Part shown: positions 1 through 64,000 of the stretch, piece by piece
Numbering within the stretch: the first letter of the stretch is position 1
How the letters are laid out: every line of letters starts with the position of its first letter
Virus record (IMG/VR): IMGVR_UViG_3300035698_022898
Coordinates: 1 to 64,000 of that record
Reading direction: 5' to 3' (one strand)
Length of the DNA: 64,000 bases
DNA from: a virus
The notes under the pieces: model-generated
Database searches by the model: none
Told to the model about the DNA's origin: nothing
Seen by the model: only the letters and a program-made list of their open reading frames with translations
Program-made: the position numbers and the translations under genes

Positions 1-221
1 CCTCTATCTCTACCAATAATTCTTTTACCTTTGCCTTGAGCGAGAATATGTCATCCCTGGCCCCAGCGCACCAGTTGTCAACCTGCCCAACAAGCCCATT
101 GAGATCATCCCACGGATGGCATTGTGGTGCCATAGACTTGAAGAGTTCCCGCAAGGAATAGACGGCCAAACTACTTTCTGCCTTCATCTCGGCCACGCTG
201 TTCCATGTATATCAATCACGA

Positions 222-356
222 TTACACCCCCCACAAATTAAAAAGTACAGCCCAAACAAGTACGAACAGGCCTAAAGTAAATCCTGTTGTGAAGGCTATG
301 ATTAATATTATTCCTATTTCAAAAATCACATAAGCAGTATCGTGGAATTTTTTCAT
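222..356 (-). CDS. small membrane protein (44 aa)
   Basis: Start re-set to MKKFHD just after the upstream ORF stop; long hydrophobic stretch. Confidence 0.5.
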   Translation of the reverse strand: MKKFHDTAYVIFEIGIILIIAFTTGFTLGLFVLVWAVLFNLWGV

Positions 357-357
357 G

Positions 358-528
358 TCAGTTCTTTTTTTCAAACAACGGGGCCAAGATGTCGTGAACG
401 TATTCAAGATCAATACATTCCATTTTGTCTGCCATTCGTTTTTCAACTGCAATCATAACTTCCCTGACAGCTTTTTGAGCAGCGCCATACGGAGCACGAA
501 ACTTTTTGTTTTTGAACGAGTGGGACAC
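358..528 (-). CDS. hypothetical protein (56 aa, not in ORF track)
   Basis: AGGAGG RBS, GTG start, open frame MSHSFKNKKFRAPYG...FEKKN* filling the gap between neighbours. Confidence 0.55.
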   Translation of the reverse strand: MSHSFKNKKFRAPYGAAQKAVREVMIAVEKRMADKMECIDLEYVHDILAPLFEKKN

Positions 529-552
529 AGTTTCCTCCTATTTAAGGTTATA

Positions 553-1182
553 TCAAACCTCTTCAATTCGAAGTTCGGAATCTTTAGTAAATATATCTGT
601 TTTAGCACCTATAATTCTGAGATTTGTCAGTCTACTCACAATCTCACTTGTTTTTAGATCATAAAGATCTATTTGAGCTCGAACAGGGTATCTTTTGCTT
701 ACCCAGAAATTGACAGGATCTAAATAAGTTATGATAATTTGGGCGGTGTCTAGGTTTACTGTAAAAGGCATAGGCAACCAGTTGTTTTCTTTTACTTTTA
801 TTTCTTCAGAATGGTTTGTAATTCTTACGGTATACTTAGGCCACAACACTGTCAGGAGTATAATAAGTTCAGTCTCTTCTGATTCTATATCAGAATTCTC
901 GTCTTCGTCTTCTTCTTCATCTTGATGATGCATGTTTTCACCAGAAATAGGCTCCTCCCTCATAAGATCAATCTCGTCTTCATTGAGATCACCCTCTTCG
1001 GTCATGCGATCCATACAACGAAGAACGTCTGCAAGTTCCTTTTCCAACTGGAATTTATTATTATAATCAAAGTTCATATTACCGTGACGCAGAATCTTAC
1101 CTGCGGCTTGTACAGCTTCCCCAAGTTCTTCATTTAAATGGAACATACGCTCCATTTCTGCATCTGATAATTCGTTGTACAT
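553..1182 (-). CDS. MazG-like NTP pyrophosphohydrolase N-domain + acidic linker + unknown C-domain
   Basis: LNEELGEAVQAAGKILRHG...LEKELADV matches the MazG EExxE...ExxD pattern. Confidence 0.65.
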   Translation of the reverse strand: MYNELSDAEMERMFHLNEELGEAVQAAGKILRHGNMNFDYNNKFQLEKELADVLRCMDRMTEEGDLNEDEIDLMREEPISGENMHHQDEEEDEDENSDIESEETELIILLTVLWPKYTVRITNHSEEIKVKENNWLPMPFTVNLDTAQIIITYLDPVNFWVSKRYPVRAQIDLYDLKTSEIVSRLTNLRIIGAKTDIFTKDSELRIEEV

Positions 1183-1330
1183 TGTTTTTAGCCCCTATTG
1201 GAATTTTATTGTTTCTATACTCTGGGTAACACCCTGTATTAAATTCATAGGATTTTTCTTCTGTCAACCATCGCCAATCCGGTTCAAACTCTGGCCATGG
1301 AATAGTCCATATTTCATAGATGAAGCTCAT
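1130..1330 (-). CDS. hypothetical protein
   Basis: ORF with GGAG RBS, abutting the upstream ORF. Confidence 0.45.
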   Translation of the reverse strand: MSFIYEIWTIPWPEFEPDWRWLTEEKSYEFNTGCYPEYRNNKIPIGAKNNVQRIIRCRNGAYVPFK

Positions 1331-1561
1331 TCATCTTCTCCTGCGCTTACGTTTACCGTGAAGTTTGGCAAATAGCTTTCCGTTGATGTATTTTTTGCAG
1401 GGGTTGGAACCAGGTTCTCCGGGGGTAAATGGAGTAGGCCAGGGTTTGTGTAAAACATCCAGATTGTTATACTGGATGCCCACAGTACCATATTCTGAAA
1501 TGGGGGAAATAACTTCTGGTAAAGGAGTAGGCAAAACATAATCTGTTCTGTCTTTTTTCAC
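1331..1561 (-). CDS. hypothetical protein with basic C-terminus
   Basis: ORF track; AAGGGG RBS; ends KRKRRRR. Confidence 0.45.
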   Translation of the reverse strand: MKKDRTDYVLPTPLPEVISPISEYGTVGIQYNNLDVLHKPWPTPFTPGEPGSNPCKKYINGKLFAKLHGKRKRRRR

Positions 1562-1713
1562 GGTAAATTAACCCCTTATGCTTTTTATGCAGTCTCCGCT
1601 GTACGGAAGACACGATATTCGTTAGTCTCATACGTCAGTTCTGTTTTTATGTCGTGAAGATGTACTAAACAACTACATACAAACATAAAATAGCGGAGAA
1701 CGCAAGATATTTT

Positions 1714-2184
1714 TTAAAATGCCTTTCCGCCATGCATGTGTTCTCGGCCGGCATTGAATATCATTTTAGCCAGGATAGCCTCAGCCACTCTCCAACCTCG
1801 AACTTCGGCACATTGCAGGATACGAATAATTACATCAGCCATTTCTTCCTCAACTCCCGAGAAAGCGGGAATTTTGTCAGACGGCAGGAATCCTTTCCGT
1901 ACGTTTTCCAATGCTTCGGAAAGTTCTGAGTGAATTAGAGCAATTTGTTCCCCGTCATTCCAGGGTTTTTCATAAAACCCTTTTGATTTAGCGTTTGCAT
2001 AGATTTTTCTTTGCACTCTGTGAACTGCTCTCAAGAAAGTTTCGTTCTGTTCTAATTCTCCATGTGCCATTTCTATCTCCCACATAAGGTTACACCCGTC
2101 ACAAATGGGCGGATAGCTGTATGCAATTCTGTGACCTCCACAAATCACACAAGTACAAGGATCCTCAAAATCAACTCCAGCCAT
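1714..2184 (-). CDS. MazG-like NTP pyrophosphohydrolase with N-terminal Cys cluster
   Basis: LIHSELSEALE...VEEEMADVIIRI...K..FN..R..HGGKAF, the typical phage MazG-like family; CVIC...CDGC at N-terminus. Confidence 0.8.
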   Translation of the reverse strand: MAGVDFEDPCTCVICGGHRIAYSYPPICDGCNLMWEIEMAHGELEQNETFLRAVHRVQRKIYANAKSKGFYEKPWNDGEQIALIHSELSEALENVRKGFLPSDKIPAFSGVEEEMADVIIRILQCAEVRGWRVAEAILAKMIFNAGREHMHGGKAF

Positions 2185-2563
2185 TTGTTTTTTCTATGTC
2201 AGACGTATGTGGAGTAAATTCTTGGATAAACCTGCGTGTTTGTTGGATGTATTCCATTACTTTAGATTTTTTTTCGGGGGGCAGAACTCTAAGTTGAACA
2301 GAGGGGTGTTTGCCGGGTTTAATTACGCATTCGGCTCCTAGAACACTCATTACTTCGGTAGGTATTAAGTGAAACGGTTGTTCTTTATTATGAAGTAAAA
2401 CAATGGTATCGTTGGCAATGTCTCTGTTATCTAGAGTAACTTCAATCATGGCCGGGATTCCGTTTTCTATTCTAGTTGCATCTTTTTTTCCGATACAACA
2501 AGGAAGAGAAATACACATTCTTTTCGTACCTAGAATATTTCCGGGTAGAATTGTATCAATCAT
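2171..2563 (-). CDS. hypothetical protein
   Basis: GGAGG RBS and TAATG overlap with the upstream gene place the start at MIDTILPG. Confidence 0.55.
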   Translation of the reverse strand: MIDTILPGNILGTKRMCISLPCCIGKKDATRIENGIPAMIEVTLDNRDIANDTIVLLHNKEQPFHLIPTEVMSVLGAECVIKPGKHPSVQLRVLPPEKKSKVMEYIQQTRRFIQEFTPHTSDIEKTNGWS

Positions 2564-2886
2564 TATTCCTCCACTTTTGTTGGTTTCTTCTCTTTTTTTG
2601 TTAGGCATATACCACATCTATCTTTCCAAAAAAAACCATGACACATAAAGGAATTATCTACGGCATCCGGGTCTTCTTTTATAAGAGCATACAGTCCGCC
2701 GAATGACAACATACAGGATAGAAAGGATCCTGTTGTGAAGAGGAAAGCACCTATCCAATCACCGGTTGTTGTTTCTGAATATAGAATTTTACCCCATGTT
2801 GTGCCGGCAATTAGGCATAGGAATACACCTAACGAAAATAGGAATACCATAACAATACTAACCTCCAGACGTTCTCGCTTGGTCAC
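2563..2886 (-). CDS. two-TM membrane protein, first gene of the leftward transcript
   Basis: Two hydrophobic segments; GGAGG RBS. Confidence 0.6.
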   Translation of the reverse strand: MTKRERLEVSIVMVFLFSLGVFLCLIAGTTWGKILYSETTTGDWIGAFLFTTGSFLSCMLSFGGLYALIKEDPDAVDNSFMCHGFFWKDRCGICLTKKEKKPTKVEE

Positions 2887-2925
2887 GGGCTTCCTCCAAA
2901 AAGTGGTTGTCCCTTCATTTCATAT

Positions 2926-2954
2926 ATAATACAGCACTTTTTTTGATATGTAAA
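2926..2954 (-). promoter_or_regulatory. sigma70-type promoter (leftward)
   Basis: TTTACA-N17-TATTAT on the minus strand. Confidence 0.7.
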
Positions 2955-2976
2955 GCAGGTTTTTTATTTTTACCAT

Positions 2977-3005
2977 TTGACAGGCATGAAAAAGGGGTGT
3001 ATAGC
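2977..3005 (+). promoter_or_regulatory. sigma70-type promoter for the packaging/virion operon
   Basis: TTGACA-N17-TATAGC, then AGGAGG (3013-3018) and ATG 3025. Confidence 0.75.
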
Positions 3006-3024
3006 GTATTTTAGGAGGAATGAT

Positions 3025-3627
3025 ATGAGAGATTCCGAGATGTTCAAACCCGTAGTTACTAAGGGTCATATAGTTACAGGACAACGATTAATCCTATGGG
3101 ATGCTATTCCAGAGTGTTCTGGAGAAAAGTGTAAAATATATGATGAGTGTCCTTATGGTAAATCGGGTAAATGTACCGTACAAACCAAATACCTCACCGC
3201 AGTTTTTGAATCTATACTGGCTGACATAGGTAAGACCATGACTCAGCCCCTTCTGAATAAAATAGCACTACACCTTATGCCGTTGTTTTCCCAATTGATT
3301 CGATTTAAAATGGAAGCATTATCTGTAACCGATGTGTTTTATGCCACGGCCAACGGAGCGTTAAAGCCGCATCCTGTATTCCGGGAGATTCGTGAAATCT
3401 TGAAATCCATTGAAAGTACCCAGAAGAGTATGGGTATGGATGGTGAGTATATGGCAGCTATTGGTGCCATGCGAGGTGGGGAAAAGGGTGGCTGGAAGGA
3501 ACCTTCAACGGATGGTGATCCAGAATACTACGAGCGAATGACTAAAGCGAATACTCAGCCGGATGTGTTCCCCGACGGGCCAGCCACCCATCCTATACGT
3601 TCAAAAAGAAGTGATCAACAGGAATAA
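3025..3627 (+). CDS. putative terminase small subunit
   Basis: Directly upstream of the large terminase; G..KPHP.. motif seen in P27-family TerS; N-terminal 4-Cys cluster. Confidence 0.65.
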   Translation: MRDSEMFKPVVTKGHIVTGQRLILWDAIPECSGEKCKIYDECPYGKSGKCTVQTKYLTAVFESILADIGKTMTQPLLNKIALHLMPLFSQLIRFKMEALSVTDVFYATANGALKPHPVFREIREILKSIESTQKSMGMDGEYMAAIGAMRGGEKGGWKEPSTDGDPEYYERMTKANTQPDVFPDGPATHPIRSKRSDQQE

Positions 3628-3629
3628 TT

Positions 3630-5453
3630 ATGTCCGAAGAATCCAAAGAAACTAAAATTCCTATATCCGAGTATCGTAAAGGCGGAGAAGGTTTCATTCG
3701 TTGGTGTTCGGATCATGTTTGGATTGCAATCTATCCTGAGGGTTTGGATATTCCTATATGGCACCCTTTAGGGGATCTTCCACCCGAATATGGGGTAATT
3801 TGGGAAGAGCAAAAAGCTATCGGTAGAGCTAGTTTAGAAATGGAAAATGGAAGATTTATCCATAGACTCATTGTATTGTGTTGGATGCGTGGAGAAGGAA
3901 AATCTTTGTTTGCTTGTCTTATACAAATCTGGAAGTTCTTCTGTTGGCCGCGTCAACAAATAGTATTGGGTGCAAACTCAAAAGAACAAACTAAATTCGT
4001 CCATTATGATATTATAAAAGATATTATTTTGAATAGTCCAAAGCTGTTGGCTATTGTCGGTAAAAAGAATATACAAGAAAAAGATATTCGTCTTAAAGAT
4101 AGAAAAGGAAATATAGTATCTCAAATCAGAGCAATTTCTTCATTTTCAGGCATTGTTTCCAACATTACAGGGTACACGTTCTCTGAAATTTTTGATATGA
4201 AGAAGCCTAAGTTCTTCGTTCAGCTTGACGGTTCCATAAGAAACATACCCAATGCAATGGGTGTGATTGACTCCACAGTATCTGCCAAAACTCACATACT
4301 TTACAAACTTTATCAGACCGCCCAGAAAGGGGAAGATCCTTCTCTGTACTTTAGTCATCGTTGCAGTCCTGACGGGGATCCTAAAGATTATTGGAACCCC
4401 CATATGACCAAACAGCAGTTGCTTTCTTATAAAGGAAAGTTTCCTTTTGGAGAATATGAACGATACTTCCTCAACACGTGGTCTGCTGGTTCAAGAACGA
4501 TCTTTACTGAGGAGATGATATCTGCTTCCGAGTATCTGGGTGCAGACGGAGCTATCGGAAATCATGGAACAGTATCTACTGTAGTTAAAGAGTTATTGGA
4601 AGTAGAGAAATCTGAAAAAGATATGATTGAACGTCCTGGATTAGACCCGAAACCCAGAATTGCAACTATGTTCGATTTAAGAAGTAGACTTATGCCCGTT
4701 TCTTCCCGATATGAACTCAGTGACGAGTTCGGAAATGTGTGTGGAATATCCGCGGAAGCTTTACAGGGTCTGGGTGCCCTGTACGACACGGGGTGGGGAA
4801 TTATTGCAGGATTTGACCGTTCTGACCCAATGGCCACATCGCCTTTAGCTAGAACAATGTATTCCGTATTAGCTAAAGGTTTGCCGGGAAGTTTATCAAA
4901 CCCGTATAAGTTTTATGCTTCGGAATCTCCTCCGCAATATATTTATTTTCTTATTCAAATGACATGGTTAAAAGAGAACACGTTGGAGGAGATGAAGAAT
5001 CTTGTTTTAGGTACTACCAATGAATACGACGGAATGGACATGCTTTGCTCAGAAAGATGGGGTATGTGGGACTTACAGAAATGGTGTGAAGGTCAAGCAA
5101 TATCTTTTGAAGTAATTCATCCTACTTATGACAGACAGCGTTCTGCATTCTCAGAGTTGTACAACGCTTTTAAAGGCGGATTATTCAAAGCACCTATTAT
5201 ACCCATTGCAGGTTATAAGAAAGACGATTTGTTCAGAGAGGAATGTTCTGTATTCGATCATGATATAGATAAAAAGTGGTTCGGAAGTCCTGAAAAAGGG
5301 GAGTCCTCAGGTATACAGGACGACTCCGTTTACTCTGTGGGATGGGCTATGTATGGTGGTCGAAATGTGGGCATCGATCAGTTTAGGGTTAGAAAAGCTA
5401 CCCGATTTTTTGGGGCTTTTATACCAAATGAAAGTCTTATAGGAAATTATTAA
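3630..5453 (+). CDS. terL: terminase large subunit
   Basis: Walker A-like MRGEGKS, ANSKEQ, coupling motif IDST, nuclease acidic residues GFDRS and DDSVYS; precedes the portal. Confidence 0.9.
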   Translation: MSEESKETKIPISEYRKGGEGFIRWCSDHVWIAIYPEGLDIPIWHPLGDLPPEYGVIWEEQKAIGRASLEMENGRFIHRLIVLCWMRGEGKSLFACLIQIWKFFCWPRQQIVLGANSKEQTKFVHYDIIKDIILNSPKLLAIVGKKNIQEKDIRLKDRKGNIVSQIRAISSFSGIVSNITGYTFSEIFDMKKPKFFVQLDGSIRNIPNAMGVIDSTVSAKTHILYKLYQTAQKGEDPSLYFSHRCSPDGDPKDYWNPHMTKQQLLSYKGKFPFGEYERYFLNTWSAGSRTIFTEEMISASEYLGADGAIGNHGTVSTVVKELLEVEKSEKDMIERPGLDPKPRIATMFDLRSRLMPVSSRYELSDEFGNVCGISAEALQGLGALYDTGWGIIAGFDRSDPMATSPLARTMYSVLAKGLPGSLSNPYKFYASESPPQYIYFLIQMTWLKENTLEEMKNLVLGTTNEYDGMDMLCSERWGMWDLQKWCEGQAISFEVIHPTYDRQRSAFSELYNAFKGGLFKAPIIPIAGYKKDDLFREECSVFDHDIDKKWFGSPEKGESSGIQDDSVYSVGWAMYGGRNVGIDQFRVRKATRFFGAFIPNESLIGNY

Positions 5454-5470
5454 ATACCGAAAAAAAGGGC

Positions 5471-5499
5471 TTGACATTATACTTAGGGACTGTTATTCC
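5471..5499 (+). promoter_or_regulatory. sigma70-type promoter upstream of portal
   Basis: TTGACA-N17-TATTCC with TGn extension, in the intergenic gap. Confidence 0.55.
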
Positions 5500-5505
5500 A
5501 CATAT

Positions 5506-7140
5506 ATGGATGAGCCCGAAGCCCGTAAAGAACTGTTGGAATTGAGTGATGAAGCCCTTGCGGGGCTGTCTTTTGCAGTTCCTTACCAGTATGGTACTCC
5601 CTCCGAAAGAAAAGATTCCGACGGTTTTAGACTTTCCACCAACTCATATGCCGATGCACCGATAAATGCTCTCCAAACAGCTTGTTGGGAGAAGTTTAAT
5701 CGAAATCCACAGATCAGCACTTCTGTTCGTGACACAGTGGGCAGACTTACTGGAATGGGTTTTGGAATGTCTTCGGGTGTTCCTGAGGTGCAAGCGTTTA
5801 TTGATGAGCTAGTGGAAGATCCTAGAAACCGTTTGTACACTATGATGTCCAAATTTGTAGCCCGTTCTGAAATCGAAGGGGAGTTGTTTCTCGTTCTTAC
5901 TCTCCATAAAGACGGTTTTATTGAAATTGATTTTAAAGATCCTAGTGATCTTAAAGCAGGTGTTGTTTCTTCCAGATTATCCCCGAATGCGGATACCGGT
6001 ATTATAGTTCACCCCGCCAAGCCGACAATGCCTTTAGTTTACATATTTGGTGGTACTGATATATACGGTAGACCCATTCAGCAGCAGATACCAAGCATAT
6101 ATTGTGCATACTATCCGGAATTGCTTGCTGTTGCCAAGAGAAACTCAAAGTGTAGAGCGGGACTTCTTGGGGACAATCGAAGTAGGTCTCGGAAGTTTAA
6201 AAAGTTGAATGGTTTTTATCGTTTTGTTATTTCCTGGGACAAGAGTTATATTACCACCAGAAACGTATCCCATCTCAGAACAGTTTTGGAATGGCTCCAA
6301 CTCTACGAAGATCTTAAACGATATGAGATTGATCATAAAAAATCTTCGGGTGCTTACGTTTGGACCATTCAAGTTGAGGACCCTGCCACATTTAAAATGT
6401 GGTTAAGTCTTACGGACGATGAACGTCGTAAAACAGGAATTATGGCTAAGCTTACCCCGGGTGGACGTATGGTTCTTCCTCCTGGAATGAAGTTGTTGGC
6501 TGTCAGTCCTCAGCTTCCTAAAATTTCCGATTCAGACACAGATATTTTAGAAATGGCAGTTTCTGGACTTAATCAACCCAGCGATATGGTAACTGGTTCT
6601 AGTAAGGGGACTTTTTCTTCGGTCAAAGCATCCAGAGCCCCTCAGTCTGACCGCATTTCAGATCTACTTGCTTATTTTGAGCGTTTCCTTCGTTATGACT
6701 TCTGGCGTCCGATTATGTTTTTGAAAACTGCAATCGGGGACTTTCCTGAAACCTTTCCGACTCCTGTAGTAGTAAATTTTAAAAAGGGAAAGGGAAAGGA
6801 CGAACTCGGCAATCAAAAGTTCACTCCCCAGATAAAGAAGATCAACAAACCTGCCTGGAAGTGTGTGGACTTCTCTTTTCCTGTTTCAGCAATTACGGAT
6901 TTGGAAGCTGTCGCTCGCGCATTACTAGGAGTCAAGCACGGTTCGGTTGCAGACGTTTTGGGTATTCCCAAAGAAGAAATTGCCAAGAGGCTTGGTTTTT
7001 CCTCTTATGCCTCTCTACGTTTACAAGCTGCCACGGAAGAGGAATTATATCCTCCTTTGATGGCGAACGAAGATAACGAGAGCTTCCAGGAAAAAAGAGA
7101 AGCCGAACCGCCAAAATCGGGAGCCAAAAAAAATGAGTAA
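5506..7140 (+). CDS. portal protein
   Basis: 544 aa between terminase and protease; RSEIEGELFL and late helical pattern typical of portals. Confidence 0.8.
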   Translation: MDEPEARKELLELSDEALAGLSFAVPYQYGTPSERKDSDGFRLSTNSYADAPINALQTACWEKFNRNPQISTSVRDTVGRLTGMGFGMSSGVPEVQAFIDELVEDPRNRLYTMMSKFVARSEIEGELFLVLTLHKDGFIEIDFKDPSDLKAGVVSSRLSPNADTGIIVHPAKPTMPLVYIFGGTDIYGRPIQQQIPSIYCAYYPELLAVAKRNSKCRAGLLGDNRSRSRKFKKLNGFYRFVISWDKSYITTRNVSHLRTVLEWLQLYEDLKRYEIDHKKSSGAYVWTIQVEDPATFKMWLSLTDDERRKTGIMAKLTPGGRMVLPPGMKLLAVSPQLPKISDSDTDILEMAVSGLNQPSDMVTGSSKGTFSSVKASRAPQSDRISDLLAYFERFLRYDFWRPIMFLKTAIGDFPETFPTPVVVNFKKGKGKDELGNQKFTPQIKKINKPAWKCVDFSFPVSAITDLEAVARALLGVKHGSVADVLGIPKEEIAKRLGFSSYASLRLQAATEEELYPPLMANEDNESFQEKREAEPPKSGAKKNE

Positions 7141-7459
7141 TTATACCAGAGGCATCGATCGGGAAGGAAACCCCAATGACGCATATCCTGCGTCCGAGAA
7201 TGTAAATGCTTTGGTTCTTATATCCAACACGGCTCAGTTGATTCCTATTCCCGCATCCGCACAGTTTGTACGGATGGAGGGCACTGTTACGTTTTATGCC
7301 GAATTTGACGGCACCCCCGCTGTACCGGCGGCCAGTACCATCAGCGGTGAGGCTCCTATTATGTTCACCGAACCCAGAACTCTTAAAACGGACACCTACG
7401 ACTCTATCGGCGTGGTTGCTGGAGCCAATGGTACCGTTACGATAGAGTTCTTCGATTAA
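7133..7459 (+). CDS. small beta-rich virion protein (head decoration/spike-like)
   Basis: Position in the head module; beta-strand composition. Confidence 0.5.
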   Translation: MSNYTRGIDREGNPNDAYPASENVNALVLISNTAQLIPIPASAQFVRMEGTVTFYAEFDGTPAVPAASTISGEAPIMFTEPRTLKTDTYDSIGVVAGANGTVTIEFFD

Positions 7460-7469
7460 GGAGATCGCC

Positions 7470-8927
7470 ATGTTGGATGCTTTATTGTTTAATGCTCCCT
7501 GGGCAATACGGTTAGATGTTCTGGAAACTATGGTCCGGATATTCGAATCCAAAGCGTTCAGTGAGGATATACATCAACATCAACTGTACGCCGCTCGACC
7601 GAAAGAAGATAGCCCCGGTAGTAACAAGGCTTCGGGTCAGACTGCGATTGTTGCGGTGGATGGAACTCTGTCCAAAAGAACATTCGCTTTTGATTCTGGA
7701 ACCTCTTACGTGGCTTTGCAGACTACTATCCAACAGCTTCTCCAGGATGACACTGTAAATTCTATTGTTCTCGACATTGAGAGTCCTGGTGGTTCTGCTG
7801 CTGGTGTGTACGATTTGGCTGCTTTTATTCGCCAGGCCACCGAAGTAAAGCCTATTTATGCTTTCACTTCGGGTCAGGCTACCAGTGCAGCTTTCTGGTT
7901 GGCGGCTGCAGCTACCAAAATTTTTGCTTCTCCTATCGCCAACGTAGGATCCATAGGAGTTGTTGCAGCTCATGTGGATAACAGTAAGATGTACGAACAA
8001 GCAGGAATTAAAAAGACAATTATTTCCTCGGGGCATTACAAAGCAATCGCCAATGACACCGAACCCCTGTCCAAAGAAGCTCTGGCCTATTTGCAGAATA
8101 TTCTGGATTCGTCCTACAATGTATTTGTAGACTCCGTGGCAGATCTTCGAGGGTTGGATGTGAAAAAGTCAGGCGAGTGGGCTGAGGGAAAAATACACAC
8201 AGCGGAGCAGGCTTTGGCGTTGGGACTTATTGACCAAATCGGAACTATGCAGGATCTTTTAGTCGATTTGGCAAATGAAGTTTCTGTCAGAGCATCCAAC
8301 GATGTTGGGAATGCCCTCATGTTGGGGGCTGTAGGTAACCATATGGATAAGGAGGTGAGTAGTATGCCTTTCGATCCCAAGCAGTTCGAGGGCGACCCCG
8401 CTTTCCAGGAGTATGTAGCCTCCGAAAAAGGGAAAGCGGAAACGCAAGCCCGCGACGGATTGCAGAGCGAGCTGAGTACCAAAGATGCGGAACTCAAGCA
8501 AGCCCTGCAAGAAAAGCAGGCATTGGCAGAGGACAATGTGGCTCACAGCGAACGGCTGGCCGATCTGGAGAAAAAGGACGCTATGCGTTCTGAGAAGGAA
8601 ATCCAGTTGCGGGCCGATGCCGTTTTCGCTTCTGAAGCCTCGGAGACCGAGGTCCCCGCGCGACTCCATCCCAAAATCCGGCAGCATGTCGATCACGAGA
8701 AGAATATGGTCGACGGTGTTCTGGATGAGGTCTCTTTCCGAAAAGCATGTTCGGACGAGTTGGCCACGTGGGCGGAAGAGCTGGGTCCCACCAGTCGGGT
8801 TATGGGTGCCGGCGGTGCCGTCACCAAGGCCGCTAACCATGTAGACCACGACATGTCGGTAGACGGTTGTGTGGACCGCATGGCGAAGGCCCTGGCATTG
8901 GAGCCCCCCACCAAGACGGAAATGTAA
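7470..8927 (+). CDS. S49 (SppA/ClpP-like) prohead protease with C-terminal scaffold
   Basis: LDIESPGG, ATSAAFWLA, VGSIGVV, SGHYK and ALALGLIDQIG motifs; C-terminal coiled coil. Confidence 0.92.
   Translation: MLDALLFNAPWAIRLDVLETMVRIFESKAFSEDIHQHQLYAARPKEDSPGSNKASGQTAIVAVDGTLSKRTFAFDSGTSYVALQTTIQQLLQDDTVNSIVLDIESPGGSAAGVYDLAAFIRQATEVKPIYAFTSGQATSAAFWLAAAATKIFASPIANVGSIGVVAAHVDNSKMYEQAGIKKTIISSGHYKAIANDTEPLSKEALAYLQNILDSSYNVFVDSVADLRGLDVKKSGEWAEGKIHTAEQALALGLIDQIGTMQDLLVDLANEVSVRASNDVGNALMLGAVGNHMDKEVSSMPFDPKQFEGDPAFQEYVASEKGKAETQARDGLQSELSTKDAELKQALQEKQALAEDNVAHSERLADLEKKDAMRSEKEIQLRADAVFASEASETEVPARLHPKIRQHVDHEKNMVDGVLDEVSFRKACSDELATWAEELGPTSRVMGAGGAVTKAANHVDHDMSVDGCVDRMAKALALEPPTKTEM
8364..8927 (+). 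CDS. nested in-frame scaffold protein (lambda Nu3-like)
   Basis: Perfect TAAGGAGGTGA SD at 8348-8358 before in-frame ATG 8364; codon usage turns GC-rich here. Confidence 0.75.
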   Translation: MPFDPKQFEGDPAFQEYVASEKGKAETQARDGLQSELSTKDAELKQALQEKQALAEDNVAHSERLADLEKKDAMRSEKEIQLRADAVFASEASETEVPARLHPKIRQHVDHEKNMVDGVLDEVSFRKACSDELATWAEELGPTSRVMGAGGAVTKAANHVDHDMSVDGCVDRMAKALALEPPTKTEM

Positions 8928-8958
8928 CCCCCGATTTACCTAAGGAGGTTAATCTAGT

Positions 8959-9672
8959 ATGAGCCCTGTAACCAGCAATCTGGGCGGTAGCATGCCGCAG
9001 CAGGTCTGGGGACCGCAGACTCGGGGAGCCAAAAGACTTTTTTACTCCCAGAGGGACATTGCTTTGTTCCTGGATAAGATGTGTCAAGAGGGGTATGGTG
9101 TTCTGCCCGCAGGCACCATCATGGCTGTCAACGACAACAACAACAACAAACTGGTTCCTTATGTTCCGCTCGATCATGACGGCACGGGTCAAGATTTTGT
9201 GGGCCGGGTCTATCTGGTCGCGGATGCAGTTAACGGAGCCTCCATCTTCTACACTACCCTGGACGACTCGTACAAGTTCCAGGTCGGCGACGAAATTGCC
9301 GCGGTTCGGGACAATAGCGGAAGTCCTGCGTACTGTGATTTGGGCACCGTGTCTTCGATCGATCGTACCACGTATTCCAACATGGCGGCGATCACGGTGT
9401 CTGGTACTTTTACGAGTGCCGATTTCACCGTTGCCAATACCGTCAACGTGTACATTCAGACCGAGGCGGCTTCTCACTACTCCGCAGCGGCTTACGTTTT
9501 GGATAAGGACGTGGACACAGGTACCGGCGCTGATTCCAGCGATAAGGGTGCTCAGACTTCTGTGTTCGTTTCGAACGCTGTGATCTATACCAACTCTCTG
9601 ACCGGTTTTGACGCCACGGCGTTGTCGGACATGAGCGCGACGAACGACGGAATGTTTACCATCTTCAAATAA
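8959..9672 (+). CDS. head decoration protein (gpD-like, with insertion)
   Basis: Between scaffold and capsid; GVLPAGTIMA...KLVPY pattern; strong RBS. Confidence 0.75.
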   Translation: MSPVTSNLGGSMPQQVWGPQTRGAKRLFYSQRDIALFLDKMCQEGYGVLPAGTIMAVNDNNNNKLVPYVPLDHDGTGQDFVGRVYLVADAVNGASIFYTTLDDSYKFQVGDEIAAVRDNSGSPAYCDLGTVSSIDRTTYSNMAAITVSGTFTSADFTVANTVNVYIQTEAASHYSAAAYVLDKDVDTGTGADSSDKGAQTSVFVSNAVIYTNSLTGFDATALSDMSATNDGMFTIFK

Positions 9673-9708
9673 ACTGGGCGTAAAGAATACCAAGGAGGTG
9701 TTCCCCCC

Positions 9709-10929
9709 ATGGCCAAAGGCATCGAAAGCATTCCGGCCCTCCATTTGGAGGTTTTGAATCGAGTCGTCTCGATGCTGGACCCGGCACCCACGATGTTCTT
9801 TTCGAATATGTTCCCTGTTGTACAGAACGATTCGGACACCATCAGATGGGAAATTGAGTACGGATCCAGCGGAATGACTCCGTTCGTGTCCCCCGGCAGC
9901 GTGGCTCCAACCGTCGGTCAAGACGGTATGGGCTCAGCCGAGGCGCGAGCCGCTTACTGGAAAGAGAAGATGTACTTCGATGAAGAGTTCCTCAACAACC
10001 TGCGCGAGATCGGCACCTGGGCAACGTACCAGACCGCTGAAAGAAAACTCGCTCGTGGTCTGAGAAAACTCCGCTATCGTTGTGACCGTCGTCGTGAATG
10101 GATGATGGCGAAAGCTCTCATCGACGGTTCCTTCACTTACACCATCAAGGGCGGCCAGCGTTTCACCGTATCCTACGGAATCCCCACCACTCACCAGGTA
10201 TCCCTGGCCGCTTCCCGTTATTGGGGCACCGGCGCCAGTCGGAATCCGGTTGAGGACATCTTCGACGCCAAGACCGTCATCTCTGACGACTCTGGCGGAA
10301 TTGTGAATTGGGCAGTCTGTAACAGCGAGCTGATCAAGACTCTCATGATCGACTCCAAGATTCAGACTCTGGTACAGAAGTCTGCTTTCGGTGAAGGCGA
10401 CCTCTTCCGCGATCCGGCCCGTGTCATATCTTCCCTTCTGGGAATCGGCAGCCTGGTTGTCTACGACGAGCAATTCGAAGTCACCGGTTGGCTCGTAGCC
10501 GACACCTCCACGACCACGGTCTACGTGGACGATGCTTCCGACTTCGAGGTCGGCGGGACCGCTCGTTTCGTGGATATGTCTTCTCCGCGTACCTGGGAAG
10601 ACGAGACCATCACGGCTGTGGACACTACTCTCAACACCATCACTCTGGCTGCTGCGCCCTCCACGTCTTTCAAGGGCAACGAAGACAAGGTGACGATGCG
10701 GAAGAAGTTCATCGCCAATAACGTGTTCTTCATGATGGCCGACACCGTTGACGGCGAAAAGGTCATGGAGTTCATGGAAGCCCCTTACGGTTTGGACAGG
10801 CGCTGGGGTCAGTACACCGACCGCAAAGCTGAATGGGACCCCGAAGGTCTCTGGATGCGTGTCCAGGACAAAGGGCTCCCCGTGTTCTATCATCCCGACA
10901 CCACCTACAAGCTGACCGTCGGCGCCTAG
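9709..10929 (+). CDS. major capsid protein (lambda gpE family)
   Basis: MTPFVSPGS, RRREWMMAKAL.DG, W.....NPVEDI, WDPEG...GLPV; strong codon bias. Confidence 0.92.
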   Translation: MAKGIESIPALHLEVLNRVVSMLDPAPTMFFSNMFPVVQNDSDTIRWEIEYGSSGMTPFVSPGSVAPTVGQDGMGSAEARAAYWKEKMYFDEEFLNNLREIGTWATYQTAERKLARGLRKLRYRCDRRREWMMAKALIDGSFTYTIKGGQRFTVSYGIPTTHQVSLAASRYWGTGASRNPVEDIFDAKTVISDDSGGIVNWAVCNSELIKTLMIDSKIQTLVQKSAFGEGDLFRDPARVISSLLGIGSLVVYDEQFEVTGWLVADTSTTTVYVDDASDFEVGGTARFVDMSSPRTWEDETITAVDTTLNTITLAAAPSTSFKGNEDKVTMRKKFIANNVFFMMADTVDGEKVMEFMEAPYGLDRRWGQYTDRKAEWDPEGLWMRVQDKGLPVFYHPDTTYKLTVGA

Positions 10930-10961
10930 TCTGGCGCGGGTTGAAGGAAGGATAGATCAAA

Positions 10962-11429
10962 ATGACAATGAGAGGGCCGCGACCCAATCAAAGTTTTAGG
11001 GAGCAGGTCCAGTTTGCATCCCCGAATGCGAAGACCGAAGTTATTTCGGGGGAGATCACCGCTACCACTCCGGGGCGTCCGATGGGCGCCCCGTTGCTGG
11101 CCGGAAGTGTCAAATCCGTCCAGCTTTCGCTGGGAGCCAGTGGGAAGGACGATTCCAACACTCTGGCTCTAGAAGGCGATGTGAAGATTAACGGTGTGAC
11201 TTGCCTCACCACGAAGCCGAAGATTACCCACACCAGTGGCGAAGCTTCTGCTCAAAAGACCACAGCAGCTTCTGGTACGGGAATTGTTCAGGCCGTTGTT
11301 GATACGGATGCCAACACTTATAGTGCTGGTGACGTTATCACGGCCGACTTTAACCAGACCAGAACCGCTTCTCCGACAATGGAGCAGGCTAATGCGGTCC
11401 TCGTGGTTGAGCTGGACCCGGACGAATAA
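10962..11429 (+). CDS. virion structural protein (jelly-roll-like decoration)
   Basis: Follows the capsid gene; Thr/Ala/Gly-rich beta pattern (DVKINGVT...AGDVITADF). Confidence 0.55.
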   Translation: MTMRGPRPNQSFREQVQFASPNAKTEVISGEITATTPGRPMGAPLLAGSVKSVQLSLGASGKDDSNTLALEGDVKINGVTCLTTKPKITHTSGEASAQKTTAASGTGIVQAVVDTDANTYSAGDVITADFNQTRTASPTMEQANAVLVVELDPDE

Positions 11430-11454
11430 CCTTTTAACAGGTAGGTCAATCGAT

Positions 11455-11760
11455 ATGTTAGTCGAAATCATGGAATCATTGAAAACGGGGAGTGGCGTTA
11501 TTCTTGAACCCGGTTCGGTATTTGACACGGATTCCAACGAAACACCCCTTGACGTTTTAGGGGAAGTGAATGTTGGTTCCAAGGCGGTGAGGGTCCTCAA
11601 AGCTGATGCGGCCCCTACCGTAACCGTGCAAACTTCTGTACCGGAGCCCGAGACGACTCCTGCCCCCCCGATTGAGGCCAAAATCGAGGAAGCACCACCC
11701 GTGGAAACCGCCACTGCGGCCCCATTAGCTAGAAGGTCGCGAAGGGTACAGGCAGAGTAA
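11455..11760 (+). CDS. hypothetical protein with Pro/Glu/Ala-rich tail
   Basis: Start re-set to MLVEIM; TAATG coupling to the next gene. Confidence 0.6.
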   Translation: MLVEIMESLKTGSGVILEPGSVFDTDSNETPLDVLGEVNVGSKAVRVLKADAAPTVTVQTSVPEPETTPAPPIEAKIEEAPPVETATAAPLARRSRRVQAE

Positions 11761-12215
11761 TGACCGAAGCCGAAGCCATACTTGCTTCCACATACGAGTT
11801 GGGAGTCAATTTAGTGGCACTCCTGACAAGTGATCAACAGTCAAGGGCAGCAAAAATTGCCGGTCAAGAGACGGGGTGGTCATTCCCCGTCTCTGGCAAT
11901 TTTAAAGAAGTTTGGGTTGTAAAAAGGATAACCAGAAACTGTCTGGGGTTCCTAAGAAATGATGCCGCAGATCAGTTTAAGTACAAACAGATCAGCTTGC
12001 AGCATCGTTTCCAGCATTTTCAAGAGTTAATCACTCAATTAGATGCAGACTTCGAGAAAGCGGTTAAGGAAAATCCTGGCGAGTTTGCTGGGGTTGATGT
12101 AGCTAACATGTTTGGAACCAAGATTGACGCCGGTTTTGCATACGACCGGTTTGGTAGAGACATTACTTACGATCCAGAGCGAATTGTACTAGCAGAGCCA
12201 AATGAAAGTTCATGA
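11760..12215 (+). CDS. putative head-tail adaptor
   Basis: Size, helical pattern and position after the capsid genes. Confidence 0.55.
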   Translation: MTEAEAILASTYELGVNLVALLTSDQQSRAAKIAGQETGWSFPVSGNFKEVWVVKRITRNCLGFLRNDAADQFKYKQISLQHRFQHFQELITQLDADFEKAVKENPGEFAGVDVANMFGTKIDAGFAYDRFGRDITYDPERIVLAEPNESS

Positions 12216-12832
12216 GCATATCGGTAAATATTCGAAACGTCCTGCGAAATCATGGATTAGCTTTTCGGATCCTGAGAGTAGCTGGGATAATTTCTGGGGA
12301 ATTTTTGGACTACGAGCCAAACGCCCAGGTGACGAAGCCGTTTATTCGTGAACATTTTTTAGAGTTTACCCTCCCTTTCGATACCCAAGTTATTTCAGGC
12401 GATGTAATTGAATTTGACACAGACGGTAGATTTTTTGTAGTAACACACCATTCTCCTGACCTCTTCAATAATGCCATCATTTCCTATGCTAGTGTAGGAT
12501 ATGGTGCCAATGTGACTAATGGTGTGCTCCAAAGACCTTCTGGAGAAATAGTCACGCAAAGTTACAGAACAGAAACCCACTGGAAACATATCACAGGGGA
12601 AATCAAAGCTGTTGTCTCCGACAAAATGTTTGGGTCTTACTTAGATGTGGATGAACCAGTAGGTGAGGTTAGTGTTAAAGCTCTCCAAGCATGGATTCCC
12701 AAGTCTGTTGGTGCACAAGTACATGACAGATTTTGGAGTGTCTCCGGAGAGACTTATTTCAAAGTTGGTTCTATTGAGTCCAACCACTTTGCCGGAGTAG
12801 ATGTTCTGGTATTAGAGGAAGATACCAGGTAA
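12212..12832 (+). CDS. putative head closure/stopper protein
   Basis: ATGA coupling; two beta-barrel-like repeats (GDVI..DGRFFVV; HDRF..GETYFKV). Confidence 0.55.
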   Translation: MSISVNIRNVLRNHGLAFRILRVAGIISGEFLDYEPNAQVTKPFIREHFLEFTLPFDTQVISGDVIEFDTDGRFFVVTHHSPDLFNNAIISYASVGYGANVTNGVLQRPSGEIVTQSYRTETHWKHITGEIKAVVSDKMFGSYLDVDEPVGEVSVKALQAWIPKSVGAQVHDRFWSVSGETYFKVGSIESNHFAGVDVLVLEEDTR

Positions 12833-12857
12833 ACACAATTCACCCAGGAGGTGAAAT

Positions 12858-14921
12858 ATGAAACGTGTACTGTTCGTTGGAGACCATCCTTTAAGAGGTT
12901 CTGGCAACGGTAATATGATGAATGCGATTCTGCAACAAGTGGATTCTACTAAATTCGACGCCACTGTTTTTGCAGTTGGGGAATCTGGTGTTCCAGATTC
13001 TTTAAATAATCGTTCTACTGTACCCATTATAGACGCACGGGATGGGGACGACATTTGGGGATGCCGTAAGCTCGTAAACATATTGAATGAGGGCAATGTG
13101 GATATTCTTGCCTTTATAGGTTTGGACATTTGGACTTATTCCCAGTTGTTTTCCACTATTGTAAAAATCAAGAAATCCAGAAATTTTAAAATTGTTGGGT
13201 TGTTCCCATACGATACTCCTTTTATTCGAAAGGACTGGATTAAGCTGATAAAATTCTTTGATATTCCTAGAGTGTACTCCCAGTTCGGGTATGATGTTTT
13301 ACACCCTATAGTTCCTGAGGTAGAATACTTTCGGCCCCCATTGTTTCATTCTTCTTCCTTCAAGCAATTAGATCCTGAGATTAGAAAAGCAGCTCGTACT
13401 AAATTGTTTCCTACGGCACCTGAGAACGCTTTTATTGTGGGTTTTGTTGGTGCAAATCAATTTAGAAAAGACCCCCTTAAGCTGATAAAAGGGCTTTTTA
13501 ATTTAAAGAAAGAGAAAGCTGTGGGCTTTATGAATGAAGAACTCAAAGGAGTATGTGACACAAGTAGATTACATTTATACATTCACGCCAACATGCAGGG
13601 CGTATACAATTTGCGCCAATACTGTAAAGACCAGGGGGCTCTCACTGGAAGTATTTCGATTAAAAATCAAACTGTTCCTTACGATACTACAAGAATGGTT
13701 GAGATGTATAATTGTCTGGATCTCCTTGTTAATACGTCTATGCAGGAAGGATTGAGCTGGACTATTTTGGAAGCCAAACTTTGTGGGGTCCCTATTGCAG
13801 CCACAAATACCACGGCACACATAGAACTTTTAGGAGAATCTATATTTCCTATTCGTTGTAACAGGGAAAGTTTCATACCTGTACTTACGGAAAGTGGAGA
13901 ATCTTTTATTGATGCCAAATGTTGTTCCTCCGAAGATGTAAGGGATACTCTTCTTAGTGTTTTAACTAAACCTAAAGAACGAGAAACTCGGGTTTTTAAT
14001 GGGGAACAAGAGGCTTTATACTGGTTACAAAAAGTAGATGATTTCAATACTGTTTTGGAAGAAGCTCAAGAACCTACAATTTATGTTGACACCAGAGACG
14101 ACACCTCCATTCTGTTTGCTCAGCATAGTGCAGCGGGTGACGTTTTGATGACCACACAATGTTTACCCGGAATCAGGGCTGCACACCCAGGTAAGAAAAT
14201 TGTGTATATGACTCAAAAAAAGTTTCAGGAGATCATTGTAAACAATCCTAATGTGGATTCAATTATAGATTGGGATGAGAGTCTTCTTTCCCGATTTAGT
14301 GTAGTTTATAACCCTCACGGTGAAAGAATTTTGCCCGGGGGTTTTAATAGTTTAGATGTGCGCCTCCACGACATGTACCCCTACTTTTGTCGCGTCAAAG
14401 CTGGACCCATGCAGATCGAAGAGGTATCAGTGTCTGACTTCCCTTTCAATGACAAAGATTATATTGTAGTTAATACAACGGGGGGTGACCGTACTTATCG
14501 CATGTACCAGCACATGGATCTGGTGTTTAAAAATTATGAAGGCAACATCGTCCAGTTAGGCTCTGTACTTGACAAAGTTCTCAAAGCCCCTGGAGTATTA
14601 GATTTGCGTGGCAAGACCAACTTTCGTGAAGCAGCCTGGGTAATGGCACATGCCGAAGCTTGTGTATGTATCGACAGTTTTATAGCTCATTTAGCAGGGG
14701 CTAAGGATATTCCTTCTGTAGTATTGTTTGGACCTGCTCCTGCTCGTGTTGTTGGGCCCAAAAGTAACGCCCGTCAAATATTCCTGGAACCCAACAAGTT
14801 AGACGTTTGTGAGCATCTAACTAATTGTTGGGGAGAAATACCTAGTTGTGCAACTCCGTGTATAAACACCATTAACCCCATGAATGTGCGAAAAGCATTG
14901 ATGGAACTCACAACCTCTTAA
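12858..14921 (+). CDS. fused GT4 (GT-B) + GT9 (heptosyltransferase-like) glycosyltransferase
   Basis: N-half VGANQFRKD...YNCLDLLVNTSMQEGLSWTILEA..CGVP; C-half GDVLMTT...DLRGKT...IDSFIAHLAGA..PSVVLFGP. Confidence 0.9.
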   Translation: MKRVLFVGDHPLRGSGNGNMMNAILQQVDSTKFDATVFAVGESGVPDSLNNRSTVPIIDARDGDDIWGCRKLVNILNEGNVDILAFIGLDIWTYSQLFSTIVKIKKSRNFKIVGLFPYDTPFIRKDWIKLIKFFDIPRVYSQFGYDVLHPIVPEVEYFRPPLFHSSSFKQLDPEIRKAARTKLFPTAPENAFIVGFVGANQFRKDPLKLIKGLFNLKKEKAVGFMNEELKGVCDTSRLHLYIHANMQGVYNLRQYCKDQGALTGSISIKNQTVPYDTTRMVEMYNCLDLLVNTSMQEGLSWTILEAKLCGVPIAATNTTAHIELLGESIFPIRCNRESFIPVLTESGESFIDAKCCSSEDVRDTLLSVLTKPKERETRVFNGEQEALYWLQKVDDFNTVLEEAQEPTIYVDTRDDTSILFAQHSAAGDVLMTTQCLPGIRAAHPGKKIVYMTQKKFQEIIVNNPNVDSIIDWDESLLSRFSVVYNPHGERILPGGFNSLDVRLHDMYPYFCRVKAGPMQIEEVSVSDFPFNDKDYIVVNTTGGDRTYRMYQHMDLVFKNYEGNIVQLGSVLDKVLKAPGVLDLRGKTNFREAAWVMAHAEACVCIDSFIAHLAGAKDIPSVVLFGPAPARVVGPKSNARQIFLEPNKLDVCEHLTNCWGEIPSCATPCINTINPMNVRKALMELTTS

Positions 14922-14933
14922 GGAGGAATTGAA

Positions 14934-15653
14934 ATGATCGTTGTAATGCAATGTGTTAATGAGGAAAAGGCGGTCCAAAGATGCATCGGTGACTTTCACG
15001 ATGAGGATTGGGTTGACCGTATTATCGTCATTGACGGAAAGAGCACTGACTACACAGTTGAGGAACTCCGATCTTTCCCCAAAGTGGAAGTTTACATCCA
15101 CGAATGGCTAGATTGGTACCACGACATGAATACCACCCAACGCAATATCGGCATGTCTTATGTGCCTCACGGACAGTGGTATCTGATGTGGGACTTCGAC
15201 GAGCGTATGTCCGAGGACCTCAAAAACTGTTTCCGTGTTGAGGAGTGGGCCACTCTACCCGACACAGTAGATCAAATTTGCTTCCATCGTCGAACTTATG
15301 AGCCGATGCGCTTCCCTGACTCTCCTCATGCTATGTTGGAAGAGGACGGCTGGCCCGTTATTTCCCATGCCATCGGTCAATACCCCGATCCTCAGGGTCG
15401 TCTTATCCGAAGAGCCCCTGGGATGGTTCACATGAACAGCCCCCATCACGTTTTAGCAGGTGCCCAACACATCGCAACCATGCCTTATGACATCCTTCAT
15501 TTTGAAAAGGATGACTTTCGAGACAGAGGTCGCATCGAAAGAAAATGGGCACGGGAACAAGCTACCAGAAGAAAGTTGGGGCTTACTCCGGATGCCTTTG
15601 AAACCAAACTGAAGCCTGAAAGCGCAAAATGGGGAGATCCTAATGCTTGGTAG
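14934..15653 (+). CDS. GT2 glycosyltransferase (WaaE/KdtX-like)
   Basis: NEE..RCI, IVIDGKSTDYTVE, QRN, WYLMWDFDE. Confidence 0.85.
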   Translation: MIVVMQCVNEEKAVQRCIGDFHDEDWVDRIIVIDGKSTDYTVEELRSFPKVEVYIHEWLDWYHDMNTTQRNIGMSYVPHGQWYLMWDFDERMSEDLKNCFRVEEWATLPDTVDQICFHRRTYEPMRFPDSPHAMLEEDGWPVISHAIGQYPDPQGRLIRRAPGMVHMNSPHHVLAGAQHIATMPYDILHFEKDDFRDRGRIERKWAREQATRRKLGLTPDAFETKLKPESAKWGDPNAW

Positions 15654-16185
15654 ACCCCCCATAGATGTTCGTATCCCTTTTGACCCCTCAGGGAATAATC
15701 TGGGGCAAGCATACAATAGGGAAATGGCAACTGTTTCAGGGTGGGTCATTTTCTTAGACCACGATGTCTACCTCTGTAACCCTAAGTGGTATAGAATCTG
15801 TCAGGATGTGATTGCACGGGAAGGTGACGGTATAGGTTTTGCAACCTGCATGACCAACGCTATTGGTTGTATGAAACAAAGAGACGACCAAGCACCGAAA
15901 ACGGATTCCCTAACCGATCATATCAGACATGCTAAAGGATTGTTCAGACAACACGGAACAAAATCTATCAATATGCCCAATGCAGTCTACCCGTTTAGTG
16001 GGTTTTTCATCCTTACTCATAAAACAGTTTGGATGAAATGCGGAGGGTTCAAGGACGGCTTTCTTACCGTGGATAATGATTATAGCAATAAGGTTGTGGC
16101 CCACGGTTTTCGCAGGGTAGTCATTCCAGGACTGTATGTGTATCATCGATACGAAAGTAAGGGTCTGGATGGTAACGATTGGTAG
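15643..16185 (+). CDS. GT2-like glycosyltransferase
   Basis: LGQAYN, WVIFLDHD, GGFKDGF..DNDY, YVYH. Confidence 0.8.
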   Translation: MLGRPPIDVRIPFDPSGNNLGQAYNREMATVSGWVIFLDHDVYLCNPKWYRICQDVIAREGDGIGFATCMTNAIGCMKQRDDQAPKTDSLTDHIRHAKGLFRQHGTKSINMPNAVYPFSGFFILTHKTVWMKCGGFKDGFLTVDNDYSNKVVAHGFRRVVIPGLYVYHRYESKGLDGNDW

Positions 16186-16193
16186 GAGGAGTT

Positions 16194-16760
16194 ATGTCAC
16201 ATCAAGAACAAAGAGACTGGTGTCTCGAAGTAAAAGAATCCAACCACTATCGATTCAAGAACGCAAAAGTTCTGGATGTGGGTTCTTTGGATGTAAATGG
16301 TAACAATCGACACCTTTTCACAAACAGTGACTACACGGGTATTGATGTTGCCACCGGACCAAACGTGGATGTAGTATCCATTGCACATCTGTTCGAGCCT
16401 GTGACTTTGTATGATGTGGTGCTCTCCACCAATGCTTTGGAGCATGACAAATTCTTCCTTTTGACGATGAAGAAGATGTTTAATCTTTGCCGTCCTGGAG
16501 GATTGATTTTCTTCTCCGCAGCTTGTACTTGGCCTGAACACGGAACCATGAAAGTCAATCCTCATCACAGCGGCACGACTCAAATGGGTGAGGACTGGGC
16601 CAATTACTATCGAAATATCAACGAAGACGACATTCGGGAAGCTTTGGGTAATCTGGATGAATTATTCAGAACCGTAAACATCGAAGTATTCCGAAGAGAC
16701 ATTCGTTTCGTAGGTATCAAACTCGGAAGAAAAGGACAGGAAAATGTCACTGTACGATGA
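16194..16760 (+). CDS. class I SAM-dependent methyltransferase
   Basis: VLDVGSLDVNG, YTGIDVATGPNVD, YDVVLSTNALEHD, RPGG; AGGAGG RBS. Confidence 0.9.
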   Translation: MSHQEQRDWCLEVKESNHYRFKNAKVLDVGSLDVNGNNRHLFTNSDYTGIDVATGPNVDVVSIAHLFEPVTLYDVVLSTNALEHDKFFLLTMKKMFNLCRPGGLIFFSAACTWPEHGTMKVNPHHSGTTQMGEDWANYYRNINEDDIREALGNLDELFRTVNIEVFRRDIRFVGIKLGRKGQENVTVR

Positions 16761-18036
16761 CAACTGCCGACGAGTGTCGGATATAAATGAACACCTTCCC
16801 ATACTTAAAGCATATGGGTCACAGGTGAGTCATATAACAGAGTTCGGCGTTCGCACAGGTGTATCCACTTCCGCTTTTATTGCTGCTCGACCGAAAAGAA
16901 TTTTATCGTTCGACAAGCAAACACATCTGTTCCCACACAAACATTTCACCCCTGAGGAGATGCAGGGTATTAAGTTTGATTTGGTTAATAAAGATGTTCT
17001 TAAAGCCAATATCGAACCGACGGAACTGCTTTTCATCGACACGTGGCACACGGGTGACCAGTTGAGAGCGGAACTTGCCCGTCATGCCAGAAACGTGTCC
17101 AAGTATATTATTATGCACGACACGGTTACTTTCGGCGAGAAGGGGCAAGACGGAAAGCCTGGTCTTCGTTACGCCATTTCAGAGTTTCTGGAAGCTAACA
17201 AGGAGTGGGCTATTCTTGAAGACTTGCAGAACAATAACGGGCTAATGGTTTTGGGAAAGGGTATGCCTGCTGAGGAATGGCGAGAAACGTGTAGACTACC
17301 AGAACCTCATGCTCCTGTAATCAGGACCCGAAGAAGCCTTGTTAAGGCCCCCTCACAGTCTCCGATTGCATTGGCTACGGTTATACACAAAGCTCCATTT
17401 GCCAAGATGGCTGTAGTCATGCTTCGATCCTTGAAACGAAACAACCCAGAATTAAGTGTTCCGTTCTATGTATTTCACTACAATCTGCCTAAAGTACAGA
17501 AGGATGCACTAAGAGCAGAATACCCCAATCTTATTTTTCAGAAAGTTGATCTGGAAAAATATGTATCTCATGGGAAAGGGGAGTCCAAGTTTTGGGCTCT
17601 GGAAGCTTTTACCCTTACGGAATTTGACAAGGTTCTTTTTCTAGATGTAGATCTGCTTTGTATTGGGGATATACGACCTCTCCTTCGTATAGATTGTGGA
17701 ATAGGCATGGCTCAGGAGACTAGGCGTCCTTGTCATAATTCCGGAGTGGTTCTTACCAATAAGCAATTCCGCACTCAAAAAATTTATCAGGAACTTTTGT
17801 CCTTTGAGATCGATAAATCTAAATTCGGAAAAGACCAACAAATTTTTAATGAGTACTTCCGAGGCCGTATTTCCGTTTTGGATCGAAAGTTTAACACTTT
17901 AGTGAGTGAAGTTCCTGGTGAAGGTAGACAAGGATTTAAGGGCATACTATTTGTTCATTACATATACAAACCAGATGCAGCGTGGGATAGAATTCCTACG
18001 GAACTTCAAAAACTTTGGAGGTCTTACAATGGGTAA
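16744..18036 (+). CDS. methyltransferase (Methyltransf_24-like) fused to GT8 glycosyltransferase
   Basis: N: DINEHL, TEFGVRTGVST, LLFIDTWH, IIMHDT, NNNGL; C: DKVLFLDVD, NSGV, DQQIFN, FN, VHY..KP. Confidence 0.88.
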   Translation: MSLYDDNCRRVSDINEHLPILKAYGSQVSHITEFGVRTGVSTSAFIAARPKRILSFDKQTHLFPHKHFTPEEMQGIKFDLVNKDVLKANIEPTELLFIDTWHTGDQLRAELARHARNVSKYIIMHDTVTFGEKGQDGKPGLRYAISEFLEANKEWAILEDLQNNNGLMVLGKGMPAEEWRETCRLPEPHAPVIRTRRSLVKAPSQSPIALATVIHKAPFAKMAVVMLRSLKRNNPELSVPFYVFHYNLPKVQKDALRAEYPNLIFQKVDLEKYVSHGKGESKFWALEAFTLTEFDKVLFLDVDLLCIGDIRPLLRIDCGIGMAQETRRPCHNSGVVLTNKQFRTQKIYQELLSFEIDKSKFGKDQQIFNEYFRGRISVLDRKFNTLVSEVPGEGRQGFKGILFVHYIYKPDAAWDRIPTELQKLWRSYNG

Positions 18037-18595
18037 CGGTTCCCAACCAATTAGCGGTATCCAGATGGTATTAGATCAAATCCGTCCTTCCTTCGAGTAC
18101 AATCTGACCTTCGTCAGTAAATTCTTGGGTGGAGATGGTTTGGATGCGGGGTGTGGAAATTGTCCACTTCTTCGGGAGAATTGCATTCATGTAGATGCTT
18201 CTCCCCAACCTATAACTTTGGAACAAATAGACCCTCGTTACTTTGTTCAAGGGGATGCAACCAAATATGTTCCTTCCATCATGCTCGACTATGTGTTTTC
18301 TTCTCATATGGTTGAGGATCTTCCTACCAGAGAAGCAATGATCGAATGCCTGCTTCACTGGAAGAAATATCTTAGACCAGAAGGACTTATTGTTCTTCTG
18401 ATACCTGACATGCAAGGCGGTCGTTACCCAAGCATTAAAGAAGATTGCGGGAATCCTTCACATCGAATAGATGTGGGTCTTCGCTTCTTCTCGGATTTGG
18501 CAGAAGACCTTCCCGGACTGAAAATCATTCAAATCGATACCATCCCCCATGAAATAAGTTGTACCATGGATGTGGTGTTTGAGATGACCGAGTAA
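18029..18595 (+). CDS. class I SAM-dependent methyltransferase
   Basis: GLDAGCG, VQGDAT, DYVFSSHMVED, LRPEG.IVLLIPD; start re-set by GGAGG RBS. Confidence 0.88.
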   Translation: MGNGSQPISGIQMVLDQIRPSFEYNLTFVSKFLGGDGLDAGCGNCPLLRENCIHVDASPQPITLEQIDPRYFVQGDATKYVPSIMLDYVFSSHMVEDLPTREAMIECLLHWKKYLRPEGLIVLLIPDMQGGRYPSIKEDCGNPSHRIDVGLRFFSDLAEDLPGLKIIQIDTIPHEISCTMDVVFEMTE

Positions 18596-19008
18596 TGTTG
18601 ACTTTGTTTGTTATACCTGGTGACAACTTCCCGAATGTAGGGAGGGCGATTGAATCGTGGGGTTCTGTAGTCTCTCGTTCTTTTGTTCTCCCTAACCGGG
18701 AAATACCATATAAAGATGTTCGTACAGAATGGTTTGCTTACTTATACCACGATGAGTATTTATCTAAAGATTTGACCTCTTGTATGAAAGTATTTCTAGA
18801 GTCTTCGGAGTTTGATGTTTACGATTTGATGAAAAAACTTATAGATGAAAAGGGAACTCCTAGAGTGTTTCAATCTTCTAGAATTTTTAGGGGAGGGACA
18901 ATCCTGCAAGATTCCTGTCTTCTGCCGTATGAATCAAAAACGCTGAGGTGTATACGCATACTTGACGGATGGTTGTTGGAGGATGACAGATGTCAATGTT
19001 TTGGGTAG
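18595..19008 (+). CDS. degenerate GT2-like protein
   Basis: TEWFAYLYHDEYLS resembles the GT2 DxD region with the first Asp lost. Confidence 0.5.
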   Translation: MLTLFVIPGDNFPNVGRAIESWGSVVSRSFVLPNREIPYKDVRTEWFAYLYHDEYLSKDLTSCMKVFLESSEFDVYDLMKKLIDEKGTPRVFQSSRIFRGGTILQDSCLLPYESKTLRCIRILDGWLLEDDRCQCFG

Positions 19009-19523
19009 AACTTGATACAAAACAATTAAGAGCCATTAGGGCAGCTCTGTTGCGTTTGAACAAGAGAGCTTTATATTGGAAAGATGAAATTCCTAGGCAG
19101 GGGGCCGCTTTATATGTTCAACAAGTAATCAACAATATAATATCTAATAAATTTAGTGCTTCTTACCCAGGGTATTCTGATATATATAAAAAATACAAAC
19201 CTGAGGGTTCCCCTTTTTGGAAGTTAGCAGGGGATCTTATAGCCGCTGTATCTTTTGAAAGACTCCAACAAGCAGGAGATAAAACTTGGTTCTTTGCCGG
19301 CATTAAAAGAGGTCTTTTTGACTCCGGAGGAAAAAATATAAAAGGTCGGGGAAAGCCTAAAGAAATATATTGGTATGCTATGATACAGGAATACGGAGGC
19401 ACTTTTAGAGGGCAAGTCCACCCGGCCCGACCTTTGTTTGGTCCTACGTTTAATAATCTTGCTGATACGTTTGACAAAAAGCTTGAGGTCGTGTATCGTG
19501 ACTTTAAAGGAGCCTGGAGATGA
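18990..19523 (+). CDS. tail completion/neck protein (HK97 gp10-like)
   Basis: YAMIQEYGG...PARPLFGPT motif. Confidence 0.8.
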   Translation: MSMFWVELDTKQLRAIRAALLRLNKRALYWKDEIPRQGAALYVQQVINNIISNKFSASYPGYSDIYKKYKPEGSPFWKLAGDLIAAVSFERLQQAGDKTWFFAGIKRGLFDSGGKNIKGRGKPKEIYWYAMIQEYGGTFRGQVHPARPLFGPTFNNLADTFDKKLEVVYRDFKGAWR

Positions 19524-19741
19524 AAGTCTTATCCGTTGTACCGTCAGATATAATGGTTACGTTTGAAATACCGTTATCTCAGCTTGTAGAATTAGAAAAG
19601 GGGTTGGCTATGTGCCAACTTAATTATGATAGCACCAACCCCGGAGAAGTGAAGACTAAGGAAATGTTCGAGGAGTTCTGTGAGGGATTAAGTAAAATGG
19701 TAGAAGGGGCGGAAAAACATGGCATTGGATCAGACAGCTAG
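19520..19741 (+). CDS. hypothetical protein
   Basis: ATGA-coupled ORF. Confidence 0.55.
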   Translation: MKVLSVVPSDIMVTFEIPLSQLVELEKGLAMCQLNYDSTNPGEVKTKEMFEEFCEGLSKMVEGAEKHGIGSDS

Positions 19742-20183
19742 GGAGACCAACGTACAGGATTCCATTCGCAAGTGGCTGATTGACAACATGCAGACCACGG
19801 AGGGAATTGCTGTTCACTTTGATCGTGGTATTGCCCCTCCCAATGATAATGTAGATAAATGGTTGTCTGTTCAAATAGGACCCATGAATCGCAATGAAAC
19901 ACTCTGCCAGTTATATCTAAAAATATTTGTATGCTCTCGAGAAGATACGGGCGGATTTAAAGTATCTCGCACATCTGATAAACTTATGGGTTATTTGTTC
20001 GATAGTACGAAAACAGATGGGATGGGAAGAATTGTTCTTTATCGCAGCACTGAATCTGGACCGTGGACCAATATAGGGTCTATTGTAGTTCAAGAAGTCG
20101 ATGAGGGTCAGCATAGTGAGGCCCCCGACGGTACGAAATTTAAACAAATCACCGCGAGGTTGAGATGGCCGGCGATAGTGTAA
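19719..20183 (+). CDS. putative tail terminator protein
   Basis: Size, alpha/beta pattern and position before the tail tube. Confidence 0.6.
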   Translation: MALDQTARETNVQDSIRKWLIDNMQTTEGIAVHFDRGIAPPNDNVDKWLSVQIGPMNRNETLCQLYLKIFVCSREDTGGFKVSRTSDKLMGYLFDSTKTDGMGRIVLYRSTESGPWTNIGSIVVQEVDEGQHSEAPDGTKFKQITARLRWPAIV

Positions 20184-20452
20184 TTCCAGAAGTAGGTCAC
20201 TTTGTAAGGTGTACCGAGTGCGGCAAGAAGCTCATTAAGAGACTTCCCAACGGACTTTGGCATTTAGTATTTGGCAAGAGCAATCCCAATAGTTCTAGGC
20301 CTGCCCCTGTAAATGTCTTCATCCATGGTAGTGTGCGTATTCAATGCTCTGGGCGTAGATGTAGACACTGGAACACCTTGAACTACTTTCCGAATCAGAG
20401 CAATCAATTCCCAGGAATTGAAGACGCCCCAATTAAAGCGACCGAAGAGTAA
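20165..20452 (+). CDS. zinc-finger protein (Mu Com-like)
   Basis: RCTECGKKL...IQCSGRRCRHWN. Confidence 0.6.
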   Translation: MAGDSVIPEVGHFVRCTECGKKLIKRLPNGLWHLVFGKSNPNSSRPAPVNVFIHGSVRIQCSGRRCRHWNTLNYFPNQSNQFPGIEDAPIKATEE

Positions 20453-20464
20453 GGAGGATTTATT

Positions 20465-21052
20465 ATGGCCAGAAAAGGCCCGGTCACAAAGGACACATCC
20501 GCTATTGCATTGGGATTGGCCCAAGTTCGTATTGGTTCTTCGGCAGATAATATCGCCAAAGTAGAACCCCAGTTGGTAGCTTCCAATTCCATCGGGGCTC
20601 TTGCCAGTACGAAATTTATGGGAAACACCGACTTCTTCAAACTGGAATCCGGGTTTCCGCTTATTGAGGACTATACCGTCCCCATCAGGGAAGCTGCTTC
20701 TTTGGAATGTTCTTTCAAGGAAATCAGTCCCTACAACTTGGCAATGGCCAACGGCCTGGATCCTGACGGCGGCAGTTATGCCGAAGCCCACAGTGGGGAG
20801 ATTGCTCTGGGTGGAAAGCTGGCAGCGGAGTACCTGCGAATGGAGGCGGAGTTCACCTTCCCCAACGGTACGGACAAAATGACTGTCATTTTTCCCAGAG
20901 CACAGGTGACCAGTTCTCTCGAAATGGACCTGCAGGCGGAAGACGCCGTGGCAGTGCCTGTAGTTTTTGAATCGAAAAACTCCAGCTCTGACGTTTCTGG
21001 GGGTCATTCGATTTGGGACGACAAGCCCCTCGGCCGGATCGTTTTTACTTAA
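20465..21052 (+). CDS. major tail tube protein
   Basis: Strong RBS, codon bias, siphovirus tube-like size and beta pattern, upstream of chaperone and tape measure. Confidence 0.8.
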   Translation: MARKGPVTKDTSAIALGLAQVRIGSSADNIAKVEPQLVASNSIGALASTKFMGNTDFFKLESGFPLIEDYTVPIREAASLECSFKEISPYNLAMANGLDPDGGSYAEAHSGEIALGGKLAAEYLRMEAEFTFPNGTDKMTVIFPRAQVTSSLEMDLQAEDAVAVPVVFESKNSSSDVSGGHSIWDDKPLGRIVFT

Positions 21053-21132
21053 TCTAAGGGTCGATAGTTTGTAGTGTGTCAATACATACAAACTTTAGAA
21101 TAAACGCTTAGAACGAAGGTATCGTAGTGTAA

Positions 21133-21172
21133 ATGTGCGCTTCCTAAAGCAAAAGCTGAGGGAAGCGCACAT
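21133..21172. other. 12-bp inverted repeat between tail tube and chaperone genes
   Basis: ATGTGCGCTTCC / GGAAGCGCACAT; followed by an A-run rather than a U-run on the plus strand. Confidence 0.7.
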
Positions 21173-21189
21173 AAAAAAGGAGCAGTAAT

Positions 21190-21711
21190 ATGTCCGACAT
21201 GAATCCCGACATTGCTGAATTTCAGTACGGGAAAAAAGAACTCCAGACCATCAAAATTTACCCTTTATCAATCTCGGACCAATTTGAGTTGATCAGTGTG
21301 GTCCTTGAAGGGGTTGGAGAGCTTTTTCCTCCTGAGGATGTTGCCGACGAACCCAACGACAAGAAATCTGCAATCAAGAGAAAGATTGAACAGAACGATC
21401 AGCACTTTGCAAAAAAGTTCATCGACCTCTTGAAAAAGTATTTTCCTCGAATCCTTAAGTTTATTTCCGATGTGGAAGACAAGGATGAGGCCAACAAAAT
21501 ACTGCAAGGTATGACCAACAATCAACTCACTTATTTAGCTGACATGATCTGGGGAATGAATTATGAGGAAGCCTCAAAAAACGTGCAAGACCTGGTCGGG
21601 AAGGTCGGGGAAGCATTCACATCGACCAGGTCTACACAACCATCCTCGAACGATATCCCCAATTCAGACTCGAACATTTCTATCGACTCTCCTTCCGAGA
21701 CGGAGGATTAA
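21190..21711 (+). CDS. tail assembly chaperone (gpG-like)
   Basis: Between tail tube and tape measure; contains a slippery site. Confidence 0.8.
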   Translation: MSDMNPDIAEFQYGKKELQTIKIYPLSISDQFELISVVLEGVGELFPPEDVADEPNDKKSAIKRKIEQNDQHFAKKFIDLLKKYFPRILKFISDVEDKDEANKILQGMTNNQLTYLADMIWGMNYEEASKNVQDLVGKVGEAFTSTRSTQPSSNDIPNSDSNISIDSPSETED

Positions 21712-21980
21712 CCTTAAAACAGGCAATGACTCTGTTTGAGCATTCTGAAAAAAGAAAATATGAAGATTTTAAACTCAATGCTTTACTGCATGGGGTAGAC
21801 ATAGAAAAAGGAGAAGATAAACAATCTAAAAAATCTGGGACCAAAGCAACACCCGAGGGTGTATTCAAGGATCCTTCAGAATACGAAGGTTTGACTCAAG
21901 AAGAAAAAGAGAAGCTTACCAAAAAAATGAAAGGACAGATGTCTAGGTGGGCTAACGAGAAAGCACCCCTTGGGAGATAA
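21576..21980 (+). CDS. -1 frameshift extension of tail chaperone (gpGT-like)
   Basis: A AAA AAC at 21576-21582; the -1 frame is open through ORF 21726..21980; 11-bp stem 21588-21598/21623-21633. Confidence 0.85.
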   Translation, partial: KKRARPGREGRGSIHIDQVYTTILERYPQFRLEHFYRLSFRDGGLTLKQAMTLFEHSEKRKYEDFKLNALLHGVDIEKGEDKQSKKSGTKATPEGVFKDPSEYEGLTQEEKEKLTKKMKGQMSRWANEKAPLGR

Positions 21981-21982
21981 AA

Positions 21983-24900
21983 ATGGCCACAAAAAACCTG
22001 GGACTTGGAGTAACATTTTACGGTCATATCGACCGTACGTTTATCCAAGCCACTGCCCGCCTAGAGCAAGTTCTTCGTAAGTTAAACGATACTCTAGGAC
22101 GTGCTTCCCAGCAACAAAGAAAATGGGCCTCGTCTCTGAAACAAACGGGAACGGCTGCAGCCAAAGCTTCCGGCCAACATGAAGTATACAATAAACAACT
22201 CTCCAAAATGGGTGGAGCCTTCGCCCAGACATTGAAAGGTGCTGTACGAGTAACCACTGCATACGGCATTGCTGCCCGAGCCATTTTTGGATTTACCGAA
22301 GCAGTTAGTGGAGGCGTTGTTGAAATCGTATTATACGATCAGGCACTCCGAAATCTGCAAGCCATCTCTGGTGCCACCGAAGCACAATTATCAGCCATGT
22401 CTAAAGAGATGGTTCGGGCAGCACAAAGCACAAAATTCTCCACCACAGAAATAGCAGAAGGTATGGTTCTTCTAGCTCAAGCAGGCTTGACTGCGGGTGA
22501 GGCGATGGATTCTGTCAATCCTACGATCACACTTGCTGCGGGTACTCTGAGTGATATGAAGTTTACGACTGACTTGATGACCACAACCTTGAGGGCATTT
22601 AATCTCCAAGCCATAGAATCTGCTCGTGTTGCAGATGTTATGGCAAATGCCATCAACAGATCCAAACTCACAATCGACAAATTGCGTACTGCATTTAACT
22701 ATGTAGGTGCGGGTGCTGCACAGATAGGGCTTTCACTCGAAGAAACCGCTGCCAGTATGATGGTACTTGCTAATAATGGTATGAGAGCAAGCACTATTGG
22801 TACTGGTCTTAGACAAGTTTTGAGTAGACTTGTTGGTCCAAATAAAAAACTTCGAGAAGAGTTCAAAGCGTATGGTATTTCTTTACAAGATGTTAACCCG
22901 AGAATAGTGGGATACCAAAAAGCTTTGGAGAACCTGGCTCCTGTTTTGTGGGATGTAGAAAAAGCTCAAGTTGATATGACAAAAGCGTATGCCCTTTTTG
23001 GATTGAGAGGGGCTCAAGCTTCCGCAGTTTTAATCAAGTCTCTTGTTAGTGGAGACTATCAAAAGATGTTGGATTATACTTATAGGGTAGGGTCTGCTAA
23101 TAAAATGGCAGCTACTCAGGCTGAAGGTCTCGGTTTTAAATTTAAGCAGTTGGTAGACATCGCAAAGACATTAGCGTTGGCACTCGGGGATGCCGGTATA
23201 GAAGGTGCTCTTCATACGTTTGTGGACACTTTAAGAACAGGCACCAAAGCAGCGGCCGACTTTGTTGAAACGGGCCTTGGTCGACTTATTACCAAAGCTA
23301 CTTTGATAATTCCTTTACTTTTGGGTGTAGCCCTCGCTGCCAAAGGAGCTATGTTGGCAGTACGTGGTTTAGGAATGGCTTTAGAATTTGTAAAGTTACA
23401 TCCTGTGGTACTAGCAATTTCTTTACTCACGGGTGGACTTGCTCTGCTTGCATCCATAGTAGATGAGGTTGTTAGTGCAGAAAGACGCTGGTTCACAGAG
23501 TTGGAGGTTGTAGCTGTTCAATTGGAAAGAACGTTGGCCGCCTCAAAGTCTTATTTAGGATTTTTTAAAGCCCTGCATGAAAAGTTCGGTGAAGGTGTTG
23601 AAGAAACCGAGGAGTACAAAAGCACTGTAATTCGACTTAAGGAACAGCTTCCCGAACTTTCTAGTATGATAGATGAAAATACGGACTCTGTGGATGATTT
23701 GGTAAAGTCTTTGGAAGACTTTACCAATTCAAAAGCTGAGGAAGCCTTCTCCGCTTTGGTTACTACCATGGCCATAGCTCAAAGGAAAGCCAGGGAGTTA
23801 GACGATACTCCAGCTTTTAAGAATTTTAAAAAGCACATGTCCATATCCCAAGGTTTTATAGGAAGTTTAGCAGCCTTGGGTAAAGAACTTAAATTAGAAC
23901 CTTATCAAGGTAAAAAAGCTGAGGTTGATAAAAAGTATACGGCATTTTTTAAGGCCATGCTTAGGGATATGCCCAACGAGCTTTTAACAATAGAAGGTAT
24001 TCAAGAAAGGATGAATCGCCTTTTAGTGGATAGAAATGTAACTGTAGAGTTTTCGGAAGAAATAATGGAGCGTTCTTCGGAGGCTCTTGCAAAATATGTT
24101 ACGAGTACTCGTGAAGGACTTTTGGTTTTAAGTAAAGAAAGTAGAGCACTTCCTCAGAATTTTAAAGAGTCTATGGAAAGGTTAATGAACTCTTCCGAAA
24201 GAAGTGTAGCCATTTCCATAGCACAACAAAAAGTATATTTTGAGAAAGGAAAGGTCACTGAGGAAGAATATACTAGATTCAAAGAAAATCAGGAATTAAA
24301 ACTTTTGGATCTTAAGGTAAAAAATTTAACGGTAATGCGGAATGCTTTAGGGGTTTCTTTAGGTTGGGAGACTGAGGAGTACCTGGCAGCCAATGAAGAA
24401 ATTGTGGCAGCTAGGAGTGAAAAAGTAGAAAAGGAACTAGAAATAGAGGCGGATAGGGCCGAACGTGAAAGGGAATTGCGTTTGGAAGAAACCAAGGATT
24501 CTTTAAAACTATTCGATAAAATTAAAAAAGCTAGAGAAAAAAGTGCAGATGATCAAGTAAAAAAGATATCAGCAGAAATCAAAGCTACTGAAAAGATAGC
24601 TAAACTTCGATATGATATAGAAGTAGCGACCATACAGGCTATATTCAATATCAATAAACATATGTGGCGTTTGTCGGAACAAATAGATATTAAGAAAGCT
24701 GAGGAAAATCGTCGTCGTCGTGAGAAAGACGCTAAAGACCAAATCAAGGATGCAATAGAACTTGCCCAAGTTTTAGAGCTTATTCGTATGGAACATGAAG
24801 CTAAAATGGCAGAACTTCATGAGAAATATGCTGACCAACGCATAGCTGAGGAAGGCGGTGTAATAGATCAGATTAACCGGGGTTTGAAGAATGCTCAAAA

Positions 24901-25555
24901 GTCCGTTCAAACTTGGGGGATGTTTGTTATAAAAACCACGGAACAAGTGGCTGAAAGATTTGCCGACGGAATGTCCTCAGCATTTACCGACTTTATTATG
25001 GGAACAGAAAAAGCCGGAAAAGCGTTTGAAGAGTTTGCCAAAGAGACATTATCTTGGCTTATTCAAATGATCATACGTCAACAACTGTACAATGCTTTAG
25101 TTGGTTCGCCGGGGGGCGGGGGCGGTCTTTTAGGAATGGCAACCAACTTAATAGGATCTTTTTTTTCACCGACTATGGGAGCAGGAGCCACAACCTCCGG
25201 AGTTGCTGCTTCTGGTGCAACAGGTTACGCCGCTTCACCTTCATTTGTTGTACACGGTGGGATGGATACAGGAAATGTAATTAGAGGCATATCCAACGGT
25301 CTTAAAGGAATGCACGTTCGACATAGTGGATTAGGTTCTGATGAAGTTCCAGCCATTCTACGAAAAAACGAGACCGTGTTGACACCTGCTCAGTTGGCCA
25401 GTGTATCAAAACCAGGATTAAATTTTAAAATGATTGTTCATAATGAAATGCCTGAACAAGCATATGTATCTTCTAAACCTCCTAAATTTGATGGAGTTCG
25501 TTGGGTATCAGAAATGTATATTGAAGGAAAAAAACGTAAAATGATTCCTAGTTAG
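21983..25555 (+). CDS. tape measure protein (TP901-family core)
   Basis: STKFSTTEIAEGMVLLAQAG, ARVADVMA, GMRASTIGTGLRQ; C-terminal DEVPAILRKNETVL. Confidence 0.95.
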   Translation: MATKNLGLGVTFYGHIDRTFIQATARLEQVLRKLNDTLGRASQQQRKWASSLKQTGTAAAKASGQHEVYNKQLSKMGGAFAQTLKGAVRVTTAYGIAARAIFGFTEAVSGGVVEIVLYDQALRNLQAISGATEAQLSAMSKEMVRAAQSTKFSTTEIAEGMVLLAQAGLTAGEAMDSVNPTITLAAGTLSDMKFTTDLMTTTLRAFNLQAIESARVADVMANAINRSKLTIDKLRTAFNYVGAGAAQIGLSLEETAASMMVLANNGMRASTIGTGLRQVLSRLVGPNKKLREEFKAYGISLQDVNPRIVGYQKALENLAPVLWDVEKAQVDMTKAYALFGLRGAQASAVLIKSLVSGDYQKMLDYTYRVGSANKMAATQAEGLGFKFKQLVDIAKTLALALGDAGIEGALHTFVDTLRTGTKAAADFVETGLGRLITKATLIIPLLLGVALAAKGAMLAVRGLGMALEFVKLHPVVLAISLLTGGLALLASIVDEVVSAERRWFTELEVVAVQLERTLAASKSYLGFFKALHEKFGEGVEETEEYKSTVIRLKEQLPELSSMIDENTDSVDDLVKSLEDFTNSKAEEAFSALVTTMAIAQRKARELDDTPAFKNFKKHMSISQGFIGSLAALGKELKLEPYQGKKAEVDKKYTAFFKAMLRDMPNELLTIEGIQERMNRLLVDRNVTVEFSEEIMERSSEALAKYVTSTREGLLVLSKESRALPQNFKESMERLMNSSERSVAISIAQQKVYFEKGKVTEEEYTRFKENQELKLLDLKVKNLTVMRNALGVSLGWETEEYLAANEEIVAARSEKVEKELEIEADRAERERELRLEETKDSLKLFDKIKKAREKSADDQVKKISAEIKATEKIAKLRYDIEVATIQAIFNINKHMWRLSEQIDIKKAEENRRRREKDAKDQIKDAIELAQVLELIRMEHEAKMAELHEKYADQRIAEEGGVIDQINRGLKNAQKSVQTWGMFVIKTTEQVAERFADGMSSAFTDFIMGTEKAGKAFEEFAKETLSWLIQMIIRQQLYNALVGSPGGGGGLLGMATNLIGSFFSPTMGAGATTSGVAASGATGYAASPSFVVHGGMDTGNVIRGISNGLKGMHVRHSGLGSDEVPAILRKNETVLTPAQLASVSKPGLNFKMIVHNEMPEQAYVSSKPPKFDGVRWVSEMYIEGKKRKMIPS

Positions 25556-25569
25556 GTTAGGAGGAAACT

Positions 25570-25953
25570 ATGCATATAGCTGGACAAAAAGTAAAAGATC
25601 CGCTTCTTCCTATTAAGGAAGTTAAAATAAAAAAGATGGTAAGAACCAGCAAAGAAGCTTCTTACACTCAAATTCGTTCTCGTAGTACTCGCACTAGGAG
25701 AAAATGGACTTTAGAATGGAAGAATGAGGGTTGTTTGACCGAAGTGGATTTTCAAAAACTTATGGATATACAAGACGATTATTGGGGGTCTGTTTTAGAA
25801 TGGACACACCCTTTTACCAACGAAACCTACACTAATGTTTTTATAGCCGATGAGGAATTATCCAGTGAAGTAGTTATTCCTTCTCATGTTAGTGGAGAAG
25901 CTATAGCCTGTGGTGGTTATAGATCTCTAACTTTACATTTGGAGCAGATATAA
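25570..25953 (+). CDS. distal tail protein (lambda gpM-like)
   Basis: RRKWTLEW...WTHP...LEQI; directly after the tape measure gene. Confidence 0.7.
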   Translation: MHIAGQKVKDPLLPIKEVKIKKMVRTSKEASYTQIRSRSTRTRRKWTLEWKNEGCLTEVDFQKLMDIQDDYWGSVLEWTHPFTNETYTNVFIADEELSSEVVIPSHVSGEAIACGGYRSLTLHLEQI

Positions 25954-25954
25954 A

Positions 25955-26572
25955 ATGCATCCTTTAAGCACAGCTGCCATTCAAGAAAAAAACAAACTTT
26001 CTTCAACCGAAGTATGGTGTTGGTTGTTGGAAGTTGCCATTGACACAGGTACGTTGCGTGTGACAGATAACGGTGAAGATATAGTTTGGCCTTCTTCCGG
26101 CAGCAATACTTATATCGCGTTTCCGTTTGAAATCGATGTTATCGCCGAAACGAGGACAGGGGAACTGCCCTACGTTGAAATTAGAATAAGTAATGTTACT
26201 AGAGCGATAGAACAGTATTTAGAGAATGAAATTCTTAGAACCGGGCAAGCTGTGTATCTTCGATTAGTAAATACAACTGCTCTAGCCAACACTTCATCTG
26301 AAATAGACTTTATTTTTTCTATCAACGGTATATCCTCCAATGCACAATGGGTCACTTTTAAATTGGGGGCTCGAGATATTTTTACAAGACGATTTCCTAG
26401 AAATCGTATTCATAAAAACAAGTGCAATGTTCGTAGATTTAAAGATGGTCATTGTGGGTATGCCGGTGCAGAAACCGTGTGTGATAGAACTTATGCCCGT
26501 TGTGTTGAACTAGGCAATCAATCCAGGTTTGGTGGGTATCCTGGAGTTGGAAGGAAGGGTTTGTATGTTTAG
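25955..26572 (+). CDS. tail tip protein (lambda gpL-like, Fe-S Cys motif)
   Basis: YIAFPFEI, ISNV, C..RFK..HCGY....CDRT...C......RFGGYPG. Confidence 0.85.
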   Translation: MHPLSTAAIQEKNKLSSTEVWCWLLEVAIDTGTLRVTDNGEDIVWPSSGSNTYIAFPFEIDVIAETRTGELPYVEIRISNVTRAIEQYLENEILRTGQAVYLRLVNTTALANTSSEIDFIFSINGISSNAQWVTFKLGARDIFTRRFPRNRIHKNKCNVRRFKDGHCGYAGAETVCDRTYARCVELGNQSRFGGYPGVGRKGLYV

Positions 26573-27002
26573 TGCCTATAAATACCTCAGAGTTCCTTTT
26601 GTTGCATTTGGTAAAGACCTCAACGGATTGGATTGTTGGGGGCTTGTGGTACAAGTCTTTAAGGATTTTGGAATGGATCTTCCTGACTACTATCAAGCTT
26701 GTTATGATAAAATTATTGAAATTCAAGGGCAAGTGGTGCCTGACCCTATTTGGTTAAATAAAGCCATTGAAAGTCATCGACCAGATTGGATACCGTTAGA
26801 AGAACCAGAAATTCCCTGCCTTGTAGTTTTTAGAGGCACATACATTGAAAACATTCATTTGAATGGACATTTAGGTGTTTATATAGGAAATGGAAAAATG
26901 CTTCATACTTTTCCGAAAAAGGGAGTTCATAAAACTAGGCTGGACAACCCTTTATGGAAAAACAAAATAGAAGGGTTCTACAGGTATGTTGGCAAAAAAT
27001 AA
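26565..27002 (+). CDS. NlpC/P60 tail tip assembly protein (gpK-like)
   Basis: GLDCWGLV, HLGVYIGNGKMLH. Confidence 0.9.
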   Translation: MFSAYKYLRVPFVAFGKDLNGLDCWGLVVQVFKDFGMDLPDYYQACYDKIIEIQGQVVPDPIWLNKAIESHRPDWIPLEEPEIPCLVVFRGTYIENIHLNGHLGVYIGNGKMLHTFPKKGVHKTRLDNPLWKNKIEGFYRYVGKK

Positions 27003-30000
27003 AGTTCTTCTTACGGTTGTTCACAACCCGTTTCGGTTCGTTTCTAATCCTCATGAGGGACGAATTGTAAAGGTTATGGACTTTATTCCGGGAAAAACTT
27101 CTCAGGAATACTATGAAGAAGTGGAACCCCTTCTCAAAAGGGACATGGGCTTTTCTGTTTCAATAGACGGAAAACCTGTTCCCTTTGAGTTTTTAGGAAC
27201 TAAAGAAGTAGAACCAGGAAGTAATATTGTTATTTGTCCTACTTATCACGGAGGTGGTGGTGGTCTTAAACTTGTGGCTATGATAGCCGTTGTTGTAATA
27301 GCTGCGATAGTTGCCCCTTATTTAGCCCCAATGATAGGCAAGGGAATGGTTGCCATGGGAGTAGGGACCACGACCTTGACTGTAAGCGGAGGAGTAATAT
27401 CTGCAGCCACAATGGCTACGGCCACCAGTATTGCTTTTAGTGCCGTAGCAATGATAGGTGCTTTTGCTGTAAATGCATTGATGCCTGCCCCTACTCCTTC
27501 TCTACCTTCAATAGGCGGATTAGGTGGTGCAATAGGAGGTTCTACTGGAACCAGTGTATCCTTAGATAAAGAGTCACCTACTTATTCTTGGCAATTAAGC
27601 AATAATACTTTGGAAGAGGGCGGAGTAGAGCCTGCTCTTTATGGATCTTTTAAAGTAACCCCGCCCATTATATCTAGACATATTACCACAGGAACAGATA
27701 ATAAACAGTATCTTAATTTACTTTTATTGGTAACTGGACATGAATTAGATTCCATCACAGACATACAATTAAACGATAACCCAATAGCCAACTTTACGGG
27801 TGTATCCACAGAAACTAGGTTAGGCACTTTAGACCAATCTGTGATTTCCTATTTTAATGACACAATAACCGATCAAGCTGTCGGGGCAACAATGTCTACC
27901 TCTTGGATTACTCGGGTAACTTCGGGTAATTCTGTTGAAGGTTTGGGCATTGTTTTTACTTTTTTTGGTGGATTGTTTTGTCAAGCTACTACTGGAGAAC
28001 TGGAATCTACTTCCGTAACCATAGAAATGCAATATCAAAAGGATGCCGAGGGCTGGACATCTTGGCAAACGGTTACTGTTTCAGGAGCAACCTCAGCCCC
28101 TGTTCGAAAATATTACAGAGTTAACGATCTTACTCCTGGTTCATATAGTGTAAGAGCTCGTTTTACGACTACACCAGAATCCGGTGTTCGTTATCAAAAC
28201 GGGTGTGTGCTAGATTACCTACAAGAAATTCTATATTCAGATTTTTCTTACCCAGGAAAATCTTTGTTGGCAATAAGAGCATTAGCCACAGACCAATTAT
28301 CAGGGGGAGTTCCTAGAATAACTTGTGTAACAACCAGAAGCACCGTACAAGTTTGGAATGGAAGTAGTTGGGTTTCTAAAGGGGCAACCAACCCTGCTTG
28401 GGCTTCTTACGATATGCTTGTAAATGGGTACTACGGCGGAGAAGCAGATGAAACCAAAGTAAACTACGACGAGTTTTCGGAATGGGCAGATTGGTGTACT
28501 CTTAAAGGGTATGCTTGTGCAATTTATTGGGATGTGGAAACAGCCATCCCGTTAGCTTTAGGACGTGTATCCGAAGTAGGTAGAGGCACTGTTATTCAAA
28601 GGGGAGTCAACTATGGTGTGCTGGTTGACAAAAAAGACGACCCCGTACAATTTTTTTCAGTCGGCAGTATAGCGGAAGACAGTTTAAACATGGAGTTCAT
28701 GGATCTAAGCGCACGATCAAATGCTGTCGAAATAACTTACTTTGACGCAACAAAAAACTACGATAGACACACAGTTTTTGTTCAGAACGATCAATATGAC
28801 GATACGTCAGAATTGGATAAAGTTACGAATCAAACGATGTACGCTTGTACGAATAGAACAGTTGCAGCTCAGTTCGCTCAATTTCTTTTAAACGGCAATG
28901 CTTACCTTAAACGAATAATCAGTTTTCAAGTAGATGTAGACGGTGTTGGTTGTCAACCTGGGGATGTAATTGAAGTTCAACATGATGTCCCCCAGTGGGG
29001 TTATGGTGGACGCATATTGTCTGCAACCACTTTTTCAGTTGTGTTGGATCGAGATGTTTTATTGGAAGTTGGAGTTGCTTATGTTGTAAAGGTAACTCAC
29101 TCCCAATTACCTCCTAATTGGAATAATATTACTGGTTATGCTCAGGGGGATTATGTTGTTCATGAAGGCTATATGTATAAAGCCAAATTGTCGAACACCG
29201 ATCAAGTACCCACTGTTCCTGCATATTGGCGTGCTGTTTCAGATTATTACGAACAGCAGAGTGTGGCTGCTGTTTTGGTCGAGACTACCACAAATGAAAT
29301 TACTTTGTCAGGGTCTTGGGATGTAACTCCTTCTGAATACGATGTATTTAGTTTTGGTACCACTGCCAATGTTATTAAAAAGTTCAGGCTTTTATCCATA
29401 GAAAGAAGTCAGGATGTTCTTTGTGACTTGACTATGATGGAATACTTTGATGAAATTTATGAGGATGGAGTAGAAATTCCAGAGTACCCAAATGAATCTT
29501 CTTTAGTAACATTAGCCGGCCTTGCTGGGGTTGCTTCTTGGTCCATAGTAGGAGGATCCGGTGTTCCTAGTGTGTACTTGACTTGGAGAGGTCAATCCAT
29601 AGGGTGGGAAGTTTTTTATAAGGATGAAGCTGACACGGAATGGACTCTGTACTCCAATGCTAAGAATCCAAATTGCACCATAACCGGCTTGATCCCTGGA
29701 AAAACTTATGACTTTAAGGTAAACGGTGTAGCCGAAGAACAAGGAGCAGAAGAAGTATCCGTGGCATATACTTTTAATGTTCCCCCTCCTCAATTAGGAA
29801 CTATTGTTTCAGACGAGTCTTCACTTTTATCAACAGCAAGTGGAGACTTGATTAGTAGAATTCAAATACCTTTTGAAACAAGCTACAATGCATGGAACGG
29901 TCCTTACATAGATTTTGATACGGAGGTGCAATCTAAGAAATCTGCAGATGCAGATTGGGTTTCCTCCGGAACGGTAGCCTCCTCTTCTGAATTGGTTTTC

Positions 30001-31134
30001 GTATCCCCTGTAGACGATGGGGAAGATTACGATATTAGACTTAGAAACGGGAAGGCAGGGTTTTACTCTGAATGGGTGTATTCCTATGACAACACTGTAA
30101 TAGGTAAATCCTCTTTACCACCTGATATAGATTCTATGTTTTTAAACGGCACTCGTTTAGTATGGAGATACCCGTCTCCCCCCAGAGACTTTGCAGGGTT
30201 TAAACTGAAAATAGGTTTTGATTCTAATGCAAACTGGAACACAGCTCAACTTTTACACGATGATTTAATTTTAGATTTATTCTTTAATATCCCCACAGTA
30301 ACGGGGTATGCTGCATTTATGGTCAAAGCTGTTGATGTTGCTGGCAACGAGAGCTCCAATTTTGCTTATGTTATAACAGGTTTTGGAGACGCTATTGTTG
30401 GTAATTTAATCACTACTTATGACCATCGTATATTAGGATGGCCTGGAGAAAAAACAGGGTGTACTCCTTTTGCAGGTGATTTGGATGCAGACGGGACTGT
30501 AGCTTTTTGGACTGAGGATGGGAATGTCTTTTGGACTGAGGATGGGAATGCCTTTTGGAGAGCTATGTATTCCCAGATGACCTACATAGCAGAATATAAT
30601 CCTATTGTAAATGAGTATACGGAAGAGCTCAAATGGGATTATACTGTAGAAGGCACGAACGTACGAGCTTATTATGCTTTGGATAATAGACAAATCTTTT
30701 GGCCTTCATCTGAAACAGAATTATTTTGGGCAACTACACATCCCGATGCGGATTTATTTTGGGAGGAACTTACTTGGGATGTTTGGCAAGGATCTTGGTC
30801 TCCCATAAGTGAGGGTTTTGCTTATTTTAAATTGCTTATAGCCGGCGGTATTGTAGGTGGAGAAGTTTCAGAATTTAAATTGTACATCGATGCAGAAGAT
30901 ATATTGGAACATTTTGAGGATGTGGTAATAAGTGTGGGCGGTTCTAGGCTTTCTTTAACCAAAACTTATAGAGTTATTCAAAACGTTCAAACGTCATTAC
31001 AATATGACGGGGGTTCCGCTAAAAGAGTAGAGACTTTAGATAAAGATAGTGCATTGGGACCTCTGCTCGTATGCTATGACAATTCAGATGTTTCTGTATC
31101 GGGAACTATTGATGCAGACATTCAAGGGTACTAA
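26986..31134 (+). CDS. central tail/host-specificity protein (gpI+gpJ-like) with FN3 domains and CBM insert
   Basis: ALYG..KVTPP, NPAWASYD, PGDVIEVQHD..WG.GGR, ITGLIPGKTYDFKV, VKAVDVAGNES. Confidence 0.9.
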   Translation: MLAKNKVLLTVVHNPFRFVSNPHEGRIVKVMDFIPGKTSQEYYEEVEPLLKRDMGFSVSIDGKPVPFEFLGTKEVEPGSNIVICPTYHGGGGGLKLVAMIAVVVIAAIVAPYLAPMIGKGMVAMGVGTTTLTVSGGVISAATMATATSIAFSAVAMIGAFAVNALMPAPTPSLPSIGGLGGAIGGSTGTSVSLDKESPTYSWQLSNNTLEEGGVEPALYGSFKVTPPIISRHITTGTDNKQYLNLLLLVTGHELDSITDIQLNDNPIANFTGVSTETRLGTLDQSVISYFNDTITDQAVGATMSTSWITRVTSGNSVEGLGIVFTFFGGLFCQATTGELESTSVTIEMQYQKDAEGWTSWQTVTVSGATSAPVRKYYRVNDLTPGSYSVRARFTTTPESGVRYQNGCVLDYLQEILYSDFSYPGKSLLAIRALATDQLSGGVPRITCVTTRSTVQVWNGSSWVSKGATNPAWASYDMLVNGYYGGEADETKVNYDEFSEWADWCTLKGYACAIYWDVETAIPLALGRVSEVGRGTVIQRGVNYGVLVDKKDDPVQFFSVGSIAEDSLNMEFMDLSARSNAVEITYFDATKNYDRHTVFVQNDQYDDTSELDKVTNQTMYACTNRTVAAQFAQFLLNGNAYLKRIISFQVDVDGVGCQPGDVIEVQHDVPQWGYGGRILSATTFSVVLDRDVLLEVGVAYVVKVTHSQLPPNWNNITGYAQGDYVVHEGYMYKAKLSNTDQVPTVPAYWRAVSDYYEQQSVAAVLVETTTNEITLSGSWDVTPSEYDVFSFGTTANVIKKFRLLSIERSQDVLCDLTMMEYFDEIYEDGVEIPEYPNESSLVTLAGLAGVASWSIVGGSGVPSVYLTWRGQSIGWEVFYKDEADTEWTLYSNAKNPNCTITGLIPGKTYDFKVNGVAEEQGAEEVSVAYTFNVPPPQLGTIVSDESSLLSTASGDLISRIQIPFETSYNAWNGPYIDFDTEVQSKKSADADWVSSGTVASSSELVFVSPVDDGEDYDIRLRNGKAGFYSEWVYSYDNTVIGKSSLPPDIDSMFLNGTRLVWRYPSPPRDFAGFKLKIGFDSNANWNTAQLLHDDLILDLFFNIPTVTGYAAFMVKAVDVAGNESSNFAYVITGFGDAIVGNLITTYDHRILGWPGEKTGCTPFAGDLDADGTVAFWTEDGNVFWTEDGNAFWRAMYSQMTYIAEYNPIVNEYTEELKWDYTVEGTNVRAYYALDNRQIFWPSSETELFWATTHPDADLFWEELTWDVWQGSWSPISEGFAYFKLLIAGGIVGGEVSEFKLYIDAEDILEHFEDVVISVGGSRLSLTKTYRVIQNVQTSLQYDGGSAKRVETLDKDSALGPLLVCYDNSDVSVSGTIDADIQGY
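30505..30559 (+). repeat. 24-nt in-frame tandem repeat (FWTEDGNx x2.3)
   Basis: TTTTGGACTGAGGATGGGAATG repeated at 30505 and 30529. Confidence 0.9.
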
Positions 31135-31145
31135 GGAGAAATAAA

Positions 31146-32279
31146 ATGGCTGATTATCCTGCTGCTGGAGAAATTTCGGATGTGTCTGCTAATGAAGCTC
31201 AAATGAAAGCTAGGTTTGAGGAATGGTTAGCTGCAACAAAACAAAGTTTGGGTGGACTTCCTTACGCCGCATATACCATTTCTTCGGGGGATGTAACTCC
31301 TGTGGTGGGTTTATTTACTGTCGATGAGGAAGTTAACGGTATACCTGATAATTTAGATCATGTTGTATATACCAGTTTGAGAGACGGTGCTTTAATAGCC
31401 ATTCAAGCCGCCGACGATGATGCAGTTATTACGGTCAGACATGCTCAGGGAGGAAACGGTCAATTTACCTTAGCCAGCGGTGCTGACAAAGTCCTTAAAA
31501 GTGATCGATGGATGCTTTTTTTTAGAAACGGGACAGTGTGGGTTGAGCTTTCTTTGGAATCCTCTCTTCCTTCTTCAAATATACTAACCACAGACACCGC
31601 TCAAGATATTTCTGGAGACAAAGAGTTCCAAGATGGAAACAAAGTATTGTTTGGAACGGATGGCGACACAGAAGTTTACCACGATGGTAGTAATTTTAAG
31701 TTACTAAACACCACAGGGGATGCGCAGTTTTATTCCAATACTGCAAAGTTAGGTCTGGTGTTAGTTCCCGATGCCGGTGTGCATCTGTACTTCAATGCCG
31801 TTTTGAAGGCACAAACCACAGCTCTGGGACTACAACTTTCTGCAACAAATACCCTTATGGATCTTAATCAGGGTCAGTTGTTGGTGCACGAAACCCCTGC
31901 CTCGGACTTGACTGTTACCGGTGAAATTGTATCCTTAACTGCGGGGGAATTACTCGCTTTTGGTGATGTTTGTTATATAAAAGCGGCGGACGGGAAACTT
32001 TGGAAAGCAAACGCCACAGTTAGGGCAACCATGCCTTGTTTTGCTTTAGCTACTGCTGCCATTGCTGCTGATGCGACAGGTCTTTTCTTACTCACTGGGT
32101 TTGCGAGAAAGTCTACTTGGTCTTGGACTATTGGAAGTCTTATGTTTGTAAACACTTCCGATGGGGAATTAACACAAACTCAACCTAGTAGTTCTGGCGA
32201 ACAAATTCAAATAGTCGGTATAGCTACTCATGCAAACAGAATATGGTTCCGACCTGAATTGATTATGGCCGAGGTTTAA
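31146..32279 (+). CDS. tail fibre/spike protein, paralog 1
   Basis: After gpJ; LFGTDGDTEVYHDGSN unit; C-terminal TAGE.L.FG..CY.K.DGKLWKA.A domain. Confidence 0.75.
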   Translation: MADYPAAGEISDVSANEAQMKARFEEWLAATKQSLGGLPYAAYTISSGDVTPVVGLFTVDEEVNGIPDNLDHVVYTSLRDGALIAIQAADDDAVITVRHAQGGNGQFTLASGADKVLKSDRWMLFFRNGTVWVELSLESSLPSSNILTTDTAQDISGDKEFQDGNKVLFGTDGDTEVYHDGSNFKLLNTTGDAQFYSNTAKLGLVLVPDAGVHLYFNAVLKAQTTALGLQLSATNTLMDLNQGQLLVHETPASDLTVTGEIVSLTAGELLAFGDVCYIKAADGKLWKANATVRATMPCFALATAAIAADATGLFLLTGFARKSTWSWTIGSLMFVNTSDGELTQTQPSSSGEQIQIVGIATHANRIWFRPELIMAEV

Positions 32280-32295
32280 TTTAAGGAGAAATAAA

Positions 32296-33924
32296 ATGGC
32301 TGACTTCCCTACCGCAGGACAGTTTGAGAGTAATACCGCAACTGGTGCTGAAATGAAGGCCCGGTTTGAAGCTCAATTGGCTGCTACCAAACAGTTAATA
32401 GGTGCTGAGTATAAAGAGGATCTCATCATTTCTGCAGGAACGGTAACTCCGACCTCTGTAGTTCTTACTATTGATGAAGAAACTGGTGGGATTGCTGATG
32501 ATTTAGATAATATAGAACTCACCAATTTTAGGGACGGAACTATTTTAGCTCTTAAAGCTTATGATGCAGATGCAGCCATTACCTTAAAGCATATGAGTGG
32601 GGGTTCTGGAGAAATATCTTTATCCAGTGGAGCAGATCAAGTATTGTCTTCTTCTGACTGGACTTTGTTGATTCGGGAAGGAGGGCAGTGGGATGAAATG
32701 GTGTTCAACTTCACCACTGCTCCTGGTACTACTCTAATGACTTTGGATACCGATCAAGATGTTTCTTCTAATAAAGAGTTTCAGGACGGCAAGAAAGTTC
32801 TTTTTGGAAGTGATGGGGATACTGAAAACTATCATGACGGGAGCAATTTTTATCTTATCAATACTACCGGTAGTATGTACTTTAGGCCCAAAGCTGGAGA
32901 AGAAGGTATCGTTATTGCCCCAGACGGAGCAGTGTCTCTTTACCACAATGCTCTGTTGAAATTTGCTACCAGTGCAACCGGTGCTTCTGTTACCGGGTCT
33001 TTGGTTGCTACCGGGTTTTCTTTATTAGACGGTAATTTTATGTACTTTGGTACTGATAATGATGCCAGTGTACAACACGACGGTTCCGATTTTTACTTAC
33101 TGAATACCACAGGGACCATGTACTTTAGGCCCAAGACCGGAGAAGTTGGACTTTCTTTAGTTCCAGACGGAGCGGCCTCCCTGTATTATGATAATTCTGT
33201 AAAGTTTGCTACTTCGGCGACCGGAGCTACTTTAACAGGAGATCTTGTTGCAGATAGTTTTTCATTGTTGGACGGTAAAAAAATGTTTTTTGGTAGTGAT
33301 GATGATACTGAAATCTATCACGACGGAAGTAATTTTTATCTCCTCAATACTACCGGAAGCATACATTTTAGACCTAAGTCTGGAGAAGAAGGAATCATTA
33401 TTGCTCCAGATGGAGCAGTAACCTTTTATCACGATAATGTGTCTAAATTAGCTACGACGGCAGATGGAATGGCTCTTTCTCAAACCAATGATGAAGTAGA
33501 CCTAAATTCTGGCACAGTTGAGATTGGTGCCGCTGGGGGTGGTTCAGACCATACTGTTTCAGGTCAGACCATTACTTTGACTGCTGGGGAAGCCCTCACT
33601 TTTGGTCAACTTTGTTACATGAAATCTGACGGAAAACTTTGGAAAGCCCGAGCAAATGCAGTTGGAACCATGCCGGCTTTGTTTATGGCTACCGCTAGTA
33701 TAAGTGCAGACACCACAGGAAAGTTTTTAAAGGATGGAACAGCAGTAGACGCCAGCTGGTCTTGGACTGCTGGACAAATTCTCTACACTTCTGAAACCAC
33801 CGCGGGGTCAATGGAAAGCACAGCCCCGGCGGTTAGTGGAGATCAACTACAAGCCGTTGGAATAGCTCTCAGTGCCACGGTTGTTTTATTCGATCCGGAT
33901 AAGATCCAAGGAGAGGTGCTGTAA
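32296..33924 (+). CDS. tail fibre/spike protein, paralog 2 with three 81-aa repeats
   Basis: Same N- and C-domains as 31146..32279; repeats start at 32785, 33028 and 33271. Confidence 0.78.
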   Translation: MADFPTAGQFESNTATGAEMKARFEAQLAATKQLIGAEYKEDLIISAGTVTPTSVVLTIDEETGGIADDLDNIELTNFRDGTILALKAYDADAAITLKHMSGGSGEISLSSGADQVLSSSDWTLLIREGGQWDEMVFNFTTAPGTTLMTLDTDQDVSSNKEFQDGKKVLFGSDGDTENYHDGSNFYLINTTGSMYFRPKAGEEGIVIAPDGAVSLYHNALLKFATSATGASVTGSLVATGFSLLDGNFMYFGTDNDASVQHDGSDFYLLNTTGTMYFRPKTGEVGLSLVPDGAASLYYDNSVKFATSATGATLTGDLVADSFSLLDGKKMFFGSDDDTEIYHDGSNFYLLNTTGSIHFRPKSGEEGIIIAPDGAVTFYHDNVSKLATTADGMALSQTNDEVDLNSGTVEIGAAGGGSDHTVSGQTITLTAGEALTFGQLCYMKSDGKLWKARANAVGTMPALFMATASISADTTGKFLKDGTAVDASWSWTAGQILYTSETTAGSMESTAPAVSGDQLQAVGIALSATVVLFDPDKIQGEVL

Positions 33925-34934
33925 TGGCGGATGTTGGTAAAATATGGGCCACTACTGCAAGTGAGCTAGGCGGAGATTTATTGGGAACCGCTTATGAAGA
34001 CGTAAGCAAATTGTGGGGAACTTCTGTACCACATGGACCAGCGGATGGTTTATATTTTGCTTTTTGCCGGTATATCTCCTCTCCATATTATCGCGATGAT
34101 ACTTTTTGGTACGACCCCGTAGGAAATTCTTGGGCTACTTTAACAGACCAGCCCTTATCTGCGGGATCATGGGATACCGGTCCATGTTCTCAACCGGAGG
34201 ATGGTCTTTGGTATAATTTTTCTTACTATATTACCAGTTACCAGCAAAAAACAAACATTTGGAATTTGGGGGCGGATTCTTGGTCCACTGGATCAGATGG
34301 TTCAGGAACATCTGGGTATGGAAAAATTGCGACCTTCGATGGAGGGGACACTTTTTATAGATACCTGGCCGCTGACAACTTGTGTTATAAATATACGGTC
34401 AGCACAGACACCTGGTTAGTTAGAACTGCTCCAATCTTTACTAGTTATTATGGTGGACACGCACTTAATACGCAGGGGGATCGTTGTTTGTCCGTCACTG
34501 GGAATGGGGGTGGATGGAATACTAATCTATGCCATTATTACGATTCTGGCTCAAATTCTTGGGGTTCCGTTGCTAACCACCCTGTGACTATGTGTGGTCC
34601 AGGTGGAGGAAATAATCAAGCAAGCGATCAAAGTTATTCCATGGGGGGAAGAAGCTATGCTGCTGGAGGCTCTTCTTTAAGTGCCAGTTATAAATTTGAT
34701 TATTCGGCCAATTCTTGGTCAGCTATTACTTCTTTAAATATAGCGGATTCGGACTGTGGTGGCGGAAATCCAATCATAGACGATGATGTATGGTGTGCGG
34801 TTGGATATAATAAAAACGGTTCACCAGAACATGGTGGGAGATGTCAAATGTATGATATTTCAGCTAATACTTGGACTACCAAGACCCAAGGAACCACCGG
34901 TTATAACGGAATGCCAGGTTGGTCGAACACGTAA
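33924..34934 (+). CDS. Kelch-like beta-propeller protein (candidate receptor binding)
   Basis: Repeated YDP..NSW, YTVSTDTW, YDSGSNSW, FDYSANSW and YDISANTW blades with GG motifs. Confidence 0.8.
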   Translation: MADVGKIWATTASELGGDLLGTAYEDVSKLWGTSVPHGPADGLYFAFCRYISSPYYRDDTFWYDPVGNSWATLTDQPLSAGSWDTGPCSQPEDGLWYNFSYYITSYQQKTNIWNLGADSWSTGSDGSGTSGYGKIATFDGGDTFYRYLAADNLCYKYTVSTDTWLVRTAPIFTSYYGGHALNTQGDRCLSVTGNGGGWNTNLCHYYDSGSNSWGSVANHPVTMCGPGGGNNQASDQSYSMGGRSYAAGGSSLSASYKFDYSANSWSAITSLNIADSDCGGGNPIIDDDVWCAVGYNKNGSPEHGGRCQMYDISANTWTTKTQGTTGYNGMPGWSNT

Positions 34935-34950
34935 ATCAAGGGAGAATAAA

Positions 34951-35730
34951 ATGAGTTTAAAAGTATTTTTAGAAGATCATAATTCTGGCATGTCTGCATT
35001 CCAAGAAAAATATTTCGTCATTGGCAGCAATGGTTGTACGGCCTTTGGACAATACCATCAGTGTTTGCGAGAATTGATGACTCGGGTAGGAGAACTCCAT
35101 AACGATTTAAATGGTCGACAGGGGTACCTTAGTCTTCTGCTTAAAATAGAAAAACAAGAAGAGGTGGTAAAAACCACTGGAGAAGAAACTATAAAACGTG
35201 GAGCAATTTTAGAAATTGTTCGATTTCGATCTCAGATAGTCACCGTGCTTATTCGTATGAAAAGTAATTGGAAAGCTTTTCTTCATTTTAAAGCAATGGC
35301 CACTAGATTGAAACAAATAGTAGGGGAACTTACTCCAGAACATACCTTAAAGTTAGAGCGGGAAGAGTGGGCACAGCATTTTCAAACTCTTGCAGCTTTA
35401 AATATTTTGGGGGAGGGTCGGATCAGAACATCCACTTGGAGATTGGTGCGCACTCTTCCTGAACCGGAAAGGTCCAGAGTGGCTGCTTTGATGATGGCGA
35501 ACCCCCCGGTTGATTCGGATGGGCGTATTTGTGGTATTCACCCTGTGGTAGCCTGGTACTTGAATCAATCGCCGAGTCAAATATTTGATATGGATTCTCT
35601 TGTTTCAGAAGAAGTGGATATTTTAAAAATGCTTCCTTCTATTCAAGATGCAGTTGAGCATTACCAAGCCACAGGGGCAACCATGGTTGGTTTATCTTCA
35701 TCCAAAGCACTGGAGGAATCTAATGTCTAA
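34951..35730 (+). CDS. hypothetical protein (coiled-coil)
   Basis: Start re-set by GGGAG RBS; co-oriented. Confidence 0.6.
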   Translation: MSLKVFLEDHNSGMSAFQEKYFVIGSNGCTAFGQYHQCLRELMTRVGELHNDLNGRQGYLSLLLKIEKQEEVVKTTGEETIKRGAILEIVRFRSQIVTVLIRMKSNWKAFLHFKAMATRLKQIVGELTPEHTLKLEREEWAQHFQTLAALNILGEGRIRTSTWRLVRTLPEPERSRVAALMMANPPVDSDGRICGIHPVVAWYLNQSPSQIFDMDSLVSEEVDILKMLPSIQDAVEHYQATGATMVGLSSSKALEESNV

Positions 35731-36298
35731 TTTTGAGCCCATTATATTATCCACTGGTAGAATTATCAAGTCAACAAGAGAAGAGCTGGTATTGGATAAT
35801 GGTCTGGTGATAAAAGGAAATGGGTGGACAGACCCCGATCGTCTGGCTGAAATGACTAGAACAATAACCTATAAAATGTATGTTGACAATCCTCCTTATT
35901 ATGGAAAATTTCATTTACGAGTACAGGGAGAACCGGTCGAAACAGATACGGTATATGAGGAAATATATTCAGTTATTCCCAACCCTCTTTGGAGTGAAGA
36001 TTTGCCGGCATTAAAAACAGAAGTAATAAACGAGGTAAAGTACAAAGTCAGAATGTTCCTGTCTCAATTTTCAGGGCTGCGTTGGGAAGTGGAAAGGGCT
36101 ATTGCTACGGCCCAGGACGCCAATCCAATTCCAGTTAGTGATGAAACAAAGCTTTTTAGAAAACAAGTTCTTAAAGTAGTTGAAGATTACGAGCAAGCAG
36201 TAAACGATGCAGGAACCTTTGAAGCCATTTTGGCTATCAAACAACCGCTTGAACCTAATCCAGCCGAGATGGATAAAATTCGGCTTGTAGAGGTGTAG
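35723..36298 (+). CDS. putative tail fibre assembly chaperone
   Basis: C-terminal W..ERAI.T...P......R......E.AV.....E.I pattern of fibre chaperones. Confidence 0.55.
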   Translation: MSNFEPIILSTGRIIKSTREELVLDNGLVIKGNGWTDPDRLAEMTRTITYKMYVDNPPYYGKFHLRVQGEPVETDTVYEEIYSVIPNPLWSEDLPALKTEVINEVKYKVRMFLSQFSGLRWEVERAIATAQDANPIPVSDETKLFRKQVLKVVEDYEQAVNDAGTFEAILAIKQPLEPNPAEMDKIRLVEV

Positions 36299-36299
36299 A

Positions 36300-37361
36300 G
36301 TGTCAAATGCCACTAAATTGTTTGATGTAGATATCAATAATATAGTAAAGCTTTATGATACTGATAGAGCAAATTTGTCATCTGTAATGGACGGCGTGGT
36401 CATAGCTGTTCCTATGCCTGCAGGTTTGATTATTCTTTTAAATGACAACGCGGCCCCTGCTGGTTGGACTCCGCTTGCGGCTGCGGATGGCCGAATGATC
36501 GTAGTGGCTGGAAATACTTATGCAGTGAAAGAGTCTGGTGGTAGTTGGACCACCGCTTCTCAAGTAACTAGCTCTACAGACGGCACGCATGTCAATCACC
36601 CATCTGTGGGCGGCAAAATGGCTGTAGGTGGAAAACCAGATACGGATATATATGGAGGAGCTCATTCACACGAAGTAGGTGTAGTACATAAACCTGCGCG
36701 TCAAGAATGCCTTCTTATAAAAGCCGATGCTGAAGAGACCGTGTTGCCAACTAATGCGGTAATGTTAGCAGACCAGGCTATTGGAGCTCTATCCACTATT
36801 TTTAATGACGGTCATTATTTGTATGGCGGTACTGTAGTACAAACAGTGGCTTTGGAAACCAATGAAGATATAGCGGCAGCTGGTACCCACGACCATGTAA
36901 AAGACCAATCAGGTACCGGTGGGTATGTTGGTAAGCTTAGACATATTTCATCTGGATCACATGATAGTGAACACGGAATAACTGGTTTAACAGTCACCGA
37001 AAAAATTAAAAAAGTGGTATTGCGGGCGCTTAATTGCTCTGGACAAAATTTACAGGCGGATTTAATTGGTCTTTGGGATGGAGCCACCATCCCTTCTGGA
37101 TGGTCTGAGCTTTCCAGCTTACAAGATTATTTTATAGAATTAGATGCCGCAGGGGATGGAACTAAATCCGGTACGAATGAATTGGAATTGTCCGGCGGGA
37201 TAGACACATATGCTTGGTTACATGCTCATTTGGGGATAAACGATTCATACTTGAATGCTCCAAGTGGAACAATGACTGCCTCGCATAGCCACACTGTTGC
37301 GGGGGATGTGGATTACGTTCCTTCTTATTATGCTCTTAAATTAATCAAATATACTGGATAG
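36300..37361 (+). CDS. tail fibre protein with collar-like repeats and HxH motifs
   Basis: PAGLIIL...PAGW...GRM, IGLWDG.TIPSGW, HSH/HDH/HAH, PSYYALKLIK. Confidence 0.75.
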   Translation: MSNATKLFDVDINNIVKLYDTDRANLSSVMDGVVIAVPMPAGLIILLNDNAAPAGWTPLAAADGRMIVVAGNTYAVKESGGSWTTASQVTSSTDGTHVNHPSVGGKMAVGGKPDTDIYGGAHSHEVGVVHKPARQECLLIKADAEETVLPTNAVMLADQAIGALSTIFNDGHYLYGGTVVQTVALETNEDIAAAGTHDHVKDQSGTGGYVGKLRHISSGSHDSEHGITGLTVTEKIKKVVLRALNCSGQNLQADLIGLWDGATIPSGWSELSSLQDYFIELDAAGDGTKSGTNELELSGGIDTYAWLHAHLGINDSYLNAPSGTMTASHSHTVAGDVDYVPSYYALKLIKYTG

Positions 37362-37373
37362 GAGAGGCACAAC

Positions 37374-37943
37374 ATGGAAAAGTATACTCATGACAAATGG
37401 CCAATGTTGTTGGTAGAGAAAGGCACGATTGTTTGTGTTCGTGATGGTTTAGTTGAGGTTTACTTTGACATAGGAGAATTTAAGGCCTATTCTGGGTATG
37501 ACCTTACTGATAAAACATACTTGGATTACCAACCGGATCGTAAGCATCATATAGATGAATCTTTGGGGATAAAAAAGTTCACCGAAAGGATTCCTGCGTA
37601 CGATTCCATAATTTCTTCTGCCAAAGTTCTTAAAGAACGCCGTAATGACCCCTTCTTTGGAAAATCCTTAGAGGAGACAAAAGAAATAAAGATCATGCAG
37701 ATCAAAATGGAAGCATCCGCAAAGCTTAGATTGGTTTGGGCGGAACACAAACAGACCAACGCTGCCATCGGTGGGATACTAAAACGTGAGGACGAAGTTG
37801 CGATTAAGGCAGATATCAAAAAGACAATCCTCGCAGTGGCTAAAACCAAAACAAAGATTTTAAGTGCCAGAAACCACGAACAAGTTTTAAAGATCGTCCT
37901 TTCCGTCTTCACATTGACAAAGAGAGGAATCTCCAATGATTAA
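37374..37943 (+). CDS. putative tail fibre chaperone
   Basis: Follows the fibre gene; SLEETKEIKI..IK..A...I...W..KQ.N pattern. Confidence 0.5.
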   Translation: MEKYTHDKWPMLLVEKGTIVCVRDGLVEVYFDIGEFKAYSGYDLTDKTYLDYQPDRKHHIDESLGIKKFTERIPAYDSIISSAKVLKERRNDPFFGKSLEETKEIKIMQIKMEASAKLRLVWAEHKQTNAAIGGILKREDEVAIKADIKKTILAVAKTKTKILSARNHEQVLKIVLSVFTLTKRGISND

Positions 37944-38373
37944 ATTACTTGAGGGTTGGAAAGAACGTTGGTTGAAAAAGGAAGAATTTGTAGATACTTA
38001 CTCTCAAATTCTTCCTCCCGAAGTTATAATCGATGCCAAAACAAGTAGTGGTTACGCTGTTGGTACCAACGACATAAACACTCTGTTCTACTTTAAAACA
38101 AAACTCAGGACGATACTATATGTGCTTCTGTATTTTCCTGGGTGTGTCTATGACTTCTTTCTTATCACTCATGAACGAACGCATCCCATCCATAAAACAA
38201 ATGGATGGGATATGAAAGATTGTGAGAAGAAAACCTGTGTCATGTCTCAATATAAAGATGCTTTCACTCGAATCAAAATAGTAATTTGGGGAATTGGAAG
38301 ATATTTGAGGAGGGAGGATAATCCTTTTCATTGTCGAGAGTGTGACTTTCGATTGCGTGTTCATAAAACCTAG
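37936..38373 (+). CDS. HExxH zinc metallopeptidase-like protein
   Basis: HERTH...C-x4-CVM...CREC. Confidence 0.5.
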   Translation: MIKLLEGWKERWLKKEEFVDTYSQILPPEVIIDAKTSSGYAVGTNDINTLFYFKTKLRTILYVLLYFPGCVYDFFLITHERTHPIHKTNGWDMKDCEKKTCVMSQYKDAFTRIKIVIWGIGRYLRREDNPFHCRECDFRLRVHKT

Positions 38374-38383
38374 GAGCCGATAT

Positions 38384-38899
38384 ATGGGAAAAAACCCATC
38401 AGGTGGTTTTTCTGTGGACCCCGAGAGTTCTACTTCTTTTCTTCCTCCGGATGAAGCTTGGATTCTGAAAAAAATCAAAGAAGGAATATCTGCTGAATCT
38501 GATATACAATCCACTAAATTGGCAAAAGCTGTTGTTGCCATTTTGGAGGAACTTGAGCCCGCTCTTATTCGAAGTGCCGCCGCCGCCGCCGTACAAGCTA
38601 TAAACGCAAAACCTCCTTGTGGAATGGATTCTAAAGTTCTTTCTCAAGCAGTTCATTCTTTGCACATGTTAGGGGATTTAGGTGGGGGTGGAGGTAGTGC
38701 CGAAGCTATCTCCCGCGGTATTGAAGAATCCAGAGAAAATCATAAGTACGTTAAAGATTTACGAGAACGATCGCGTCGGTTACGAGAACGAGTAGCCTCA
38801 GGTTGTATCGTGGGAGTTATTGTTCTTGTTTTAGGTGGCATAGGCACTCTTATTTGGTTTGCTATAACGTACGGCGGAAAATCAGGAGTGGGAGTTTAA
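38384..38899 (+). CDS. membrane protein, one C-terminal TM (lysis module)
   Basis: AGGAG RBS; hydrophobic C-terminus; precedes the lysin. Confidence 0.55.
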   Translation: MGKNPSGGFSVDPESSTSFLPPDEAWILKKIKEGISAESDIQSTKLAKAVVAILEELEPALIRSAAAAAVQAINAKPPCGMDSKVLSQAVHSLHMLGDLGGGGGSAEAISRGIEESRENHKYVKDLRERSRRLRERVASGCIVGVIVLVLGGIGTLIWFAITYGGKSGVGV

Positions 38900-38935
38900 A
38901 CCTGCATACATCGTATAGGATTATTGGTGCAAACA

Positions 38936-39376
38936 ATGCTCGATGTGTATATACTCCGGGATGAAACAAGTTACCAAGGAACATTTGGCCGTCTTATTAT
39001 TCCAGGCAAACTAACTCTATTTGTAGGGGAGTTGCCCTGGAGAGATAACGAGCAGATGTATTCCTGTATTCTCTCGGGGACGTACATCGTAGTACCCGGG
39101 GTTCCCAATAATAGGCGTCTGCTAGCCGGTCTTCCTTACATTTATCGAATAAAAAACATCCCCAACCGTTCTGGTGTATTTGTACACAGTGGAAACCTCT
39201 GTGGTGATAGAAGACAAAACCTGATAAGTCACTCCAGAGGGTGTCCTTTATTGGGCAGACGTTTAGGCACCCTCAGAGGGCAACAAGCTGTATTGGTATC
39301 TAGACCTGCCGTTAGAGACTTAATAAACTGTATTGGGGAACAATCTTGGAAGCTTCATATCCTATGGAATATTTAA
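38936..39376 (+). CDS. DUF5675-family putative endolysin (L,D-transpeptidase-like fold)
   Basis: GTFGRL, ELPWRDN...SCI..G.Y, RSGVFVHSGN, SRGCPLLG. Confidence 0.8.
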   Translation: MLDVYILRDETSYQGTFGRLIIPGKLTLFVGELPWRDNEQMYSCILSGTYIVVPGVPNNRRLLAGLPYIYRIKNIPNRSGVFVHSGNLCGDRRQNLISHSRGCPLLGRRLGTLRGQQAVLVSRPAVRDLINCIGEQSWKLHILWNI

Positions 39377-39386
39377 GGAGGTGTAT

Positions 39387-39965
39387 ATGGAATGGGTAGC
39401 AAGTTTAATGGGCGGTCCTTTTTCCGCTATCTTTGGTGGGGTGTTGGGAGCCGCTGCTGGTATTTTTAAACAGTGGCAAGAACTCAAAGCCATTCGTGAG
39501 CAAAACCGTCATAAAGAAAATATGATGGAAAAAGAAATGCTCATGATGGAAAAGGAACTAGCTTCCACCGAAAAACTACAACAAATCAACGCCGACAAAG
39601 AACGGGATGTTGCTCAAGAAGGAACTTTCCGGGAAGCTGTTCGTCAAGAAGGCAAAGATATTTTGGGAAGCATATCCCAAGGAGCTCCTGACTGGGCACG
39701 GGGCATTGTGATGGTAGTGCTCACACCTGTTGAAGTCTTACGTAGAGGTATACGACCTGGCGTATTTATTTACCTGACATATAAAGTGGTGGGTTTTATG
39801 AATGAATTCAAAGCTGCGGGGATTGCTATGACCCCCGCAGTAGCTGGGGATTTGTATTTACTCACTGTCAATGCAATCATAGCCGGGTTTATGACTGCAC
39901 TCAATTTCTGGTTCGTAGGTCGGAGTAAATTTGTTCAAAACAAATTGGAGAAAATGACCAGCTAG
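39387..39965 (+). CDS. putative holin (3TM type)
   Basis: IRPG, C-terminal FWFVGRS, hydrophobic segments; next to the lysin. Confidence 0.7.
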   Translation: MEWVASLMGGPFSAIFGGVLGAAAGIFKQWQELKAIREQNRHKENMMEKEMLMMEKELASTEKLQQINADKERDVAQEGTFREAVRQEGKDILGSISQGAPDWARGIVMVVLTPVEVLRRGIRPGVFIYLTYKVVGFMNEFKAAGIAMTPAVAGDLYLLTVNAIIAGFMTALNFWFVGRSKFVQNKLEKMTS

Positions 39966-40525
39966 TTTCGGGGGCCGCCACCTACTCGACCTCCTTCACT
40001 ACCATATCCAGAGGTGGAGTAATCGTCTGCTTCTCGAATTGCTGCCCAACACTCCTCACATCGATAATTAGAGGTGGGTTTTCCGCAAGTAGTACATACG
40101 CGAGACCCACCTCTTGAATTTTTTTGTACTCTTATATTAGCTTTTTTTAGACAAGACGGACAGAGTTTTTTATAGGATCTAATGTCTCCCATGGGGTGTA
40201 TTTCTAAGCACTGAGAACAAGGTGCTTTTCCTTCACAACGTAATTCTTTTTTATGTTGATTTGTGGCGATTCTTATCTGCCGTACGAACTTTTCGTAGTT
40301 GAAGACTACATTACCCTTATAGTGTTTCATTAAGGAGAACAAAGATATCTTGACGAGACCGCCGTCTCCTGTTGTAAGGACATAGTGTGCATTGCTATTC
40401 CCCGCTGTAACAATAATGGGAAAGGAAAATAGGCCCTCTTTTTTAATTCTAAGTCGAGTAGAAATGAAGTGGTCAGGGTATCCTTCATACGGCTGCCACG
40501 TCTCTGGTGGTATTTTCTTTTTCAT
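39962..40525 (-). CDS. NUMOD4-like domain + double zinc-finger protein
   Basis: ETWQPYEGYPDHFISTRLRI; four CxxC pairs. Confidence 0.55.
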   Translation of the reverse strand: MKKKIPPETWQPYEGYPDHFISTRLRIKKEGLFSFPIIVTAGNSNAHYVLTTGDGGLVKISLFSLMKHYKGNVVFNYEKFVRQIRIATNQHKKELRCEGKAPCSQCLEIHPMGDIRSYKKLCPSCLKKANIRVQKNSRGGSRVCTTCGKPTSNYRCEECWAAIREADDYSTSGYGSEGGRVGGGPRN

Positions 40526-41147
40526 TGATTACCTTTATGGTTTGTTCCTTTACCTTCACCATCCCCTCATCCACTTCAAAAACAGTGTCCGCGGATTCTA
40601 TAATTCTAGGCAGATGAGAGATCATGATTATTTGGATGCCCAACTTCTCCGAAATCATTTTAAGCATCTCTGAACAAGCTTCTTGAAGATCTACAGATAC
40701 ATATTTGAACGGTTCATCCAGAATGACTACTCGTCTCTGGTTGGCTAAGCTTATGAAAGCTATCCTAAGAGCAAAGGATGCAACATCCATCGGTCCACAA
40801 CCAGAAGCATCCTCAGGCTTTAAGAGTTCTTCACCACGTTTGAACCACAGCATTGCTTCTGTCTGGTTCCTCCTCTCTACGAATTCTAATACAAACTCGT
40901 AGGGGTCAGGAAAAACAGAACTCAACGCCAAGGAAACTATGGAGGCTATATGGAGTTCTAGTTTAGATAGTGTGGATTTGGCAACATCCTGCACAACGGC
41001 ACGAGCTTGAACCAGATACTCTGCTGACTGCACATTAGTATCTAACTTGATTTTTTCAGAGGCAAGTTGTTCGTTCAAGACTTTTCGTTCCCCTTCAAAC
41101 TGGGAGATTCTTCTAAGGATTTTGTTCAATTCTTCTTTAGGAGTCAC
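40485..41147 (-). CDS. SbcC/Rad50-like ATPase, C-terminal half
   Basis: Signature-like ASGCG, FALRIA, Walker B VILDEPF, H-loop ISH. Confidence 0.88.
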   Translation of the reverse strand: MTPKEELNKILRRISQFEGERKVLNEQLASEKIKLDTNVQSAEYLVQARAVVQDVAKSTLSKLELHIASIVSLALSSVFPDPYEFVLEFVERRNQTEAMLWFKRGEELLKPEDASGCGPMDVASFALRIAFISLANQRRVVILDEPFKYVSVDLQEACSEMLKMISEKLGIQIIMISHLPRIIESADTVFEVDEGMVKVKEQTIKVINEKENTTRDVAAV

Positions 41148-41379
41148 CTAAAGCCTCCTTGATAGATGCTAAGACTTCGGTAATCTGTCCTTCCAGAAGA
41201 TCGGCCTCCTTCTGGAAAGTACACAGAAGCTCGTCACCCTCTTTGGTAGAGGTGACACTAAATTCTTTTTCCAGTTGGTCTCGATTAGCAGAGAGTTGAC
41301 CCTCGACACGAGCTTTACTCTGTTCCGCTTCACTTACTTTTTTATCAAGTCGTTCTAATTCACTAACTATTGGGTCCAT
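41137..41379 (-). CDS. coiled-coil protein (possible SbcC middle fragment)
   Basis: Heptad pattern; overlaps both neighbours. Confidence 0.6.
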   Translation of the reverse strand: MDPIVSELERLDKKVSEAEQSKARVEGQLSANRDQLEKEFSVTSTKEGDELLCTFQKEADLLEGQITEVLASIKEALGDS

Positions 41380-42295
41380 CGTCTATCTCCTCAAATGCTC
41401 TTTGTATAACGTCCTTTACACCCAAAGGAACGCTTTCAACAACCTTCCCTAAGTTTTCTCTAAAATTGAGAGTCACTTCATGTTGGACGGTTAAAGAAGT
41501 AACAAACTCCTCCAGCTTCTCGTTTCGATCCGAGACAATCTGCACCCTGTCAAGATCCATAACTTCTTCAATAGGTTCGATAGGAATAAGATATTTTTCC
41601 AAACTTGTATCGTCCGTATCATAAACATAGAAACAGGGTTGGTGTTTTGTTTGAGCAATCGTAGTACGCATCATAGAACCACAATTAACTAAGTAACGCA
41701 TCCTGTATGTTTGATCAAACGAAGTATGATTATCTCCAGATATAATTAAATCATATGGATGATTTTTTAAGAACGCACTACAAAAATCAAAGGATTCCTG
41801 CCCAGCCCAAAGTTTTTCATTTACAATCATTCTGTGGAGTATAAGAATGTTGGTCACTCCGGGAACAGATTTTATTTTAGGGACTTCTTCTCCCCAGGCC
41901 GCAAAATGGAAATTAACAGTTCTGTTTGAAGTTACAGTGATTGGGTTAGTCGCCAATCCTATTTCCAAAACGCCTGCTTTTTGTAATGTAGTTAACGGGG
42001 TATTGAACCTGGATTGTAAAGAGTGATAACGAAGATCATGCTGTCCGAAAGTAGTATATATCGGAACAGGTGTGATAAACCCTTTTAAGTAATCCAGGTA
42101 TTTGTTTAGTAAAGAGTAGGGCGGAGAATGAAAATCAAAGAAATCTCCAGGTTGTGCAATCGCATCAACAAAATTATCTATCGCCCACTCGTAAATGTAA
42201 CAAAATTTATCGAATTGAGTTTCAAGATAATCGTCCATGCGATTCTTAGGGCGGGAAGCCCTTAAGTGAACATCCCCTAAACAAAGTATTTTCAT
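41363..42295 (-). CDS. SbcD/Mre11-like metallophosphoesterase nuclease
   Basis: GDVH, PGDFFD, GQHD, ILH, GDNH, NCGS. Confidence 0.92.
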   Translation of the reverse strand: MKILCLGDVHLRASRPKNRMDDYLETQFDKFCYIYEWAIDNFVDAIAQPGDFFDFHSPPYSLLNKYLDYLKGFITPVPIYTTFGQHDLRYHSLQSRFNTPLTTLQKAGVLEIGLATNPITVTSNRTVNFHFAAWGEEVPKIKSVPGVTNILILHRMIVNEKLWAGQESFDFCSAFLKNHPYDLIISGDNHTSFDQTYRMRYLVNCGSMMRTTIAQTKHQPCFYVYDTDDTSLEKYLIPIEPIEEVMDLDRVQIVSDRNEKLEEFVTSLTVQHEVTLNFRENLGKVVESVPLGVKDVIQRAFEEIDDGPNS

Positions 42296-42564
42296 CTGGT
42301 AGCCCTTCTAGTTCTGGATTCCACCACAGTATCACTCTTTTGTTCTGCCAATTGTTCTAAGGCAAAATCTGAGGGGGTTGTGAACATAGGAGCGGCTTCT
42401 TTATCTGAATCCTCTACTTTCATAGTGATACATCTTCCGCTTACAACCCCTAAAATTTTATGTTCTTCACCATCCAGAACAATAGTTTTGCCTTTTCCGA
42501 AAAGATTTAAAAGGTAACCCAAATCTTCTCTGTCCTTAGTTTCAGGAACCATTGCTATGGTCAT
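42292..42564 (-). CDS. hypothetical protein
   Basis: GGAGG RBS before MTIAMV; ATGA coupling to the nuclease. Confidence 0.55.
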   Translation of the reverse strand: MTIAMVPETKDREDLGYLLNLFGKGKTIVLDGEEHKILGVVSGRCITMKVEDSDKEAAPMFTTPSDFALEQLAEQKSDTVVESRTRRATR

Positions 42565-43687
42565 GTGACTCCTCCCAGGGTTTTTTGCACACAGGACAGA
42601 CACCTATTTTCTTTCGGTAAAGTCTCAGAGCTTCCTGTGCATCATATAATTTTTCTTGTTCGCCTTCTTCAAAAAAGTATAGATCTTTTGATTGCTTTAT
42701 GAGTGTAACCAAGGATTTTATTTTTCGATCCAATTCAGTTTTTTTATTTAGAACCACACGAACAGGCTCTAGAAAACTTCTACATGCTATAATTCCATCA
42801 AAAGTAGGTAACTTTTCATCCAATTCTTTAATGCTGTTCAGTAAGGGTCCCAGTTTACCTATTTTCTTATCTAGTTCTACTTTATCCCCCACCAAACCTC
42901 GCAATAAATCTATCATTTTGCGTTGTAAAGCTATCTTGGCAAACTTTCTACGATTAGCATTTTGAGTATCTATAAAATCAAGTATAAAAATCAACCTTTC
43001 AATTTTTTCTCGTAATTTCTCAAGTGCAACTACTTTAGATTGGAGACCCTCAGCTTGCTGTTTGATATCATCTAGTCCGTCATAACTCAGCAATCGTTCT
43101 TCGGTGTCAGTGATAACACCTCTACCTGTTTCGATATCTCTGTTAGTGCCCAGAGTCCATTTATTGATTATCTTAAAGACAGCTTGAATATCTTCTAATC
43201 CAACTACAGAGTTCAACTCCCGCATAACTTCGCCAGGTGTGGATCTGATAAGAAAGTGCTCGTCAAGCTGGGGTTGTAAGCTATATTTGGATATGTTGAG
43301 AAGAGAAGCAACCTCAGGGGGAACATCGGATTTTATGGCTTCATACTTATTAGAGTCATCTGTTTTTCCTTCCCCTCTGGATCTACGAAGAACCCCGTCT
43401 TCTCGTTGTGCTTTGGAAACTAGATATACATTCTCTCCTTCCGTTTTTCTTCTGGTGATTGTTTGTTCATCTATATCTAAGTTAACGGTTACAAGACCGC
43501 CTTTTCCGCAGTCCCAATTACGAAAGGCAAAACCTCCAGGTCGGTTTAGAATAACCCAACGTAATGCCCTGAATACAGAAGACTTGCCGTTATCAGAACT
43601 TCCTACGATGGCGTTGACACCGGGCCCGAATCCCATGAAGGATTCTTTATGGATCTGGAAGTTCTTTATGCGTAGGCTTCGTATCAT
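42542..43687 (-). CDS. SbcC/Rad50-like ATPase, N-terminal half with zinc hook
   Basis: IKNFQIH, Walker A GSSDNGKS, Q-loop, coiled coil, CPVC at the C-terminus. Confidence 0.9.
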   Translation of the reverse strand: MIRSLRIKNFQIHKESFMGFGPGVNAIVGSSDNGKSSVFRALRWVILNRPGGFAFRNWDCGKGGLVTVNLDIDEQTITRRKTEGENVYLVSKAQREDGVLRRSRGEGKTDDSNKYEAIKSDVPPEVASLLNISKYSLQPQLDEHFLIRSTPGEVMRELNSVVGLEDIQAVFKIINKWTLGTNRDIETGRGVITDTEERLLSYDGLDDIKQQAEGLQSKVVALEKLREKIERLIFILDFIDTQNANRRKFAKIALQRKMIDLLRGLVGDKVELDKKIGKLGPLLNSIKELDEKLPTFDGIIACRSFLEPVRVVLNKKTELDRKIKSLVTLIKQSKDLYFFEEGEQEKLYDAQEALRLYRKKIGVCPVCKKPWEESHDHSNGS

Positions 43688-43725
43688 TTTTGAAGTCCTT
43701 ATAGTTCCTAAATATATACTTGATA

Positions 43726-45123
43726 TTATAGATCGTCCCGCACCCGTTGAAAGATGGGGAAGAACAAACTCTTGTCCTCAGTCTCACTCTCTGCAAATAC
43801 TTCTATGATCTGTGGGGTATTGGTCATAAAATCTACTCGTTGTGCTTCGGAGTACCCGCCACCCACACTTACTTCCACACCATTGTAGTCGCATATTAAG
43901 GAGCCCATACAATCTTTGAACTTTCCTGTGGGCTTTCCGTATTCCCATCTAAGAACGGGCAAGTCAACTTCAACTCCAGAACCTTTAATGTACAATGCTT
44001 TATTTTTGCACCACTGATTGTCTCTTTTTCTTTTGTATCCACCATCTATCTTTTTAAGAACCAAACCTTCACATTTCTTAGAAATGAAAGCTTTGGTCAG
44101 TTGATCAACATCCTCTTTCGATCTTAAATCATGATTAAAAACGTGTTGCAAAGTAAGAACTTTATTGGGAACATTCAACTCTGCAGGTATGCCCGTTTGT
44201 ATGGGAAAGTGTTGAGTTAGAAGATCGTATCGAGCATAAAAAGGAAGATCACAAATTACATCAAAGATAAAGAATCTAAAAGTGGACGGGTCCATTTCTT
44301 TTTGTCTTCGAACTTGAGTCATAACTTTCTGGAATCGAACATCTGTTGTGGTCACTTCACCATCAAGTTCTAACGGCCAACCTACATTGTGCATATTTTG
44401 AATATGCTCTGCTTGAGCAAGGATCTCTTCATTTAATACAGCAAAATTGGGGTACGGAAGACCGTTGCGGGAAATATGATGTATATCTCCGTGTTCGAAA
44501 ACCATAGCCGTATTGCGTACACCGTTCATCTTTACGGAGTAACAAAACATATCCCAGAAACAGGAATTATAAGCGTCCATACCTGCTACAGCTTTTCGGA
44601 ATTTATTGAAATCTCTTTGACAAAGCATAACCTCATAAATCTCAAAGTCGGGCCATACTTTCTGGATGGTCTTAGCACCCACACCACAACGAAGGTCCTT
44701 GGTCACAATCCTACGTATCACTTCCACAGTTTGTCTATCGTAAGAGGAAAGTACATCCAAGGCTGCTCTTTCATCGTTGGTACAACCCCGTTTCTTTGCT
44801 AAAATCTCCAGGTAGTCTAGGGCCGCTTCTGCATCAGCCATAGCTGTACGGCCTAAAAAATTTACTTGTGTGGTATTAAATCGAAGAAGAGGATCATATG
44901 CCATAAAGAATATTCTTTTGAAGACCCCGCCTAGCTTTTGGTACTCTTCTGCAAGTATATCCTGTTTGGCATTTTTACTACTTACCGCCGCCAACCTTTC
45001 GAGGGCATTAAAAACTACTGCTAACGATGCAGTCGAGTCCTCGGCAGTAACTTCTGCAACCTGCCTATGAATTCTTCGCACTTTAGGAGCATCGGCTAAG
45101 GAAAAAAATTTGTTGTCTGACAT
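43726..45123 (-). CDS. ATP-dependent DNA ligase
   Basis: KMNGVR (motif I variant), SRNG, LDGE, FDV, EGLVLK, W.K.K, VGGG, FP.F..VRDD; start re-set by GAGGAG RBS. Confidence 0.93.
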   Translation of the reverse strand: MSDNKFFSLADAPKVRRIHRQVAEVTAEDSTASLAVVFNALERLAAVSSKNAKQDILAEEYQKLGGVFKRIFFMAYDPLLRFNTTQVNFLGRTAMADAEAALDYLEILAKKRGCTNDERAALDVLSSYDRQTVEVIRRIVTKDLRCGVGAKTIQKVWPDFEIYEVMLCQRDFNKFRKAVAGMDAYNSCFWDMFCYSVKMNGVRNTAMVFEHGDIHHISRNGLPYPNFAVLNEEILAQAEHIQNMHNVGWPLELDGEVTTTDVRFQKVMTQVRRQKEMDPSTFRFFIFDVICDLPFYARYDLLTQHFPIQTGIPAELNVPNKVLTLQHVFNHDLRSKEDVDQLTKAFISKKCEGLVLKKIDGGYKRKRDNQWCKNKALYIKGSGVEVDLPVLRWEYGKPTGKFKDCMGSLICDYNGVEVSVGGGYSEAQRVDFMTNTPQIIEVFAESETEDKSLFFPIFQRVRDDL

Positions 45124-45265
45124 ACAAGAACTCCTCACTTTTCCGTTAAAACTCGCTACGAGCTCTTCGTTCTAAGCATAGGTAAAGTGTTTTCTTGACA
45201 TAGTATACATAGCTTTTTTGTTCCAGCGTTCTCCGTGAAATTTCCCTAGTTGTAATCATTGAAGT

Positions 45266-45517
45266 TTAATGTATGATACCAGCAGACGCACGCCTTGTGA
45301 TATCTGCAACCGTGCCTTCAAACTCTGCAGAGTGATTGTCTCTACGAGCAACAGCATCCATGAGCGAAATATTCAGTTCGTTTGCTGCCAGTGATACGGT
45401 GATCAGTTCGTCGAAGGAACCCAGCTTTTGAAGAGCACCTCTGACAGTCAAGGGGTTCTCCCCCAAAGTAGTTGCTACAGATTCGACTAGGTTGTTGAAT
45501 AGTTCTGTGGTTTCCAT
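45266..45517 (-). CDS. hypothetical protein
   Basis: AAGGA RBS; has its own promoter. Confidence 0.6.
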   Translation of the reverse strand: METTELFNNLVESVATTLGENPLTVRGALQKLGSFDELITVSLAANELNISLMDAVARRDNHSAEFEGTVADITRRASAGIIH

Positions 45518-45558
45518 TTCGATTTCCTTTTAATAGATTAAATCTAATGCATGTACTT

Positions 45559-45587
45559 ATAATATATGTATTTTTTAGATTTAGCAA
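45559..45587 (-). promoter_or_regulatory. sigma70-type promoter
   Basis: TTGCTA-N17-TATTAT. Confidence 0.6.
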
Positions 45588-46165
45588 GTCGTTCTTATAG
45601 AACGTTTTATTTTCCCCATAGGGTATGTATAATTGTTTTGGTGTGCCAAAGACAGTAGAGACTCGTCTACACGACCTGGGTTTCCCCCTTTGGAATGAAA
45701 CAACATATAAATCATTTTAGCCAGTCCGACTGCATCGGCTTCGTCGTCACACCTAGACTCAATTCCCCAAGTTTTGAATACTTCCAACATCATTTTATCT
45801 TTTTGAGCGTTACCCTTACCGGCAACGAAAATCTTTAATGTAGTAGGAGAAACATCCAGAATGTTTCTTACAGGAACCGCCATTTCCTGTGCCAAAATAT
45901 AGCGCAGTACGCCGCCCAACTCAGCTATGTCAAAAGTTCTGCCCTTTGCCCCCATAGCATACCCTTCAAACAGAACGAACGTGTCTGTCTTGATATCAGA
46001 AATAAAGGAATTAAGAAACACATCCGCAATCATCAAAACACGTTGAACTTTAGTAACCTGTTTCTTGGAGGGGATAGAACCTAAACCCACAACCTCTCCT
46101 TCTTCATCAAGAAGACACCAGCCTGTATTAGATAGACTTACATCCAATCCTAGGTAGTTAGGCAT
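45581..46165 (-). CDS. RuvC-like Holliday junction resolvase
   Basis: LGLDVSLSNTGW, FEGYA, AELGG, P.TLK...G.GNA.K, DDEADA. Confidence 0.9.
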   Translation of the reverse strand: MPNYLGLDVSLSNTGWCLLDEEGEVVGLGSIPSKKQVTKVQRVLMIADVFLNSFISDIKTDTFVLFEGYAMGAKGRTFDIAELGGVLRYILAQEMAVPVRNILDVSPTTLKIFVAGKGNAQKDKMMLEVFKTWGIESRCDDEADAVGLAKMIYMLFHSKGGNPGRVDESLLSLAHQNNYTYPMGKIKRSIRTTC

Positions 46166-47006
46166 TAAAAAATATCCTTTTCCAGTTAGTTAAGGAGTTC
46201 CCCGAGTTGAGGGACATAAAAGAATATCTATCACAAACAGCAAGAAATCCATCTATATCAAATTCGTCTTCTACTAATGTGATGGGGTTTGTTCTTGGGT
46301 GAGGAAGTCTTACCAAAGTTTCATTCAAAGGAAACTGAGGGTCAGCTTTAAATTCTAATATTGCAGGTAGCTTAGACACTACAGCACCCTTAAGATATTT
46401 GATAGCAGTTTTTACTCCTACACCCTTTACCCCAGGAACACAGTCACCAGGGCAACCCATAAGCTGTTTTGCTTTCCACCATAAGGAAGGTTCGATTCCA
46501 AACTCTTCAATGAAATCCTTTTTGGAGTACACACCCTTCTTCCGAAGTTTATACATTTTACAGTAGTCTAACAACTGATATAAATCCTCATCTGAGGATA
46601 CTAAAATATTAGATCCGGGGGTATGCATGACGATCTCAGCAACCAGATCGTCTGCTTCCATTCCGTTTTGTATAAATATGTTACGAAATCCTATTTCTGG
46701 AAGAACTTTTGTGCGTAAAAGATTAAATTGATCAATCGCTAACCGTTGTAAGTTTTTCTCTTCCTCGGTCATCTCCTTTCTTCTGTTGGACTTATATCCA
46801 TCGTATACAGCATGGCGACAAGAAAGAGGGGAGTCCCAGGCAAACGCGAATCTCTTTGTCTGGAACTCCACCGCTAACTTGAGCACCTGTCGCAGGAACC
46901 CGTACATCACACCCGTCTGTTGGTCCTCGAAAGACATGTCTTTGATTGAGTGTTTTACAGTATGCCCAACCGCATGAGAATCGAAGACAACAAGGGTGTT
47001 ATCCAT
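46158..47006 (-). CDS. 5'-3' exonuclease / flap endonuclease
   Basis: AWDS, YKSNR, EADD, SSDEDLYQL, G...D.VPGVKGVG.KTA. Confidence 0.93.
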   Translation of the reverse strand: MDNTLVVFDSHAVGHTVKHSIKDMSFEDQQTGVMYGFLRQVLKLAVEFQTKRFAFAWDSPLSCRHAVYDGYKSNRRKEMTEEEKNLQRLAIDQFNLLRTKVLPEIGFRNIFIQNGMEADDLVAEIVMHTPGSNILVSSDEDLYQLLDYCKMYKLRKKGVYSKKDFIEEFGIEPSLWWKAKQLMGCPGDCVPGVKGVGVKTAIKYLKGAVVSKLPAILEFKADPQFPLNETLVRLPHPRTNPITLVEDEFDIDGFLAVCDRYSFMSLNSGNSLTNWKRIFFNA

Positions 47007-48117
47007 GGAACTTCGCCTTTCGTGTAAGTTTTAAAGAGTCCTCTCTGTCAAGCCATACCGTCCTAGCTATTTCAAAGAGTTTATCCTCCAGTCCTTGTTC
47101 CTCAATTTCTTGAATCAACTCAGCTTGGGAACCCCCCATGTCGAGGTCGAAGGCGTCGATTTCACGAGTACGAGCAGCACGTTTCCAGTGCTTCTCCTCA
47201 ACTAGAAAATCGAACACGGATGTGATATCATCCACACCGTAGTCGTCAAAGATGGAAAATTCCACCTTTCTTTTCTTTCCAGTAACTTTGTTTTTGGATA
47301 CTTTACCAATAACTTTGTTTCCAATTTGTTGCCCCTTGGCCTTCTCTGCTCCCCGCCCAGCTAACCAGATTTCATGGGTAGAGTAAAACTTGAGAGCCCT
47401 GCCTCCAGAGCGAACATTCTTGGGGTCCCAGGGGCTTTTTGCTTTCATGTTATCCCTTGTTTGGGAGATAACGAGAAGCATACCCTCAGACTTGAGAATG
47501 TCCCGAGCAACAACCCGAAACAACTCACTCATAAGGCGTTGTTTGTCTGTCTTGAAAGAACCACCTACCTCTTCTTCATTAGCGTACTCGTCAGAGCGTT
47601 CAACCTCAGCTTTGGAAGTGAGGGCGTCCAAACTGTCAAGGACATAGATGAAGGGTTTGTTTTTCCGGATTGCTTTTAGAATGTTAGTGTAAAATTCTTC
47701 CACAGTCCCTGACATGACATCCTTGGTAAGTCTTTGGACCAAGTTCGGTCCAAACATTGCCTCCATGTTGAACTGTCGAGCAGCTTCCGCGTCGTCGTGA
47801 ATAAGATCATAATCTTTCCAACGATCGTGGTTAGCCATTTCAGCCAGCCCCGAAAGAGCAAGCAATGACTTACCTGCGGAACTATCCCCGATCAAGTTTG
47901 CCATTCTGCCGACACCGTAACCCCCAAAAGGGTCGTTACTACAAGCAAGGTTCAGCATAACGGATCCTGTCGGAAGAAAAATACGAGGTGCAGGAGCATC
48001 CTTTAAAAAAGAATTATCTCCTTCATCATCTCCTTCCTTAAACCCGTCGTCGTCAGGAGGTGCTTCGGGTTGTTTTTCAGGAGTTGTGGAACGTCGGGCC
48101 CTTCTCAACTCTGCCAT
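46999..48117 (-). CDS. RecA/UvsX-like recombinase
   Basis: PTGS..LN, GDSSAGKS, DAE, LDSLDAL, ISQTRD, SGGRALKFYST, KNKV. Confidence 0.93.
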   Translation of the reverse strand: MAELRRARRSTTPEKQPEAPPDDDGFKEGDDEGDNSFLKDAPAPRIFLPTGSVMLNLACSNDPFGGYGVGRMANLIGDSSAGKSLLALSGLAEMANHDRWKDYDLIHDDAEAARQFNMEAMFGPNLVQRLTKDVMSGTVEEFYTNILKAIRKNKPFIYVLDSLDALTSKAEVERSDEYANEEEVGGSFKTDKQRLMSELFRVVARDILKSEGMLLVISQTRDNMKAKSPWDPKNVRSGGRALKFYSTHEIWLAGRGAEKAKGQQIGNKVIGKVSKNKVTGKKRKVEFSIFDDYGVDDITSVFDFLVEEKHWKRAARTREIDAFDLDMGGSQAELIQEIEEQGLEDKLFEIARTVWLDREDSLKLTRKAKFHG

Positions 48118-48135
48118 GTGTTCCTCTTTTGAGTT

Positions 48136-48157
48136 AAGGGGGAGTTTCCTCCCCCTT
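48136..48157 (-). terminator. GC-rich hairpin after SSB (weak terminator or stabiliser)
   Basis: AAGGGGGAG-GAAA-CTCCCCCTT on the minus strand; short U tract. Confidence 0.5.
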
Positions 48158-48163
48158 TATTTA

Positions 48164-49417
48164 CTACGCTCCGCCACCCCGTCTACGGGAAACGGGGGTC
48201 TCTTCTTTGGCGGAAGAAGCTCTGCGGGCAGTTCCGGAAGGTGTCTGAGCTTTACGAGCATGTTCTAGCTCGTCTGCTTTTTTCATGCATTCCTCCCAGA
48301 CAGCACAGGGTTTGGAACAATGATCCAAAGTGTCGATGTCCTTGCCGAAGGTCCCACCACCCGGACATGCTCCCTGAGCAACCTTTTCCGGGGCTTTCTG
48401 TTCCGGGGGTTCTTCTGCGGTCTCAGGTTCTTTGGGGGTGTCTGAGCCTTCTTCAAAAGGGATATCGTCCTCGGGAGGCGTATCCGGCTCTTGTTCGGGT
48501 TCTTGTTCCGGCTCTTGTTCCGGTGTTGCTGCCCGTCGTTTCGGGGAAGCTTCATCCGGTGCCGGAGTTCCTGTTTGAGGAGCACCACCAGCTCGACGAG
48601 AAGTACGAGGAGCATCTGCAGGGGTGTCGTCGGATTTATTCTTCTCGCCAGTATTGAATAAAGCTTCACCCGAAGCACCCGCATAGAACATAGCGCAGAG
48701 TTCCTCGTAATTCTTGATGTGTAGTCTCTCGTCCAGTTGGATACAAGCTTCGAGTTCGTCGTCGGAGATTTTGTAATCCCTTTCGAGGAACTCGTGGGCC
48801 GAGTACTCCGTGGAGTTCATGGTAGTACCGGTGCGTGTGAAGAAAACCTGCTTACCCTCGTCGGGGTCGGTGAAGAGCATGAAACCGCCGTCTTTCTTGT
48901 TACGAGCACGCTCTGCCAGATGTTTCTGCATGTAGAAATGGGAGACTTCCCAAACCTGCACACCTTTTCGTTCTTCGTTACCGTCGTAACAAATGAGGTT
49001 GTACATAGTTCGACGGGCAGCACGAATCTTTCCGATCATCTTCTTGAGAGGTTCCTTGTCGGCGTCAGGGTCTTTGCGAAGTTCGTTCACGTATTCGCAG
49101 ACAGGACAGGGCAACCCGTAGTTGGCCAAGGGGCAAACGATCGAGTCGTCACCGGCACCGATGTTGCGATGGATCCATACGTCCAAGAAGTACGCCCACT
49201 TTCCAGGAACGATGTTTGCATAGTTTTTGGTTGGGTATTTGGTTCCAACTTGCCAAGGAAGAATGTCCACATAGTGGTCACCCTCAGCACATTTCCAGAG
49301 TTTCATGTTTGCTTTGTCAAAGAACGTTCCGAATCGACCAGAGTCATCCTTGTTCTGATATGACTCCTCACTTCGACCCAGAAGGTCATCCTTCATTGCT
49401 TTACGATCAATCCCCAT
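48164..49417 (-). CDS. single-stranded DNA-binding protein (T4 gp32-like) with acidic linker and Cys4 tail
   Basis: ILP, H..IG.....VCP...YG.PCPVCE, FTDPDEG, RTG....TEY; DDIPF; strong codon bias. Confidence 0.8.
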   Translation of the reverse strand: MGIDRKAMKDDLLGRSEESYQNKDDSGRFGTFFDKANMKLWKCAEGDHYVDILPWQVGTKYPTKNYANIVPGKWAYFLDVWIHRNIGAGDDSIVCPLANYGLPCPVCEYVNELRKDPDADKEPLKKMIGKIRAARRTMYNLICYDGNEERKGVQVWEVSHFYMQKHLAERARNKKDGGFMLFTDPDEGKQVFFTRTGTTMNSTEYSAHEFLERDYKISDDELEACIQLDERLHIKNYEELCAMFYAGASGEALFNTGEKNKSDDTPADAPRTSRRAGGAPQTGTPAPDEASPKRRAATPEQEPEQEPEQEPDTPPEDDIPFEEGSDTPKEPETAEEPPEQKAPEKVAQGACPGGGTFGKDIDTLDHCSKPCAVWEECMKKADELEHARKAQTPSGTARRASSAKEETPVSRRRGGGA

Positions 49418-49901
49418 TGGCTTTCCTCCTTTCTTCTATTTTTTGTAATCGGGGGTTGTTACCTAAACCAGCAGAAGTTTCTTGTTGTTCCTCAACCTCC
49501 TTTTTAGAGAAATGAGAATCGGCATAGTAAGCCGCAAAATATAATCGTTGTAGGCTTTCCAGAGCAACCTTTCTGTCCTGTAAAGCAAACACTCTACCGC
49601 GTAACATGTTGGCGTGTTTGTTGGCATAAATCAATTTTAATTGCATTGCTTGAAGCTCAGGATCTCTTATTATGGCTTTAGGAATGGCAGTTTCTGCAGG
49701 CTTATATTGGAAATCATAGACCTCAGGGTTTTCCCTAATGTCTTTGTCCAACAAAGCTTCCCTGTTTCGTATGTCGTTGGCGATTAAATCCCGTGTTTCC
49801 ATCGCTTCGGCTAACTCGTCCTGGTACGCTTCAACTAACTCTGGTTGAAGTTCCCACTCTGTATCTAACGACCATTTATCTATGACGGGTAGTTTTTCCA
49901 T
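49407..49901 (-). CDS. UvsY-like recombination mediator
   Basis: LD.EW..QP, helical, AL..RK.ALE.L..L....YY; upstream of SSB/RecA. Confidence 0.6.
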   Translation of the reverse strand: MEKLPVIDKWSLDTEWELQPELVEAYQDELAEAMETRDLIANDIRNREALLDKDIRENPEVYDFQYKPAETAIPKAIIRDPELQAMQLKLIYANKHANMLRGRVFALQDRKVALESLQRLYFAAYYADSHFSKKEVEEQQETSAGLGNNPRLQKIEERRKANGD

Positions 49902-49907
49902 AGCTTC

Positions 49908-49935
49908 ATTTTAACTTATCGCGTTTAAAAAGCAA
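49908..49935 (-). promoter_or_regulatory. sigma70-type promoter, probably leaderless transcript
   Basis: TTGCTT-N16-TAAAAT, ATG 6 nt downstream, no SD. Confidence 0.5.
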
Positions 49936-49951
49936 GATATATTTTGCGGGG

Positions 49952-50893
49952 TTATGCTTTGCAGCACATATAGATTTGGGCTGTGAGCCCCGGCATCCCC
50001 GAGTACATGACCGACTCCGAAAGTACAACCAACATCCTGGCTATCGAATCATCCCCGTTGGCTTTTCCTACCAACACTTTACTCAAGTATGTGAGTAAAG
50101 CATAACGGGATTTTTCTGCATCTTCTTCCAAAATCTTCAACACAGGAATTATGCGTGTCCACTTGCTGGCAAAGTCACCTTTGTCTGCAAGCACCCTGCA
50201 TACTTCGATAATAGATGCTTCATCGGGAGAAAAAGATTCAATGGCAGCCAGAGCCCCCGCGTCACTTGGAATATCTATTATTTGATCTAAAATCTTAATT
50301 CCTGCTCTCGGAGAACCTTCCGCTACTTTGACAATAGCTTGTATGATGTTATCCGGAAAATTTACTCCCTCTTCTTTACAAATGGAGTTCAAAAGCCTGG
50401 TCATTTGTGACCGTTGCAGACTGGACACTTTGAAAGTAGAACACCTGTTTCGGATTGTTCCCAGAAGTTTTTGAGGATCCGTAGTACAAAGAATGAAGTA
50501 TACATGATCAGGAGGATACTCCAATATACGAAGTAGAGCATTCTGAGCCTCGTTGGTCAGCTTATGACACTCGTCCAAGAGATATACTTTCGTAGGACCA
50601 GCCATGGGTCTGTATGACGCTTTGGCAGTCAAGTCCCTGATGGTGTCAATGCCCCTCAAATTGGAAGTATTCAAATACATGAAGTCCGTATCCGCACACT
50701 TGAGGTATTGTTGCAGGATGAATCCTAGGGTAGTCTTCCCACAACCTGATGGTCCGTGAAATAGAAACGCATGGGGAAGACCTGTTTCCCTTGCAACGAT
50801 AGTTCCTAAGCTTTCCAGGATGCTTTCATTCCCCATCATTTCAGCGAAGTTTCTGGGGCGATATTTTTCGGGGAGGTTCCTAGTTGCGTCCAT
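49952..50893 (-). CDS. dnaX: clamp loader, DNA polymerase III gamma/tau-like AAA+
   Basis: KYRP..F, HAFLFHGPSGCGKTT, KVYLLDECH.LT.EAQNALL, FILCTT.P.KL..TI.NRC, GSPR. Confidence 0.92.
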   Translation of the reverse strand: MDATRNLPEKYRPRNFAEMMGNESILESLGTIVARETGLPHAFLFHGPSGCGKTTLGFILQQYLKCADTDFMYLNTSNLRGIDTIRDLTAKASYRPMAGPTKVYLLDECHKLTNEAQNALLRILEYPPDHVYFILCTTDPQKLLGTIRNRCSTFKVSSLQRSQMTRLLNSICKEEGVNFPDNIIQAIVKVAEGSPRAGIKILDQIIDIPSDAGALAAIESFSPDEASIIEVCRVLADKGDFASKWTRIIPVLKILEEDAEKSRYALLTYLSKVLVGKANGDDSIARMLVVLSESVMYSGMPGLTAQIYMCCKA

Positions 50894-51056
50894 GTTTTTT
50901 AACTCCTTTCCACATTAAGAAATGCTTATTGAATTCCCTACCATCCCCGTGCCAGAAAAAGGAGAAGATTCTATTTCCCCCTACTCGGAGGATCATATCT
51001 TCTCTCATTATGCCCGTTTTTCCGTTACCGGAATTACCTGCTAGGTATAAATTCAC
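50880..51056 (-). CDS. DpdA N-terminal-like module D (58 aa, not in ORF track)
   Basis: GTG start; MNLYLAGNSGNGKTGIMREDMILRVGGNRIFSFFWHGDG...; overlaps both neighbours; paralog of three other small ORFs. Confidence 0.7.
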   Translation of the reverse strand: MNLYLAGNSGNGKTGIMREDMILRVGGNRIFSFFWHGDGREFNKHFLMWKGVKKHGRN

Positions 51057-51249
51057 GTTTTATACACTCTTCAGTGTTGATTTTAAGATCGTGGATCTTT
51101 TGTTCGAAGTCTCTAAACTTCCTATCCAATTCCATAAGATGCACATCCACATCTATTTCATGAATAGGGTTTTGAACTAGAGCAGCAAGGTCTGCCGCAT
51201 CCTCGGTCACACTTTCCGTCCACGCTAGGAATACTTCTTTCCGTGTCAT
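51034..51249 (-). CDS. hypothetical protein
   Basis: GGAG RBS directly after the polymerase. Confidence 0.6.
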   Translation of the reverse strand: MTRKEVFLAWTESVTEDAADLAALVQNPIHEIDVDVHLMELDRKFRDFEQKIHDLKINTEECIKREFIPSR

Positions 51250-51257
51250 AGGTTCTC

Positions 51258-53939
51258 CTAATGAACTAGGTTGTACTCAACACCCTTCTTGTCTTTCCAG
51301 GTGTTGTCAGTAAAGGTGACTTCCGTCTTGTCGAACCAACTCCCGTCAATGGGGGTGAACTCTGTTTCAATGTCAAGTGGAACGATAATCCAGGGGTGTT
51401 CCTCTCTGATGTATTCACAAGAGATAGTTCGTATGGTAGACACCACTTTGTTTTGTTCTTCGGGAACAGTATCCGTGAGCATACAGTCATGTATCTGCCC
51501 TATAAGGTCAGAATCCCACCCAGCAGCCTTAGCTTCCTCGTTAACCTCATTTGCTGACCAAAGCAGACAGTGAAAAGCAGTCCCCTGAATCTTTGTATTG
51601 ATAATCTCGTTTTTCGATAGGTATCCAGAGCGTCTATGTCCAAAGAACATTTCCACATACCCATCGCGAACAAAATCTTTGATGGATTTTTCTTGCCACT
51701 TCTTGGTAGCTGCAAGGCGTGTCCAGAAATCATCTTCAACATCTTTCATGTGTTTTTCAAAATCTTGGAATACATGAATGCCTATATCATGGAAGTGTTC
51801 TTGTATGGGTATACCGTCTTCGGTCTTCATATTGGTAACCCAACAGGCATCCCAAATAGTTCTGGCACATGCTTTATACCATGAACCGTAAACCATGGGA
51901 AAGACTTGTCCGTTTTTAGCATGGAAACGTAACATCTTAGCAACTTGATCTTGGCGCAACTGAAAAATCTTCATTGCTTGGTCCCTGTGCATATCTGTAG
52001 TTGGGTCTTGAATATAATTTACTAACACAGGGTCCTGAGTATAACATGCTAAAATACGAATTTCAATCGCGCCGTAATCGTTTTCAGCCAAACGTCTTCC
52101 GGGTGAAGCTTTTACACCGCTCCTACAAGCTCTACGTGCCGCTTCATCTCTTACAGGAACATTATGAAAATTAGGTTTACTACTAGAACTACGATATGTT
52201 CGAGCAGTATGTAGATCGAAGAAGGGGTGGATTTTTTCATCGTCGTCAATTTCCCTGAGGAATTGAGCCATATAAGTATCACATATCTTTTCTAACTTCC
52301 TCAAGCGCATGAGGCGTTTAATGAATGGATTATCCATCCCTACAAGCACTTCCTCATCTACGGAAGCAAGCCCGGACTCTGTTTTCTTTTCAGGAACCAT
52401 CCCCATGAGGTCAAACAATAAGTACCTAAGATCTTTATCCGATCCTATTTTAATGCGACGACCGGTATTCTTTATAAAAATCTCTGCTTCGAGAGAATCT
52501 TGTAGTCGGATAGTTATTCTATTTATCTGTTCTCGTAGGCGTTTTTCTTCCTCAAGATAGTATTGTCTATCCATGGGGATGCCTTTCCGTTGCATCTCAC
52601 CACATACAACTAATCCTTGTTGCCAGAAACGACGAGCCCGAAGCAACCCGTTCTTTCCCTTTAATTCTGCACGTTGTTCCAAGTACAGTCTCTTAGTGAG
52701 CAGAGAATCTATTCCGTTGTATTTTAAAACATGGGGGAGTGGCACTTCCTCCATACGATTAAAGAATTCTCCAGGAGCCGATTTTTTGTAAGGGTCTATG
52801 TCTTTATCATATTCTTCTACACCCCATCGAACATAAGCTTGAAATTTTAATCCCGATACTTTCTTTCTATCATCAAGTAGGTGAGCCGTGTTCATGGAAC
52901 ACCAACTTAAATTCTGAACCTCAACACCGTGTATTTCTCTATCCCACTCCCCCTCAAATTTAGAGTTATGAGCAATTTTTAGTATTTCTTTATGCTCTAA
53001 GATCCGTTTCCACATGTCCGTGATGCCCTTGAGTTGATTGGAGTCCCAATAAGACTTCCACATCATAGGCCAAGCATAAGCAAGATCATCGTATCCTAAA
53101 GAAGTGGTCAGTATTTTGCAACCGCGTCTGTACGGTTTCAAGGCGTTGGTTTCTATGTCATAAGAAATAGGAGGCTTTTGATCTAATACATTCTTAAACA
53201 TTCCGATAACATCTTCATACTTATATAAACAATGTACAGTGGTTTCTATGTCCACAGGAGCTGGCATTTTCCTTTTGAGGCATTGTACAGCAAACTCTAA
53301 ATCCTTACGAAAGACAGATAAGGTAACATCACTTCGGTCCTTTCTATCCCGATAAGCATAAGAAGGGTGAAATAAAGGTATAATGAGTGCGTTTAAGAAA
53401 TGATCTGGAATACAGAACTTGCGAAACCGAGAAGCTGTGATTTGAGAGAACCTACCCATAAACATCGACTCCATAGGTGCTTTACCCAGAAGCCATATAT
53501 GAGTAGGTTTAAGGTCTCTAATAGCCTTCATCACATAAGGCTTGCAACATTTTAATTCTGTTTTGTTCGGGGGTCTGTTGGCAGGGGGGCGACAATTTGC
53601 GGCATTGATTACATGTGCGTCTCTAAATACATTTATTCCAAAGGATTTAAGTTCATCTCGAAACCAGTTACCTATAGATCCTTGTAGCGGCATCCCGTTA
53701 TTATCTCCTACTTCATCCGGAGCCTCAAGAATAATCAACAGTCGTTTCTCCCCTTTGCCCATCCAAGGCATTCTAGGAGTCACACAACCTTTGTCTAGCC
53801 CGCAAGACTCACACATAGGTGGGCCGGGGTTCATATAAGTGTAAGGATTTGGAAGAGATGTTCCAAAAGGGGTAGCATTCTTGGATAAACTGACACAAGT
53901 ATTGCCGGGCATATCTTTAATAGAGAAAAATCCGTTCAT
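51258..53939 (-). CDS. family A DNA polymerase with N-terminal family-4 UDG-like domain and 3'-5' exonuclease
   Basis: CxxCx5C, EAP, N...CRPP.NRPP, HPS; YDIET, HN.KF, YN.ID; motif A DYGAIEIRILA, motif B R..AK...F...YG, motif C QIHD. Confidence 0.95.
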   Translation of the reverse strand: MNGFFSIKDMPGNTCVSLSKNATPFGTSLPNPYTYMNPGPPMCESCGLDKGCVTPRMPWMGKGEKRLLIILEAPDEVGDNNGMPLQGSIGNWFRDELKSFGINVFRDAHVINAANCRPPANRPPNKTELKCCKPYVMKAIRDLKPTHIWLLGKAPMESMFMGRFSQITASRFRKFCIPDHFLNALIIPLFHPSYAYRDRKDRSDVTLSVFRKDLEFAVQCLKRKMPAPVDIETTVHCLYKYEDVIGMFKNVLDQKPPISYDIETNALKPYRRGCKILTTSLGYDDLAYAWPMMWKSYWDSNQLKGITDMWKRILEHKEILKIAHNSKFEGEWDREIHGVEVQNLSWCSMNTAHLLDDRKKVSGLKFQAYVRWGVEEYDKDIDPYKKSAPGEFFNRMEEVPLPHVLKYNGIDSLLTKRLYLEQRAELKGKNGLLRARRFWQQGLVVCGEMQRKGIPMDRQYYLEEEKRLREQINRITIRLQDSLEAEIFIKNTGRRIKIGSDKDLRYLLFDLMGMVPEKKTESGLASVDEEVLVGMDNPFIKRLMRLRKLEKICDTYMAQFLREIDDDEKIHPFFDLHTARTYRSSSSKPNFHNVPVRDEAARRACRSGVKASPGRRLAENDYGAIEIRILACYTQDPVLVNYIQDPTTDMHRDQAMKIFQLRQDQVAKMLRFHAKNGQVFPMVYGSWYKACARTIWDACWVTNMKTEDGIPIQEHFHDIGIHVFQDFEKHMKDVEDDFWTRLAATKKWQEKSIKDFVRDGYVEMFFGHRRSGYLSKNEIINTKIQGTAFHCLLWSANEVNEEAKAAGWDSDLIGQIHDCMLTDTVPEEQNKVVSTIRTISCEYIREEHPWIIVPLDIETEFTPIDGSWFDKTEVTFTDNTWKDKKGVEYNLVH

Positions 53940-54130
53940 CGCACCCTCTCTGCAAAATCTTTAAATTGGGAACTATCTACATCCAAACCCTTGTAATATT
54001 GAAGGGTCACTACTGTCTTTTGAGTGTAGAAAAAGGTGACGAGTCGATTTGTCATATCCCCCCTTTCCAAGAGTTCTACTTCACGTTGTTTTTGAGCCCC
54101 GCCTGGAACACCTGCAAAATATATAATCAT
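53936..54130 (-). CDS. DpdA N-terminal-like module C (64 aa)
   Basis: MIIYFAG...NRLVTFFY; ATGA-coupled to the polymerase. Confidence 0.72.
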   Translation of the reverse strand: MIIYFAGVPGGAQKQREVELLERGDMTNRLVTFFYTQKTVVTLQYYKGLDVDSSQFKDFAERVR

Positions 54131-54138
54131 AATATCGG

Positions 54139-54330
54139 GTTGTTGCCCTTATTTTAAATTGGAATAGACCCTTGGCTACCCCCGGAGTCTAGGCCTCTCT
54201 GTGTGCGAATTTGCGGGTGAGAGCCTCTCAGAGCGTGCAGGGCAACAACACTGCAGTCCCTCTGAGCATGATTGTTGCCCGCTTCAACGATTGCGAATAT
54301 GACTGCGGGATGGCAAGATTATGACTTGCC
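54139..54330 (-). ncRNA. candidate structured cis-regulatory RNA
   Basis: GC-rich non-coding gap with consecutive hairpins and mutually exclusive 9-11 nt pairings. Confidence 0.4.
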
Positions 54331-55350
54331 GCTATTACTCACGGGCAGGGATATCAGGTGCTTGAAAGTACCTGAGGTAAACAACGCTGCCCCTTCCGCG
54401 ATTGTGAGTATGGTTGCTTTCTCCAGAATCTGAGAAAGAAAACTCGGGTTGATGACAAAGCGAACCGGATCTCTTTTGAACTCGAAGTCCAGTTGCTTTT
54501 CGATCCAGCCCACTTCCTTCTCTGCGCGACAGGAGATTACCTTTCCAGTCACGTTGACGTCCACTCTCTTATCGAGAGAAACTTCACCCTCTGTCATAAA
54601 AGAGATGGAGTCAATAAGGTCTTTGAGTTCCCCAGGAAGTTTGAGTTTCGTCCCCTCCACGTCCAAAAATTTGGAAAGATCGGGGAAGTCGCCGACCAGG
54701 ATGCGGGAACTGAAAACCACACCTTCTTCCGTTGTGAAGTGGATCCAGTTGTCGGTCATGGCATACTTGACGACGTTGAATTTGACAAGCTCAGCGACGG
54801 AACGTGCGGGGATAAGCACTTGCATACCCGTGTCGCTTTCCAGCTGGTAGATGCTGATTCTCGTTTCATCTGACGACATCAAACGAGGGCCGTCAACGTA
54901 AACGCAAGTCAAAACGCCTTGCGTCATGTCCGAAGCAGCGGCAAACATTGTGAGAAACATTCCCTGGATGAAATCGGGGGGAACAGGTTTCCACATTTCC
55001 GTAAGCCTGGGCAGATCGAGAACAGCAATCAGTTTTTCCGCTTCCTGTTCCACAGTAGTTGAAAGGCCGGCTTTGGTCTTTCCCGAGTTGACATTCAACT
55101 GACCGTCTTCAAAAGAAATGTCTATCTCTTCTTCCTGGATGCCGGCAAGCATCTTGTGAAGGTCATCGGCCTTAACCGAACAAGCGAAGTCTGTCTCAAA
55201 AGGGTGACAGATACAGAGTGTGTCGTTGTAGGTCACAACCTCACCACCTGTGAAGATGAAGTGAGTAAACTGTTCAACGATTGCTTTCTTCGCCAAACCA
55301 GGTTTGACTTTAGTAAGAACAGTGATTGCGGTGTTTCGATTAAGCTTCAC
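54319..55350 (-). CDS. dnaN: DNA polymerase III beta sliding clamp
   Basis: LTCVY...MSSDETRI, VLIPA.SV.EL, FSSRILVGDFPD, INPSFL; three-domain length; GGAGG RBS before GTG. Confidence 0.88.
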   Translation of the reverse strand: MKLNRNTAITVLTKVKPGLAKKAIVEQFTHFIFTGGEVVTYNDTLCICHPFETDFACSVKADDLHKMLAGIQEEEIDISFEDGQLNVNSGKTKAGLSTTVEQEAEKLIAVLDLPRLTEMWKPVPPDFIQGMFLTMFAAASDMTQGVLTCVYVDGPRLMSSDETRISIYQLESDTGMQVLIPARSVAELVKFNVVKYAMTDNWIHFTTEEGVVFSSRILVGDFPDLSKFLDVEGTKLKLPGELKDLIDSISFMTEGEVSLDKRVDVNVTGKVISCRAEKEVGWIEKQLDFEFKRDPVRFVINPSFLSQILEKATILTIAEGAALFTSGTFKHLISLPVSNSGKS

Positions 55351-55374
55351 GGAAACCTCCTGTAATTTCAATAA

Positions 55375-55403
55375 GAAATAGCACAATTAAAAATGGTATG
55401 CAA
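55375..55403 (-). promoter_or_regulatory. sigma70-type promoter for the clamp gene
   Basis: TTGCAT-N17-TATTTC with TGn extension. Confidence 0.5.
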
Positions 55404-55435
55404 GCATTACCACTACCCCAATTTAATTTTCTCCA

Positions 55436-55813
55436 TTAGTGTGTTATTTCAGAATAAATCCTTTCTTTTTTACCTTTTAAGTAAGCAACAAAACCAATGG
55501 CGTCCTCTACAGCATCGAACAAAGTGTTTTCTGAAAAAGATAAATTTCCTGTTTCTAATTTTTTCCAGTAATATTTTTTATCGCTTCCTTTAACAATGAT
55601 AAACCCTTTAGGTAAATCCTTTATAGTATACATTTGTTTTTGAGTATGAACTTTTTTAATCGACTTCTTTTTAACACTTTGAGTTTTGGATAAAACACCT
55701 TCATTGAAACTGTTGATAGCCAAAGAAAAATTTGGTTGTGAACCTATAAATCCTCCCAATGCAACCGAAAGAAGTATAATACCAAGTAAAGTAAACGCTT
55801 TCGGTGTGTCCAT
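55436..55813 (-). CDS. membrane-anchored hypothetical protein
   Basis: N-terminal hydrophobic segment; AT-rich. Confidence 0.6.
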   Translation of the reverse strand: MDTPKAFTLLGIILLSVALGGFIGSQPNFSLAINSFNEGVLSKTQSVKKKSIKKVHTQKQMYTIKDLPKGFIIVKGSDKKYYWKKLETGNLSFSENTLFDAVEDAIGFVAYLKGKKERIYSEITH

Positions 55814-55824
55814 AAGACCCCCTT

Positions 55825-56016
55825 TTATAGGTTATTCATATCCTCAGGTAGTACAGAGTTGGTTATATTTTGCCAACTACGCCTACGGAACTTAAATCCT
55901 GCTAGGAATAAATCATAAAAAGAAAATATAACCGTGGGTTTAACTCCAGCCTTTTCACAAGCACCCTCTACACAATCCCACAAATCGTCTCCTGCCCCTG
56001 CTAAATAGATATGCAT
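55825..56016 (-). CDS. DpdA N-terminal-like module B (63 aa)
   Basis: MHIYLAG...VIFSFYD; GGAG RBS. Confidence 0.72.
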   Translation of the reverse strand: MHIYLAGAGDDLWDCVEGACEKAGVKPTVIFSFYDLFLAGFKFRRRSWQNITNSVLPEDMNNL

Positions 56017-56024
56017 AATTCTCC

Positions 56025-56060
56025 AAATTAAAAGGGGAGGGGGTGTTGCCCGCCTCCCCT
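56025..56060 (-). terminator. rho-independent terminator
   Basis: AGGGGAGG/CCTCCCCT stem followed by TTTAATTT on the minus strand. Confidence 0.65.
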
Positions 56061-56082
56061 GTAGATAGGGTCAGAGCCCTCC

Positions 56083-56361
56083 TTACCCTACATGAAACAA
56101 GTGCCAAATATCGAAGTTTGCTCTGTTTTCCCAGGAGCCTAAGTAGACCCCCTTTTTGGGTAATTTATGTCCAGTTCCTACAGCTTCAAACGTGTGTGTG
56201 ATTTTGACGGCATCCGTATCCACCTCTATCCACATGCAGGCTTGATCGTCTTGTGTATCTACTCGTATAATTCTTTCCCAAATGCATTTGCCACTTGCGG
56301 GCGGTATTTCTAAGGCAAATTTACCACTACTCGGGATTAGGTACTTCCAAATCGTTTTCAT
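56083..56361 (-). CDS. conserved phage hypothetical protein (DUF7352-like)
   Basis: MKTIWKY...W..VD...F...GTGH......YLG......WHLF. Confidence 0.65.
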   Translation of the reverse strand: MKTIWKYLIPSSGKFALEIPPASGKCIWERIIRVDTQDDQACMWIEVDTDAVKITHTFEAVGTGHKLPKKGVYLGSWENRANFDIWHLFHVG

Positions 56362-56524
56362 CTTCCACTCCCAGAGCCCGGAACACCGTTTCGCAATCCC
56401 CTTTATAGTAGAATGCCAACAGTCTGGCATAATGAGGACTCCGTTGAAGAACTAGATCACGCATACCTCGTTCCAAATCCGGGCTCTTCATTTGGGGAAA
56501 GTTCCCTGCGTGAAATATGATCAT
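56327..56524 (-). CDS. DpdA N-terminal-like module A (65 aa)
   Basis: MIIFHAG...RLLAFYY. Confidence 0.7.
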   Translation of the reverse strand: MIIFHAGNFPQMKSPDLERGMRDLVLQRSPHYARLLAFYYKGDCETVFRALGVEDENDLEVPNPE

Positions 56525-56530
56525 GTACTC

Positions 56531-56908
56531 TTACCCTTTGTTAGCAGGGTTGAGGTGTTTGGGGATAATGAGTCCTGTGGGAGGAGCAGCTACTTTGGAG
56601 GGGCCTTGAATATGGGCCTCCTTAGCCCTGGCTACGGACTCTTCCCACTCAATCATTTTCCGAACAAGGATGGAATTGGCCTTGTAAGTGATTACAATTT
56701 TGTCCTTGGAAACAGCTTTGCAGCTTTTGAAATCCGAGAATATCAACCAGTCTTCAATTTGAAGACCTTTCATCATAGGTTGTTCGGGGTTGGTGTGGAC
56801 AATTATACTCCTGGGATTATGCCACAAATCATCACCAGGGACTTTGTAATAGGCTATAAGTTGCCCGGAGACGAGTTCTGCCACATGTAATTCTTTTTCC
56901 TTAACCAT
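56531..56908 (-). CDS. hypothetical protein (Sm-like pattern)
   Basis: LVSGQLIA...NPR.I...W..F.......V.KDKIV; GGAGG RBS. Confidence 0.55.
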   Translation of the reverse strand: MVKEKELHVAELVSGQLIAYYKVPGDDLWHNPRSIIVHTNPEQPMMKGLQIEDWLIFSDFKSCKAVSKDKIVITYKANSILVRKMIEWEESVARAKEAHIQGPSKVAAPPTGLIIPKHLNPANKG

Positions 56909-58010
56909 TGTTTCCTCCCTGTAAGTCCTTCAAACAGAAGAGCTTGGGTTGTGATTGTTGTTTTACCTTATGTTGAAACACCCAGGGCCATTCTGGAATA
57001 CTTTTTTCCAGATCTAAATAATAAAGGATGTTTAGTTCATCCCTTTTCCGATAATCGTTAGACAAGCCTCGAATAAGAATTTTCTCGACACTACGTTGAC
57101 CGTCAACGGCTTTTCCGTCCCAACGCTCGTCTTCTTCGAGTTTGTAGTCTGACGGTTCCATGCGAAACTCGGATTCTCCGAGAACGAACCCTTTTTCTTC
57201 AAAGTAGCGAGTAATGAATTTTCGCTCAGCATCGGTAAAGTTTTTCAAATGCTTTCCTTCAATCTTAATAGAAGGTGAGCGGGTAGAGACGACAACGGAC
57301 CACGCAGGCTCGTCATAAATGTATTCTCCTGACCTCCATCTAGGTACACACACAATGCCATATTTTCCGAACTTGACCCAACTGGTACTGTCACAACTAT
57401 ACCAGGGGTAACGATTGACAAGCTTTGCAGATGTGACCGCGAACCCATGTACTTTGACAAGGGGCATTCCTTTGTCGTCGGTTAACATGGTAGACCAAAT
57501 TCTGTCAAGGTTGGGGATAAGCACTTTGGGAGGGTTAGGAATCATACCGCCCATAGCAATGTAAGTATATCCCAATTCCAAGTACATTTCCAACCACTTT
57601 TCATCACACCCGAAATGAAATACTGGAATAGGTGTCAACCCGAAAGACTCTAGGTACTTCTGATTATCCCATGTCGCTTCTGGGTTGTTAATCACATCCA
57701 AATTTGCGTAAACCTCCAGATGGTCTTTGTACTTTAGAATAAATTGTACATAACCGTCTCTGTACTCTAAATATATTTTCCTACTACTGCATATTTCAGA
57801 AAGAGGACAAGATAAACAGGGCTCCGCATTTTCCCAAGTACCGTAGTCCCTACTATTGGGACATTGGTGAACATCTAAAAAAGGGTAAACGTCAAATTTC
57901 CTATCCTCAAGATAGGAGCCCATATAGGTAGCCTTTTTGTCTTTACGCACCAGAGTGTTGTAAAGACTAGGGGCACCAGAGTCAAGAAATATTCTTACAT
58001 TCTCGGTCAC
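56901..58010 (-). CDS. dpdA: DpdA-like 7-deazaguanine DNA transglycosylase (TGT fold), N-terminally truncated
   Basis: IFLDSGA, YANLDVI, PIPVFH, IAMGG, KVHGFAVT, YPWYSCDSTSW; clustered with folE/queD/queE. Confidence 0.82.
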   Translation of the reverse strand: MTENVRIFLDSGAPSLYNTLVRKDKKATYMGSYLEDRKFDVYPFLDVHQCPNSRDYGTWENAEPCLSCPLSEICSSRKIYLEYRDGYVQFILKYKDHLEVYANLDVINNPEATWDNQKYLESFGLTPIPVFHFGCDEKWLEMYLELGYTYIAMGGMIPNPPKVLIPNLDRIWSTMLTDDKGMPLVKVHGFAVTSAKLVNRYPWYSCDSTSWVKFGKYGIVCVPRWRSGEYIYDEPAWSVVVSTRSPSIKIEGKHLKNFTDAERKFITRYFEEKGFVLGESEFRMEPSDYKLEEDERWDGKAVDGQRSVEKILIRGLSNDYRKRDELNILYYLDLEKSIPEWPWVFQHKVKQQSQPKLFCLKDLQGGNNG

Positions 58011-59005
58011 AGAAGCCTCATCTCGTTGATCATTTTGGGGATGGCTTTTTCACCCATTCTCCGAAGAACTTTTTGAGTAACTTTAATTTGAGTATCAAAT
58101 AATTGGTTATTTACGGGGTTCTGAATCATATGGATTTTGTCAACTAAATCATTCCAGCTTGTATAAATGAATCTTTTGGGGTATAATTCAGGATAACTGA
58201 GGTCATTGGGCACCAAGGGGATACACCCACAGAAAAGAGCTTCCTGCATGGCAATTCCCCACGTTTCTTGTAAAGCAAAGGAAACGGCTATTTTTCCAGT
58301 GCCCAACAATTCATAGTACGACCGTTTATCCATGCAAGCATTTTTGGTTCTGAGGAATCTTGTTTCTGGTAATTGAAATTCCAAGTTATCGAAAAGATCC
58401 GGTCGTTTTTCAGGATCCAAACGGTGAGGAAACAGGATGCACTCCCTTTCGGCGTCGGGTTCTGTTTCTGGAATAAATTCGTCGGGGTACATGGGGAATC
58501 TTGTTACTTTCACCTTTTTCGCGGATCTGGTCTTTAACAAAAGATTCCTGTGATAATCTGTGGCTACAAAGATGCAGTCTATGAAGTTGAACCAGGCATT
58601 CTCTTGAAAAGAAGCCCAATATCGCATTCCTTTACGAGTAAGGAAATCCTGGGAATCGTAAGTCCCTGCGTGAAGGCACCCAGCGATTTTGAAATTTATG
58701 TCATTTCCTTGACGGATGTATTGCAAAGCTTCCAGCCCAGGAAACCACAAATCATGGAAAAACAGTATGTCTCCGTCCTTCAACAAATGTAGATTTTTTA
58801 TGAACCATTGAAGTTGGGAAAGCTTGTAATGGTTGGTAGAAACCACATCCAAGAAAGCACCTGTGATGATGGAATCTGTCAGAGCTATTCCGGGAACGTC
58901 AATCACAGGAATGTCATGATTGGCAAACTCCCGCAGAAACCACTTTGCCCATTGGCCTGAGTATCTTTCTTCCAGAGGCTCTATGGAGAAGTTCCAAATT
59001 CTCAT
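58007..59005 (-). CDS. GT-B glycosyltransferase (candidate DNA base glycosyltransferase)
   Basis: EPLEERY, HAGTYD, FPHRLDPEKRP, ALQETWGIAMQEA...GCIP.VP..LSYPE; overlaps dpdA (GTGA) and radical SAM (ATGA). Confidence 0.85.
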   Translation of the reverse strand: MRIWNFSIEPLEERYSGQWAKWFLREFANHDIPVIDVPGIALTDSIITGAFLDVVSTNHYKLSQLQWFIKNLHLLKDGDILFFHDLWFPGLEALQYIRQGNDINFKIAGCLHAGTYDSQDFLTRKGMRYWASFQENAWFNFIDCIFVATDYHRNLLLKTRSAKKVKVTRFPMYPDEFIPETEPDAERECILFPHRLDPEKRPDLFDNLEFQLPETRFLRTKNACMDKRSYYELLGTGKIAVSFALQETWGIAMQEALFCGCIPLVPNDLSYPELYPKRFIYTSWNDLVDKIHMIQNPVNNQLFDTQIKVTQKVLRRMGEKAIPKMINEMRLL

Positions 59006-60324
59006 AAAATTCCCAACCTTCCACAAATTGCGTAATATGTGGAAATATCTTCGAGACTAATCTCGAGTACTTTGGATTGTTTCAAATGATCTTTTACAGT
59101 CTTTCCCGAAAAGTCGGACATGTTGTAAGGGTCGATTTTATACATTCTAAACCAAACAAGATCTGAATCTTGAATATCCCTTTTGTACACGATTTCCTCA
59201 TTCAAAAAGGAATTGGGGATAAAACTCGGAAGCAGTCTCATTGGACGTTCTGTGAGAATAAACCCGTCTTCCCAAGTAACTTCGGCCGCCGTTCCGTGAT
59301 AAGGTTGAAAGAACTGACCCAACCCTGCTTCGGTCCCGTTAGTTTGCACCCTGCTGTACAGTTCTTCGGGCTTAAACCCGTATTTTCGCAGGAAGTCTCC
59401 CGTCATATTGAGAGTCTTGAAAGTTTCTCCAGGGAAGAAAGTCATCGTAAGCCAGAAAATATTTGTGGGTTGGTTTTCCGCAAGTTCCATACAGGAACGA
59501 ATTACACCGCTTTTTTTCATTTCCGAAGCCACTTCGGGGGAAGCAGTTTCCAAACCGACTTCAAGAAGGCGTACACCCTGTTCACGGAAAGTTTCGTGTC
59601 CGTATTTTTGGGTGTACTTGAGAACGCTTATGGGTTCTGCCAAGGCGATGAAGTTAAAGCCCCCCAATTTGCGGGCATATTCCAAAATGTGGTAAGCACG
59701 ATCAGTATCGAAAAGGAAGTTTTCATCAGTGAAATGCAGATTTCTTATTCCACGATCGTGCATTTCATGAAGAATATTACAAACTACACTCTCAGGCAAC
59801 GCTAATCGTTTTCGTTCACAATTCCTTGTGGCGGGGCAAAAAGTGCAACCCTTGGGGCATCCGTATGAAGTAAAAAACGGATAAACCTGACCTTCGTATT
59901 CTCGTAAGTGCATATCACAATCACTCAGGAGAATTGTTTGAAAATCCTCATAATATCTATGATACTTGGAAATCCCTTCAAGTATGCGATGATTGGGGAT
60001 TACTTCCGAGGGCAAACAGTATCTGTCGATCAGCGGGTAATAGCCGAAGAAGACTTTGTAGCCCTCAAGGAAACGATTTATTACTTGACAAGCCTCAATC
60101 TGCGGGTATGACCACAAAGCAACCATGTACTTCTTTGCTTTGGGAAGATTGTCCAAATTGGCAACAGTGAAATCCTCAATCAGGAGGGTATCCAAACCAT
60201 CTGCCTTACATGAAGCATAGAGAATGTAAGGTAGGTAGCAGAAGCTTCCCCTGTTAAACTCGGTAGATGCAGGGTCTATGATAACTACATCGTAGACCTT
60301 ATCCTTCGACAGATTTACAGTCAT
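59002..60324 (-). CDS. radical SAM enzyme with N-terminal cobalamin-binding-like domain
   Basis: TSYGCPKGCTFC, HFTDENF, VGLET, FFPGET, PYHGT; ~150-aa N-terminal alpha/beta domain; GGAGG RBS. Confidence 0.85.
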   Translation of the reverse strand: MTVNLSKDKVYDVVIIDPASTEFNRGSFCYLPYILYASCKADGLDTLLIEDFTVANLDNLPKAKKYMVALWSYPQIEACQVINRFLEGYKVFFGYYPLIDRYCLPSEVIPNHRILEGISKYHRYYEDFQTILLSDCDMHLREYEGQVYPFFTSYGCPKGCTFCPATRNCERKRLALPESVVCNILHEMHDRGIRNLHFTDENFLFDTDRAYHILEYARKLGGFNFIALAEPISVLKYTQKYGHETFREQGVRLLEVGLETASPEVASEMKKSGVIRSCMELAENQPTNIFWLTMTFFPGETFKTLNMTGDFLRKYGFKPEELYSRVQTNGTEAGLGQFFQPYHGTAAEVTWEDGFILTERPMRLLPSFIPNSFLNEEIVYKRDIQDSDLVWFRMYKIDPYNMSDFSGKTVKDHLKQSKVLEISLEDISTYYAICGRLGIL

Positions 60325-60667
60325 AATAAGCCTCCGCTCCATTTTCGTTATCCTCAAATACCGAGGTGTAAGCAGCACCGAATCTGTCTATCAGTTCGGC
60401 ACACATCATTTCGCATGACATTTTACCTAAGTCTTGGTCCCACCAGTTATCTTTAAGGAACTTTTCGACGAGCATTTTTTTGCTGATAAATTCAATATCT
60501 CTATCATCATGAAATACCGGCCATTTCATAGTAATGTGGAATACATGACGATGGGGAGTCTTTAGGAAGGATACAGCTTCAATGGGACATTCGGGCCAAC
60601 AATGGATAGCGGGGAAACTTGTCTTTATGATAACCGAGGATATTTTCCTAACGCTCATAATTGTCAT
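60299..60667 (-). CDS. QueD paralog, DpdL-like T-fold protein (putative CDG decarboxylase)
   Basis: HCWP, LKTPHRHVFH (LxxxHRHxF instead of CxxxHGH), HDDRDIEF, SCE, VFEDNENG. Confidence 0.7.
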   Translation of the reverse strand: MTIMSVRKISSVIIKTSFPAIHCWPECPIEAVSFLKTPHRHVFHITMKWPVFHDDRDIEFISKKMLVEKFLKDNWWDQDLGKMSCEMMCAELIDRFGAAYTSVFEDNENGAEAYYDCKSVEG

Positions 60668-60694
60668 TTCCGACTCCGGGTAAAGTGTTAATCA

Positions 60695-60724
60695 AAGAAG
60701 GGGTTGTGGAGGTAACCCCTTCTT
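60695..60724 (-). terminator. hairpin/terminator after folE
   Basis: 11-bp stem AAGAAGGGGTT/AACCCCTTCTT. Confidence 0.55.
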
Positions 60725-60734
60725 CTCAAAGACT

Positions 60735-61313
60735 TTAACCTTGTTTAATGGATAAGTGAATGAGGGATAGCGCCTCCCCTCGAGCTTTGGCGTCTTTTTC
60801 ATGAACACCATACACCGCTGATGTTGTCATAGAGGCTCCACCATACTGGTTAACACCCCTACAAGTCATACAGCCGTGTTCTGCTCTCATGACCACAATA
60901 ACCCCAGCGGGATCTACGGTTTTGACGATGCAGTCCAGAACTTGTTTACAGAGGTTCTCCTGCAACTGAGGACGAGCTGCGAAATGGTTGACAATTCTTG
61001 AGGGCTTGGACGCTCCCAAAAGAAAATCTTTGGGAACGTAAGCGATCCAAGCCTTCCCGTAAAAGGGAAGGAAGTGGTGGGAACACATGGAAACGAAATG
61101 AATGGTGTCTAGTAGGATCAGCTCGTTATACTTCTCGTCGTTGGGGAATACCGTGACTTTGGGGGGCTTCTCATTCAAGCCTTTTAAGAACTCCGTACAC
61201 CACATTTTTGCAATGCGTTTCGGAGTTTCCTTCAGGTTGGGGTCAGACAAGTCCAACCCCAACCCTTTGGATAGAATCTCCGTTAGGAGATCGGTAATCA
61301 GTGCTTGGTTCAT
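60735..61313 (-). CDS. folE: GTP cyclohydrolase I
   Basis: ETPKRIAK, SMCSHHFLPF.G, G.SK..R, RPQLQE, HGCMTCRGV. Confidence 0.96.
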   Translation of the reverse strand: MNQALITDLLTEILSKGLGLDLSDPNLKETPKRIAKMWCTEFLKGLNEKPPKVTVFPNDEKYNELILLDTIHFVSMCSHHFLPFYGKAWIAYVPKDFLLGASKPSRIVNHFAARPQLQENLCKQVLDCIVKTVDPAGVIVVMRAEHGCMTCRGVNQYGGASMTTSAVYGVHEKDAKARGEALSLIHLSIKQG

Positions 61314-61325
61314 GAAGGTGCCGGA

Positions 61326-61994
61326 TTACTTGGTTTTGGCGTCGGTGGCCGGCGCGGCAGTTTCCGTTTTGGTCTCGGCGGCTTTTTCAGCAGGGGCTTC
61401 CGTTTTGGTCTCGGCGGCTTTTTCAGCAGGCTTCTCGGCGGGCTTTTCCTTCTTTTCCGGCTTGAGGGATTCGCGGGCCTTGGTGGCGAAGGCGATCTGG
61501 TCGGCGGTGTAGGTCTTTTTCTCGTTTTTGATGACCCGTTTGGCGCCGATATCGTAGTAGATCTTGGCACGGCCGGCGATGAAGGTGGCGTCGGTCTGAC
61601 CCTTGGCTTTGTAGATCTCGGTATAGAGGGCCACGGCATCAGGCATGCCCTTGCCGGCGGCAACCAGGTCTTCGGCTTTCTGCTCGTTGTTCGGGCCGCG
61701 TTCCTTGGGCTCCTTCTTCTTCTTGGCCGCTTGCTCTTCTTCCGTGGGGTCTACCCCGTCCACGATGGAGTTGAACATGTCGATGACGCTCTCGGGGATT
61801 TTCTTTTCATCCTCGGAGCCTTCGGGAACGGATTCCACACCGGCCAGAAAGTCCTTCACGAGCTGTTCCTTCTTGGAGCCCATGGTCTGGATTTTGCGGA
61901 GTTTGCCGTCGGCGTCTTTGAGCACGCCGGCATGATTGAGAATCCCGATTTCCACTCGCAGGTTTTTTGCGTTTACAAATTCCGGTGACAACAT
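61326..61994 (-). CDS. highly expressed Lys/Ala/Glu-rich hypothetical protein
   Basis: AAGGAGG RBS, own promoter, strongly GC-biased codons, C-terminal PAEKAAETKTE repeats. Confidence 0.75.
   Translation of the reverse strand: MLSPEFVNAKNLRVEIGILNHAGVLKDADGKLRKIQTMGSKKEQLVKDFLAGVESVPEGSEDEKKIPESVIDMFNSIVDGVDPTEEEQAAKKKKEPKERGPNNEQKAEDLVAAGKGMPDAVALYTEIYKAKGQTDATFIAGRAKIYYDIGAKRVIKNEKKTYTADQIAFATKARESLKPEKKEKPAEKPAEKAAETKTEAPAEKAAETKTETAAPATDAKTK
61362..61430 (-). repeat. 36-nt period in-frame direct repeat
   Basis: 33 identical nt at 61362-61394 and 61398-61430. Confidence 0.9.
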
Positions 61995-62069
61995 TGTTGG
62001 CTTCCTCCTTTAGAGGTTTTAAGAGGTTAATGACCTTTCCTGTAAATTGTCCTCCACGTACAAAAAAAT

Positions 62070-62097
62070 ACTATACAGGAGTTCACAGCTTTGTAAA
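62070..62097 (-). promoter_or_regulatory. sigma70-type promoter
   Basis: TTTACA-N16-TATAGT with an AT-rich upstream element. Confidence 0.55.
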
Positions 62098-62131
62098 GAG
62101 GTTTATTTGGTATTTATTAAAAGTATCGTTT

Positions 62132-62773
62132 TTACTCCAACCCTAAAAGTTTGTGAAGTTGAACATTGAGCACGGCAGTACAGCATTGTGCTTCCAAAGC
62201 ACTCAATATCTTTTTGGGGTGTATGGCAAAACCATTATTGTCACAAACAGGAGAGATTGCAAAACGAGCTTCGGTTGCAGATTGCAAAGATTTAATAATC
62301 TTGATAGCCCTAAGAAGTTGCGGCTCGTTAGCAATCACAAACTTAATAAAATCTTTAAATCGAAGCTTCGGCAAATTCTCTGCCAAAAAGTAAGAATTTT
62401 CGGTTAACTTGTAATCAATAACCCAGAAACAATCTGCATTGTACCAAACTTCTTGAGTACCGTTAGTTTCTACAGTGACAGAGTATCCCTCTATTCCCAA
62501 GGCTTCAACAAGTAAACGTAAATCTTTTTGGAGGAGAGGTTCACCCCCCGTAATTGTTACCTTTTTGGTGTGTGAGTATTGAGGCAACTCCTTAACTATT
62601 CTACTTGCAGCCATATTTCGATCCGATTCATTATACTCTTTTGCCTCGGGGGCATCACAGTAAACACAGTCCAGATTACACCCTGCAAGACGAATAAAAA
62701 TTGACATGGTTCCTTGACCAAAGGCGTTGACCTCACCGTCAATGGAAGAAAAAATATTATTCACCCGAAGCAT
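62132..62773 (-). CDS. queE: 7-carboxy-7-deazaguanine synthase
   Basis: IFSSIDGE, FIRLAGCNLDCVYCD, ITGGEPLLQ, VETNGT, IKFVI, QLHK. Confidence 0.95.
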   Translation of the reverse strand: MLRVNNIFSSIDGEVNAFGQGTMSIFIRLAGCNLDCVYCDAPEAKEYNESDRNMAASRIVKELPQYSHTKKVTITGGEPLLQKDLRLLVEALGIEGYSVTVETNGTQEVWYNADCFWVIDYKLTENSYFLAENLPKLRFKDFIKFVIANEPQLLRAIKIIKSLQSATEARFAISPVCDNNGFAIHPKKILSALEAQCCTAVLNVQLHKLLGLE

Positions 62774-63002
62774 CGTGAAACTCCTTTTCTGGAAGAGTTT
62801 TGTATGGTTTAGCCACACATTCTATCAAATGTTTTTCTGGATTATGAATAATTCGTATAATTCTAAAACTGACCGGTCCTTTCAAATCTAAGGACTTTTC
62901 AAGAACAAGAGACTCCCCTTCTCTAGGTAGTATATCCAGAAATAAATCTAACTGATCTACTGGTCCACCCTTCCACCTTTTGAAGAGGAGTCTAATTTTC
63001 AT
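62757..63002 (-). CDS. hypothetical protein
   Basis: Start re-set to MKIRLL just after the queD stop; LPREGE motif. Confidence 0.55.
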   Translation of the reverse strand: MKIRLLFKRWKGGPVDQLDLFLDILPREGESLVLEKSLDLKGPVSFRIIRIIHNPEKHLIECVAKPYKTLPEKEFHDASGE

Positions 63003-63004
63003 GG

Positions 63005-63427
63005 CTATTCCGTATCCGTCCATTCTGCGTAACAAGTGGATGTTTCCCAAATCCTGACACGGGTAAGTCCACAGCCGATGGGTGTTTGATGGATTTTGTC
63101 CCGAACATAGAGACACATGTGTTCTGCGGTAGGAGGAAGGTACCTGCCGGTGTACTCTGGTCTAGCCAAAACTTCATTGAGATTGGCATGATCCAAAGAA
63201 TCGATGATCGGATTGAGATACTCCTTCAATTCACCAAAGTCGAGGACCATGCCCGTTGAATCGTCCTCATTTGGGTATCGTATTTCCTCGTTGTGATCGA
63301 GCAGACGGAACTCCACCTCAATCTTGGCGTTGTGTCCGTGGGGGTTTTTGCATTTCCCAGGATGTTCCGGAAGTACATGAGCATACGCCACGTTCTCAAA
63401 AATCTTAACTACACTGAGCATTTTCAT
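63005..63427 (-). CDS. queD: 6-carboxytetrahydropterin synthase
   Basis: AH.L..HPGKCKNPHGHN, GMVLDFGELK, LDH..LN, PTAE, VRIWET. Confidence 0.95.
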   Translation of the reverse strand: MKMLSVVKIFENVAYAHVLPEHPGKCKNPHGHNAKIEVEFRLLDHNEEIRYPNEDDSTGMVLDFGELKEYLNPIIDSLDHANLNEVLARPEYTGRYLPPTAEHMCLYVRDKIHQTPIGCGLTRVRIWETSTCYAEWTDTE

Positions 63428-63433
63428 TCCTCC

Positions 63434-63586
63434 TTACTTGTGATCTTCCAAGTGACGATTAAGATCTGCCAAAAAACTAGAACCTTTCAAAAGTTGTTGC
63501 CCCTTATCCGTATATACAATTTTTGTGGGTTTATGTCCTAATTCACACAAAGGACAAAGCTTTACGTCCCGTTTATCTTTTTTCAT
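63434..63586 (-). CDS. 50-aa zinc-finger-like protein (not in ORF track)
   Basis: GAGGAG RBS; MKKDKRDVKLCPLCELGH...LNRHLEDHK*. Confidence 0.65.
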   Translation of the reverse strand: MKKDKRDVKLCPLCELGHKPTKIVYTDKGQQLLKGSSFLADLNRHLEDHK

Positions 63587-63606
63587 AAGAGCTCCTCGTT
63601 CTATGT

Positions 63607-63635
63607 ATTGTATAAAAGTTTTCTTGATAATGCAA
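63607..63635 (-). promoter_or_regulatory. sigma70-type promoter of the queD-queE unit
   Basis: TTGCAT-N17-TACAAT. Confidence 0.7.
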
Positions 63636-63655
63636 GAGAATCAAGAAAATATATC

Positions 63656-64000
63656 TTAGGATGTTCCATCTTCATCCTCAGGGGATACAATCTGTTGTTC
63701 AACGTATATTTCACCATCCAAGAAAGGCTGCCCCAAATACAGACATTGCAGAAGTTCCGCTTGTAAGAACTCGTCAAAGAAATGGTGCCTGTGAGCTAAT
63801 AGACCAATACGCATGATTCCGTTTCTCTTTTCTATAGGTGTCTGATTTAAAACAATCATCATATCCAAGTGAGCAAGCTTTCTAATATCCTCACCGGTGT
63901 GTTTCTGCTTCACGTTTTTACGGTCAAAGGAATCCCTGTTTGACTGGGTAGCAGTAACTACCAAACAACCTCTGGATTGTGCCATTCCTTTCAAAGCTTT
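63656..64000 (-). CDS. DnaB/SF4-like replicative helicase, C-terminal fragment (runs off window)
   Basis: VVTATQSNR...EDIRKLAHLD...LNQT..EK..G.MR. Confidence 0.8.
   Translation of the reverse strand, partial: KALKGMAQSRGCLVVTATQSNRDSFDRKNVKQKHTGEDIRKLAHLDMMIVLNQTPIEKRNGIMRIGLLAHRHHFFDEFLQAELLQCLYLGQPFLDGEIYVEQQIVSPEDEDGTS

What the first reader, a model, noticed from the sequence alone, without database searches (positions are those of the whole stretch)
50880..58010. Split DpdA: truncated transglycosylase plus four dispersed, possibly interchangeable N-terminal modules
Seen: the DpdA-like ORF (56901..58010) starts only 6 residues before IFLDSGA. Four 58-65 aa ORFs share one two-motif pattern: MIIFHAG..RLLAFYY (56327..56524), MHIYLAG..VIFSFYD (55825..56016), MIIYFAG..RLVTFFY (53936..54130) and MNLYLAG..RIFSFFW (50880..51056, below the ORF-track cut-off). 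The segments between and after the motifs are divergent. One module is ATGA-coupled to the DNA polymerase and another overlaps the clamp-loader start. Knowledge (recalled, not searched): full-length phage DpdA/TGT-fold proteins usually carry an hhYhAG strand and an RLh[ST] strand before hhhDSGA, i.e. the first strands of the TIM barrel. Inference: the barrel is completed in trans by one of four alternative small subunits. That could give several sequence or base specificities, or stage-specific activation or inhibition of DNA modification. I know of no described system like this.
Basis: partly seen in the sequence, partly recalled or inferred. Interest (0 to 1): 0.92.

Follow-up and report, generated by a model that had tools for sequence, protein, structure and literature searches.

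The report
Split DpdA with four barrel-quarter genes
This uncultured phage encodes its DNA-modifying enzyme DpdA without the first quarter of its barrel fold, and four small conserved genes among the replication genes each encode a different version of that quarter; a structure model docks the one tested into the gap, and I found no paper describing this layout.

Summary
The DpdA-like ORF (56901-58010, minus strand) starts 6 residues before IFLDSGA. In the 86-kb virus genome exactly four small ORFs (A-D) match the N-terminal piece that other family members carry fused.

- **Homology:** profile-profile alignments place all four on residues 1-40/43 of full-length fused relatives (probability 83-97%).
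- **Docking:** a complex model puts module A between the core's last and first barrel strands (score 0.86, best control 0.01).
- **Fusions elsewhere:** the same module types occur free, N-terminally fused, C-terminally fused or in tandem arrays of 2-4.
- **Linkage:** free modules lie beside DpdA in 72 of 81 sources. A module-first search found a DpdA core in 52 of 52 loci.
- **Conservation:** the order DpdA-A-B-clamp-C-polymerase-D-clamp loader is kept in diverged relatives, and each type has its own conserved loops.

Two things remain open. Docking of B, C and D was not modelled, and the purpose of several modules is untested. AlphaFold2 models of two fused relatives left the N-terminal piece at low confidence.

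My searches found no paper on this layout. This scan had already noted the same layout on other DNA (at least six genomes).

Verdict: real, a new variant of a known enzyme kind, high interest.

The parts
56901..58010 (-). DpdA-like DNA-guanine transglycosylase core. It is a three-quarter barrel (strands 3-8 plus the C-terminal part) and lacks the N-terminal strand1-helix-strand2-helix unit.
   Evidence: phrog_887 at 3e-36. There are 1049 homologues. D10, D105 and D207 are invariant in an 82-row alignment. Models of 40-50% identical relatives match bacterial DpdA 7ui4 at Z 13.4, rmsd 3.9 A, 235 residues aligned, and also TGT and ArcTGT. Only 13 codons are open upstream of the start.
56327..56524 (-). 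Module A: quarter-barrel protein, 65 aa, with the type-A loop motif AGNFPxM.
   Evidence: 49% identity to residues 1-47 of fused homologue P0045, E 4e-12. hhalign to fused DpdA gives 94.3%, E 9.5e-8. The complex model with the core scores 0.86 against 0.01 for the best control. Orthologues sit at the same position in L001, L002, L004, L005 and L006.
55825..56016 (-). Module B: quarter-barrel protein, 63 aa, type B, with an extra conserved F-x-F-R-x-x-x-W stretch after strand 2.
   Evidence: E 4.2e-5 against the HMM built without window sequences. hhalign gives 83.0%, E 9.1e-6. Orthologues in L001, L002, L004, L005 and L006 are 33-52% identical. This is the weakest of the four: it was not significant against the fused-extension-only HMM.
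53936..54130 (-). Module C: quarter-barrel protein, 64 aa, with the type-C loop AGVPxGxQxxRE. Its stop overlaps the DNA polymerase start (ATGA).
   Evidence: E 1.3e-9. hhalign gives 96.7%, E 3.7e-10. Orthologues lie directly before polA in L001, L002, L004 and L006. The junction was read.
50880..51056 (-). Module D: quarter-barrel protein, 58 aa, GTG start, with the type-D loop AGNxGxGxxG and S-[FY]-F-W. It overlaps the clamp-loader start by 14 nt.
   Evidence: E 1.1e-5. hhalign gives 97.1%, E 5.6e-11. Orthologues lie between polA and the clamp loader in L001, L002, L004 and L006. The junction was read.

Best explanation
The DpdA gene encodes only strands 3-8 of a TGT-type (beta/alpha)8 barrel. 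Each of the four ~60-aa proteins is a free strand1-helix1-strand2-helix2 unit, a quarter barrel. It docks non-covalently between the core's last strand (the SCDS strand with the nucleophile Asp) and its first strand (IFLDSG with the general acid/base Asp). This closes the barrel and makes the active DNA-guanine / 7-deazaguanine exchange enzyme.

All four share the two strand motifs that contact the core, but each carries its own conserved strand1/helix1 and strand2/helix2 loops. They therefore probably compete for the one site and give up to four holoenzyme variants. In bacterial DpdA those two loops lie on the DNA-binding, active-site face of the barrel. The most likely difference between variants is therefore DNA contact or sequence context, or a partner protein. 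A difference in which base is inserted is less likely.

Shown here: homology, linkage, conservation, and natural fusions in several arrangements. Modelled with controls: docking of A. Inferred: docking of B, C and D, competition for the site, and any difference in specificity.
For: 1. Homology to the N-terminus of full-length enzymes.
- Module A is 49% identical to residues 1-47 of P0045, E 4e-12.
- Types A, B, C and D align to positions 1-40/43 of a 44-row fused-DpdA alignment at 94.3, 83.0, 96.7 and 97.1% probability.

2. Complex model of the window DpdA with module A.
- Scores were 0.87, 0.84 and 0.86; the three controls scored 0.00, 0.00 and 0.01.
- That mark was reached by 58 of 80 solved complexes and 2 of 110 mismatched pairs. 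These counts hold only roughly, because my own alignments were used.
- The runs agree in at least 81% of contacts, and the partner's pLDDT is at least 78.
- The lowest-error contacts are core 5-10 with module 32-38 (strand 2 beside strand 3) and core 205-206 with module 2-4 (strand 1 beside strand 8).
- Core 321-341 (terminal helix) and core 86-97 also touch the module, as expected for the helices that flank the gap in a closed barrel. Which module helix each touches was not listed.

3. Natural fusions ('Rosetta stones').
- The same module types are free in some contigs and N-terminally fused in others.
- L008 and L009 carry the module in frame at the C-terminus of the core, with no start codon, which amounts to a circular permutation.
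- Some proteins carry 2, 3 or 4 tandem modules before a core: P0129, P0202, P0126, P0143 and P0124.

4. Linkage.
- 72 of 81 sources have free modules.
- 44 of the 50 sources without an N-terminally fused module have them.
- All 197 free-module ORFs are on the DpdA strand and none on the other strand, which holds 18,359 of the 30,165 candidate ORFs. The median distance to the core is 149 nt.
- A scan for the W-type module pattern alone found 52 loci, 31 of them on contigs not seen before. All 52 hold a DpdA core.

5. Selection.
- The order rSAM-GT-DpdA-A-B-clamp-C-polA-D-clamp loader is kept in L001, L002, L004 and L006, and in part in L005.
- Module identities of 33-54% are similar to those of the flanking genes, 41-54%.
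- Each type has its own conserved loop motifs.

6. Solved bacterial DpdA (passages of PMC10164549).
- Two strands precede the strand that carries Asp95.
- The strand1/helix1 insertion helps form the DNA-binding surface.
- The strand2/helix2 insertion flanks the active site.
Against: - AlphaFold2 models of two naturally fused relatives did not place the N-terminal piece with confidence. In P0045, residues 1-50 had pLDDT 42-61 and only residues 2-5 formed a strand. In P0071, residues 1-50 had pLDDT 46-68 and no strand was assigned. The cores were above 89.
- The complex pass could reflect the predictor's memory of single-chain TGT barrels. It shows likeness, not binding.
- Only A was modelled.
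- B is the weakest member by sequence.
- Free modules also accompany cores that already have a fused module (28 of 31), and up to four tandem modules precede one core. Simple one-to-one completion therefore cannot be the whole story.
- 2 of the 50 sources without an N-terminal fusion showed no module at all (L025 and L080). Two more had only weak hits (L015 and L073, E 0.002-0.006).
- No expression or activity data exist.
Confidence: 0.62

Rival explanations
1. Only one module, most likely A, is the structural partner that completes the barrel. The other three keep the docking strands but act as regulators, for example caps that hold the core inactive or time its activity. Alternatively they act as adaptors that tether the core to replisome proteins.
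For: - C and D are translationally coupled to the polymerase and the clamp loader, and these positions are conserved in relatives.
- In L067 a B-type module runs in frame into the polymerase ORF.
- In L004 a C-type module carries an extra ~75-aa tail.
- P0270 joins a W-type module to an unrelated 300-aa part.
- Free modules coexist with cores that already have a fused module in 28 of 31 sources.
Against: - All four window modules keep both strand motifs in register with fused enzymes.
- Every module type examined is found fused to a core somewhere.
- Fusions to non-DpdA proteins are few: three cases were noticed among more than 200 modules.
- Nothing here distinguishes an activating docking from an inhibitory one.
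Confidence: 0.22
2. The core works on its own as an open or self-closed barrel. The small proteins are an independent family of small phage proteins that merely shares ancestry with the DpdA N-terminus and has another target.
For: - The cores are modelled at high confidence without a well-placed N-terminal piece.
- The Atlas's own model of module C alone is poor, with pTM 0.22.
- Most of the 120 best homologues (88) lack an N-terminal extension.
Against: - Co-occurrence with a core is strict, 52 of 52 in the module-first scan.
- Modules are on the same strand in all 197 cases, at a median distance of 149 nt.
- N-terminal, C-terminal and tandem fusions to the core occur.
- The complex model with controls supports docking.
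- The core has six parallel strands by DSSP in both models, and the solved relatives are eight-stranded.
Confidence: 0.1
3. The small ORFs are decaying fragments left by duplications of the 5' end of dpdA and have no function.
For: - They are short and have no Pfam, NCBIfam or PHROG family.
- Some related contigs carry frameshifted copies.
Against: - The order and the type-specific motifs are conserved at 33-54% identity, on a par with the polymerase and the clamp.
- 203 hits begin at a start codon, 181 of them ATG.
- 991 clusters of such proteins reach E <= 0.001 among 1.84 billion representatives. Of the best 150, 143 are at most 120 aa.
Confidence: 0.03

Closest known systems
Single-chain phage DpdA of cultured phages (records annotated DpdA or queuine tRNA-ribosyltransferase, e.g. 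Pseudomonas phage Iggy, PaMx25, Rhizobium phage RHEph04, 9g-like coliphages; phrog_887)
   Same: They belong to the same protein family: tblastn gives 37-41% identity over the core and phrog_887 matches at 3e-36. The gene neighbourhood is also the same, with 7-deazaguanine precursor genes, the sliding clamp and the polymerase. Their N-termini carry the same two strand motifs before the hFLDSGA strand.
   Different: In those phages the first quarter is part of the same polypeptide. No free module was detected in the five regions scanned, nor by tblastn of two modules against 50,697 phage records. Here the quarter is missing from DpdA and is encoded four times separately.
Bacterial DpdA of the Dpd system (Salmonella Montevideo, PDB 7ui4; PMC10164549, passages read)
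   Same: The TGT-like (beta/alpha)8 fold is shared: the model of relative P0071 matches at Z 13.4, rmsd 3.9 A, 235 residues aligned. Three invariant Asp occur in the same order. It is a DNA substrate enzyme that exchanges guanine for a 7-deazaguanine.
   Different: The bacterial enzyme is a single chain of 413 residues and has a CXCX2CX22H zinc site, which is not conserved here (no invariant Cys). It needs the DpdB ATPase. The NCBIfam DpdA model scores only 14.7 bits against a cut-off of 200.
Split-type archaeosine tRNA-guanine transglycosylases (Haloferax volcanii, Methanosarcina; passage of PMC4770233)
   Same: They are TGT-superfamily enzymes encoded in two genes and are still active.
   Different: There the break lies between the accessory C1 and C2 domains, outside the barrel, and there is a single partner. 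Here the break is inside the catalytic barrel and there are four alternative partners.
Engineered split or half TIM barrels such as HisF halves and fragment-complemented TIM or PRAI (recalled, not searched beyond)
   Same: A (beta/alpha)8 barrel is reassembled from separate fragments.
   Different: Those are laboratory constructs with a single complementary fragment. This is a natural 2+6 split with paralogous quarter-barrels under selection.
Type I restriction-modification enzymes with exchangeable HsdS specificity subunits (analogy only, recalled)
   Same: One catalytic unit is combined with alternative small subunits. In some related contigs a repeat tract could switch a module on or off.
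   Different: The folds are unrelated. In HsdS the subunit is a separate DNA-reading protein, not a piece of the catalytic fold. A role in specificity is untested here.

Membership tests
TGT/DpdA superfamily (guanine transglycosylases) | TGT-type (beta/alpha)8 barrel fold | tested here: met
   Models of relatives P0045 (47% identical) and P0071 hit ArcTGT 1j2b, bacterial and human TGT, and DpdA 7ui4. Foldseek gives E 1.2e-4 and probability 1.00. VIA-align 2 gives Z 13.4, rmsd 3.9 A, 235 aligned. The window protein was folded only inside the complex, where its pLDDT was 82-83.
TGT/DpdA superfamily (guanine transglycosylases) | Three invariant active-site Asp (bacterial DpdA Asp95, Asp130, Asp256) | tested here: met
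   D10, D105 and D207 are invariant in 82 sequences and lie in the same order on the first, second and last parallel strands. Their residue-by-residue equivalence to 7ui4 is inferred from motif and order, not read from a superposition.
TGT/DpdA superfamily (guanine transglycosylases) | Structural zinc site CXCX2C...H that pins the large insertion to the barrel | tested here: not met
   The 82-row alignment has no invariant or nearly invariant Cys. The window protein has four Cys of its own in an insertion at about residues 50-74, which relatives lack.
TGT/DpdA superfamily (guanine transglycosylases) | Passes the curated family models (Pfam TGT, NCBIfam DpdA NF041059) | tested here: not met
   Pfam gives no family at E <= 1. 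NF041059 gives 14.7 bits against a cut-off of 200. PHROG 887 does match at 3e-36.
Single-chain phage DpdA (phrog_887 type) | Strands 1 and 2 of the barrel in the same polypeptide as the catalytic strands | tested here: not met
   The ORF starts 6 residues before the strand with D10, and only 13 codons are open upstream. This is the point of difference.
Single-chain phage DpdA (phrog_887 type) | Exchanges guanine in DNA for a 7-deazaguanine base | not testable with these tools
   Only context is available. Radical-SAM and glycosyltransferase-like genes lie directly upstream. Precursor genes in the window were noted by other first readers and I did not check them.
DpdA-associated quarter-barrel modules (unnamed family defined here) | About 45-100 aa, with an N-terminal M-x-h-[YFW]-h-A-[GAST] strand and an R-L-h-[ST]-[FY] strand about 25-35 residues later | tested here: met
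   All four window ORFs meet this. The median length of free modules is 60 aa.
DpdA-associated quarter-barrel modules (unnamed family defined here) | Encoded on the same strand as a DpdA core and close to it | tested here: met
   A lies 377 nt, B 885 nt, C 2.8 kb and D 5.8 kb downstream of dpdA on the same strand. In the family, 197 of 197 are on the same strand and 182 of 197 lie within 2 kb.
Split-type ArcTGT | Break between the accessory domains C1 and C2, with the catalytic barrel intact | tested here: not met
   The break here lies before barrel strand 3. The ArcTGT feature comes from a passage of PMC4770233.

The most novel reading that the evidence does not exclude
This is a combinatorial DNA-modifying enzyme. 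One catalytic three-quarter barrel is completed by interchangeable quarter-barrel subunits. Their type-specific loops on the DNA-binding face set different sequence contexts, or dock the enzyme to different replisome partners. A single phage could then modify guanines in several contexts from one catalytic gene. In relatives, (GA)n tracts inside a fused module could switch between cis and trans completion. If so, it would also be a natural, selected example of TIM-barrel assembly from a (beta/alpha)2 unit plus a (beta/alpha)6 unit.
Probability: 0.3. Interest if true: 0.92.

Novelty: new variant of a known kind. Interest (0 to 1): 0.82.

Why it matters
Phage DpdA enzymes put 7-deazaguanines into DNA and so defeat restriction and CRISPR. 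What sets their target motifs and modification levels is an open question.

A catalytic barrel that takes its first quarter from one of several small proteins would be a new way to diversify a DNA-modifying enzyme. It might also help explain why some phage DpdA genes fail when expressed alone; I did not test this. The authors of PMC10516641 report that their attempts to test DpdA3 and DpdA4 members in E. coli were unsuccessful. I did not establish whether those subfamilies are split.

For protein evolution, it offers a widespread natural 2+6 split of a TIM barrel. There are 991 sequence clusters of modules, and free, N-fused, C-fused (permuted) and tandem forms all occur. This makes ideas about barrel assembly from quarter units directly testable.

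For annotation, several hundred clusters of ~60-aa 'hypothetical' phage ORFs gain a proposed role, and 'truncated' dpdA genes need not be pseudogenes.

Tried and rejected
**Searches that gave nothing**
- Sequence search of PDB with the DpdA ORF found nothing relevant (best E 1.5, a histone).
- Pfam, NCBIfam and PHROGs on the four small ORFs found no family. The one exception was a chance-level TatA hit at E 0.18.
- ESM Atlas on module C gave only unnamed clusters and a DUF4367 label on 11% of members. Its structure rows were unrelated, and the Atlas's own model was poor. It was not informative.
- The look-up of sequencing runs listed no RNA holder. Only small shares were held, by runs labelled salt-lake metagenome, and I did not lay them.
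- tblastn of a W-type module and of module C against 50,697 phage records found no match at E <= 1. The module HMM over five regions of cultured phages (Nadezda, vB_Kpn2-P2, Iggy, RHEph04, Sulfitobacter M39; 1290 ORFs) found no hit at E <= 0.1. That HMM also failed to score the fused N-termini of Iggy and RHEph04, so it is blind to that more distant variant.

**AlphaFold2 of fused relatives**
- The two models were meant to show the module inside the barrel. The N-terminal 50 residues came out at low confidence, so they neither show nor exclude it.
- The VIA ranges (model 5..326 against 7ui4 11..409) give only the first and last aligned residues.

**Readings considered and rejected**
- Self-completion of the barrel by the core's C-terminal part. 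The C-terminal elements are modelled as antiparallel sheets plus one long helix, and the complex puts the module next to strands 8 and 3. I had no coordinates to inspect.
- An upstream exon or frameshift supplying the N-terminus. Only 13 codons are open upstream, and the upstream gene is a glycosyltransferase-like ORF.
- Pseudogene fragments (see the rival explanations).

**Literature**
- Five full-text searches listed no paper on a DpdA split within the barrel or on DpdA small subunits. Term look-ups were made in three papers: PMC10516641, PMC6884629 (zero occurrences of N-terminal, truncated, split, shorter, small protein or subunit) and PMC10164549. These showed no mention of a DpdA split within the barrel or of small DpdA subunits.
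- Only listings, abstracts and matched passages were seen, not whole texts. The DpdA lists in the supplements of PMC10516641 and PMC6884629 could contain short-form genes that I could not see.

Full report
**What is there**

The window is part of an 86,234-base virus record that CheckV rates 98% complete. On the minus strand lies a run of genes: radical-SAM (59002-60378), glycosyltransferase-like (58007-59026), a DpdA-like gene (56901-58010), sliding clamp, family-A polymerase and clamp loader.

The DpdA-like ORF has 369 aa and begins MTENVR followed by IFLDSGA. Only 13 codons are open upstream, and the upstream gene overlaps it by 4 nt.

The ORF matches phrog_887 'queuine tRNA-ribosyltransferase' at 3e-36. 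It passes neither Pfam nor the NCBIfam DpdA model (14.7 bits against a cut-off of 200).

The stop of C overlaps the polymerase ATG, and D overlaps the clamp-loader start by 14 nt. The 3' end of A overlaps by about 35 nt the likely start (Met24) of a DUF7352 gene.

**Are the small ORFs more than chance?**

Among the 120 best of 1049 homologues of the DpdA ORF, 32 carry an N-terminal extension of 38 residues or more before the hhhD[SC]G strand. The other 88 start a few residues before that strand, are cut, or lack the searched motif.

An HMM of those 32 extensions alone ranks C, D and A first to third among the window's 1403 stop-to-stop ORFs (2.4e-7, 9.8e-5, 0.014). B was not significant with it (rank 8, E 2.5).

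An HMM of 186 modules from other contigs, with no window sequence, ranks all four on top (1.3e-9, 1.1e-5, 4.2e-5, 1.4e-4; the next ORF 0.036).

Module A is 49% identical to residues 1-47 of the 384-aa homologue P0045, E 4e-12.

Profile-profile alignment of each type (window copy plus orthologues) against 44 naturally fused enzymes places all four on template positions 1-40/43, starting residue 1 on residue 1. Probabilities are 94.3, 83.0, 96.7 and 97.1%.

The whole virus genome has these four matches, no more, and one core.

**The family around it**

A scan of viral contigs with the DpdA alignment returned 80 loci. With an iterated module HMM, 72 of the 81 sources (the loci plus the window) hold free modules, and 31 hold a module fused to the N-terminus of the core.

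Of the 50 sources without an N-terminal fusion, 44 have free modules. Of the 31 with a fusion, 28 have free modules as well.

Of the six sources without a detected module:
- L008 and L009 carry the module in frame at the C-terminus of the core, with Trp in place of the start Met.
- L015 and L073 have weak hits just after the core (E 0.002-0.006).
- L025 and L080 have none. L080 is a 5-kb contig that starts at the core.

All 197 free-module ORFs lie on the DpdA strand and none on the other strand, which holds 18,359 of the 30,165 candidate ORFs. The median distance to the core is 149 nt, and 182 lie within 2 kb.

203 hits begin at a start codon (181 ATG). The median free length is 60 aa.

The reverse test searched viral contigs for the W-type module pattern alone. 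It gave 52 loci, 31 of them on contigs not seen before, and all 52 have a DpdA core upstream on the same strand.

Against 1.84 billion representative proteins, the module profile finds 991 clusters at E <= 0.001 and 44 at E <= 1e-10. Of the best 150, 143 are at most 120 aa and 6 are over 250 aa. Five of those six are cores preceded by two (P0129, P0202), three (P0126, P0143) or four (P0124) tandem modules.

**Types and conservation**

The modules fall into recognisable types. The window's four types recur at the same positions in diverged relatives. The order rSAM-GT-DpdA-A-B-clamp-C-polA-D-clamp loader holds in L001, L002, L004 and L006, and in L005 as far as that contig reaches. Module identities to the window are 33-54%, against 41-54% for DpdA, clamp, polymerase and clamp loader.

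Within each type the conserved positions are the two strands shared by all types, plus type-specific residues right after strand 1 and after strand 2:
- A: AGNFPxM
- B: AAVGxD, and F-x-F-R-x-x-x-W
- C: AGVPxGxQxxRE, and T-L-x-x-Y-K
- D: AGNxGxGxxG, and S-[FY]-F-W

This pattern is what purifying selection on four different functions would leave.

The same types are free in some contigs and fused in others. Type A is fused in P0045 and L028. The M, T, V and W types are each found both ways.

**Does a module fit the barrel?**

In solved bacterial DpdA the barrel has insertions in the strand1/helix1 loop (residues 16-36), the strand2/helix2 loop (54-68), the strand3/helix3 loop (97-109) and the strand8/helix8 loop. 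Asp95 is the general acid/base, Asp130 binds the base and Asp256 is the nucleophile (passages of PMC10164549). Two strands therefore precede the Asp95 strand.

In the window's family D10, D105 and D207 are invariant. The models of relatives show six parallel strands from the D10 strand to the D207 strand, followed by a large insertion and a terminal helix. The core thus corresponds to strands 3-8. This equivalence is inferred from motif and order.

Scores were 0.87, 0.84 and 0.86, against 0.00, 0.00 and 0.01 for the three controls. That mark was reached by 58 of 80 solved complexes and 2 of 110 mismatched pairs; these counts hold only roughly, since my own alignments were used. The runs agree in at least 81% of contacts, and the partner's pLDDT is at least 78.

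The lowest-error contacts are:
- core 5-10 with module 32-38, that is RLLAFYY beside IFLDSG;
- core 205-206 with module 2-4, that is strand 1 beside the SCDS strand.

Core 321-341 (terminal helix) and core 86-97 also touch the module. This is the neighbour pattern of a closed (beta/alpha)8 barrel. The tool's caveat applies: a pass may reflect likeness to solved single-chain TGT barrels, and it is no measurement of binding.

**Results against**

AlphaFold2 on two naturally fused relatives modelled the cores well. It left the first 50 residues at pLDDT 42-68, with one short strand in P0045 and none in P0071.

Modules beside already complete enzymes (28 of 31) and tandem arrays of up to four modules cannot be explained by a simple missing-piece story. 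Either modules exchange at the site, or the extra ones do something else.

B, C and D were not modelled. No RNA data were found. No cultured phage with this layout was found.

**Most likely mechanism**

The small proteins are trans-acting quarter barrels that close the DpdA core, and several paralogues compete for the one site.

[quoted passage not shown] The base-binding residues lie on later strands. The type-specific loops of the modules therefore more plausibly tune DNA contact, sequence context or a partner than the identity of the inserted base. This last step is inference.

The conserved coupling of C and D to the polymerase and the clamp loader, and one in-frame module-polymerase ORF (L067), keep an adaptor role open.

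**Comparison and novelty**

- The closest known enzymes are the single-chain phage DpdAs (Iggy, PaMx25, RHEph04, 9g-like), which carry the quarter fused.
- Bacterial DpdA 7ui4 shares the fold and the three Asp, but not the zinc site.
- Split-type ArcTGTs are broken between accessory domains, not inside the barrel.

My five literature searches and three term look-ups found no description of a barrel-internal split or of DpdA small subunits. Supplements could not be read.

Earlier notes of this scan describe the same layout on at least six other genomes, one of them checked later. I reached the same reading from my own calls before seeing them.

I rate it a new variant of a known kind: a real, widespread feature with an untested function.

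Noticed in passing
L023:9919-10020, L058:9946-10050, L029:9860-9960, L065:6520-6600, L027:9827-9930: In five related contigs a module ORF changes frame exactly at a (GA)n/(AG)n tract of about 5-8 units, which encodes the conserved R-E-R-E helix. Gain or loss of one GA unit would restore the frame. This could be repeat-mediated on/off switching of a cis module, a fixed frameshift or an assembly error. The window's own modules have no such tract.
   Followed up: partly
L008:8637-9890 and L009:9075-10379: The DpdA core has a module fused in frame at its C-terminus, with Trp where free modules have the start Met. This is a natural circular permutation of the barrel order. P0068 (411 aa) and P0076 (406 aa) look like the same form.
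   Followed up: partly
P0124, P0126, P0143, P0129, P0202: These single polypeptides carry four, three, three, two and two tandem modules in front of one DpdA core. P0121, P0122, P0123, P0139 and P0140 are two-module proteins without a core.
   Followed up: no
L067:10450-13206; L004:14379-14816; P0270: A B-type module runs in frame, with no stop, into the DNA polymerase ORF. A C-type module carries an extra ~75-aa tail. A W-type module is joined to an unrelated ~300-aa part. These hint that modules can serve as docking tags on other proteins.
   Followed up: no
window 57790-57870 (DpdA residues ~48-75): The window's DpdA has an insertion with four Cys (C50, C65, C68, C74) that the closest homologues lack at this place. 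Another first-reader note calls it a Cys4 micro-domain that the SSB also carries. I did not test this.
   Followed up: no
L001:9908-11164, L006/L007:9758-10978 (also P0009, P0016, P0019, P0021, P0022, P0024): Close relatives of the window's DpdA have a 50-90-aa N-terminal extension that starts M-K-h-Y but lacks the A-G and R-L-h-S-Y motifs. It does not hit the module HMM. It may be a decayed cis module in genomes that also keep all four free modules.
   Followed up: no
window 56531-56908 (-), 55436-55813 (-), 51034-51249 (-): Three ORFs without a family (125, 125 and 71 aa) are interleaved with the modules. The first overlaps the DpdA stop by 8 nt and ends 7 nt before module A's ATG. tblastn at E 1e-3 found no counterpart of them in the nine related loci searched.
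   Followed up: partly
L081:1052-2050 (Mycobacterium phage Nadezda): The annotated DpdA starts directly with a strand-2-like motif, with no strand 1 upstream. The 45-aa ORF before it looks membrane-like. This may be a mis-called start or another N-terminal variant in a cultured phage.
   Followed up: no
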